64,000 bases of DNA from Iphione sp. A-MEVVRFRX5. Its lineage: Eukaryota. This document shows, one piece after another, positions 1 through 64,000 of this stretch (position 1 is the stretch's first letter; every line of letters begins with the position of its first letter). Both the position numbers and the translations under genes were made by a program. The notes below the pieces were generated by a model. The model made no database searches and had not been told where the DNA came from. It saw only the letters and a program-made list of their open reading frames with translations. Where the stretch lies: contig OZ320319.1 of NCBI GenBank assembly GCA_976226885.1, positions 39,990,001-40,054,000 on the forward strand, given 5' to 3'.

Positions 1-3000
1 AAAAAAAAAGATCGGAAAGTACAATCGATACGACGAAATATACGTCTCAGCTCGGAAGTTCAAAGTAATAAAGGGGAGAAAATATGTGCACGGTTGTTGT
101 TTTTAAACTGGAGATCCTGTCTACAAGCTCTCGTGTGGAGTGGTAAGATGGAACATTGAAATTCACCTTCCTGTTTTTTCCCAAATAATCGCCATGTTTG
201 CTTATTCAGGTCATACGGTGAGTACAGTGCGGTCCGCCTCCGCTTTCTCTGCAGGGCCGTCTGCCGCCCAAATAAGGTGACGCTGTTGCAGGGGCTGTGG
301 GACCTCAGGGTGGTACACCTGTGAAATTGTCGTCTGCTTGTCTGGTTTAGGCAGTACTTGTGACCGACAGCGCCGACCGATGGGGCGGGGAACGCAGGCT
401 CGAGTGCCCGCGTCGACAGCTCCTTGATCATGCTCGCTTGGCAGCAGACGACTGTGCTGCGTCTAGTTACTAAGCTCCCATGCAAACAGTTTTGCAGAGC
501 ACGGGCAAATATTGGGAATAACCCTTGCTCCTTGCAAGACGCACTGCTGGACCCCCTGTGACTTATCTTGAAACCGACTCCACAACCGAACGACCGATTG
601 ACCGCTATTCAGCGCTCCTGCTTTTCCTCACATGTAGCCCCACACGATCGTGTCTGAATGATAGAGCTTAGTTTCATTTCATACTAGCAAGTGAGACTCA
701 AAACGCCTATGGAAGTGGGCCTCTAATATCGAAGGGGAAAAATGTGAGTAGTGTGTCTTTGAAGTGCTCGGTTGCGCCACAAACCGGCAGGTGTGAAGCC
801 CCGCATGGTGGCCAGGCTTGAAATCATAAGATGCCTAGCGTCTGTTTGGTCACTATGCTTCACACCAGCATGTGAAATGTACACAGACCCCCCCCCCCCC
901 CAATTACTCCGAGCCCCCTTTTCCATTCGCACAAGTCCGCCCTTACGAAATCCCATGTCAGTTTTTAAACAGGTAAATGAGCACGGATTTTATCTGTTGA
1001 AAGAGGAATCAGTTGAGTATGTATCCTTGGATTGCTTATATGATTTTGCAACCGAAAATATTATTTTTCGTTGGCGTTACAACTTGACTTTTACCAGAAA
1101 GTCACGGAAATGGTGCATTTTGATTGGACGGATGTACATTTTGAGGTCAGAAACGAAAGCAAAACCTCAGTTTATAAATTATTACAATATACCAGAAGTT
1201 CAGCTTAACATACACGTGGCTCTAAGCTTCGCAGGAGCTGTGTATGAACTTGACTTAAAGTTTGAATGATTTTCCGAAACAAAGTCACATGAGGAGAAGT
1301 CCGCCCCTTTATTAACACACACGTACCTGTTTAAGGTGTTTGGTACAAAAAAATGCCTTTAGTGTCACCGTACGTTACCTAAGACCTTAAATTCCAAAGC
1401 TGTATGAAACAAAGATACATTGTTTATTGACCTTGTATGTTGCTCTAACCAGCTTCCTTGTCCTCGTCCAAGTCTTTGGTGTTATACTCCCCCCGCTTCC
1501 TTTTGATCCTCTTACAACAAGGGAGCCTTCTAGAACCTTACACAAAGAAGCTATTATGGCAGTCTTAAGGCAGTCTTAAGTACATGTGTAAAAAAGCGCA
1601 GTATTTTCCGTTATCTTTGTCCTTTATATGTGGGAGGGAGGTGTTAAATTGTTGTGAAATTCCAATTTTCGCAAAAGCATGTGCACCTTTACAAAGCCCC
1701 TCCCATCGCCCTCCACGCCCATTGGAAACGTATTACCAAAAATATTCCAATTTTAGCATCAGTATGCATGCAGCAGTTTTATCTACCAAATCTTCTTGTT
1801 TTAAGCTTATCAGAGTTCAGCCTGATGCATGCAAAGCCTTTCTACACCTTAAACTATCTTCGCCGGAATCTTTCCTAATACAGTACACGTGTATGTACGG
1901 TACCTTACAGTAAGATTAATTATCCTCGGTAGATTAATGACGGCCACATACTCCAGCTGTATTTATGTTACGAAACATGTGATTAACTTGATTACATCTT
2001 CTCCTCATGTCCCTCTGAGCATTACGCAGTCGGAGTACATGTAGTTAATGCTGAATGCTGGACCTTAACCGTCCGCATGTCCACAGAGCCTTTCACATAT
2101 CCCGCCCTGGGCAGAGCAGCTGCAGGTTATAACAGGTCCTTTCTAATTTGCATGCACTTAAACTCGGGATGACACGGGCCGCCGTGAACTGCATACATAT
2201 TCGGCGTACCCTATAATTTATCAAGCTAGCCTTTTACAGAATCGTAGCAGCATCCTGCATGCGCCCTCCCAGCAAACCCCAGCTGCTCGCATTTTTCAGG
2301 CTTCCTAGCTCCGCGTGACTCGTTAACAGCTCATCATGGTCTACACTTAGGACTGGCAGGGGCGAGGGGGGGGGGGGAACGGTGCCGACGGCTTGGCTGG
2401 GAGCGGGTGTGAGGTGCTCCCAACGCCACTGTGACTCATTGACTTTTGATGACCACTGTGTAATTGCCACTTCGGCACATGCATCTAGTACAGAGTAGGA
2501 GGAGAGGACTTCGATCAACGCGGAGAAGGGGACATCGGGCGGGCGGCGGAGGTCGGGATCCGGGCGAGAGGTTGACGCCCGGTCTGGGGAGTCGGAACGG
2601 CTGGGCGGAGAGATCACCCTGGGTGTAATTAGATGGCGTCTGTGGTCAGTTGAAAAGGAAGAAGGTCTGATCGATGATGATCGGTCAGGCTCATGGCTAT
2701 AACTGTGCTTAATCGGGGAGGTTACGGTGAGTTCCCAGGACCGCGCCCAACATCTTACAATAGGAAGGTTGGCCTTTTCTGTATTTTCTTTTAGCCTTTT
2801 AGGTTGTATTCCACCTGTCCGTTAATGTTTACTTGAAATCTACTGTGTATGCGATCGTGATGAAGATTTTAGTGAATATTTGCGAGAGGTATTGACATAG
2901 CAATGGCAACCTTTTACATTACACCCCATACCTCTCGTATACCGGACCGAAGTCTAGCAGTGTTCTGATATTGTGATAGCTCAGGTGTCANNNNNNNNNN

Positions 3001-3271
3001 NNNNNNNNNNNNNNNNNNNNNNNNNNNNNNNNNNNNNNNNNNNNNNNNNNNNNNNNNNNNNNNNNNNNNNNNNNNNNNNNNNNNNNNNNNNNNNNNNNNN
3101 NNNNNNNNNNNNNNNNNNNNNNNNNNNNNNNNNNNNNNNNNNNNNNNNNNNCTAATGCTCTGTTTTTACAGCTTGGCGTAGGAGGCCATTCCATTTCTTC
3201 TTGCCTTGCGATGCATTCCTCCCTAATGGCTGTCTGTCTTCTGCAGCTTCCTCTCCAAGGGTTTTTGTGTC

Positions 3272-3436
3272 TCCCTCCCTCCCTCCCTCCCTCCCTCCCT
3301 CCCTCCCTCCCTCCCTCCCTCCCTCCCTCCCTCCCTTTTCATTACACAAACATGTCCTCTCGCTCGCCTACACACTCTATCACTCTCTCACTCACTCACT
3401 CACTCACTCACTCACTCACTCACTCACTCACTCACC
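3272..3436. repeat. Compound microsatellite (CCCT)n and (CACT)n
   Basis: Directly visible tandem tetramers. Confidence 0.95.
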
Positions 3437-6400
3437 CAGCTCTCCTTTCATGTGCGGAAAGTTCAGTTCTACCCCGGCCCGTGTACAGTTTGCCTCTAGC
3501 CTACCGCTATCTGCTGATCGTGATGAGGCTATGCGAGTGGCAATCTGTCCGCCTTCTCTGACAGCCATACTAACCTGTCACCTGTTTCCCAGGCTAACGA
3601 CGTGTAGAGTAGCCACCCTCTCAAACAGCCCAGTAAATACCTCCCCCTACTTCCTAAAAAAAGAACGCTCGCACCAGACATCGAGCAAATAATAACGGTA
3701 GCCAGTGGCAATTTACGCTCAGATTTCATTTATCACCCACCTCAGGGCGGGAGCGTCCTTGCTGAAACACGGAGCAACACGTGCGCCTCCCTTCGCTGAT
3801 ATGCTTGCAATGTTGATGGGAGCAACAAAGTGCACTCGTCGACCAGGGTGTCAAAATGACTTCAAGTCATATACGTGCCCCAAGGTAAAGCTGTGCTGAG
3901 CAGAGATTGAGCGAGCGACGGGCGATAGAAGGGAGGCAAGGAGCGGTGCTGCTCGGGGAAAACAGGGGGAGAAGATGGTAGACGCATGGCTGAAATCATC
4001 GTCTTATACCGGAGGAGGAAAAGAAGGTAGGGGGGGATTTAATTTTGAGCCATACAGATGTAAAGACGGGACGGAGAAAGTGCGGTTTGCGCCTGGCGGC
4101 TCGTTATCTTAAGTTGAGAGGGTTTTTTGGGGGGTTGTGGAAAGTGGCGATAATCGGCGGATCGCTCATTTACTCCCCTACAGTGAGAACATGGCCAGAT
4201 GCAGCGTCCGCCCGCTGCAGTGACCGATAATCGTATCCATCATCGAGAGGCACCCGCCCGAGAAGATGGCCCCAGGAATCTGTATAATAAATCAGGCCAC
4301 AGGAGCCGCTTACATCCCGACTATAAGGCCTAGGGGGATGGTGCACCGAGGCTCACCTGTCGCTACCAACAATTCCTCCAGGGTTGATGGAGCGGCCGAT
4401 GGATGAACAATGAATAAATCAAAGTTGGCCGTCAGAAAGATACAACGGGATAGGTTTTAAGAAGAAAAGAACCAAGAGGAACACCCTAGCAGTAACGAAA
4501 GCATTTGTATAGGCTGGTACGGAAGCACTATGCGTATGAATGTCCCATTTACTGTCTCGCAAAGTTCGATGCTACTACCGATATGAACTGGTTTTTAGAG
4601 TGGTTTTTACCTCACCATGCTAGTAGCCTTGCCATTATGCTTTCCTCATCGTTTCTGAGTATATTCCCCATTGCAGCTGTTAATCATTATTTGTGAAGAT
4701 GATATATGTGCATCTCAGTTGTCAAGCTCCTTTTCTTCATATACAAAAACATGCCCCTGTTTATATATGCGTGTGTGTGAATCTATATCCATCTATCGAT
4801 CATCAATCTGTCTATCCATTTGTACGTGTAAAAATACATACCGGTATAGGCCTACATAATATATCTGTGTTCACGAAGTGTTGCCTGTCGGATATATGAC
4901 AAAAGCTCTGTTATACATGTATGTGGCAGTAAAAGCAGGCAGCTAATGACTTTCAGCACTCCTTTCGCACATACATCCGTTGCTCATAGTATGCCTCTTC
5001 ACCCTGCAGAGAGTTATATGACATATATGTATACATAGAGTAATGTACGTACCCTCCTATACAGATTCCTATGTTATCCAAACAGACATATGTAAAGCAT
5101 AATATTTGCTCTGTGTGAGATATGACTATAAGGTAGAATCATTGTATGATGTGTTTAGCCAGTAAAATCACTTTTCAAAAGAACAAAGTGTCATTTTACA
5201 TGAATGGTCGCTCAAGCAAGACTATCCTAGCTTGCACCAGACGACTTCTGGAAAGAGCCAAGGCTGCTCTCCTTAGAGGGAGTCTACCAGTGCCCTTGCG
5301 AGATCCTTATTAGTTTGACACGGTGCTATAGCTAATTCGCCAGTAGGTCTGACATGTTGGCTTCAGGGAGGGCCTTCGTTCTATTAGTTCATCAATTAGG
5401 TTTCCGACCGGAATGTTCTGGTCATTTCCTCCTTGGCCACCACTCGTGACCCGGGAGCCCACCTTGACCTTCTCAAGTCACTGCCATGCCTGCTTCCTAG
5501 GCAGCACCCAAGGTCATAAGATCAAGTAGGCCACCTTGATTCATGGTCCGGGCCCAAGCCGGCGGCGATAAAAACTAAAGCGTCTCTGAGAGAAGGCCCG
5601 GGAATCGGGACATAAATCTCACAGCAGGTGACTTGATGGCCACTTGAAGGCGTGTTCGGTTGTCATGTTGGATGGAGCAAGGCCGGCCTGCCCGCTTCCG
5701 CTGCCTTCCCCTTTGTTTCGGGCGACAGGTAATCATCTTAGCCATACAGGCAGACAAACACACATATGTATATACCCCAGGATTAGGGATTCTCTGCTGT
5801 GCGTATATAGCGTTTTTTTTGTCGTAGAGATGAAGGACTTTGGAGGATTATTCATTATTCCACGCCTGATTAATTCTACGCGTGCGATGTACAATGCTCT
5901 TGGCATATCTAGCCCTTCTGGCCTTGAAGCATTCCTCTTAATATCGCCAATGCAAAACTAGCAACCCTGGAGACGTGATATGAATCTGTTAACATTGATC
6001 TGAGGGGGGATTTTTTTCCTCCTACCGAGGCCAAAGCCCAGGGGGCCAGGCAGGGAGATTTCAGCGATGAGAACATTGGCCGTATCTTAGCTGTATGTAA
6101 TTAATATTTCTTTGCCTGATAGACTGGTGATACGAGGGCCTTTTCATTATAGAACGTCCGACATGGACTGACATACACGGCGCAGCAGGCAGAGAGAGAC
6201 TATGTACTGCATTTGGTCGAACACAGATACTATGGCTTGAGTGTCACCAGTCCTCAGCCGATGTGTCCTTCGTCTGTAGTCTGGTTTCCCTTCCCCAAAT
6301 CTGTTACACTCAATACGCGATCCCGGTCCTCATAAAGAATTCAGTTGACGGCTGTGCATGAAACAACATCGGTGGCCAACTCAAAACGCCAGACTGCGTT

Positions 6401-9400
6401 GCTCATAAAGCACTGATATTATCGCCGAAACACCGACGATGAGACGGACTGAGGACGTTAATGAAGCTGTCAGGCTCCACGTACCCGTAGCTGTTAGTAT
6501 GAATATTTAGAAACATCTCTCCCACCATTAAGTACATTTAACTATTAACTAGATAGTTTGGAAAATAAAGGAAGGATTCATTTCGGGTTGACCAAGAGTT
6601 TGAATAGACTATCTGATGTAGAATGAAATGCGTTTACAAACCTTACTTTGATTTAAGAGTGATATAGATCACGATAAACAAATCCGTCTGCATGCATTTG
6701 ACATAAGACCGCGATCTCCTGTTAAATTATGGTGTGAATATACACCTGTGTGTAATTGGCATTGTATAACAGCAGGTCTGCTTTTGGACAGTCTACACAT
6801 GCGGCCTGTTGGCCACACAAGTATGTATCGGGTTTTTGAATGAACCGAACAAAGCTGAATGATATCCCAACAGTTGACTTCCCTTCGGAAACAGGGTGTC
6901 TGTATACGTCACAGCTCGTCCATTGACTGAGTTTGAAAGTAATATAATATATAGTACAGTGAACTATATTCAGACCATTTCAATAATTGCTGCAATCTCG
7001 GGCTGAGAGAGCGGCATTAAAGGCAAGTCTGTGCCTACAGTTATACTATTTCCGCACCTGTGTCAGTATGTCTGAGTAAAGTTATTACTTGCTTCTAATT
7101 GCTCCCTTGCCTTTAGGCTGAGGAGCTTGGGATTGCTGCAGACCGCCCCTCTGACCTCTAGCCATCTCTTCAAACCTTGTGGACACTGTATCTTGGCTTC
7201 TGCTCCGTGCGAGACTTGAGAGAAAGAGAACATCATTCAGTATTGGCGATCGAAACAATATGATTTGGGTGTTATCATCACTGAATTTGCAGAATATTTG
7301 CAAAACTATACATTGTCAGAACGCCCCATATGCCATGCACTTTTGACGCGAAAGGTTCTCGCGGAATCTGATTGTCCCAGGAAGCTCGAGAAACACATCC
7401 ATTCTGTTGTGAGTAAATAATTGGTCAAATATCACATGCAGAAGTTTGTAGGCACGTAGGAGTAATCTACGATTCCTAGTTTTATAGACGTAAATGTGTA
7501 TTCTGGTGGGGAGAGTTGCCATGCATTGGGAAATTGTTCGTTGGTATTTTGTAAAACAGACATTCATCTTTCTTCTTTTATTTTTGCCTCTTTACCTAGA
7601 ATGAACCCCATCTGAGAGGCCCCCTTTTGACTTCTCTTATATTAAGCAGACTGCTGTCTGACAAGTTTATTGTTGAGTTTCCTGCGGCATTTTATGAAAC
7701 CAAAAACATAATCCTGTCAAAAGTCATATTTCTAACAGTTTACAACGACAGTGCTTAGTGCACACTTCATCTTTATTTCAGTCAAAACAGACTTGCTCCA
7801 GGGGTGTTTGTCAGTTTTATATGTACAACATGCGTTTATTGTCATATGCTGCAGACTAAAAGCAACAACAAAAATAACATAAAAGCCATTTCAAAGAGTT
7901 CAGAACCGTAGCACTGGTGAGTGAGGAGACGTATTAATGACACTCTTGTCAAAGATACTCCTTGTATTTACAGACACGGTCGGCATCAGTCGGCAGAGGC
8001 CCTGAGTACACGTACACACATATATAACCATAATCATTCCGAACACTACAGGCTAAGAAAATTTTTATTGATTTTCTTTTCGCTGGTAGTCATGTTATCG
8101 CACACACAGCAGTGCGAGTTATAAATCAGCTTTATAGAGGCAGCAACTGTTCGGTCATGAAACCCCCAATAATGGCAGGGTGGTTTGTGTGGCAGCACCG
8201 CGACCCCCATCATCAGCAAAGGTGGCTGGCCCTGGCGCGGCGCGCGCGTTATTAATATAATTAAACGTCAGCTCTAATACAGCGGCTTCCAATACGAGCA
8301 GCCCTAATGGATGTCTATGTGCATGGATGGTAACTTTCAAGTGTCTGTGATATGCCGCTTTGATGTGGATATAGGGTTACCCAGCTATAGGAGGACAACA
8401 GGCAGAGCTAGTTATAATTTTTTTAGGTTATTTTTGGTGATAGATGTCGCCCCCTTCCTACACCGACCTTCACCCCAGCCGCCCGGTGGACACAACCAAG
8501 CCCATCTCCCACCCCAACCCCCCACCCCCACCGTCCCCAATATTGGACCTCCACGGCTGACTTTGATGTATAGAATTCTGCCGTACTATGTTCATGGAAC
8601 CTAGCTGCCAGCCCGGGCTGGGGCCTGCACCATTAAGCGCCTTCTGTCCCTGTTTCGTAACTGATCGATATGCGAGGCGCCCCTCCCTTTCATTGTTCAG
8701 CAGTAAACATTGTACATTGGCTGTGGCTCGTTGTACATGTAATTCTCTTCGCTGATGACCACTTGTGTGGTTCTTAATTAGACCAGATACCGGTACATGG
8801 CTAGGTCGGAAACTATTCTTTAAGTTCCGCATATACATGTATTGGTAAGCTATACAAGTGATGATGCGTTTGTTTGCGTTTGTCTTCTATCCCTTGTCAG
8901 TATGTTCCATTCACATGTTTCGGTAACATGGCGAGATATCAATTGTACAGGCGAGATATCAATTCAAACGTCGAATGTTCAATGTGTCTGGTTTGTTAGG
9001 CCGACCAAAGCTATATTCCCAATTGGATGTTAAACATTTACAAATACAGCCACTTTACATACGTGTTTCCCACAGAAATGGGTACAACGATAGCATGTCT
9101 CTCTTACCGCAGGCATTATTTCAGTATAACGCAATGGGGCCCCTTCAGTAATTGTCATTTTATGGATAGAACACATGCAATTCAGAATTTTCTAATTGTT
9201 GCGGGCATTCAGGGAGCTACCGATCCAATTAACGTATTGCCTGCACACAAGTAGGGGGCAGTAGGAGCTGGTCTGTTTTTGTTTTCAGTATAAATGTATA
9301 CACTTTCCTCATGGCTCTCTGTTCGCCGTTGTTATTAAGATTATTGGCGCAGCGATGAGGAAAACAGTGCGGGGAGATAAGGGGCAATTTCCTTACATTT

Positions 9401-12029
9401 TAATGAATACATCTGCCCAAAGAGATTGCCCACAAAATATACACACGAAATACACACAATATGCACGAAATACACACAATATGCACGAAAATTGAGCTTA
9501 TATGCGAAACAACCACCCCCTTGGCCCGTATGTTTGTACTTCGTGCAGATACCTTCAGTCTGTTGTGGACCAATAATACTGGGCAGTATTCTTGCCTGTA
9601 GACGAAGTCGGTCAAGAAAATGTTTTGATGCGGCGTCCTGGGTAGTCATATTCCGGAATGCCTTTTGTTCCCTGCCATGGCCTGCTCATAGGAAACGTAG
9701 TTAAGCATGCATTTGTCCAACCAGCGGAGATATCTGTATAACGCGGCCGATCCGGGCGTCTCACCCTTGTGGACGTATTCACCTGAAAGTAGCAACTTTG
9801 TGGAATTCTGAGACAGAGTCCTTTTGAAGACGTAATGTTACAAACAGAGGAAAGATAAGTTATTTCTGTGGACGTGCTATCGCACGCATTACATGGACTG
9901 CTGAGTTATAACATACGGTTGGCCACCTAGCAGCATCACCAACATACACCACTGTGAGATTTAAATACTTTTTCTTGATCTTTCCTATATATAATGCTGT
10001 ATTTGTATGGCAAGCACCATTGTGTCTGTTACATGTATGTCTTGCGTTAAACTGCAGGTAAATCTGTGAAGAACTTTAGAAACAGTGAGAGTAGACAATT
10101 AGAGTGTAGTTTTTCGTACTCTGAGTAGCGACCATTCAGGCCTCAACTTTGGCGATAATGTGTTTTACCCGATTATTCTTGACATCCGCTCAGCTTTTCT
10201 ATAGGGTGCTTGAAAAAGTTTAACCCCTTCCTCCATACTTTGCCGCAGGTTTCGAGAAATGTCGCGGACTGACACTGGTTGAATCCATCTAGTAATGTTA
10301 CCCCTANNNNNNNNNNNNNNNNNNNNNNNNNNNNNNNNNNNNNNNNNNNNNNNNNNNNNNNNNNNNNNNNNNNNNNNNNNNNNNNNNNNNNNNNNNNNNN
10401 NNNNNNNNNNNNNNNNNNNNNNNNNNNNNNNNNNNNNNNNNNNNNNNNNNNNNTTGGCTCCTTACTCAGCTCGTTACCCAAGTTGAACTAAATGTCCCCA
10501 ATCTGTCAGGCCCCATCCGTCGGTTGAGCAGGTTGAGCAGGTGAACCACTCTGCTCGTGAGTCGCTGCCAACAACATCTTCATTTCCATCGCTGCCGACG
10601 GGGGGTGTGCTCTGGCGGCCTGATATCTGACCTTGTCGGAAGCAGACGTACGCCATTACCGTCGGTCGGCCAGTGTGGAGAAATCTCCGTGGACCTCCTG
10701 GCTAACCTGGTCCGGCTGTGTCGGCGGGCGCCGGGGATCTGCCCTGGGTACACACTCCAAGAAAACTAGCCTAAAGCTGCAGCTCAACTCAAGACTCAAA
10801 CCAAGCAGTGCACATAGGCACGTGGGTAATCCTTGGCGTAATATGATGGCAAAGCCTCGGTCATACGGTGAGACGCTGGCGCTGCCAGTCACAAGGATGT
10901 GAAAATAGTTCTTTTTATTAAACAAACAGCCTTGCCAATTTGTGCGGCTGGTAGTATATCTTCCCGTGATTACTTACACTAACGCAGGATGGCGTCACTG
11001 ATGTTATATTCCACAACTGTCTCATACCATGTTGGTTTGAATAAGAAATGCTCGATGGCCTTTGGAGAGTTGAGCGTTACGTTTGTTTTCTTGGGATTCA
11101 CTTGATATGATCCCCTAATTGAAAAGATGATAATGATGCGTCTTGCCCTGGAGATTCCAATTACAAGCGGCCCCTCTCGACGGAAAGGAAAACCAAGGCA
11201 CAAATTTGCCCTTTGTCTTTGAGGACGTGTAATTTCCTTCTTTTCCCCCTAAAGCTGTCGTGGCAATTGGACTGGGCGGGGTTATGCCTGTCGTGGCAAT
11301 GAGGAAGGATAGGCCTCGCCTCACCTACCGGTACCCGCCTGTGATTCTACGAGCTGATGAGAAGTGATAGGAGTTATCAAAAAGCGTGAAAGCCGCTGCG
11401 AAACACTTCCAGATGAGAGGCGGGAAATCGAAGAAATAATAAGAAAATGTTGCGGAAGCCATTGAAATAGATATGAGGAATTTTCTTGGTGCGCCGCATG
11501 ACTTACGGTGGTGCTACTGACATTCTCAACTGATCTTTCTACTTTTATGATTGTGCGGGGAGTATTACAAGCTGGCCTTGTTATTAGTGCCCATCTCCGT
11601 TGCAAGTGACTGTGAAACTAGATCATAGAGACCTGCTGCTGGAGAAATGAGCCACTCTCTGAGTCAGCTGTCGCCTATCGGACGAGCTCATCAAGTGTTA
11701 ACGTGATGTAGAAAACGCCCGTCCGCCAAGGGTGCCGGGACTCAAACGACATCGGCGACAATCATTATGAGCAGCTCATCTCGATCGTGAGGAAGGCGAG
11801 CAAATACGCACTGAGCATGATAGGAGCAAGACTCTGCAGACAGGTCGTTGCCATGGTGACTAAGGAACGCCTGTTCAATTATCAGTCATTGCTGGTTTTA
11901 ATCTTCCGAACGTATCTACCGTATCTGCGCCCTTCCTTTCCTTTTCGCTTTCCTCCTGCCTTTCTCTTCTATCTTTCGTCTCATACTCAGTAGCACCACA
12001 GCCGTGGTAGGCCTTCACCACAGTCATCA

Positions 12030-12665
12030 CAAATGACCCTCCACCCAGCATCATCCACCATCACCACTGCCGGCAATGAATCAGTTCGCTGCCACCACGA
12101 ATGCTACCTCCACCCCAACCACTGCCACCACAGCTGTTGCCAGCAACAACACGCCAACAGCTGAACCAACACCACCAGTGCTATTGCCAGTGCAAGAAGT
12201 ACCCCGCTGTTTCCCCCTGTCAGCCTCAACATCATCAACGACCAAATTCATCACTGCCACCACCAGCATATCACCACCCACCATTCCCACAGTCAACACC
12301 ACCATCACTACCAGTACTACCAACTACCAAGTAGCTCAGCCAACACCGCTAGTCTCAGCAGCAACACTAACACCTTCAACTGTGTCAACAGCAACGCTGC
12401 CACGCAGATATTGCTGCTGTCAGAAACACCACTGCCATCCATTGCAAACAAGAACCCTCCTCCCCAATAACAATTACCAAAAGTGGCCTATCAACATACC
12501 AATAACAACACTCAAGCCCTACTACCATTTCCAAAAGTATAGCACACCAACATGCTAAGAGCCACACACCACCCCCACTACCATTACCAAAAGAAGCCAA
12601 CATGCCAACACCACTACCTGAATCATCACCACCACCACCTCTACCACTACTACTGCCGCCCCATG
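12030..12665 (+). repeat. Degenerate (CCA/ACC)-rich low-complexity tract giving Thr/Pro-rich pseudo-ORFs
   Basis: C/A-skewed trinucleotide-like sequence; the reading frames shift and there is no signal peptide or domain. Confidence 0.6.
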
Positions 12666-13716
12666 ACCTTCTTGTCTACCCACACCTCGCTAGCTCTCAA
12701 TGATCACTCACCAGCCAATTTCCAGCGCCTCTGGCTATTACCTTGCCCCGCTTCTTGGGAATTGAGGGTTGTCACTCTGCACGCAGTGACTTTTCATTAT
12801 CAGAAACGTTGCGCAGCATAGTTCGACCGTAAGCCTATATTTCTTTAAGCCATGGTTCGTTTCATCGCGTCTACTCGACTCTGCCCTCTTCCATTCACAC
12901 ACTCCTACTTATTGTGGCTAATTAGGCTTGACGGAATAAAGATACTTTCTCATATTTAGAGGAAAGATGGCCCCGACTGCGCTCCGAATGCACAGATTGA
13001 ATGATAACAGTGTGGCGGTGGAGGTGCCACAATAGATTATAACACCAATCTAACGTTCATTACTCGCCCTGGGACGGGAACGTTCGAGAGTATTAACGCA
13101 ATGTCGCGGCGGGAATGTTCGGTCCTTCGTTCAGCAACAGGGCTGAGTAATCTTGTATTCGCAGTGCTAATGACGAGAGCAAACCGTTGTCAAGCTCTTC
13201 GCCGTTGTCCCAGCCGATGCCATCAGTCGTTTACCACGCAGGTCGACTGGCTCGGTAACTGTTTGAACGAAGGCAAGGATTGATCGAGCCGGGGACCTGT
13301 GATGGGGAACATGTGGCCAGGAAGTTTCTTCGTAGCCAAGATCAGAGGAATTCTTCTGGCCATTTACTATGATGTATGTCGTGTGCTAGGGTACAGAGTC
13401 ATACCGGCGCCTTCGATAGGAGTCGGATTTTACCTAGTTCTCGGTTTTGTCTGGCATGGAAAAGTGCTCATAAAATGTTTTCTAGCTTGACCCGTGGTTA
13501 AATGTGACGTAAAGCTGTTTTTTGTGGGAATGCCGGTCTTAATGTTCGTCATAAATAAGGAAAGTTGATATGGATATATGGACAAAACATCCGGTTTTTA
13601 ATAAGCCGTGTTGTTGTAGTATCTCATAGAGTATTTGTAGATTGGCCCATGTATGACAGGTTTATGAACTAATGTACAGATTTGACTTATCGCTAATCTT
13701 TTGCCTTTTTTTGCAG

Positions 13717-13788
13717 GAATCTCGAAAATAACAAAATCAGCAGCATAGAGCCTGGAGCCTTCGAAGGGCTGATTAATCTGGAAAAGCT
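13717..13788 (+). CDS. ADGRA3: Host LRR receptor exon (72 bp, one LRR), ADGRA2/3 (GPR124/125)-like adhesion GPCR
   Basis: ttgcag acceptor and gtaagt donor; phase-2 72-bp exon encoding NLENNKISSIEPGAFEGLINLEK(L). It joins in frame to the exon at 58588. The symbol means ADGRA2/3-like, from recalled similarity of the joined peptide. Confidence 0.8.
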
Positions 13789-14041
13789 GTAAGTATATGT
13801 TTATGTGTATTCTATGTCTGTCTTTTGAGCTGTCCTTTCGTGTGAATTCATACGTAACCAATTTAGATGGTGACACCGTGTCTGTCCGTCTCCAGACGCC
13901 AGTGCTCCCTCTCCATGAAACTACTGTAGCGCCCTCTTTTGTGTTCTGCCATCGGTGTGACGGGAGAACGCCTGCGTTCACGTGACATTCGTTGACGGCT
14001 GCCGACCTCGGCTGACCTCGAAAAGCTCCTCTGACCGTTTT

Positions 14042-14128
14042 GATATATATATATATATATTCACAGATAGATAGATAGATAGATAGATAAACAGACAGAC
14101 AGACAGACACACACACACACACACACAC
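14042..14128. repeat. Compound microsatellite (TA)n(AGAT)n(AGAC)n(CA)n
   Basis: Directly visible. Confidence 0.95.
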
Positions 14129-16091
14129 CGTGACATGCATAGTGACCAGAGAATGTGTCACCTATTTATTATTATATATGATTGAGGTTAAAGACTTTGT
14201 TCCGATCGTGGTTATCGATAAAGGCAGACATAGGTCGACTAAAAGTTATGTTAATTCCATCTTGTGCGGGCCCTTTGTTCCTCAGGAATGTTTTATTTTG
14301 TATATGTTTATCACTTCGCGAGTAGTTTAGCAAAATACCGTCAGAAGTCAAATTCTGTCTGAGTTCTCCACACAGTTAAATACGTTTATCACTTTCTTAT
14401 TTTGGTAAAAGTGGTGATAGAAAGCTCAATTACAAAACGACCGTGCCTGGCCGTTTTGCTTATACATATATCGTGCGGATATAATACGATGTCGTGTCAA
14501 TTACCTCCCATGGATCCTGTTAGCATGCCATTTTAACTGGATGTCTTCCTCATTCAAGGTGGTGGGGGCCGAGCGGTTGTGATCACACCAGACAATTTAT
14601 TATGGTGTCTTGCTGCAGTTGATACCAACGCGTAAAAATACGCCTACAGAAAACAAAGAGAAGACAGCGAAAGTGTGACAGACACTGGCAAAGGAAAAGA
14701 GCCAAAGAGAGAAACGGGAGGGAACAGACAGACAGTCCGACATCATCGATAGATTTGTTCACGCAGGTTTTTTTTTTGTTTTTTGTTTTTTTTTTTTTGG
14801 GGGGGGGGGTGAAGGTAGGTGAGAATCTAGTGAGTTCTGCCCAATCTGCAAGCACGAATCCATTCATACAGCATATTGCATAGGGCAGGTTTTCATCGCT
14901 CAATACATATGCTTCTACTTTTTACAGAGAAATCTCACAAATAGAGCTTTCCTAATTACTGAAGAAGGAGAGGGGGCGAGACGCTTGGACAGACGAGCAG
15001 TCAGATACCTAGGTTCCTAAACGGCTGTAAATATTAGGTGGACGAAACGCACATTTTTGCCTGTGAGATGATTCTGACATGTGGTCACTGCTGATGTGTG
15101 TTTCTGGCAGGCATGCGACTTTCACAGTCCTCCAGCTTCCCTGGTTTGCAGCGGGCAGCGGCCTGCCACCGTCTGGCTCCCCTGGCTACCTTGAGTTAGT
15201 TACCTTGTGTGCAGCCGTCCTCGAGATTCGACGACTTGCTGCTTTGTTGACATGGCAACCGGGCAGCCGGGACACATGTGTAAACAGCACCGGCCGCCGC
15301 CCGTGCTGGGAGAGAGACCCCACAGGCTTGCTGCGCTGCGAGTAGATTTATCATTTGGCCTGGTTATCCCCGAGTCAGAGAGCGCACACGCACGCACGTG
15401 CCCCTATCCGACGCACGGCGTCCACCAAACGTGTCCAAATGAGCTCTGGCAGGTAGGATCACCTCGGGGGCTGTAAATCTAGCCATCCTTAAATGTCTCC
15501 TCGCTCAAACCCGGGCAGTTAATTTGGCACAGAGAAGAGGCCCCCTGTTAAAGGCGCTTACGGTGATCCATGCAAGTGGGCCGCCTGTGAGTGGCGAACA
15601 AATTCTCGACTCGCGGCTCCAGTCCAACACTTGAAAGGGAGAATATCGACATTTAAGTTTCTATGGAAATTCTTCTACGTCCAGTGTCGACAGGGGAGAT
15701 GGGGCTAGCTTAATAACAGGAAATTACAATTTGTGGATACAAGTTAGACAGGGGGGGGGGGAGGAGGCAGGAGCCGGTGGCTGGTCGAATGCAGTGGGCG
15801 TTTACGACAGGCTGGAGAATGGTCTTCAGGCTCCACTTTGTACCCAAAGGCATACAGGTTGTTTTTTTCGTTGTGTATATAACCTGGAACTAGATCTTTA
15901 GCTTTATTGTCATTAAAAAATCTTTTTTAGCTGTTCTTCCTTATAATTCTGGGGTAGCATACTACCATCTATTGCTGAGAATTGAGACCAGAATATCTGG
16001 GATTGCCCCCTACTCCTATGCCAACAGGTTTCTGGGAGCTCTTTGTACACAGGATAAAAATCCTATATACCTACAGCCTTTGCCACAAATT

Positions 16092-16200
16092 GTAGACCAC
16101 TTTTGGTTTGGGCTGAAGTGAGTCTGGTCATAATCAAGTCCCAGGCCCAGGATTGAACCTGTGACATCTAGATCAGTGGACCAGTAGCAGGCAGCACTCT
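16092..16200 (-). mobile_element. Possible decayed tRNA-derived SINE head
   Basis: B-box-like GGTTCAATCC within gatgtcacaggttcaatcctgggc on the - strand; A box is poorly preserved. Confidence 0.3.
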
Positions 16201-19200
16201 TGATTTGGATCGGAAAGTTACCAGGAGAACTGCAGAAAAAAAAGAAGCCAGAGAGGACAGGATGCAATAAAGGCTTGAAGGAGATACAATTTACGAGGTA
16301 AAGGATGGAGGACTCATAAATAGTGAAAAGATGTGAGAGACAGACATAGACAGACGGACAGAGAGACAGAAAGAGAGACATCGAGACAGGAAGTGTCTGA
16401 AGTACATGTACTTACATGTAACGTATACCGGGAGGGTACTCGGCGTGGATAGAATCGTCATATTTGCTTCAAGTTGACCGCGCAGTTACGTCTCATACAT
16501 CATAGATCACTATGGGCGTATGGATCTCTATTCATCTATGCGTTTCTAGGCGAGACACAAGTTGATTGGTTGCTTAACATCAGAGGCCCTGCCTCTTGGT
16601 AGCGATTACTGTAGCGATATGCGGTGTCCAGGGCATTGCCTAGCTTTCACGCCTTCAGCACCGACCAACTCCTCCCGGAGCTATCTATCAAGAAGACTCA
16701 AATACATGTACATGTGTACATTTGTATTTATTTCCTGGCACTTTACAAATTGCATCTACCTTTCAGATACATTTGTATCAATCATGTTAAAGTTTATAGT
16801 GCCATTCCGATTTTCCATCCGTTTCTGAATGAGAATGATTGATTATTACAGGCTGACAGCGATTGATTATTAGATTCTGCATCATGCATAAAGATTGCTC
16901 TGCCTGATGTATTATTTTATTCATATTATAGAAATAAAATCTGCTATATACCCTGGGAGATTTTAATCTTAACCATCATCTTATTAACCTGTAAAAATTA
17001 ATGTTTAATACTTCTTCAAATCATCAAAGGTCTGCGTCACTGAATATAAGAAAAATTGAGAGTATGTATATTTTTTGTGTACCGTGCAAAAGTAGTAAGC
17101 AAATAACTTTCTGAACTAGGACCATAAAGGTAATGTGCAAGAATGACCACTGTGGCACAGCAGCACCAGGCTGGAATAGTATAAATTTGCCAATGTCTAT
17201 TGATTTGCAAAAGTCAGAGAAGTTAGATAGAACAAGGAGTTGTCACAGATCTTCCATGTCATAGGTTTACATCACTGTCATACCAGAAAGAAATGGCAAC
17301 AGGTAAAGTTTTTTTTCACCTATTGTAACTTGAAAATCCATTAAAACAGTTTCGAGAAGCCTTCCAACCACACATCTAGTATAAATATAACATTCAGCCT
17401 AGCTGGACGTAATTGACAGAGCAGGGATGTAGTTATATCATGAAACGTCAGATGTTATCTGCATGCAAGACCGCAGGTCATAATCAGATATTCGTCATTT
17501 ACGCTCAGCACCTTACGTACCCAGCGGCAGCGTCCAGCCAGTTATTCATCACCAAGGATCAAGGCTTCACGCACATTGTGACCTCTAGTGACATGAGCAA
17601 GACCTTACATCGTTCGTTACTTTTCGTTACGTTTTGTTGTGCGCAGCAAGAGACGCAGCTGTACTTTCGTCTATGACAAATTTCCCCTCCGCGCGACCGC
17701 CAAGGCAAGATCGATCAGTACGGCTGTCAGCCATGACTTTCTCAAATTGAAAAGGAAGCTTTAAGAGGGAAAGGTCATACTGAGCAGTTCCTCACTCAGT
17801 CTACCGCCAGAACCCACATCCCTTCTCGGCTAGATCCAACCCCCCCCCCCGTCCCCACCTATACAGCGACTGTGTCTGGCCACTTCCCATGTCACCCAGT
17901 CTCCCAAGCAATTCCGTTGGATCAACATTTTGCCTAGAGACTATGGAGAGGGGTCCATTCACGGGTCCGCAGTGGGGAATATTTGTGGCCTGCTGGGCTT
18001 ACCATAAGCCGCAGATCGCGGATGTTGCTCCGTGTCCTTCATCTGCACAGGAAGGTCATTCGCTAGATGCCATGGCTGAGCTCCCGTTCAAAGGAATCTC
18101 GTGATTATAATAACGCAGCTGTCGTCGCTGTTCTGTTGAACGCGGTCCTTTCATGTCGTTTTTCATCACTGTCTCACAGGTTATTGTCAGAAATGGATCA
18201 CGGTGGATTTACCCCCGGGCGTCATGCCTTTCTAACGAACAGTTCTTCTGTCTGGATGATATTCTGTGGTTATGCAGACCTAACCGGTGGTGTAGACCGG
18301 TCTTGACATCGCTCTATCTGCCTCTCCTTTGGTCTATAATTATGGGTCTTTCTCTTTTGTATTTATGTGTATTCCCCTTCTCCGTCTCCATTTGTCTGCC
18401 CGTTTTGCATATTCCTTACGACGCTTCGGTTTTGTGGATCTTGACTTCCTTCTGATAAATCGCGTCAACCGAAAACAGTGGCCCTCCGCCCACACCTAGA
18501 CACCCTCCTCACTCTTATAGCCACCTGTAGGCGCCCGTAGATAACCCGGCTATATTTCATGGTTATTCCACCTCCGTCGCTTGCTGGAAGTATGCCACAC
18601 ATTATTGCATGTGCTATGAATACCTGAACACTAGTACCTCCACCTGAGGGTGGACTACTAAAAGCAGGGCGAGTACATTATACACACGACCCATATCGAA
18701 CCCCTCGGGGCCTCACTACACCCGAACGTTCCGCGCTATCCTGTCCGCCCGCTTATATTGATTCGATCCAGTATCTTCTCCTCGGGCGTGAGAGCATGGG
18801 CATGGATTCGCCCCACCCCCACGCCACCCACGTCCCCACATCGCACACTCCTGGAGGAATGGGCCGGGCAAGATGGCTGACTGCTGCCCCCTGGGGGTGG
18901 GGGTGGGCGTCAGGGGTCAGGATAGGGTGTGGGGGCTCTGACAAGCTGACCATGGCCACCCATCATTAGGCGTCCGTGACCGGTTAATGGACCTCACACA
19001 AGCAGGAACTGCTCCTCCCTACCACCTGGGCCAGAACCAACATGGCACAGAAGCAGCTTGTTTGGTCTAGGCCCTTATACTTGAGCAATGGAGTGTATGT
19101 AGGATAGGTAAACTCAGAACTATTTCCATTTTTACGAGATTTTATTGGTCAAGTGTCCACTAGTGAAAGCTGCTCGATGTGTTTGAGACTCAACGGTTAT

Positions 19201-20390
19201 CTCCTCCTTGGACACAACTATAATTGTCCAGCTATTCAGGCTTTAATCAAACTAATGCGCTTCTTACTCATTGTTAGTGATGGAAGTGAGCTAAACAATT
19301 ATCTTTCCGGTTTCTGGATCGTTTTCATTCGTGGGCGGACTGCAGTAAGCTATCAAAGAGCATTATACATAATGGAAATATATGGCGTGACTAATCTCTA
19401 TCCAAAGTTATGCAGACATAAACATGTGTATGCGAACATGCCAAGCCAGTTATACTATTACCATATATTGTACTGAACTGTGACGAGTTTAAATTCTACG
19501 AGATTCAAGATTGGTTTATTCCACTCTTTTCGTAAGTATTACATCAAATTATTCCAGTAAACTAAGGAAAAAGAAAAAACAAAAATTGGTGTGAAGTTCC
19601 CTTATAATACATGTCCTCGTATCATTATTTAGCATTTGTTTCAATTCTTACATAACAAAAGGACATGCTGCAAGTAGCTAAATGGTACAGTTAAATAGGC
19701 AGAGCTTGTGGTGGTTCTGCTGCTGGAACCGAACTGACTTTTGAAAATGCCGTAACAATGAGGGTAAATTAATTTGTGGTCCGAAATGCATTTCAGTCGG
19801 CAAAATAAGCCAAATGGTGTGAAGTCACTGATGCGTCCAGGTGATTATTACATGGGGTATGACGACCGTGGCGCTGTCCTACAAGTCATTATTCATAGAG
19901 TTAATCTCATCGCTGGCGCCCCAAACCTCAAGACCGCAGTAGAGACGCCGTCTAAGCAGTGTTACGGAACGTTAGGGCATCGTCAGCAAGGCTGAAAGTG
20001 ACTACGAAATAATGGCCCATTCGAGCGTGGTCTTGTCGTGCCCTCTCCCCTCACCATAGGCGCCAGGGGAAGGGCAGCTCTTGACGGAGAGCGAAAGGGA
20101 GAGAGAGAGTGCTTAAACCACATGCAACGGGGTTACTTATTGACATGCTACCCATGCTCCGGCCATCACCCCGCAATCACGCGAAGAGACCCACCGGCCA
20201 GAACGCCCCTCCCCCTGGTGGCCACAGCTGGTACTAATCATTACCCATAATCCCCGGACGGTCATCCTTCTGAGGAGCATTATGGGATTGTGGACTTGCG
20301 CCATCATCCGGCTCATGTATGCACTAATGCGGTGAAGACCTCTAAGTAGGTGATTTGCGCTGGCAAGTGGATAGTGGGTGAGAACACAAT

Positions 20391-20421
<31 letters not shown>

Positions 20422-21113
20422 GCTCCACGTTAACAAAAAGTCAGAGTCAAAGAAAAGCCGTCTTACTGTTTCACTTACTATTCTGCATCCGTAAAAAAGT
20501 GAAAGAAATTTACGTTTTGCGTTATAATAGTAAGGTATAATCATTAAGCAATCTTAACTTGAAATGAATCATTCGACCAACTTTTAGATTGCCCTTGAAA
20601 TTCTTCATGATTTCTACAATCTCGGAATCTTTTGTAACAGTCAGTTCACTTTATATCAAAGAAGACTGATTTGAGCAGTACTTATGAGCAAACTGCAGAA
20701 GTCCCCTCCTTTTAAATGCACATTCACCTTCTTTTCATTTAATTCATGCCCACGTACATATATATATATATATACTTGCTCGTACCTATGTTTTGCTTCC
20801 AATATATACTGCAGCAAGTGATGTTTGTGATATTAGAGTCATTTTACTTATTTTGCTACTGTGCGTTAGGATCTGGCTAGTTGGTCCATGTGGATAACCA
20901 TGTCCACAGCCAACCCCTCATCTGGGCCTTTAAGGTCACTTGGTTTACCAAAGGAAGCCTTGACAAAGTGATATTGATAATATCGAATTAATCCCCCGAT
21001 AACCACGACTAGACGTATTGGACGTTTATCTTAGTCAGGATGGCGACTGGATCGTGATTGGTTGTCTCCTCCATATGCCACGATGGTCTCTAGATTATCT
21101 GTAGCTCTCTCGT

Positions 21114-21130
21114 GCGCCATCTGGTGACCA
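21114..21130 (-). promoter_or_regulatory. CTCF-like motif (TGGTCACCAGATGGCGC)
   Basis: Close match to the CTCF core consensus; motif match only. Confidence 0.3.
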
Positions 21131-22344
21131 AACAGAGCGGACGATAATGGAAGCAGCGGAAGTAAGCTGGACACTCACATGACGCCGGCGTCATAGAATG
21201 ACCAATGGAGCGACAGTGTCATAAAAGACCACGTTGATGTGACCTTTACCGCTTTCATAAAGGATTCAGCTCTTTGCGTGTACGTTATTTTTGCAGCATA
21301 TAATTTATCTTTAGGATCTTGCATTATGAAGCTGTAAGAAACAATGGCCATTTTCGGAGTAGGAAAGCGAGCGTCTATCATAATTCGTACTGGGTCTTCC
21401 CCGTCTATGTAATGTATTCAGTTAAGTACATGTACATTAAGCAGATTGCATGCATTGTAATTTGGACTTGATGATACTTTAGGGACGGTTTGATACAGTG
21501 CTATGTGGATGCAGGCAAAATAAACACGTTTTCCATTCTGGTCTGGTCATGCTTCCCATACAGTAAAGCGTAGGTCTATGTAGCAAATATGAACATGCAA
21601 TTTTGAAAACTCTTCCCAGCAGTCGTCTTACGAGGAGACCTACCTTTAGGGCTTCTGTGGAGTACACTTCCTATTTCTTGTTTAACCTAGAGATCGTCAT
21701 TATTATAAGTATGAAAACGACAGGCAGTTGGTCGATTGAGCTACATATTTGAATGTTTGGACATTTATTTGCTCTGGGAACTGACTGGATACACACGGTG
21801 GGAAGAGTTAGGCGTAAAGGAGATATGAAAAACAAGAACTGTTTCTAAACACGATGCTCCGGAAAGAACACAAAAAGAGTAATACAATGGAAGCCCTGCA
21901 TAAAGTGAAGTGCCTTGTGTTTCTCGGAATAATGCTTGGTCGTAGTGAGTGTCTACCTGAGTACAAATGACCTACACAAGAATAATGTACATTTTAAAGG
22001 TGGATTTCAGGTATCTTTCGACCATCACGTTGTATATTCATAGTCTTATTTTCCTTACAAAGTCCTTCTCAGTCTTCTCTTCTCCTTTCCCTTCCTTTAT
22101 TGTTGCTTACTTCCTAGTCTACTCTTACTTCTTTCAATTGTATGAATGAGCTGTATGTGTTGTTTTTATTTACGGGTCGCACATGCATTTTCACTCTTTG
22201 TCCTTCCAAGAAAGATAACTGAAGGGCAGCAATTTGTTGGCAGACCTTTGCCATATTGGTCGCAAGCGGCGTCGCCTTTCGTTTTTTTTACCCCGCAACT
22301 TTTGCCATAATTTACCGGAAGTTGTGTGATTGATGCGCGTGCTT

Positions 22345-22359
22345 CCCTCCAGGTGGCAG
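22345..22359 (+). promoter_or_regulatory. CTCF-like motif (CCCTCCAGGTGGCAG)
   Basis: Close match to the CTCF core consensus; motif match only. Confidence 0.3.
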
Positions 22360-22908
22360 GCGCGCACCCCTAGCGGGGAACCTGTCTTTCTGTCACTAGG
22401 TGTTCACAGTTGTCATGGTGACGCTGCTGTCTCAGTGTGTAAGGGTCCACCTGGAGTAGTGACATTCAGTGCTGGGCTCCCTGTGTGCGCTGTTTAATAG
22501 ACGGGGCTGGGAGCCACCATAAGGGGCGAGCAATATCCACAGTGCCGAACTTCCTGTACGGCTCAGCCCTGGGAGGTGAATGACCTTCAGACACACCAGG
22601 CGCAGGGGCGTAATTGCGCAATAACAGAACTGCGGAACTTTTGCAGCATGAACAGATGTTGATCTTAAAATGATAGAGGAAAAAGCTCTAAAGCTATTTT
22701 TTTTGTTTTTATTTCTTTTAAACAGATACCGACATCAGCCAAGAGGCTGGTTTACAGCCGGATCTGTAATACATAGAGGTTTGTCTCTACCAAGCAACTG
22801 TCTATTGTATACTATAAGGAGTTCTAACTCCCAACTATTCTAACCAGGCCAAATAAAATACATGATTACATTATATAACATCGTTCAATTGCAGTTCTAT
22901 TTCATGGT

Positions 22909-25836
22909 CTATGTATCTTGTTGATCATAAATATGTTCTTGTTTCCATTTGTTGATAATGTCATGTTTGAAACTGTTGATTGGGTGCAATGTGTCATAGT
23001 GTATAGCTTGTATTCTCTCGTTGTTCCATGTTGTAATGATGTGGTAATAACTGGTTTTTGTTATATGTGTATTGTTTGCATCTGGGGGTGTGATAAATTG
23101 GTCAATATTGTTGTTTCGTAGTGCATATTCCCTGGATCTCAACTTGTAATAATGTTGTGTGCATGAGGGTAAGATTTCTAAAAATGCCTTGTATGCTTGG
23201 ATTAGTTGATGTAATTTTATTCTATCTTTGATCAGTAGTATATTTGCTTCGTTGTGTACGTTCAGAGTTGGTGTTCTGTGTTCAAGTTGAAGTGCTCTTT
23301 TCAGACCTCTATTCTGTAATCTTTGTATATGTTGTAATTGATATGCTGAAGAAATAGACCATATGATGTCCATGTAATCAATATGAGGTAGTATTAATAG
23401 CTTGTATAGTAGTACTCTTGTCTTCGTGTCTAACCATTTGTTGATTATATTCAGGTTCATGAGCATCATATTGACTTTCTTGACTATTTGGTGGGTGTGT
23501 TCCCTCATTGTAAGGTTGTTGTCTAACTGTAATCCAAGATATTTATAGCAGCTGACTTGTTCTATTTGGATACTATTGAGGTTAAGAGTGATATTATTTC
23601 TAATTTCTGTTACTTTCTTTGAACTTCCAAAGATCATGAATTTAGTTTTGGATAGATTCAGAGCTAATTTATGGACAGTGAACCATTCAAACACTCTAGA
23701 GAGTGTATCCAAAGCCATCTGTTTACATATTTGTGGGTTGGTGTGGGTACACAGGATGGCTGTGTCATCAGCATACATTGCGAAGCGATGAGGTTCTATT
23801 ACTTGTCTTACGTAATCTATGTATAAAGTGAACAGGACTGGGCCTAACACAGACCCCTGTGGTACTCCGGCTTTGATTTCTCTATAGTCAGATAGTTCTT
23901 TATTTACCTTAGTGCATTGATGTCTATTTGTGAGATAGTTTCTAAAGAGTTCAAGTGCATTTCCTCTCATACCAATATGTTTCAGTTTGTTGATTAATGT
24001 GTCGTGTGATATGGTATCAAAAGCCTTGGAAATATCTAAGAACAGGGCTATGGTGAATTTCTTCTTTGAATTATTCTGACGAATACTATCTACTATGTAC
24101 TGTGTCATTGTCAGTGTGGAATAGCCTCTCCTGTATCCGCCTTGATATTCACTTAGTATATTATTTTGGTCTATATAGTTAACAAATCTGCTATGAATTA
24201 CTTTTTCTAATATCTTGTGTATGAATGGAAGTACCGAAATTGGCCTATAGTTGGTTGGTATCATTGGATCTCCTCCTTTGAATAATGGTGTTATTGTTGC
24301 CTTTTTCCATTTGGTTGGGATATACTGTTGATCAATTACTTTATTTATCAGTTGGGTGATGATCGGAATTAAGATTGGGGATATTTCTATGATCACTTTC
24401 ATTGGAATAGTGTGAATACCAGATGGTTTTGATACTTTAAGCGTTTTAAAAATTTCACTGATTTCATTTGTGTCAGTATGCGTAAATGTTCTAAGTTCTG
24501 TATATACTTGGGGATAGTCATATGTGATGTTTAATGAAGGTAATGATTGTTGGAGTGTCAGTCCTATTGTTGTAAAATGATTATTTAGGATATTAGCTAT
24601 TTCTTTACTATTCTCGAATAGTTGTCCGTTAATTTTAATCTTCTGAATGGTTGTTTCCTCTTTCTTGTTATTTGGGAGAAACTGTTTGAGAAATTTCCAA
24701 TATTTGCCTGGTTCATGTTCATAGTGTCTTAGCATGGTAATTATGTAATTTCTCTTTGCTGATCTGATGAGACTATTAAGTCTATTCCTGATTGCCTTGG
24801 CTTGAGTGAGCAGTTGAGGATCTTTGGTATTCCTATACTTTTTAAATATCTTTTCTTTGTCTTTGCGTAGTTGGGATATTTCTGGTGTTATCCATTTTGG
24901 CAAATTAGTAGGTATCCTTTTGGTCTTGATTGGGGCATATTTGTCCAGTTGGGTTATTACTTTCCTTTCTATGTTGTCCCAGGTCTTATCTAACGCTTCA
25001 TTGATGTTGACTTTAGCTAGTTCTTGTTGTAATGATTCTTGAAACTGGTTGCTATTGAAATCCTTATAGTTTCTTGATTTGATTGTTATGAATTGTGCTT
25101 TCAAAGCATTGCACTTTCTCTTTGTGAAGGTCCAAAAATGATCACTAATATTATTTAGTATTGTTCCTGCTAATGGATACTTCTGAGGTTTATTAGTTAG
25201 GATTAAATCTATTATGGTCGACGTTTTGCTTGTTACTCTGGTGGGTGTCTTGATTAGATTTTTGAAATTAAACGTCTGTGCAAAGTTTCTTAATTTCCTA
25301 TATTGTGGCGTTCTGTTTTTATTGTAATCAATGTTGAAATCCCCAAGTATTATTGTTTCCTTATTGTCTACTTCTATTTCGGTCATGATTCTGTGTAGTG
25401 TATCAAGAAAGATTTCGATGTTGCCTGCTGGTGGCCTATAAATGACTATTATATTAATGTCGCCTATGAAATTATGTGAATATCTAGTAACCATTGCTTC
25501 AATATTGGGATTTGATATACTTAGACCTTCATTGTGGTTCATGGTTGCATTATTTAATAACTTGGTACTATAATACATGGCCACACCTCCATGTTTCTGA
25601 TCAGAATGTTTCCTGTCTAGTCTAATTAGATTATAGTAATTAATATCGAGCAATTTATTATTAATATTGTGATGGAGCCAGGTCTCTGAGACAGCTAAGA
25701 TATCAATGTTTCTTTCTACAAGCTCAACTTGTAGTTTGTCTATCTTGTTGCATAGGCTTCTAAGGTTTGCGTGGATTATATTTAATCCACGCTTGTTAAG
25801 TTCCTGTACTGAGCAGAGTGTAGTGTTGTTTACCAT
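22909..25836 (-). CDS. LINE ORF2: apurinic endonuclease + reverse transcriptase (975 aa, uninterrupted)
   Basis: APE motifs IIHANLRSL, AVSETWL, YRPP, ILGDFN, IIDLIL, SDH. RT motifs YRPISVLP, FLDISKAFD, GVPQGSVLGP, YADD, YKYLG. Confidence 0.95.
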   Translation of the reverse strand: MVNNTTLCSVQELNKRGLNIIHANLRSLCNKIDKLQVELVERNIDILAVSETWLHHNINNKLLDINYYNLIRLDRKHSDQKHGGVAMYYSTKLLNNATMNHNEGLSISNPNIEAMVTRYSHNFIGDINIIVIYRPPAGNIEIFLDTLHRIMTEIEVDNKETIILGDFNIDYNKNRTPQYRKLRNFAQTFNFKNLIKTPTRVTSKTSTIIDLILTNKPQKYPLAGTILNNISDHFWTFTKRKCNALKAQFITIKSRNYKDFNSNQFQESLQQELAKVNINEALDKTWDNIERKVITQLDKYAPIKTKRIPTNLPKWITPEISQLRKDKEKIFKKYRNTKDPQLLTQAKAIRNRLNSLIRSAKRNYIITMLRHYEHEPGKYWKFLKQFLPNNKKEETTIQKIKINGQLFENSKEIANILNNHFTTIGLTLQQSLPSLNITYDYPQVYTELRTFTHTDTNEISEIFKTLKVSKPSGIHTIPMKVIIEISPILIPIITQLINKVIDQQYIPTKWKKATITPLFKGGDPMIPTNYRPISVLPFIHKILEKVIHSRFVNYIDQNNILSEYQGGYRRGYSTLTMTQYIVDSIRQNNSKKKFTIALFLDISKAFDTISHDTLINKLKHIGMRGNALELFRNYLTNRHQCTKVNKELSDYREIKAGVPQGSVLGPVLFTLYIDYVRQVIEPHRFAMYADDTAILCTHTNPQICKQMALDTLSRVFEWFTVHKLALNLSKTKFMIFGSSKKVTEIRNNITLNLNSIQIEQVSCYKYLGLQLDNNLTMREHTHQIVKKVNMMLMNLNIINKWLDTKTRVLLYKLLILPHIDYMDIIWSISSAYQLQHIQRLQNRGLKRALQLEHRTPTLNVHNEANILLIKDRIKLHQLIQAYKAFLEILPSCTQHYYKLRSREYALRNNNIDQFITPPDANNTHITKTSYYHIITTWNNERIQAIHYDTLHPINSFKHDIINKWKQEHIYDQQDT

Positions 25837-26383
25837 AAAATGGGTTCAGAAATGTACACTAATAAGATGAGTGCCTCTAAAAAAGGCAGCGGCAAAAGAG
25901 ATGCCTGCGTTAGCGGGTATTAAACTTATATTGCTATATATATTGGGGTAAAAGATTTTCCTGTAGGGTGGTGTTTCTGTTAATTGTACTCTATTTCTAT
26001 TGCTAAAAAATCTTACCATGTTCTAATGCTAGGGTGTATGCTGTAGTGATTGATTTCGTGTTGTGCTTCGTGTATATCGTACTCGTGGTCGTATGTGTGT
26101 CACCGTTTCCGGTCTGATTAAGTCATTGTGACGTATTTCCGGTATCGTGACGTATTGCGTGCCGTATAGCGTTTTCTGCTTTGTGTGATGTTTCGTATTA
26201 AATGCATATTGTGTTTGTTGCTGCATGTGTACTCTGTAATAAAATCACATTATTGTTGTTAAAAATGGTGGACTAAGGCAGTTTAGAACAAGTTAACTTG
26301 GATGATTATACAGATAATGTTACGTTAACTTGTTCAGCGATTATTACGATCGCGAGTGTTCATTGCTGGTTGTCTTGCTGAAA

Positions 26384-27235
26384 TTAATTCTCTTCTGAGT
26401 ACAGTGTCGGATTGCTGGTTGGTGTAGTTTTGACAAATACTTTGCCATTTACTGTCCATGCACTGGCATATTTGCCAGCCTTTGCATCCATTCTAGCTTT
26501 GTAGTATTTCTTACGATTTACATCAGAAAGATCTTCGTTGAGAAACACTCCATTTGCTACTCTACCTAACACTACTCTCTTGCTATAGATGAGTTGCTTG
26601 GTAGATTCCCTAAGAAACGATACATAGAGTGGCCTGGTAACATTGCTGTTGTCCTTCTTGCCAATACGATAGACCTGATCAAAATCTTGACGTGATACCT
26701 TAGGATTGATGTCCATTTTCTCAAATAGATTGAGAAGTTCATCCACGTCAGATTCGTTGGTCTCTCTCATCCCTACAATCCTCATTGCCTTATTTCTAGC
26801 CCTTTGCTCTATGTCTTCAGTTCTCTGGATATTATCTATGGTAGCAGTTGTTATCTCTGAAACCTGATCTTCGATACAGTCAAACCTCTCTTCAAAGTTA
26901 TTCATTGTATTTCTCAGCGTTGAGTTGATTGCTGCATGGATGATTGTCTCCAGTTCCTTCTTGTTGGTTGAGATATTTGACATCCTTGATACTGTAGACA
27001 TCATTGAAACACTTGAGTTGCTTTCCTCAGGTGCTTTTCCTGTCGACTGCATTTTCTTAGCCATTTTGGCTTTACCATTTCCGCTAGTCCCCGGTGTTGT
27101 GCCCTTTGAAATCCTCTCGCTCTTCTCAATTTCCTCCTTGGTGAATCCATTGAAGGATTCGGAGGAGTCACTCGAGCTGTTCTGCTTGCTGGCGAGATTT
27201 TTTCCTTTTTTGGATTTAAACATCCGTAAAGGCAT
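26384..27235 (-). CDS. LINE ORF1 (283 aa): disordered N-terminus, coiled coil, L1/Tnp22-like RRM-CTD
   Basis: Coiled-coil heptads (FEERFDCIEDQVSEI...IEQRARNKAMRIVG), RRM-like YRIGKK..RPLYVSF, and FLNEDLS...AWTVNGKVFVK. It lies directly upstream of ORF2. Confidence 0.85.
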   Translation of the reverse strand: MPLRMFKSKKGKNLASKQNSSSDSSESFNGFTKEEIEKSERISKGTTPGTSGNGKAKMAKKMQSTGKAPEESNSSVSMMSTVSRMSNISTNKKELETIIHAAINSTLRNTMNNFEERFDCIEDQVSEITTATIDNIQRTEDIEQRARNKAMRIVGMRETNESDVDELLNLFEKMDINPKVSRQDFDQVYRIGKKDNSNVTRPLYVSFLRESTKQLIYSKRVVLGRVANGVFLNEDLSDVNRKKYYKARMDAKAGKYASAWTVNGKVFVKTTPTSNPTLYSEEN

Positions 27236-36005: not shown

Positions 36006-36404
36006 ATGAGAAAATTGGTATGTATACCATATGAACGTTATTTATCACTTATTGAACGGGAGCGAGCTGATCAACAACATCGTCACCGTCAGAGAGAAGA
36101 AAATAGGAGTGAATATAATCCTTTTCGTACAACCATGAGCTTTTCTGAAAGTGATCAATGTAAAGACCTGGACACGTCAGAACTGGCTCAAGGCGGGAGT
36201 GGAAGAATACCAGATAGACGTCCGCGTCATAATCAAGAGCATACAAAACTAAATGAAACAAAAGAGACAGTGAAGCAATTTCGGAAAGGAGGAAGTTCCA
36301 AGCCACCAAAATTTCCTCTGCCACCACCACCAGGTATTCCCTTGACAGGAAGGAAAAGAGACGTTAGGGAATTTAACTGGACAGACGGATGGATGAGTAT
36401 TTAA
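36006..36404 (+). CDS. Polinton ORF of unknown function (132 aa), ending PPPPPG...WTDGWMSI
   Basis: Starts 2 nt after the previous stop and overlaps the integrase start by 16 nt. Confidence 0.6.
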   Translation: MRKLVCIPYERYLSLIERERADQQHRHRQREENRSEYNPFRTTMSFSESDQCKDLDTSELAQGGSGRIPDRRPRHNQEHTKLNETKETVKQFRKGGSSKPPKFPLPPPPGIPLTGRKRDVREFNWTDGWMSI

Positions 36405-37546
36405 CAGCGATTTACTATGACTCGTCCCAACCAGAGGCATTTGGAGGGGCTAAGATACTTTACAACCGTGTAAGATTAGATGGTAAGCCCTATACACTTC
36501 AACAAGTTAAGGATTGGCTCCACAAACAAGAAACATATACATTGTTTGTTCCTTCAACTAATAGTGGAAAAGTGAGACGACCACGGGTGGTTGTGTCTGA
36601 CAAGTTTGATCAGTTTGATGCTGACACAGCTAACATGTCTGCTTGGAGTGCAGACAACAGAGGAATAGGGTTTTTTCTGGTTGTTATTGATATATTTACT
36701 CGCTATGCCTGGACTCGTCCTTTACTCCACCTTACAGCTAAGGAAACGCTATCTGCTCTTCGCTCAGTCATGGAAGAACAAATTTGTCGTGTTCTTCGGA
36801 CTGACGGTGGTAGTGAGTTTAATAATCGGTGGGTAAAGCGCTATCTTCATGCATCTGGTATACAGCACATTGTTACTAAGAATGAAGTTAAAGCAAATTA
36901 TGCTGAACGTCTCATTAAAACTCTCAAGACGCGTCTTACCCGTGATATGTACCATAGACAGACACACGAATGGCATGTTCGATTAGCTGATGTCACTGCA
37001 GCATATAATAATCGTTTTCACAGCTCTATCGGGACTAGCCCGAGCCTGGCTGCTTCTGATAAGGTTGATAAAGTTGATTTGTGGAGAATTCAATATGGTG
37101 TCGTAAGCAACGATAATAATGACGATGCTTTTGCACACCCCCGCCCTTATAAGTTCCAGATTGGTGATGTAGTCCGCCTATCTCATTTCCGCCAGCCTTT
37201 TACTCGTGCATATGATGAACAGTGGACACATGAACTGTTTGTAATTACAAGACGAACTCGCCAGCAAGGTATTGCACAATATTCTATTAAATCTTGGAAT
37301 AATGAAGAAATTGATGGCCGCTTTTACAGTGAAGAACTAATTAAAGTCTATGTGACTGACCAGACTGCATACAAGGTCGAAAAAATTATACGTCGAAAGA
37401 AAATCAACGGGGTTGATGGATTCATTGTACATTGGCTAGGATGGCCACGTCAATACGACTCATGGGTCAGTAAGGAGGATTTAGTTTCAATTACAGGACA
37501 ACGTACACAGCATGTATCTTCTAGCAACTCCTCAACTGAGCTCTAA
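36389..37546 (+). CDS. INT: Retroviral-like (rve) integrase with C-terminal chromodomain (385 aa)
   Basis: Catalytic D-D-E in QFDAD..M, RTDGGSEF and AERLIKTLK; VIDIFTRYAW; chromodomain YKVEKII...VHWLGWPRQYDSWV. Confidence 0.95.
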   Translation: MDEYLTAIYYDSSQPEAFGGAKILYNRVRLDGKPYTLQQVKDWLHKQETYTLFVPSTNSGKVRRPRVVVSDKFDQFDADTANMSAWSADNRGIGFFLVVIDIFTRYAWTRPLLHLTAKETLSALRSVMEEQICRVLRTDGGSEFNNRWVKRYLHASGIQHIVTKNEVKANYAERLIKTLKTRLTRDMYHRQTHEWHVRLADVTAAYNNRFHSSIGTSPSLAASDKVDKVDLWRIQYGVVSNDNNDDAFAHPRPYKFQIGDVVRLSHFRQPFTRAYDEQWTHELFVITRRTRQQGIAQYSIKSWNNEEIDGRFYSEELIKVYVTDQTAYKVEKIIRRKKINGVDGFIVHWLGWPRQYDSWVSKEDLVSITGQRTQHVSSSNSSTEL

Positions 37547-37898
37547 TTTACACCCGTCAAACACACTATCAGACTTTATAATCGAACTGGAACGCCCTAT
37601 TGAACTTATCGGTAACTGGGAATGTGCTTTGCTCAATGTGTATTTGTCTACTGTCCCTACAGGTCACGACATTATCATTTGCACTGATCTTGTCCAGAAC
37701 AACTATATGTCTGGAAAATTACGTCCAGCTGTGCGGATTGTACGTAGCAGTGTTACAGAATTCAGCAACCCTTGGTATGTTCCACTAGCAGCGTCACGTA
37801 TAGAGCGTTTTCGAGTTTTTGTATCTACTCTCTCCAACTCTAAGTTGACTGCAAACATTGTGCGTGCTTCGTTTCATTTCCGCCCAGTTCAGAAGTAA
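37512..37898 (+). CDS. Minor capsid protein (penton, single jelly-roll), compact 128 aa
   Basis: N-terminal HPSNTLSDFIIELERPIELIGNWECAL, central ICTDLV...LRPAVRIV...FSNPWYVPL and C-terminal FHFRP match the Polinton penton pattern. Confidence 0.8.
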   Translation: MYLLATPQLSSNLHPSNTLSDFIIELERPIELIGNWECALLNVYLSTVPTGHDIIICTDLVQNNYMSGKLRPAVRIVRSSVTEFSNPWYVPLAASRIERFRVFVSTLSNSKLTANIVRASFHFRPVQK

Positions 37899-37900
37899 CC

Positions 37901-38257
37901 ATGAACTACGTACCATATATTGCTCGTGCTGATGCATTTGATCATGCTGTCAGGAAAAGGTCTCATTATGTTGGACGTGGAACACCACTCAAGTTAGTTA
38001 CACCCACTGAGCAATCGATTGAACGCGCTAAAGCTAACCTGTCTAAGAACCCTCCACCGCCACCAGGTGGCAATAAAGCTAGTCAGCGGTGTAGCGGATC
38101 TTCCACTCGTCCCAAACCGTCGCGTGCTCAGAAGCGCTCACCATCTTCTGGCCGTTCAACCAGTCCAAAAAAAGCAAAAAAGAAGAGCACCAGTACTAAA
38201 AGTAATATTCAAGGAAATAAGAAAAAGTCATCAACTCGAAAGTTTCGGAAATACTAG
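37901..38257 (+). CDS. Basic K/R/S-rich putative DNA-condensing core protein (118 aa)
   Basis: YVGRG..LVTPTEQSIERAK motif followed by a very basic low-complexity tail; lies between penton and MCP. Confidence 0.65.
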   Translation: MNYVPYIARADAFDHAVRKRSHYVGRGTPLKLVTPTEQSIERAKANLSKNPPPPPGGNKASQRCSGSSTRPKPSRAQKRSPSSGRSTSPKKAKKKSTSTKSNIQGNKKKSSTRKFRKY

Positions 38258-38263
38258 AGCACA

Positions 38264-39616
38264 ATGACCCACATACTCCAGGACTCAGATGATGGACACG
38301 GACTTGACTTGGATTTATTTCATGTCCCTCCTACACAAACTGGTTTGCCTGAACAGTACATTAAAGAATATCTGCCAGTTGGTGATTTAACTAGTGACAG
38401 CGTCATTGAATTTAATGTTCCAAATGACTCTCTTGACTATATAGTGCTACATCGTACACGTCTACGAATAGATGTACAAATACTAAAGGATGATCAAAAA
38501 AAGATTGGAGCTGTTGATAAGGTTGGATTCATAAACATGGGAGCATCTACAATTTTCCAGCGCATGGAACTTTCTCTTCAGCAAACAGTCGTTAATACAG
38601 GGATCGGAAATTCATACCCATATAAAGTTATGATTGACACACTTTCGCGAACTGGTTTATCAGCTGAGCTTGGATGGTTGCGCGTTGCAGGATATGCAAA
38701 AGATAACAATGTGTTCATGGACGATATTGAACTCAATTCAGGTCTTGTGACACGGTCTGATAAGACAGCAAATGGAGCTATCGCGCGTTTGATGACCCGA
38801 CTTTTCAGTGGAATAAGTGACCAACAACGTCCTATAATTAATGGTGTTCCCCTCAATATTAAACTGTATCCAGCTTCAGACCCATTTAGGCTCATGTATG
38901 CAGCTCTTACATCTGGAGACAGAGACAGCAGGGACACTACTTCACTTACTACAGCTCGCACTTCAAAAACATATCATCTAAAAGTAGTTAAAGCTGTATT
39001 GTTTGTCACATTCACCCGCGTGCACGACGGCCTTTTACTTCGTCATCGTTCACTCTTGGAAAAGTCTCCTGCGCTGTATCCATTCATACGAAGCGACTTT
39101 CGATCATTCACAGTCTCTTCTAGCAGTCACGAGTTTGTGGTAGAAAATGTTTTTCAGGACCGAATCCCTCTTCGTTTGTGCATTGGAATGGTAGATGCAG
39201 CTGCATATGCAGGACATGCACAGAAAAACCCATTCAGATTTCAACACTTCAATGCCAATTATCTATCTTTTGAAATCAACGGAGAGTCTCGTCCTGGCCG
39301 TCCTTTTCAACCTGATTTTGCTGCTCGTCAGTTTGCAACGCCCTACACTGCTCTTTATGACTCGTTTCCAGTGTGGTATCACCATCAAATGCCTGACATT
39401 ACTGAAGGTGACTTTGAAAGCGGCTTCACACTGTTTGTTTTTGATTTAGATAAGTCACGTGAAAAAGACCTGTTGTCTCCTCTAAAACGTGGCAACACAC
39501 GTCTGACAATCAGGTTTGCTTCTGCTTTGGAACAGACAATTGTAGTAATTGTACTTGGAACTTTTCCATCTCTCCTAAGCATTGACTTGGCCCGAAATGT
39601 CACAATTACATCCTGA
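38264..39616 (+). CDS. MCP: Major capsid protein (double jelly-roll, 450 aa)
   Basis: N-terminal LDLFHVPPTQT, IEFNVP...LHRTRL, NGVPLNIKL, RIPLRLCIGMV...G...NPFRFQHF and GFTLFVFDL are hallmarks of Polinton MCPs. Confidence 0.92.
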   Translation: MTHILQDSDDGHGLDLDLFHVPPTQTGLPEQYIKEYLPVGDLTSDSVIEFNVPNDSLDYIVLHRTRLRIDVQILKDDQKKIGAVDKVGFINMGASTIFQRMELSLQQTVVNTGIGNSYPYKVMIDTLSRTGLSAELGWLRVAGYAKDNNVFMDDIELNSGLVTRSDKTANGAIARLMTRLFSGISDQQRPIINGVPLNIKLYPASDPFRLMYAALTSGDRDSRDTTSLTTARTSKTYHLKVVKAVLFVTFTRVHDGLLLRHRSLLEKSPALYPFIRSDFRSFTVSSSSHEFVVENVFQDRIPLRLCIGMVDAAAYAGHAQKNPFRFQHFNANYLSFEINGESRPGRPFQPDFAARQFATPYTALYDSFPVWYHHQMPDITEGDFESGFTLFVFDLDKSREKDLLSPLKRGNTRLTIRFASALEQTIVVIVLGTFPSLLSIDLARNVTITS

Positions 39617-40076
39617 GCCCTTACGCAGTAGTGATATATTTTCGTTCCTGCACCCTTACACCCAGTCAGTATGGGTGGACTCGTTTGAACTTCTTCCGAG
39701 AAACCCGCTTTCTCTTCCAAATACTTATCCATACATATTTGTAATTAACACTGATTGTGTAGGCTGTCCAGGTATTCATTGGATAACCATTTATATGCCT
39801 CCAAACTCACCAGCTGAATTTTTTGATTCCATGGGAATGCCTCCGGAACATTATCACTATCTAATACGTGATTTCTTGTATGCTAATTCATCAAGTTATA
39901 TTTTCTCTGCTGTTCGTATTCAAGGACACTTACCTGTGTGTGGACATTATTGTCTTGCATATTTACATTCGCGTATCCATGGTATCAGTTATGCTGAATT
40001 TATTTGTTCTTTTGGATCAAACGTAACTAATAATGACTTTGCGGTTGTTGAATACTTTAATATATACAAAACTTGA
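39597..40076 (+). CDS. PRO: Adenain-like cysteine protease (159 aa from ATG 39597)
   Basis: INTD...GIHW (His), FFDSMG (Asp), RIQ (Gln) and VCGHYC (Cys). Overlaps the MCP end by 20 nt. Confidence 0.92.
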   Translation: MSQLHPEPLRSSDIFSFLHPYTQSVWVDSFELLPRNPLSLPNTYPYIFVINTDCVGCPGIHWITIYMPPNSPAEFFDSMGMPPEHYHYLIRDFLYANSSSYIFSAVRIQGHLPVCGHYCLAYLHSRIHGISYAEFICSFGSNVTNNDFAVVEYFNIYKT

Positions 40077-40339
40077 TACCGCTGTATGTTACTTTAAGTA
40101 GTCATAAACATACTTACATGTTCTCTTAATGAAACGTCTTCAAGGACAACCATCTAGTGGAAAGAATAAGAACATTGTATCAGACATTATATGTATATAT
40201 ATATATATATATGTGAACATTGTATCAGTCATATTACTACATCTAGTGTGACAATAAACATCTAATCGGATAATTGTGTATATGTTTACTTTTGTAAGAG
40301 CCAATAACAAGTCACGAGTACAATATTACATTGGTAATA

Positions 40340-40342
<3 letters not shown>

Positions 40343-40416
<74 letters not shown>
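40343..40416. repeat. (TC)n microsatellite inside the Polinton
   Basis: Directly visible. Confidence 0.95.
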
Positions 40417-40419
<3 letters not shown>

Positions 40420-40702
40420 AATGGTACAATTAATGTTATTACCTCTCTGTTAGCGTCTTCGTGCTCTGTAGTTTCCTTCAATCCAGGCCATCACCGTTGC
40501 AGACATTCACGTCAGAATCAAACAGAATATAATAAGCTCAATAATATAATAATAATAATAATAATAATATCATACAGTAGTCAAACTGGAGAGATAATAT
40601 CCCAACTTTTGGAACTATGATACAATAGCAATATTAAAGACCATTAGTTTATATATATTATGACACACACTGTTAATACTATAAAGCACAAACACAATGA
40701 AT

Positions 40703-40706
<4 letters not shown>

Positions 40707-40750
<44 letters not shown>
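40707..40750. repeat. (CA)n microsatellite inside the Polinton
   Basis: Directly visible, abutting the stop codon of membrane protein A. Confidence 0.95.
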
Positions 40751-40751
<1 letters not shown>

Positions 40752-40753
<2 letters not shown>

Positions 40754-41819
40754 ATTGCGCTTTCGACTTGTTTATTAGCGTTATAAAGCTCTCGTTCGTC
40801 CTTCCATTCCTTACCCCATAAATTGATGAGTCATGCCACAACGCACTGTTTATTCCTCTCCTTCTCATCCGTCTATTTGCTGAGGTTGATTGAGCAGGCT
40901 GAGCAGCTTTCTTGCACTTTTTAATAGCATACCAGCACGTCACTACAGCTGCAATAGATGCGCACACTGCCACTGATACTACCGCAATAAGTACAGGCAA
41001 ACCGACTCCATTACTTGTCTGCCTCATTTTATTGCCACCAGTCGCCCTTGTTGACACAATTTGTCCGTCATTTCCTGACACTGTTGACCCCTGTGTGGTA
41101 AACACACTGCTCTTCCAGCTTGTTGAAAACGGATGTTTATCCAGTGTGCTTATTACAGATTCAGAACTCTTAGTGGTGACCATTACTGTGGTCGACCCCC
41201 TCCTTCCTTTTGAACTCTTCATCGCTTTAGTTCTAGTCGGAAACGTAACATGTTTGAGGCTAGTACCCTTCGATGTTATAGTCTGTAAATTAGAGACTGA
41301 ATGCGTCATTGCAGTTATAGATGTAACAGTCATAGGCAATGAACGGACAGTAGAAGTTCTTGGAGGTGGTGAAGGGAGTGCAGACATATTAGTTACCGTT
41401 CCAGTACTACTTGTTGTAAAGGTTGTCCCTATCGATGATTGACTTATATCTGCAGATGAACGAGATGGTGGTGATGTGGGGGATGTGGAAGGAAGGGGGG
41501 AACAGTCTGAATATACTCTCACCTTCACTGGAACTTTCTTCAGCGAATCACAGTTAAACTGCACTCCTTGGTGTCTAATATCCAGATATAGAATGTTTGG
41601 GAAAATGTTAAACACATGCTCCCGAACTTCCCGGATTGTGCACCCGCCCCAATCCAATCCTTTCATACGACGGTTCCTCCGAAAATTCACCAAGAAAGGG
41701 TCCAGTCCACCCCTACATCGCATAACTGGCGGGCTACAGCCATAGCACCTGATGGGGCACTTTGCATATGCATGCATACTAAGCACAAATGCAAAAGCAG
41801 CCAATAAAATCTTCCTCAT
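40752..41819 (-). CDS. Type I membrane protein A (355 aa): signal peptide, LRRNT-like cap, one degenerate LRR, Ser/Thr mucin stalk, TM, basic tail
   Basis: MRKILLAAFAFVLSMHAYA signal; CPIRCYGCSPPVMRC; MKGLDWGGCTIREVREHVFNIFPNILYLDIRHQ; ~170-aa S/T-rich stalk; TM LPVLIAVVSVAVCASIAAVVTCWYAI followed by KKCKK. Confidence 0.8.
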
Positions 41820-42383
41820 CGTTGCAAAATTTCCACGACCGGATTTCCTGACCTGTACTTCTTTAAACACGATATGCCTTTGATTCCGCCTCCTAGGTCC
41901 CCGCCTGTGCTTTCACTGCCTTCTTCCTAGCAACTGAACTAAACTCAACTAGACGCACATGTTTCCCACCAAATAATTTATGGGGCCCTCAACCGTATTT
42001 CCCCTCTTATCTCGTACCCTGCATAGTGCAGATTACACCAAGATACATTTACGACAATTTTATCGCCTCTTGACCGCGAGCGCCCTCGAACTAACAGTAT
42101 CCATTACTTTGGACCAGTCCACTTTTAGATAACGCTTTCTTGAGTACTCATTAAATTACTAACAGCTAACATTTCTTCATTAACTTCATTATCTTGTTTC
42201 ACATCTGAGTATATGTGAACTTCATACTATACATATTTGTTTCGTTCTTCCTTTGACCACCTGTTAAATTTCCCACACGCACTAATTAACCATTCTCATC
42301 CCACCACCCCTCTCTTAAATCCACTTGCACCCTCCCTTGCTCATCATCACCTCATTGCATCACGTTACCCGGTCACATCCGCC

Positions 42384-44767
42384 ATGTTGTTCTTCGTTTT
42401 AATCGGATTAGGGCTGCTGTCCGGAGTCGCTCCGAACGATATTCTTTGTCGCAGATGTGTGTGCATACGTAAGACTGTACACTGCAATGGAGTAGCAACA
42501 TCTTTCTTCTATACAGTGAAGCACATTTACCCAAGATTCGAAAAATTGTATCTTCACGCGCCTTACATAGTAGATCCAGAAGCGGCACTCATCGATCGCC
42601 TAGCAGTCGTTTTTCCTAACCTGGTTTTTGTGAGTGCAATTGACCGTCACAGAAATACAATCTTTACTCTGGATTTCTCGACATCACCAACAACTACTCC
42701 TGCTTCAAATGAACCTGTTTCAAGTCTTGAAGAAGTGCCCAACACAGTGACAAAAAACAGTGAACGCCGTGTTTCATCAGTCGCCATTACAACAGTTACA
42801 GTGACTCGTGTCTCAGGCTCCGGACCCGCACAAAGTGACATCACAACTGTTGAAGTCAGTGAAATCAACCCAACAATATTTCACTCTGTCAGTGGATCTG
42901 CTTCAAATGTCTTTTCTGACCCAGACATTATCCTTCTCACTTGTGTCGGAGCCACTTTCTTAATCATAGTTTTTGGACTTATCTTCATACCGTGTGTCCG
43001 CCACGAGTGCCCACCTTGCAGGCGGCCATATTTTGGACTACCGGGAAGTTCCTCTACCTCCGGTTCGACAACGCCCGCTTCTGTGCACACACCTGTTCAT
43101 AGGTATGTACTTACGTTACATTACTTGTATTCACTACTATATATGTATATAATATATATATATAATACATCGCACATCTGTATTGTTCACTCAGCATTTG
43201 TGTGCAGTATAAAGAATAGTGTCCTACTAACATTATTAATCAGCACACAATATTACAACATATTTAGCCCTTGTCCTTGTATTGTTGTGTACTTACTACA
43301 CTCTTTAACCCATCCCTCTACATTACCGACCATCCTAGTCATTCTTGTTTTAGTCCAATCCTCGAATCACTCATTGCATGAGAGTATTATACACGCGTGA
43401 ACATTTTGTGCATGCTGAGTTCTGTGTTGTTCATTATCATAAGACCTGCATCCATCAATACATGTTTCAGCGCACGAAGAAGCACCGCACCCTCACCAGA
43501 CCCAACTGCAACCCTCCTCAGCACATGCCTACCACGTTCCTGTTTTAATCTGCCTCCTCCTCCTCCTCCTCCTCCTCCCCCTTCCCCTCCTGTTCCTTTA
43601 TCCCCGTCCCTATTTGAGACGATACCCCTCGACACCCTCTCATCAACGCCAACCACATCCAACTCTCGGTTTATAACCACGTCTGACTACTCTTCACGAT
43701 ATCCGCTTGTCCCCATGCCACCCCCCACACCCCGTTTACCCCGCCGTACTTTATCACCCTCTCTCCCATTGCTTTCATCTTCTGTGACCTCTTCCAATCC
43801 TCATCTTCACCCACCCTTAACACCCCGCCCTTCCCGAACGGCCGTCCAACCACCTATACGCACTACAAGTTTATCAAAAAGCTGTGCATCAGTAGCCGCT
43901 GCTCTTCAACACATCGTGGACAAAGCAACTGCCTCTGTAACCGCCTTCTCAAATAATGAGCAAGCATCTGCTCGCCCCATTAACCCATCAGCTCTCCCAC
44001 TTGCACGTACTTTCAACATAAACACTACTCGCTCAAGCACTGCAACCACTACGTCCACGACTTTGCACTCAATGCACTCACGGCCATCTAACGCAAATAC
44101 TCATCCACGGCTACAAGAAAAGGCTATAACACAAGTTCATTATGTCACCATCCGGCCACCATCAACTCCTGATAGATTACCCTCGGAAACAACTGCTTGC
44201 CCGTCGCCCGTACCTCGTCCGAACCTCATTACCTTCTCACCTCCCCAGTCCTGTCCCTCACGTTCTCCTTCTCTTCCTGTATGTACTTCTACTCCTTCGT
44301 CGTCCCCTTCCTCTTCTCTTCATGACAATCCTATTACTACTTCTCATTCTATGATGGATCTTCCGTCTATACCGTCTTCTTCTTCTTCTCCATCTCCGTC
44401 TTCTCCATCTGGGACTGACGCGACCAGATTAACCAAGTGGACACACCCTATTCACGTCCCCGTAACTACCTCTGCCATCAACTCATCTCCGACAACACGG
44501 TGGCCCAAACACCTGTCTGTTGTCAGACCTTCTACCAGTGCCTGCTCCTCTAGTGGTGTTTCTGACTCAACAAAACAGTGGTCCAAACACCCATCTGTCG
44601 CCACGCCCTCTACTAGTGCCTCAGGATGCGAAGATATCAACAATACGACCCGCAAAAGGAAGACACAGAAGCAGAAAGAATGCAGACCGCCTTCAACCGT
44701 GAGACGGTCAGAGCGCATCATGTCGCGCAGCAAAACGGTAATTTATGCCCGCACGTGTAGAATATAA
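42384..44767 (+). CDS. Predicted two-exon type I membrane protein B (42384-43102 + 43444-44767; 680 aa): signal peptide, LRRNT-like head, S/T stalk, TM, long Pro/Ser/Thr-rich tail
   Basis: gccATG; MLFFVLIGLGLLSGVAP signal; CRRCVCIRKTVHC; FPNL; TM IILLTCVGATFLIIVFGLIFIPCV. The AG|gtatgt donor (43103) and tcataag acceptor (ending 43443) are both phase 2 and fuse two ORF-track frames. Confidence 0.72.
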
Positions 44768-44822
44768 ATAATACTAATAATATAATAATATATACATAAC
44801 ACACCCACTGACCAAACAGTAT

Positions 44823-45008
44823 NNNNNNNNNNNNNNNNNNNNNNNNNNNNNNNNNNNNNNNNNNNNNNNNNNNNNNNNNNNNNNNNNNNNNNNNNNNNNN
44901 NNNNNNNNNNNNNNNNNNNNNNNNNNNNNNNNNNNNNNNNNNNNNNNNNNNNNNNNNNNNNNNNNNNNNNNNNNNNNNNNNNNNNNNNNNNNNNNNNNNN
45001 NNNNNNNN
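44823..45008. other. Assembly gap inside the Polinton
   Basis: Run of N, so the true element length is uncertain. Other gaps: 2991-3151, 10307-10453, ~51743-51905, ~53497-53717. Confidence 0.99.
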
Positions 45009-45054
45009 TCGTCATCTACATTATTCATATTATTACTATTGTTGTTCTTTACAG

Positions 45055-45497
45055 CCCCCACGGGACACAGGAGTGATGCCCTTACCTACATCCTGCGACT
45101 TCCCATCGCCACGGTCTCCCAAGAATGGTTCATCAACTACTACTGCAGTGTAGACTGTAATACTCAAGACCAACTACAACCATGGGATGTTCGGATTCCA
45201 TACACTCTTCACGGCCATATGGTCTATTCACCAACATTTCCATCTGCTCCTCCATCTCTATGGATATGCTCATTACCTGGCTGTCTAACAACTAGTCCAG
45301 TCAACTTACCACACCTGCGAACGGACCGACAAGACTTGCATGACCAGTCATGCTACTCTATAAACAATGACGTTGTGTCAAATCAGTACTACAGCCTACG
45401 TCAAAACTTTTCTGAACAAATATCCCCTTATACAGCTTATAATGGGAGAGTACTGAACCAGTATCCAGTATCTACGTCTCTCATAGTTTTAAACTAG
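45055..45497 (+). CDS. Probable terminal exon of an unknown Polinton gene whose 5' part lies in or before the N-gap
   Basis: ttgttctttacag acceptor followed by ~147 open codons rich in W/Y/C/P, in AT-rich DNA where long ORFs are rare. Confidence 0.45.
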
Positions 45498-46534
45498 CCG
45501 AATATGATATATATATTTTCTTGTATCTTATAGGATATCACCATCAGCATAATATTGCTCACATTATTATAGACAGACATATACTTGTCAATTCTAGGTT
45601 CATACACTAACTAGTGAGCCATGCCTTTCTTTCAGTAGGATTCCATCTGAAATACATACACAGTGTATCACTATAATAGTGATAATCGTGTCTACGACTC
45701 TCATGACTGGCACATACTACCCGTGCATGGACTGACGATTATCAGAGTTCGGTATAGTAAGTTACATACTATTTCCAACAAAGTATGTTGTTCTTTCTTT
45801 GTTTTGTTTATTTCTTTACGCCATATTCAAGACTTAGACGAACATCCTGTAGCCTATGTTAATCTGTTAGCTTATTAATCATAGTGTATTGTACTTATTT
45901 ATCACATATATGCCTAATGGCGACATCTAAAGCAGCAGAACAGGATTTCCTCGGTTTAATCCTAGTATATTATCTTACTATAACCTCACATATATACCTT
46001 GTTGACACTAGAGCAGTAGGACAGGAACTCCATGATTCATTCATTACAGTAACTAATCGGAGAGTCTCAGGTTATTTATCAGAAGTTTGTTTGTTATAGT
46101 TAGAACACAGAAGTTTTTTTATAGTTAGACAACACAACGAATATCTACAGTTCTTAGTATACTTATTGTATTCTATAGAAAGCATCTACAGACATCGTCA
46201 TTGTATTCTCTTTACTATAGTCTCTTACATACTCACAGTAGTAATATACATTACATGTTGTACCCCTATATTAGTGCTACTATTGTAGATTATATAACGT
46301 ACTGTTCATTGTCTCAATAACCGCGACCATTGTCCAACATCAACAACTAAACAACAATATTAAGTTCAACACGTTTAATTGTTCTGTATTATCCATTACA
46401 TACGCAATTACCAAATCACAATACATCCATGCAGCTATTATTTATTATACATCTGATTGCCACTTCATGAATCCCATGTGTATTACTCTAAACACAGTTC
46501 TACTCTATTATAACTAGTACATTTACTTTCTCTT

Positions 46535-46577
<43 letters not shown>

Positions 46578-46690
46578 TTATTATATACCACCACTACTAC
46601 TACTACTACTACTACTTCTACATATCAGTACACTACTATGCTCCCCTCTAATACTACTACTACCAACACCACCACCACCACCACCACCAG
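46535..46690. repeat. (CA)n, (ACT)n and (CCA)n low-complexity tract inside the Polinton
   Basis: Directly visible. Confidence 0.9.
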
Positions 46691-47151
46691 TTTAAACAAT
46701 TTTAATGCTATCCATACATTCTCGTCAGATTGTCCAACCCAGTAAAGCATCACTGCATTTTCTACAATAACCCTTATTGCACACTCCCATATCAGCTACC
46801 AACACCTACATATGTATAACACATATATATGGTCCAAACCGTCTGTTGCATTAGTGAGTATAATGATTTCAACTGTTTACACAATGTACTCCTGTTGTAT
46901 TAGCATGTTTCATTCTCGATTAGTACAGAGGTATACGTGATCAAGGTTGCTTCAAAATATAGGAGCATTCAACACTAATTTCAACGTTACTATGACATTA
47001 GCATTTATTTCTACTTGGTTAATACAGATGTATACATGATCAGGTTGATCATCAAACTGTAGAAATTCATCATTATGTATACTCAGGTAACTAGTTCAAT
47101 AAACAGTATACTTAATAATATTGTTATCTTCAGTGTGCCTCATCAAGCAAT

Positions 47152-48316
47152 CTACTTCCTTTTCAACACTTCAAAATCCCGTTCAAACGTGATACCCATG
47201 TACTGGCTCACATTCTGTTTGCCATTGTTCATCACCGATTTGCACATTTCACTATCTAGCTCAATATCATCGACCTCGTCAATCTCGTCACACCCGAGGT
47301 ATATCTTCAACATACACCTTGTTCCCTCACTCAGCCTAGTTTCAGAAATTCGGACGTGTGACGCATGAACTGCCTCCCGATCCAGCATGTCGGGCAACTC
47401 CAAACACCCTGGCGAGTGATGCTCCTGTCCATCCACCTGGGCACGGCAACCATTACACCACTGTCTGATCATCTTCTTGTAACCATCGCACAGCATGTAA
47501 GCATATGTTCGCTCACACACTTCACTGGGTGTAATAACTAACTCATCCTCTGTTAAGAACTCTATCAGCTGGTCCTCTCTCTGGTTATTAGTTCCCTGTG
47601 CAATACAGAAGTCGTGATTGATAAACACATTATCATTTGTTGTGACAGAACCGTCCACACATGAAATGAACTGGTAACTAGACCTCTGGTGCTTGATCCG
47701 ACGCTCCTTCCTCCTCTTCTTTGCGCTCGAACAACCGTCAGCGTCTCCACTCTCTCCTACGTCTTTGTCCCCACTTGAAGACTGTTTTATTTTCTCGAAA
47801 ACGTTAGTGCACTCATCCTCCGTTAAGTTGAAACAATCCAGACTGAAAGATAATCCAAACATTAGAACCATATCTCAACAAACAATATACCAGTCATAAA
47901 TCCACATATAATAACACACACTAATAGTATACAGGTACACATAACCACGTCATACGCATACATATTCCATACTTATTCAAACACATTACTTACTTAATTC
48001 GATCACCTGACTTCCCTTCTCGCACGAAGCAAACATACTGACGCCCATTGTATGTATTCGTCTCCAACCTCCATTTCTGATGTTCAATAGCCACCTTGCA
48101 CTCTTCCCCGTCGTGAATCTCCTTCCACATCCTCTTCGCATCTTCAAACAACTTCTTGTATGCCTTCCATCTCCTTGTAATGTGACCTCCCTTTTTTCTC
48201 TCGAGCTTCACATAATCACCAGCCAGTTCAATCGCAACACTATTAGAAACAGCTTCCATTTCACACACAAAACTGACCAGAACCTCACAAATCTGACACG
48301 CGTCCTTCGTCTCCAC
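47152..48316 (-). CDS. Predicted two-exon gene (48316-47994 + 47842-47152; 337 aa): PC4-like ssDNA-binding fold plus Cys/His metal-binding motif
   Basis: AA|gtaagt donor and tctttcag acceptor, both phase 2. The join gives KWRLETNTYNGRQYVCFVREGKSGDRINLDCFNLTEDECTNVFEKI, followed by KKRRK (NLS-like) and CNGC...EHH...CL. Confidence 0.65.
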
Positions 48317-48743
48317 AATATATATCCTCTAGTCCTATGACCTTATACCACACTACCGTTTCCCTGAACAATAAGTCTATATCTGTTCTCTGCTATCTTT
48401 ACTTTGTCTTCCAATAACTTATTTGACGTTATCTTCAAATATTACCAGCTATTCTCTCTCCCATATATTCATTGTTTCGTGTATCCTTTCTATCCTCATG
48501 ATCTACCCTTATCACATTGTCCTGATAACCTCTTTCCTTATCTACCGCTCTTAATCCATGCCATTGTCTGTAAACCACTTCTTCTTCGAAACACACTTAC
48601 CTCTTATATATATCGTTTCCATATTTATTTGATCATTTCTCATCATCCTCTCATTCTATACACATCTAAACCCACACTCACTACACATTCTTCTTGAAAT
48701 ACATCCTCATTCAAGAAACAAGTCGACATTTGCTTCTCACTAC

Positions 48744-48811
48744 CACGTGACACCTCCAAGTCACGTGGTGTTCCTGAAACTAGCTCCAACCCTGTCCCCC
48801 ACATCACTACT
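48744..48811 (-). repeat. Right terminal inverted repeat
   Basis: cacgtgacacctccaagtcacgtggtgttcctgaaactagctccaaccctgtcccccacatcactact, the reverse complement of the left end. Confidence 0.95.
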
Positions 48812-48817
48812 GACGAT
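48812..48817 (+). repeat. Target-site duplication GACGAT (right copy)
   Basis: Identical to 28082-28087. Confidence 0.93.
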
Positions 48818-51800
48818 TGGCCATCGGCGCTTCTCTGTGGAGAGGGCCTCAATGGAGTCGATGTGACAAACGCATCGTTCCTCTTTTGTAGGCGCTGGGA
48901 TCGACACTGGCTGCGTCCTCAAAACCTCTTTGTCATGGTTTCGGACGCAGGGTAAGTGTACATTCAAACCGGGCGAAGTTGCTATCTGCTATCTATAGTA
49001 GCAGTCAGCGTTGTTCCTTAAGAAAGCCATGTGCACATTTTCACCGAAAAAGGGGCCCTCTCGGATGGCCTCCTGCGTATTACACAGTTTTGACATATTT
49101 TTGTTTCCCACTTGCAAGAGGAGGGAGACCTTTGGAAATGCCAACCATTAAACCCTCTTGTCGGCCGATGTCCTTCTACACACTGTATCGATATGTTGGT
49201 TCTCATATGAGCTCTTGACACTGGATAATTTTTGTATCATTTTTAGTGAGTTACAGATCAAATTGGTGTGTTTAATGGACCTTTCCAATTTATCCAAAAA
49301 AATCTCTTTAAAAATGCGCTTTTAACTTAGATTTTGTTACACATCTGCAAATAATTAAGGCTTGTGTTAGAAGCAACTTGAGTAAGAATAGGAGCCCTCT
49401 CACAGCACTGATGGCTTTTTTAAAAGTAGATTTTGAATTGAATTGAATTGATCTTTTATTCAAGAATCTCCAGTTTACAGAGCTCTCCGTCTTGAATCAG
49501 ATACCTCAAAATTGTAGATTGACATACAATACATCTGTGTCTTAAGCCAGGGATATCACAGCATCCATGGTAGATATAGTATCTCCTGCACCTTCAATGA
49601 TGCAACATCTATCGGTAACACCGTCATTTATGTTTAACATTATAATAGATCACAACATCATGAATATATATGATACAACCTCCACCATTGAGAACAGTAC
49701 ATTATCAACTTCTGTAAACATTAAAGATATATCATAGCATGAAGATAAATAAAGTATCCCCTCCACCACAATTGGTGCAAATCAATCTTCGCCACAGTTG
49801 TCCATATCAGCTTTGTAAGATATCACAGCATCATAGCAATAGGAACAAGTGCAGTACTACCGCCATCATAGACGGTGAAAATGTTAATATGATTGTCTTA
49901 GGGTAATTACAGTTCGGTTTTGATGAAAAATGTGGGGATGCAGGTGAGTCAACATTGTCTTTAGCTTCATGGCAGTAGTCCCATCGTTTGAAGCAAATTG
50001 CCATCTGAACCCCACCACTGAGGTCATGTTTGTGGTTGTCCCGAATGTGCGCAGGGTCGTGATGGGATTTACCTTCAGCTGACAAAAAGGGAAAAGTAGT
50101 TTTTCTCTGATTATGGTTGATACGAGAGAATTCTTCTTAAGTGAATGGAAATGGTTGGTGACAAAATATCCTTCTGAGAATAATGAATACATGCTTAATT
50201 CACGAACAGAGCTGGATAAATACATCTTAGTTACAGATAATTGATTCTGATGGTTATGACCATATGTATTATACGCCGTAACTGGGAATCATAGTATTTT
50301 GTAAATACCGTTGGTATCACAAGTAAAACGGTTCTGGAATGTAAGAATACATGTACAGAGAATTGTTTCATTTCAAGACTGACATGCATTGCTTATACAT
50401 GTACTCTCAGGGTGATTGTTCCTGGTGGACAGTGGGTGACACACCAACACCCATTTCAAAGATTCATTGTGTGTGTGTTAGTATTCAGTGTCAGTTTTTG
50501 CTGCTTCGATCAAGCAGCGTCAGTACATATACGTAATATTGTTGGCCCCATATATGATTCCCTGTGTCATCTCTCTGTGTGCCTTGGCATATACTCACAT
50601 CTTGCGCGCTATTCACATGTACTGTTATGAAAAAATATGCTTGTGAATCGGAAAGAGTAACTGCCCCCATCGATTGCGTATGTTAAATGCTTGCACATGT
50701 TCACCAGATGTCCTCTACTATAGAAGCCTATGGAATAACGGGTCTGTACGCATAGCAAACCCGTCCTGGATGGGTTTTGAAAATACACTTATGGATCCGT
50801 TTACGTATAGGATAGCTACACTAGGGACACGTCAGAATGGTCTAGTTGGTTTCATTGGAACGGCTAAAAAGTTACGCTGTCATGGCAAAATATAGACACA
50901 TGTAAAGCGCCCCTAATTCCATGCCCGTCTCAACACCCATGCCTTATCTGTGGTACATGCACTTGTATTCTGTAGGTTCTTAATTCTCAATCGGCCTCAT
51001 GCTCGTTCCTGTCCCGTCGTTTCCATTGGTTGCTCAATTGTACGTACATATACGCAGTTTACTGTTGCGCTGTACTCCCCCTCTCCCATGGTACGTTTAA
51101 TCCCCATAGCTAACCTCCTTCCTTCTCCTCTCCTTTTAAAAAAAAATCTTTATTTAGGTGGCATGCACATGTATCTGTACAAAAAAAAATCCATCTATGC
51201 GTCCGTATCCGTAGCTACCTCCTGCTGATACGTAAATCAATTGCCCACATAAGGATACCAGATATGCAGTCACCATTGCTTTCGATTGAAAACTGATCCG
51301 TATCCATAGAAAAACCATAGCCAACAGATTAGTATAATTGCTATGGTTGGATTAAAAACGTCTACTGAGCCGTATCTGTTTTCAGAAAATACAGATGCAT
51401 GTGAACCCCACCTTACTCTGGACTCTGCTCTGTCGGCCTTTGCTTTTAACAGTCGGTGATAAGGGCAAGTTATCATGATGACAACTCTATTTATTCGTCC
51501 TTTTGTTACAGTGTTTGCGGGAATAGTCCAGGGCAAACCTCCAGTGAAACAAAACGTCCCGTTGAATATCTGGCTGTCCCTTTTCGCATGCCTTCAGGAT
51601 TTTAATAAGTATTTTGTCTGTCTGTCTGTCTGTCTACCTCCTATTTCTTTTGTGTGTCTTTATGTCTGTTTCTGTCTCTCCGTTGTTTCTCGTGTCTGTC
51701 GTCTCTATCGCTATTTCTCCCTCTCTCTATCTCCGTCTCTCGNNNNNNNNNNNNNNNNNNNNNNNNNNNNNNNNNNNNNNNNNNNNNNNNNNNNNNNNNN

Positions 51801-52355
51801 NNNNNNNNNNNNNNNNNNNNNNNNNNNNNNNNNNNNNNNNNNNNNNNNNNNNNNNNNNNNNNNNNNNNNNNNNNNNNNNNNNNNNNNNNNNNNNNNNNNN
51901 NNNNNNTGCCAGATCTTTCAAGGTGCGCGATCATTTTTCGCTTCTTTTCCCCATATTTCCTCATGTGCGGGACAACCGCATTTTTTACCCCCATCTTCGG
52001 CTTCAGTGACCATTCTATCTGCTCCTTCAATGATCCAACCAGTCCAACCACAACTCCAACCTCTTAGCATCCTACTACTGCCGCTACCTTTCACTTCTGT
52101 TCCCTGTCATCTCTTTCGAGCTGCCCTCTTCTCATCCGCATTGCCTTTTCTGGTCAGGCCAGTCTGATGAAGGCTCCCTGACAGGTGGTACTTTGATGCC
52201 ACATGGGTACCCTTTGACCTTCAGACCAGTTCTTGCACAGTGTAAGTGGGTTAACGTGGATTACTGCCACCCTACCGCTACTACCTGGTCGCCACATGTC
52301 CTTGGGCAATCCACAAACACATGCGTTTTAAGCCTGGGGGTGAACGAAAAGAAAT

Positions 52356-52366
52356 GAGAGAGAGAG

Positions 52367-52419
<53 letters not shown>

Positions 52420-52432
52420 CGAGAGAGAGCGA
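52356..52432. repeat. (GA)n microsatellite
   Basis: Directly visible. Confidence 0.95.
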
Positions 52433-55400
52433 GAATGGAGAAGCAAGAGGGAGGGGTCCTGCAGAATGAAATTTAGAAGAAAGTGAGGAAGAGAAAAAAG
52501 AAAAGGCGAGAGGGTGATATGAGAAAAAGAGGGTGGAGGTCTATGTCATGGACAGTAACTGTTGTCGTCATATAGCTTTTTAAATACGTGTATTTGTCCA
52601 GAGCAACATATGTGTAACTTTCAATGATGGCTATTACTCTTTGCATTATCAGCATAACGTTCCGTTTAGTATATACATGTAATCTGGCCGGCTGTTTTAC
52701 ACTGTAACGCATTCATACTTTTACGTTTTCTTGGTATTCCACCCCAAACTAAATACAGGTACGTACATAACTATTAGCAATGGGCGCGAGTTTTGGGATT
52801 GGCACATCCTTTGCCCGAGCCACTCACTTGCAAAGAATTGCCACTGGCTGCTCACCAATCACCCGGGATGGGGGCGTGCGGTCTCTGGGAGGCGTTTATG
52901 TTCAGGGTGGTAAGGCGGTCTTCAGTGGAGAACGTGATCACTCCCAGCTGATTCGCCCACTAGGTCACCCTCTACTTGACAGGGTTAAGAGCCGCGTGCA
53001 AGGACCCGAAATGACGTACGTTAAGCTTGACCTAACCTGCCTCTCTTGGACCCGTAATTAAATGCACCCCAGGCTGTCATCGTCTGTCTTCTTCACATAT
53101 TCGAATGCATATAGGGTACGACTGGGGACCCCGATCTCTTCACGTAATGTATACGACCCCCTTTTGTGCATGACGAACCCAAGCATGGCCGTATATTCGG
53201 GTCATACGCGCCCAGGGAAAAGGTCAACGCCGTTCCTACTACACGATACGCCATAGGTCACTGTATTCAAATAGAGAGATGAAAAGGGAGTTCGTGACTG
53301 TGGGTGTTGAAATAGACATGGAGTGATGTAACATGCAATCTTGGTAGCAGGATTTGAATGTGAGTATTCCCTTGATCCCGCTATAAGGAGGAAAGTATCT
53401 TTTAAAACTTACATAATAAACACTAGAGATGACACCATTTCTAACAGTTATCTAGTTCCATTTGTTTGATGTGTCGAAATGCATTGAGATGTTCAGNNNN
53501 NNNNNNNNNNNNNNNNNNNNNNNNNNNNNNNNNNNNNNNNNNNNNNNNNNNNNNNNNNNNNNNNNNNNNNNNNNNNNNNNNNNNNNNNNNNNNNNNNNNN
53601 NNNNNNNNNNNNNNNNNNNNNNNNNNNNNNNNNNNNNNNNNNNNNNNNNNNNNNNNNNNNNNNNNNNNNNNNNNNNNNNNNNNNNNNNNNNNNNNNNNNN
53701 NNNNNNNNNNNNNNNNNGTCATTTGTATTATTGAGAGTAGAGGAGAATGTCATGTCTCCGGTTTGTTCTGCCCCAGTGAAGACCATGTCGCCCCGGGAGC
53801 CGCCTGCTCTGGCATGTACAGGGTAGAGATTAGCTGTATGCCGCATGGCTGGCCTGATGCTGAAAGCCTCATCTGCTGCACGCCCTTTCAAAGCAGCTAG
53901 CCATACCACCAGACCCGCTCTGAACCCAGCTAGCGCATCTGACAGCCGGATGGCTTACTTGACGCCAAGCTGGGAGGCATTGTGGCTACTCATCGTACCA
54001 AAGCGGCCGAGTCCTACATGACCCCTGGCAAACATGCCAGCAGTAGATGCATATGGAAAAAAACGAAAGAAAAAAATGAGGTGAAGCGGCTAGAAATTGT
54101 TTTGGTTTGACTGTCATTTAATGATGGCTCATAGAGCACGCCTGCTAACGGCTTCTTTCTGTGGTAAAAGATGATAATTACTTAGTAGAAAAAAATGGAC
54201 GGGAAAGGGTACTGGTGGATGTCTGGGATAAGCCCCTGTATATCCCCCACCAGGCCGAACCGTTTTTATCCACTCCCTTTAATGCGGCGCTTTTCCCCTC
54301 CTCCAGTCATGCGACCATTGACTTGTGGCCTGCCATTTGTTTTAACGCTTGCTTATTGATGCGAACAATTTGATTCCTTAGACCCATTGAATCTACTCCC
54401 TCCTGGTCCAGAGCAAGCATATCGTGATCAAAGGCGACGCTCGCTACAAAAGGCAGCGGAGATTAGACCGTACGCAGCAGGGGGCCCGGATAAGGACGGC
54501 ACATAGAGAGCCACTCCCAGAAACGATCGGGGAATATCTCGGCGCGTTTGTAGTTTGCACTTGGAATATTCATGCAAAGTTCCCGTCCTTCGATTTGTCT
54601 CGGTAGATTAAATTTGTTTGGTCCTAATTTTACACATTCTGCACCCCCGTTTTTTTCTTTGTTTGCAATACACGTTGCGGTATAAAGCCAACGATTTGGT
54701 ATCCTTTCGTCTTAAAGACCACCTTCACAATTCTTCACGTGTTCAACTAAGTGGAGCACATTCTTGGTTTCTCTGCCTGTAGTCCAGCGCATTTCTTGGT
54801 AATTAGAAAGAATTGTTTAGGCAAATGTTCACCTAATTGTTCTCGTCACAACCTGCCTGCGTGCCTAATATCCGATGTTATTCGATGCCCTCCATTCCGA
54901 TTCTGTGTAATTAAGTTCTGAAGAGGCATTCTCCCCCTCCCGCTGTGTTGTTGTCACAAGTTAAAACCGCAGACGACATTCAACCATGACGGTGAGTCAG
55001 CGTTCCGCACGTGCACCACCATGTTTGATTCCAAGAGGAAGCCACTACTGTGGCTTTTGACGCATTGAAGGTCTGTAGCGTAAAATCTGTCAGGCTACCC
55101 CTGAAGGAACACGCGCAGTACATCCGGGCACGTTAGATAGGGGGATGTGGTAAATGACGTCACGCACGTTCCCGACGGCCGTGGCTACATGCCCACAAAC
55201 ATTTGTCAAAACGCTTGTCAAACGCGCCCTTTTTTATTGTCTCCCTGGTGTGAGTTGCGACATCAGCCGCTATCCATGCAAGGTGAAAATGCCGCAAAAA
55301 CTGATACTGACAATTAACCAGTAAAAAGTCGATGGCTTTACAGCAGGTGTCTGGACGCTGATGTCTGGATTAACGTATATCACTCAAAGAAAAGACCAGA

Positions 55401-57146
55401 AATGGAATCATCATAGACCAGAGAATCGTTTGAAAAAAAAATCCCAATCATACTCATTCAAGCATTTTTAGAAGGACAATTAAGTAGGATTATACGAAAG
55501 GACACCACCTTGGTTCAATATAAGCAGTTAATATATAAAAGTATATGTATGTATTAGAATGGTAATGCATGTACAGTCAGCACCCGCTTAAATACCAACT
55601 CGAAGTGGAGACTAACCTTTTTTTTTAAATCTTTATTTCCTCTGGAACAGTATACGTTAACGTATGTACATCCAGTGTCTGTCATTCAATCCTCATATAA
55701 TGTATGAGATGAAATGTAGTGATGAACAATTCTAAAAAGAAAAAATGTTTTGATAGGCGTATACCATACATATAATCATGTACTTTGAGTCTCAGAGCCA
55801 CACATCAGTGACGCAGCAACATTGACGTATTCATACTTATCATTACATTCTCCTCTCAATACAAAGCATATATATATATTGTTCTGTTAATACATTGTTA
55901 TGTTGATACATCATGATGCCGGGGTTTTGTCCCAGGCGCCTTATGTTATCAGTAATTAAATACCAGTATCAGTTTTATCAGTACGATGTGTATAGTCCGT
56001 GTTCTGTGGGAGCAGGGGCTTTACCCCATACTCCTATGAATAAACAAACCTGTGGGAGAGACTTAAATCCTCCAGTCCTAAACTGTCTGTTTACATTAGT
56101 TATCAACTTGCAGGGGAGACTAACCCTAAGGAGCGGCCCCTGTAACTTGGTTAACGTGAGAGTCCCATGGTAGGAATTCCTTTCAGAACCTTTAACATTG
56201 TAAGCATGTGCGAGGGAGTCATCACAGCCGAAAAGGCTTATTTTATTTTTAATGCCCGCAGGCCAGTAAATGGCAATATCAACAAAGTTTGAAATTGAAT
56301 CTCGAGTGCCCCGGTTATTAATATGTTTTAGTTGCCATGACGACTGGAGATTGATACAGGCTCATCGATCATTCTAATACTGATGCCCAGTTCCTCGCAC
56401 TGGTCAACACCAGGTGGCGCCAACGTCGATTGTCGAGACAACCATCCGCCCCCCCCCCCCCGCACCATTTGTCTATCCGTCTATTATATCGAACTTAAAG
56501 CGTGGCATAACTCCCTCTCTTTCTGTTCCTATCTCTTTCTCGTGTCTTTATGTTCTTTCTCTCTTGCCCTCTCTCCCATAATATTTATTTCATGATAAAG
56601 TAGTCTTTTTTCACGAACCTTTCGCTGTTTTAGGATTGTATTTGGAGTTAATTAGTCTCTTTTCAATAACACATGTACCGTGGTGTGGTAGTGTATTATT
56701 TGAATCCACACCTTCTTAGGTCGCTCAAATGTTTTGTACATGATATGTAACACTCCCCTTTCCTCCCAGGGACACACAGAATTACAAATAGTCAAGTATT
56801 TCTAAGATGGCTGAAGTTAAGTGTGCTTGCAGATGAAGACATATCACAGCCATACCCCTTTCTAGTCATTCAGTCATAAGAATCAAACAAGGTTTGACTA
56901 CAAGTTTACACTGTCTGAGGAATTAGCATTGGAAGCTTAAAAGTTTGGTCCAAAGTTACTGTGATATATTGACCACTCTTCCATAAAGAAATAGAATTAA
57001 AGATGACAGCCATACTTTCAATATACATGTACATGTAGACATTTATCAAAATACGGAGACGAGACTATATCTTTCCTGTAAATGTGCAGCCAGATTCTTA
57101 GCAGCCAATCTTGTGTCCATCAGTATAAGTCACTTGTGTGTCTCTA

Positions 57147-57159
57147 GTTGCCTAGCAAC
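57147..57159. promoter_or_regulatory. RFX X-box-like palindrome (GTTGCCTAGCAAC) flanked by CCAAT/ATTGG
   Basis: Consensus X-box match in the host intron; motif match only. Confidence 0.3.
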
Positions 57160-58587
57160 CGGCGTTAGCAATCAGTGAATCAGAACTCCTCTGTCATTGG
57201 TTGAAATGGCGTTCTTATACAAAAATGACAGATTTGATCCTGGTTTCGGAATCCATCTCATTAGGCACTATTATTGGTGGGGTATATGCTCTATAGAATA
57301 GACATGTAGAATATACATACGCAAAGTTCTATGTAGTGGGAATACAATATTGCTGCTTCCATACGGAAGAGTTTTCTGTATGATTAGGCTTCTCTTGCCG
57401 CGTCTATTGCCTGCTCTCGTGTTGTATTTTGCATTAGCCGAAGGTGTCTGGTGAGACAGTCGTGCTAGAGGCCGTTATGGAGGTGCTCTAACAATTGCGA
57501 TCTGCTGCGAAGTCCCTCCACTCGGTCATGTCCTGGTTTGTTGGAAGTTGCAATTGGCTTCATCAGTCAATGGAGCTGTTTTAGTCGTGCGTGGAATTGG
57601 AAAGTTCACTCTTCACGCGTCTCTGTCCCTCTTTCATAAACTTGATAAAAATAAAAATCCATCATGTTATCTAAATCATTATTCCTTGTTCATATTTCAT
57701 TGTTTCCGGATTCCAGTCCCCTGCCCCCCAGGCTCTCCTCTTCATTCCCTCAGTGCCTCTGCTTGCCTTTAGTCATTTCTTGTAGCTGTTATTTTGTCTC
57801 GCCGTCTTTCATTTCTGATCACACCATCGCCGCGTTCACCTTAATAATAGTAATAACAACCCTCTTCTCTGTCTCTTCTTCTCGCCGTATTTCTGGTCCC
57901 CCCCCCCACCCGCCCCTTAACTTGAAGCCACGCTCCGCGGCGCAGTCACTACCGGCATCTGCTACAACTCGCTCTGTTAATTAGCACACTTTGTAATTAT
58001 CCCGGTGAGGAGTGTTCCACGCGCTGATGAGGTGGCTTTTGTTGGGATGGAGCCACTCAGGAGCGGTGACGACCGGCAGAGAATCTCACGCCCACCGAGT
58101 CCGGAGAGTGATGGAGCTTAGGGGAGATCACCGCCAGTCCCCCCCCCCCACCGACCATAATTAAACATTTACATTGGGCGCATCATTTCTTGAAGAGGTC
58201 GCGCTTAGAAAGACTCTTCTTTCTCTAAAAGTGTATAGATTTCCAAATTGTACACAAGTTTCTGAAAATATTCACAACTGAAGTATCGTTCAGTGTTTAC
58301 TTGTAGTTTTTTTTGTTTTTTTTGGGGGGGGGAGGGGCTGGGACTGAGTGTGTGTGTGTGGGGGGGAGTAGGCGGGGTGGTCAGGGTCACAAAGCCTTAA
58401 TGATTATGAAAGTTGCATTGCCCGGGTACCATTGACTCGGTTTCGTGTTCATAAGCCATTTGCTAGTCGTTCCCATCGGGAAACTCGTAACTGTCAATGC
58501 CAAGAATTGCTTGCTTAAATGCATTCGCACAATGTGATTCCGTAAGTGGTCGTTTCAGAAGACATCTTGGTTTTTTTTTCTTTTCAG

Positions 58588-58659
58588 AGACCTGTCTGGA
58601 AATAAGTTGACTAGTATTAACAAGACCATCCTCGAAGGCATGCCCAAACTGGAAAAGTT
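58588..58659 (+). CDS. ADGRA3: Host LRR receptor exon (72 bp, one LRR), ADGRA2/3-like
   Basis: ttttcag acceptor and gtgagt donor; encodes DLSGNKLTSINKTILEGMPKLEK(L); phase 2 at both ends. Confidence 0.82.
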
Positions 58660-61600
58660 GTGAGTATTAATTTCTATTGCGTCTCCTCGTGTATCACCCT
58701 TAAGCTCGGTTTTCTTAGATTGACTTCGAGCTCAATCAATTGGAATTATCTCTGTCGACTTGTAAGTAACCTGACATCGACGTGTAGAGTTATGAACTAA
58801 CTCTACTGCACCGGTAACAAAAGAAATCCCCATTGTCCATCAATTAACAGGAATTTTTCAAGCAAAAAACAACCAGTCGCTCAAGGATTCCGCAAAACAT
58901 CGCCGGGTATTTGAGATTGGGTAAAAAGTAGAATGATACAGATTCATTATGTAGTCCTCCACTAGACAATATAAGCGTTACTGCTGAGAAGCAAGCTGCG
59001 GTAATCACCACAAGTGAAGAGTATTTTCCGTGTCCTGCCTACACATTAGTTGAACTATTCCTGCTAATTGACTGTGCGGACGCTTCATTAGTACCTCATT
59101 GCAGAGTTAGGACGATCTAGGAATGTTTGCCTGCAGTTCTGTATAGTGCTAGCTTTTTAAATCTTCGGAGCCGCCGTTTGAAGTTACACAAAGTGAGTTA
59201 CTCGCCCTGTTGTTTAGTCTTCATGAGCAGATCTATTCATTGGAAGATTTAGGCAGCCTTATGATATCAGTAAAGGATTATGGGGGATACCTTTCTCTTT
59301 AGACTTGTAAAGTTAGTGCCAACTAGTACCATGTTTTACTTTAATTAAATTAAATCAGGCGAGAATTGCGCGCCTGGACACATTTGGCTCACATGTAATT
59401 GGATACTATTACCTAAATAGGGATCTCATAGATTTGGGTTGAGCGCACATTTAAATGCATAGAGCACCTTACGCGCGTGTCCTGGGTATAAAGTGTCTTT
59501 GGATGCATTATCTTTGAAAGGTCCGCTGACTAAGGTTTTCTAACGAAGGAACTGAGGGGAGCTTAATGGCGCAGCTTTTGTGCGCAGCCGGAAGTGATGC
59601 AGCACTTGCGTTCCAGCTGCCCTTAGCGCCGTTGTTTGTAAAGAACATGACGGCTCCAACTCTTTATGTCTCCTCTCAATGTATCCGTGATGCTGTCGGT
59701 TGAAGCTGGAGACGGGAGGAAGACGCTAAACTACCACGCGGGACTAGTAATGGCAATTAAATTACGGCCGGAATGGCTCCACTCTCATTATCCGCTCAGG
59801 CCGGAGGGAGGTATCGGTGGCAGTGTCAGCCGGGAAGTCAGCGTCGCGTGCACACGACCTAAAAACGATTGTGTAAGGTGATACCGTCATGCCGTCAAGA
59901 TCCAGGCGGAACGCACTGAGGGAGGTTGGACGTTGGGTAGGTCGGGGCCTCGTAGAGCGTATCGAAGTTAGAGGGTCGTATTGAACAACCTGAGTGACCA
60001 GGTCGATAGCTGCTAGATAAGAGCGCCTCCAGTGTCTCACTCCCCTCGTCGTGGAGGGCTTTGTCAAGGAGATGTACGCACTGCCATTCGTACACACTCA
60101 CATACTTTCTCACAATTCCTAGCGCCGTGCGCCTCGCAAATTGGCCACTAACAAGCCGTGCTCGCATTAATAGGTCTGATTAGTTCAACACTCGACGCGC
60201 TCGTCCTCACACACGCCAGTTATTAGAACACATAAATCAAGCCTTTTTTCCCCCTCATTTCAACCGTTGTCAAAAGCCCCGAAGCCGGCGCAGTGTGCAT
60301 GCTCTGGTAATGAAACAAAAGCACGTTGCTACTCAAGAGGGAGACAGCTGAGGTATCAGTAATATGCAGTCATCTGGACAAACCTCATCCAGGGACGTAC
60401 CAAGTAGTATAGGAAGAAGGTCGCAATCACCTGGTGTACAGTCGCATCTACTCGATGCTAGTGTTCACAGCATTAATCATAAATAGAAACCACTTAAATC
60501 AGGCAGTGTTTAAGTTATTTAAGTTTATCGTATCCACACAAATACAAATCTGCTAAAGCATTAATCGGTTATGCGCGGATTACCTTACTCTCTACATAAG
60601 GGTTTGGTGAAACATTTAGTATATGGTGGTTTGTGTTACTCAAACTGACCGCAGGCAAGAATACCTTCCCACGTGTTACTCAGGTGGCATTTAGTACATG
60701 GAAGTTATCTCCAATCAAGACTAAAGCAGATTTGTGTTTTCCCATTGAATATCTAGTTCCTTTCTGAATGACAGAAATTTGGACCAGGGTAAATAAATAC
60801 CTAGATGCGAAATCCAGAGGTAGCAACCTTAAGTATTTGCAACAATCAATGCATGTAATTGCAGTCTTTTTAGCGGGATATTGAGTCTTCCATAATTTGA
60901 TTGAACAAAACAGGATGAGCATCACAATCCACACTTCAGTTCAGAGTAGAATTAATACTTTAAATGTATTAAGATAATGGTCTTTCCGCTCCTCCATTAG
61001 AGAGTGTGAGATGACATCAGCCCCTGGGGAATTAATATCTAGCTTCCAAAGAACGATTCTTCCCAGGTAAACAATGGTCCTGCACCTGACCATTGCTAAT
61101 ATAGAAGATGGGAGAACCTGTATAGTGCTCCATGTTAAGTGTGTCTGTGAGCAGCAGTTTCTATTTCATTAAAAGCTAACACGCTTTCCTTGCCAAGAAT
61201 CTACGCAGGTCTGTCCATACAAGGTGGAGCTTAGGTAACCTTCAGAGACCTCATGCTAATGCTTTCCCTCCCGAGCTGCTCGCCGGACAAGGAGCTGTTC
61301 TCTACAAGGATAAACCTTCCACTTGATTACAAGCCCTGCTGCTCTGTTGGAGCTCAAAGTCAGCTGTCATTCAGGGGTCTGCCTCCAGCCAACCATTAAT
61401 GGAGTCTTTTATATTCTTTTTGCTTGAGTAAGATGGGGGATGGGGGCTGTGTAAGTTCTTTCCTATGCATTTTGCGAAAATGCTATAGTGAAAGCAAAAT
61501 TTCCTCTTCTCATCAAGAGGGAAGGAAGGAATGTGCCATTATCTCGTATTGTTTATTTTATGTAAAAATTACCACGCACGATAGTAGTTTAAATAATGTC

Positions 61601-61910
61601 ACTCTGCCTGGTATTAATAGGCAATTGAACTACAGTTTATCATATTTGAATGTACATCTACATGCATACAGAGACCTCACTGTCTGGCAATTTGGTCACG
61701 TGGAAAATTTGTCGGAATATTACCAGGGATCGCCTGAGAAGAGGATGCAGTTTAATTACATATCCATTTAAAATGACCTGTCGTCTGTATAAACATCGTC
61801 GTATAGAGTGAATGATGTCTTACCATGAGACAAGAGTTGACCGTGTTGTGCACCTGTTTTCAAGCTTCCTCGGCCATATGGTAAATGCTCGTATTTGTTC
61901 TTCCTGACAG

Positions 61911-61982
61911 GTCCTTATCGGGTAATGAGCTGAAGGCTGTTCCAGATGGAACCTTCTCCGTCCTGCCCTCACTAAAGCGCCT
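61911..61982 (+). CDS. ADGRA3: Host LRR receptor exon (72 bp, one LRR), ADGRA2/3-like
   Basis: tgacag acceptor and gtaagt donor; encodes SLSGNELKAVPDGTFSVLPSLKR(L); phase 2. Confidence 0.85.
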
Positions 61983-62506
61983 GTAAGTGGAAATTCTCTT
62001 CTATTGAATCGGACATTTTCATTAAGATGGTAATTACCGCGTCATTTGAATCGTAGTCTTAGTTTCCACCTCGACTGAAAACCTATAGAGCAGGCACAGT
62101 GCCGGTGATATGACGTATATTTTGAGTTGTGAAGAAACAAATTGAACTTTTTCTTTTAATAGCCGTACTCCCATCCTTCTTTCTAATGTACATCAGAACG
62201 TTTCCTTCTTCTTTGTAATTCATGTCCTTTCCGAACCGTCTCATTTATGCACAAAGGACATCAACTGTTTCATTTTTCAATTATTGTACTGAGCAGTCTA
62301 GTATCCAACAAGGATTCGATGGGCAGTTATGCCGGTCTTCCGTTTCTCAAAGCCAACCTATTCGTTCTAAGTTTACCTTTGCCCCAGTGCCCCAAAGGCA
62401 GTTGCCTTTTTTCGCCAATCATCTCACTCTGACACAATAACCTTTTTTTTTTATCCCGCCTCGTAAAAGGACAGTGTTAATGTACGTGTTGATCGGCTCG
62501 TTGCAG

Positions 62507-62670
62507 TGACTTTGATTCCGACTACCTAATGTGTGACTGTCACTTGGAATGGATCGTGAAGTGGATGAAGAACAGCACCGTTCGCATCAACGCCGGCACC
62601 ACGTGCGCCGTGCCGTCCGAGCTGCGGGGCCGGCCCGTGAAGAACCTCAAGAGGAAGGACCTCCACTGCA
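62507..62670 (+). CDS. ADGRA3: Host LRRCT exon (164 bp), ADGRA2/3-like
   Basis: ttgcag acceptor and gtgagt donor; encodes DFDSDYLMCDCHLEWIVKWMKNSTVRINAGTTCAVPSELRGRPVKNLKRKDLHC. This resembles the ADGRA3 segment EFQTEYLLCDCNILWMHRWVK as I recall it. The 72/72/72/~160 bp exon pattern also fits that family. Confidence 0.85.
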
Positions 62671-64000
62671 GTGAGTAAAACACATCCCCGCCGTACAGGC
62701 ACGTAGCTTTCAGCCCCACCCCCACCCCCGCCCTTCTAAATCCTGCACGCCCAGCGACCCCTGGTGGCTTTCGCAACACCCCGCATCCCTGACCCGTGAT
62801 TTGTGAGCTCGCGCAGTGTGTGCAGGTGAGCGAATTATTCAGCCTATCGGCGTTATGGACAGGCTCCTGTCTGCTGGATACTTAACCGCCTCAAAAAACC
62901 CATTGGTCATACAGGGATGAGATGGTGCCAACCCCCCGTCGTACTTCCTTCCTAAGGCGACGCTTAGTTGAATTGCCATCGTCAGTATTGCACCGTTATC
63001 CTAGGTCGAAGACAAATGCGAAAGATAAGCCCCAAATCTACATATATCAGAAACCCCCCTTTAGGGAAATATAATGCGTAGGATGGGACATGTGTGCGGA
63101 ATCTGCTTGTTTGTGGTGAAGGTGGTGAGTGGGTCATTTGAATGATCTTTTAATACTATTAAAAGTAAAAGGCTTCGTCAGTCTAGCCTAGATAGCGTTT
63201 TTTTCCTGGGCGCGGTGTCTGAATGAGAAGAATGCAGCTCATTATGTTCTATAATATATCCAAATTCCTTTATAAGGAAAAACCGTGAGGATGGTCTGTA
63301 ATATAGATGCCATTCGGCCTGTCGTTTCCATATCGGGCGATGACATCAAATGAAGTTGCGGCACATTATGGTGATGAATGGTGTATAGATATTGGCCGTT
63401 CTTTCCTTTTTTGAATTCATTTTTAGTTCTAATATTTCTTGGATGCGTCAAGTATGGAGCCAGTTTGCTCGCCTCAATAACAGGTCGTGCCACGAGCCTG
63501 ATAGAGATCTAAATGTGACGCGTGCCTCCCCCTGGCGGCTCGTGGGCTGATCGCACACGACACCGAATGGTACAAATTCCAACGTTAACTTAATTTGCTC
63601 CACACAGAATGACCCCGCGGTCCCAGCTGGGGCCATAACCGCAAGTGATTCCTCTCCCCACCCAACCGTCCGCCCCCCAACCTCCAGACACGTCCTACCT
63701 CTCCCCCTCTCCTGTCTCCATCCCGGCGCTGCTATCGGTGGCACTGTGCAATAATGTTGGACTCATCTCACGGAGGGAGGCTCGCGGTCAAAGCGGACAA
63801 GGTCGCTTTACTAAGGAACGGCGCCAAAACGTGTCTCCCATAGAATATGCCTGTTTTTTTTAGTTTGCATGATCAGCGTGCACCTATGATCTTATAGCAT
63901 GTTACTCCTCAGTCTTAGAGAAGACAGAGAGTAGAAGAAACCGAGAGGAAAACAAGAGTTAGCATAGGAGAGGAGGAAACAGTAGGGGTTCGAGAGACTG

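What the first reader, a model, noticed from the sequence alone, without database searches (positions are those of the whole stretch)
40752..43102. Head-to-head pair of mini-LRR, mucin-stalk type I membrane proteins in a non-enveloped virus-like element
Seen: two divergent genes whose ATGs (41819 - and 42384 +) are ~565 bp apart. Each has a signal peptide, an LRRNT-like Cys cap (CPIRCYGCxxxxxxC; CRRCVCxxxxxxC), one degenerate LRR ending FPN(I/L), an S/T-rich stalk and one TM helix. Known: a small LRR head on a mucin stalk is the layout of GPIb-alpha and agnathan VLRs. Polintoviruses build non-enveloped capsids, so surface glycoproteins are not core genes. Inference: these are paralogous host-surface effectors (decoy receptors, superinfection exclusion, immune masking or cell-to-cell spread) co-expressed from a bidirectional promoter, possibly captured from a host LRR gene.
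Basis: partly seen in the sequence, partly recalled or inferred. Interest (0 to 1): 0.75.

Follow-up and report, generated by a model that had tools for sequence, protein, structure and literature searches.

The report
Maverick's paired cell-surface LRR genes
A virus-like jumping element that has multiplied into hundreds of copies in this animal genome keeps, across three deep lineages, a back-to-back pair of genes for membrane proteins, one with a tiny predicted leucine-rich-repeat binding head and the other predicted to be spliced onto a very long floppy tail inside the cell, which likely let the element manipulate its host cell as adenovirus immune-evasion genes do.

Summary
The pair is real. 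It lies in an intact Maverick/Polinton (28088-48811; 68-nt inverted ends, 6-bp target duplication). It is not a one-off insertion. 101 of 103 fetched 10-kb loci hold both genes head-to-head (80 loci were picked by A or B; 19 of 20 picked by capsid alone). They span three lineages, and both heads are under purifying selection. Head A is a minimal extracellular LRR (profile hits to TLR3 and other LRRs; confident model; 50 of 50 fold hits LRR). Head B is only LRR-like, and paralogy with A is not shown. Both ORFs are probably first exons: A has phase-0 donors in 36 of 36 strong cases plus micro-exons; B has phase-2 donors in 32 of 36, joining the downstream Pro/Ser-rich ORF (694 aa predicted) with conserved linear motifs. 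No relatives were found outside this genome, and no RNA evidence was obtained. Best reading: an adenovirus-E3-like host-modulating cassette (0.5). Rivals: an envelope/egress pair, a chromatin tether, superinfection exclusion. 'Non-enveloped' is not established for Mavericks. This scan noted the same cassette before at other copies in this genome.

The parts
28088..48811 (.). Intact Maverick/Polinton element carrying the cassette; ends (AGT)2...(ACT)2; 68-nt terminal inverted repeats 28088-28155 and 48744-48811; 6-bp target-site duplication at 28082-28087 and 48812-48817
   Evidence: two other copies 98.7-99.9% identical over the compared 36.4-46 kb part
29864..40076 (+). Core module: pPolB with C-terminal NADAR domain (29864-34723), packaging ATPase (34841-35467), integrase+chromo (36389-37546), presumed minor capsid (37512-37898), presumed major capsid (38264-39616), presumed protease (39597-40076)
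   Evidence: Pfam hits for pPolB, ATPase and integrase. The capsid and protease labels rest on gene order and recalled motifs; they had no Pfam hit.
40815..41819 (-). Gene A exon 1: signal peptide, mini-LRR head, S/T stalk, TM, basic cytoplasmic segment; predicted phase-0 donor at 40814
41502..41759 (-). Gene A head (aa 21-106): LRRNT-type cap with 4 Cys, two LRR strands, truncated C-terminal cap; 7 invariant Cys
40932..41000 (-). Gene A transmembrane helix (about aa 274-296) with juxtamembrane Cys
40443..40475 (-). Gene A predicted micro-exon 2 (33 nt, phase 0/0)
   Evidence: read by likeness to 33-54 nt exons in relatives; weak pyrimidine tract in this copy; inferred
40118..40153 (-). Gene A predicted micro-exon 3 (36 nt) encoding an acidic-hydrophobic motif; followed by a further donor 41 nt from the protease stop; last exon not located
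41820..42383 (.). Shared 564-nt divergent upstream region, predicted bidirectional promoter
   Evidence: spacing 397-714 bp in 51 families; GCCATNTT on B's strand in 29 of 51 vs 2.2 in shuffles; in this copy the motif only overlaps B's ATG
42384..43102 (+). Gene B exon 1: signal peptide, Cys-capped LRR-like head (about 42447-42677), S/T stalk, TM (about 42930-42992); predicted phase-2 donor at 43103
43471..44737 (+). Gene B predicted exon 2: Pro/Ser/Thr-rich disordered cytoplasmic tail with F-E-T-I-P-L and RRSxR motifs (the 451-aa ORF 43412-44767)
   Evidence: no Pfam hit
45055..45153 (+). Gene B predicted last exon (32 codons + stop); the intron before it crosses an N stretch
   Evidence: read, frame checked; inferred for this copy only

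Best explanation
The two genes are a fixed accessory cassette of a large Maverick radiation and likely work like the adenovirus E3 region: predicted spliced type I membrane glycoproteins, likely made together from one divergent promoter, that would act on the host cell's own membranes. Shown: the gene pair, its position after the protease, its conservation and A's LRR sequence signature. Predicted: A's fold, the splicing and B's long tail. Inferred mechanism: A's small LRR head, lifted by an O-glycosylated stalk, binds one conserved host ligand or receptor on its concave face. The acidic-hydrophobic motif found in A's micro-exon and in most B tails would then route the complex through host sorting or autophagy adaptors. 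B would serve as a membrane anchor for a 100-1,200-aa disordered scaffold of short motifs (PP1-docking-like, nucleosome-anchor-like) that rewires host signalling. The net effect would be to blunt host sensing or protect the cell that carries an active element.
For: Both genes are present in 101 of 103 loci, always head-to-head, including 19 of 20 loci chosen by capsid alone and 3 of 3 chosen by ATPase. Heads: pN 0.27/0.36 against near-saturated pS 0.77/0.78; median dN/dS 0.24 (30 unsaturated of 528 pairs) and 0.42 (7 of 465). The A profile hits animal extracellular LRRs (TLR3 E 9e-15 summed over repeats; all 60 rows shown are LRR proteins); model pLDDT 86; all 50 listed fold hits are LRR, best Z 7.6, rmsd 3.0 over 86 aa. 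The two concave-face Asp of A are kept in 97% and 92% of 36 heads from three lineages, while stalks vary freely, which fits a conserved ligand. Tail motif Phi-E-[DEST]-[IV]-x-L in 31 of 51 B tails vs 0.8 shuffled; RRSxR 27 vs 0.7; RVxF-like 9 vs 0.1; Y[NHD]LR 7 vs 0.2. No fusogen-sized membrane ORF was seen elsewhere in this element. Precedent: adenovirus E3 type I membrane proteins that remove or engage host receptors (abstract starts of PMC7327562 and 10.1101/2023.02.23.529489).
Against: No expression, ligand or localisation data. Every splice is predicted: strong donors were found in only 36 of 51 families for each gene, a frame of 100 aa or more follows B's donor in 31 of 36, and A's last exon was not found. 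The motif patterns were written after seeing the tails, so the shuffle contrast overstates them; related families share motifs by descent. The motifs are lineage-bound: RVxF-like and Y[NHD]LR occur only in lineage 1 and are absent from this window's copy, and lineage 3 has a different motif. Near-universal retention is also what a structural virion protein would show. Nucleosome-type motifs make little sense on a plasma-membrane protein. Best fold Z values (7.6; 5.1) lie within the range the tool calls common.
Confidence: 0.5

Rival explanations
1. A and B are envelope or egress proteins of an enveloped Maverick particle. A would be the attachment protein, and B's long basic-ended tail would grip the capsid or DNA core during budding or cell-to-cell spread.
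For: Kept as faithfully as core genes and always next to the capsid-protease block. The mucin stalk plus small head resembles viral attachment proteins (recalled). Nematode Mavericks encode a signal+TM fusogen, so envelopment has a precedent.
Against: Neither head resembles a fusogen and no fusogen-like ORF was seen in this element. A lies on the strand opposite the capsid genes, and both have several predicted introns, unlike the intronless core genes (PMC8097293 passage). Tail length varies about ten-fold.
Confidence: 0.2
2. B is a membrane-to-chromatin link. It is either an inner-nuclear-membrane or ER protein whose tail tethers nucleosomes, or a receptor whose tail is cut off and goes to the nucleus, with A as its sensing partner.
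For: Y[NHD]LR in 7 of 51 and RRSxR in 27 of 51 tails, near the end of exon 2. YNLRS of lamin A and GGYNLRPR of foamy virus Gag bind the nucleosome acidic patch (passages of PMC12527912 and PMC12125541). RVxF-like PP1 docking occurs in 9 of 51 (motif label recalled).
Against: The YNLR-type motif is a minority and is missing from this copy. RRSxR may be a plain NLS or basic patch. A tail of hundreds of residues and a mucin stalk are unusual for inner-nuclear-membrane proteins (recalled). The tail exon could also be used by a separate soluble protein.
Confidence: 0.15
3. The cassette mediates superinfection exclusion: an expressed copy occupies or removes the entry receptor shared by the many related Maverick families in this host.
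For: At least 51 distinct families (below 95% capsid identity) coexist in one genome. A's binding face is conserved across them, as expected for a shared receptor.
Against: The many coexisting families show that exclusion was not strong in the germ line. It does not explain B's long tail. No infection data.
Confidence: 0.1
4. The pair is a one-off host insertion or chance ORFs.
For: No Pfam family and no relative outside this genome.
Against: Hundreds of matches at fixed synteny in three lineages, purifying selection, conserved splice phases.
Confidence: 0.01

Closest known systems
Mavericks/Polintons (adintoviruses) and their accessory regions (PMC8097293, PMC8502044; passages read)
   Same: pPolB, integrase, ATPase, TIRs, 6-bp target duplication, (AGT)2//(ACT)2 ends; accessory ORFs flank the core.
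   Different: The passages describe intronless genes and membrane-active accessory proteins of the PLA2X, gasdermin and cupiennin types, not type I LRR/mucin glycoproteins. Here the two accessory genes are near-universal in the radiation and predicted to be spliced.
Nematode Maverick fusogen MFUS-1 (10.1101/2022.07.12.499685; passages read)
   Same: A signal peptide plus single-TM protein carried by a Maverick.
   Different: MFUS-1 is an 866-aa herpes gB-like class III fusogen. A and B have 80-90 aa heads with LRR or LRR-like folds, mucin stalks and no fusogen match.
Adenovirus E3 membrane proteins (RID, E3/49K, CR1 types; abstract starts seen, the rest recalled)
   Same: Type I membrane glycoproteins encoded by a double-jelly-roll DNA virus relative in a spliced accessory block, with tail motifs acting on host trafficking or signalling.
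   Different: No sequence or fold match was seen. E3 heads are not LRRs, E3 genes are co-directional, and none is recalled with a several-hundred-residue disordered tail.
Animal single-LRR and mucin-stalk receptors: GPIb-beta/GPIX, GPIb-alpha, agnathan VLRs, TLR ectodomain repeats
   Same: Cys cap + LRR strands + C-terminal cap for A (fold hits include GPIb-IX 8wfs Z 5.8, hagfish VLR 2o6q Z 6.4, TLR3 2a0z Z 7.4). B's best LRR match is GPIb-beta (3rfe Z 5.0, rmsd 4.1).
   Different: A has only two repeat strands and C-x3-C-x2-C-x6-C cap spacing. Its binding face is conserved rather than diversified as in VLRs. It is encoded by a mobile element. B lacks the Asn ladder and the C-terminal cap.

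Membership tests
Maverick/Polinton (element) | Protein-primed B DNA polymerase and retroviral-like integrase | tested here: met
   PF03175 E 8.5e-7 (28.6 bits, cut-off 25.8); rve E 3.4e-5 (24.5 bits, under the 32.6 cut-off) with chromo domain
Maverick/Polinton (element) | Packaging ATPase | tested here: met
   PF04665 E 3.5e-5, above cut-off
Maverick/Polinton (element) | Double-jelly-roll major capsid, minor capsid, adenain-like protease | tested here: inconclusive
   Intact conserved ORFs in the usual order but no Pfam hit and not folded; labels recalled
Maverick/Polinton (element) | Terminal inverted repeats, (AGT)2//(ACT)2 ends, 6-bp target-site duplication | tested here: met
   features as in PMC8097293
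Extracellular LRR proteins (gene A) | LxxLxLxxN/C repeat signature | tested here: met
   Profile search of PDB sequences: TLR3 E 2.7e-9 and 9.2e-15 summed over repeats, single stretches weak; single members have no LRR Pfam hit
Extracellular LRR proteins (gene A) | Parallel beta solenoid with Cys caps | tested here: met
   Model pLDDT 86; all listed Foldseek and VIA hits are LRR; best Z 7.6; 7 invariant Cys
Extracellular LRR proteins (gene B) | Repeat signature | tested here: not met
   No LRR protein among PDB sequence hits at E<=10 with either profile; no LRR Pfam hit; Atlas score 0.83, lead only
Extracellular LRR proteins (gene B) | Cys-capped LRR fold | tested here: inconclusive
   C-x2-C-x-C-x6-C cap invariant; model pLDDT 85; best Z 5.1 COI1 and 5.0 GPIb-beta, tied with non-LRR folds
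A and B as paralogues | Detectable mutual homology | tested here: inconclusive
   BLASTP E 0.087; hhalign 3.3%, 54.6% over 19 columns
VLR-type antigen receptors | Diversified concave binding face, variable repeat number | tested here: not met
   Fixed repeat number and conserved concave Asp residues in 36 A heads
Viral fusogens (MFUS-1, class I-III) | Large fusogen ectodomain fold | tested here: inconclusive
   No fusogen among listed fold hits; heads are only 80-90 aa, far below MFUS-1's 866 aa
Adenovirus E3-type modulators (works-like only) | Binds, removes or cross-links host surface receptors | not testable with these tools
   needs cell assays
Nucleosome acidic-patch tethers (lamin A YNLRS, foamy Gag CBS) | YNLR-type arginine anchor | tested here: inconclusive
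   Y[NHD]LR in 7 of 51 B tails, strict YNLR[SKPR] in 3, none in this copy; binding untested

The most novel reading that the evidence does not exclude
This Maverick radiation encodes a two-chain receptor of its own. A captured mini-LRR chain senses a conserved host signal at the cell surface, and the partner chain's giant spliced tail carries phosphatase-docking and nucleosome-anchor motifs to chromatin. Together they form a virus-built sensing pathway, or a fusogen-free envelope, not described for any Polinton.
Probability: 0.2. Interest if true: 0.85.

Novelty: new variant of a known kind. Interest (0 to 1): 0.62.

Why it matters
Whether animal Mavericks are live viruses, and how they deal with their hosts, is open. 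A pair of cell-surface genes kept under selection through a radiation of dozens of families means these elements act at the host membrane. It gives two small, foldable heads and a set of tail motifs that can be assayed directly. It also shows that predicted introns and a divergent promoter can hide Maverick genes from ORF-based annotation, which may explain why no relatives are in protein databases. Head A is a natural minimal extracellular LRR module of about 86 residues.

Tried and rejected
Relatives outside this genome: none in the 5.8-billion set for A's head (near lengths), B's head (near lengths) or the A alignment (longer proteins). The B profile against 1.84 billion representatives gave 3 hits, all repeat proteins matching only a 30-aa helix-strand stretch, rejected. 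A was not run on that library. IMG/VR gave nothing for A or for the capsid gene, so that collection says little. Five metagenome loci were 28-aa matches without the Cys cap, rejected. A scan with the wide B alignment could not be run for lack of a conserved stretch. Complex prediction of the A and B heads gave no verdict (score 0.00, alignments not used). The B model against viral structures gave nothing at E<=0.001. A's last exon: acceptor sites over 2.6 kb downstream in 17 loci gave no consistent candidate. TATA boxes were not enriched in the spacer (25 and 27 of 51 vs 21 shuffled). PPxY was below chance. GABA-receptor and VWC hits for B were judged chance or Cys-spacing matches. Six unrelated Maverick/PLV-like elements found by ATPase had no A or B hit with the lineage-1 profiles in the stretches fetched; they were not retested with the wider profiles. 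A host donor LRR gene was not found: own-genome searches are filled by Maverick copies (only the best 150 candidates are scored). No RNA data were obtained. Paper searches for Polinton/Maverick with LRR, signal peptide, transmembrane, glycoprotein or accessory terms found no description of such genes. Supplements, such as the adintovirus genome maps of PMC8502044, were not read and may show similar genes.
Full report
Observation. Signal peptides and TM helices were judged from hydropathy only. They lie between the presumed protease gene and the right end of an element spanning 28088-48811. The element has 68-nt inverted ends, (AGT)2//(ACT)2 termini and a perfect 6-bp target duplication, and encodes pPolB, a packaging ATPase and an integrase. 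These are the Maverick/Polinton features given in PMC8097293 (passages). Two other copies are 98.7-99.9% identical over the compared region, so the family moved recently.

Distribution. In the 1.18-Gb genome, each head matched all 150 candidates that the tool scored (of 648 and 528). Queries from distant copies opened two more lineages. I fetched 103 stretches of 10 kb: 80 chosen by an A or B hit, 20 by a capsid hit absent from the A/B lists, 3 by an ATPase hit. 101 hold both genes, all head-to-head, 99 with the head starts within 1 kb. The two misses are one copy where the far accessory gene lies close behind the protease, probably a deletion (L140), and one degraded copy (L187). The 20 capsid-chosen loci come from few families and are not independent. 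Where the protease is present the order is capsid, protease, A reversed, B. Six unrelated Maverick/PLV-like elements had no hit. Among 51 families under 95% capsid identity, median pairwise identity is 61% for a capsid segment, 44% for A and 28% for B. A-B distances track each other (Spearman 0.80) more than either tracks the capsid (0.59, 0.62); linkage alone can give this, and the pairs are not independent. In lineage 1, synonymous sites are near saturation while heads are conserved: median dN/dS 0.24 and 0.42 on the few unsaturated pairs.

Head A. No member hits an LRR family in Pfam, but the profile finds animal extracellular LRR proteins in the PDB. The scores are summed over repeats; the best stretch aligns A's second strand and following Cys with TLR3's last repeat and the start of its C-terminal cap. 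The model is confident (pLDDT 86), and all listed fold matches are LRRs (Foldseek E>=0.02; best Z 7.6). The Atlas points the same way weakly (0.90, 126 of 256 features). Seven Cys and the Asp residues at the exposed position of both repeat strands are kept across the three lineages. That suits a conserved ligand, not VLR-like diversification; this step is inference.

Head B. It has an invariant four-Cys cap with LRRNT-like spacing (label recalled), a strand, a helix and a further strand. Sequence searches give no LRR. Fold matches are weak and mixed: COI1 Z 5.1, GPIb-beta Z 5.0, HEN1 Z 5.0. A and B share only a 19-column stretch around FPN(I/L). B is probably a decayed LRR, but neither that nor paralogy is shown. 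Some lineage-3 copies carry two B heads in tandem, so the head is a self-contained unit of about 78 residues.

Splicing. After the TM segment, the best donor-like site is in phase 0 in 36 of 36 strong cases for A and in phase 2 in 32 of 36 for B, in all three lineages; the other 15 of 51 had a weak or no donor, or no TM. In B the ORF often stops at the donor itself. A downstream acceptor opens a frame of 100 aa or more in 31 of 36, up to about 1,000 aa of Ser/Pro/Thr-rich sequence in lineage 1. In this window that frame is the 451-aa ORF at 43412-44767, giving a predicted 694-aa B. A in lineage 1 has a variable 33-54 nt exon and a 36-39 nt exon ending within about 40 nt of the protease stop, again followed by a donor. 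Its last exon was not found and would lie antisense to the protease gene or beyond. No such micro-exons were found in lineage 2. All of this is prediction; no RNA was seen.

Motifs. B tails carry Phi-E-[DEST]-[IV]-x-L (31 of 51; a similar motif is in A's 36-nt exon), RRSxR (27), an RVxF-like motif (9), Y[NHD]LR (7) and, in lineage 3, WxDTTF (10 of 10), each far above shuffles. The patterns were drawn from the data and are shared by descent. The first resembles sorting or LC3-binding motifs and RVxF resembles PP1 docking (both labels recalled). YNLR matches the nucleosome-binding peptides of lamin A and foamy virus Gag (passages). This copy has only the first two motifs. The spacer is 397-714 bp, with a YY1-like word (label recalled) on B's strand in 29 of 51 vs 2.2 shuffled. 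That supports a conserved promoter but does not show that it works both ways.

Mechanism. The anatomy is a conserved small binding head, a free-varying glycosylated stalk, probable palmitoylation sites and motif-bearing tails, in spliced genes outside the intronless core. This fits a cassette that works on the host cell's membranes, as adenovirus E3 proteins do (abstract starts). I give this 0.5. An envelope role (0.2) is favoured by core-like retention and by the nematode fusogen precedent, but no fusogen was seen here. A chromatin tether or cleaved tail (0.15) and superinfection exclusion (0.1) remain.

Novelty. No relatives were found outside this genome, which may reflect masking of repeats in public annotations. 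Eight paper searches found no description. For six Polinton and adintovirus papers I read matched passages only and no supplements. Three earlier notes of this scan describe the same cassette at other copies in this genome. It is a new variant of a known kind: an accessory membrane-protein cassette of a DNA virus relative, built from protein families not yet named.

Noticed in passing
window 29864-34723 (+): The pPolB has N-terminal C2H2 zinc fingers and a C-terminal NADAR domain (E 2e-13).
   Followed up: no
window 40117 (-) and downstream: Gene A's predicted third exon ends in a donor 41 nt from the protease stop, so its transcript would run antisense over the protease gene, a possible early/late switch.
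   Followed up: partly
window 47152-47871 and 47990-48259 (-): Two further accessory ORFs; the 239-aa Cys/His-containing one is conserved at the same place in all three lineages; no clear Pfam hit.
   Followed up: partly
window 22909-27235 (-): An apparently intact LINE (ORF1 plus endonuclease-reverse transcriptase) lies about 850 bp left of the Maverick.
   Followed up: no
L176, L177, L183 (e.g. L177:5438-6301): Lineage-3 gene B with two head units in tandem.
   Followed up: no
L116-L123 (small contigs C34, C54, C60, C64) and L106-L109 (C19): Unrelated Maverick/PLV-like elements, several forming whole 15-31 kb contigs, possibly free or unplaced viral genomes; they lack A/B hits but share a small hydrophobic ORF.
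   Followed up: partly
G000, genome-wide: Very large Maverick load: 1,264 first-look candidates for a capsid segment and at least 51 families under 95% identity among those sampled.
   Followed up: partly
L149, L151: Lineage-2 copies in which polymerase sequence sits directly behind gene A in place of the protease-capsid block, probably rearranged elements.
   Followed up: no
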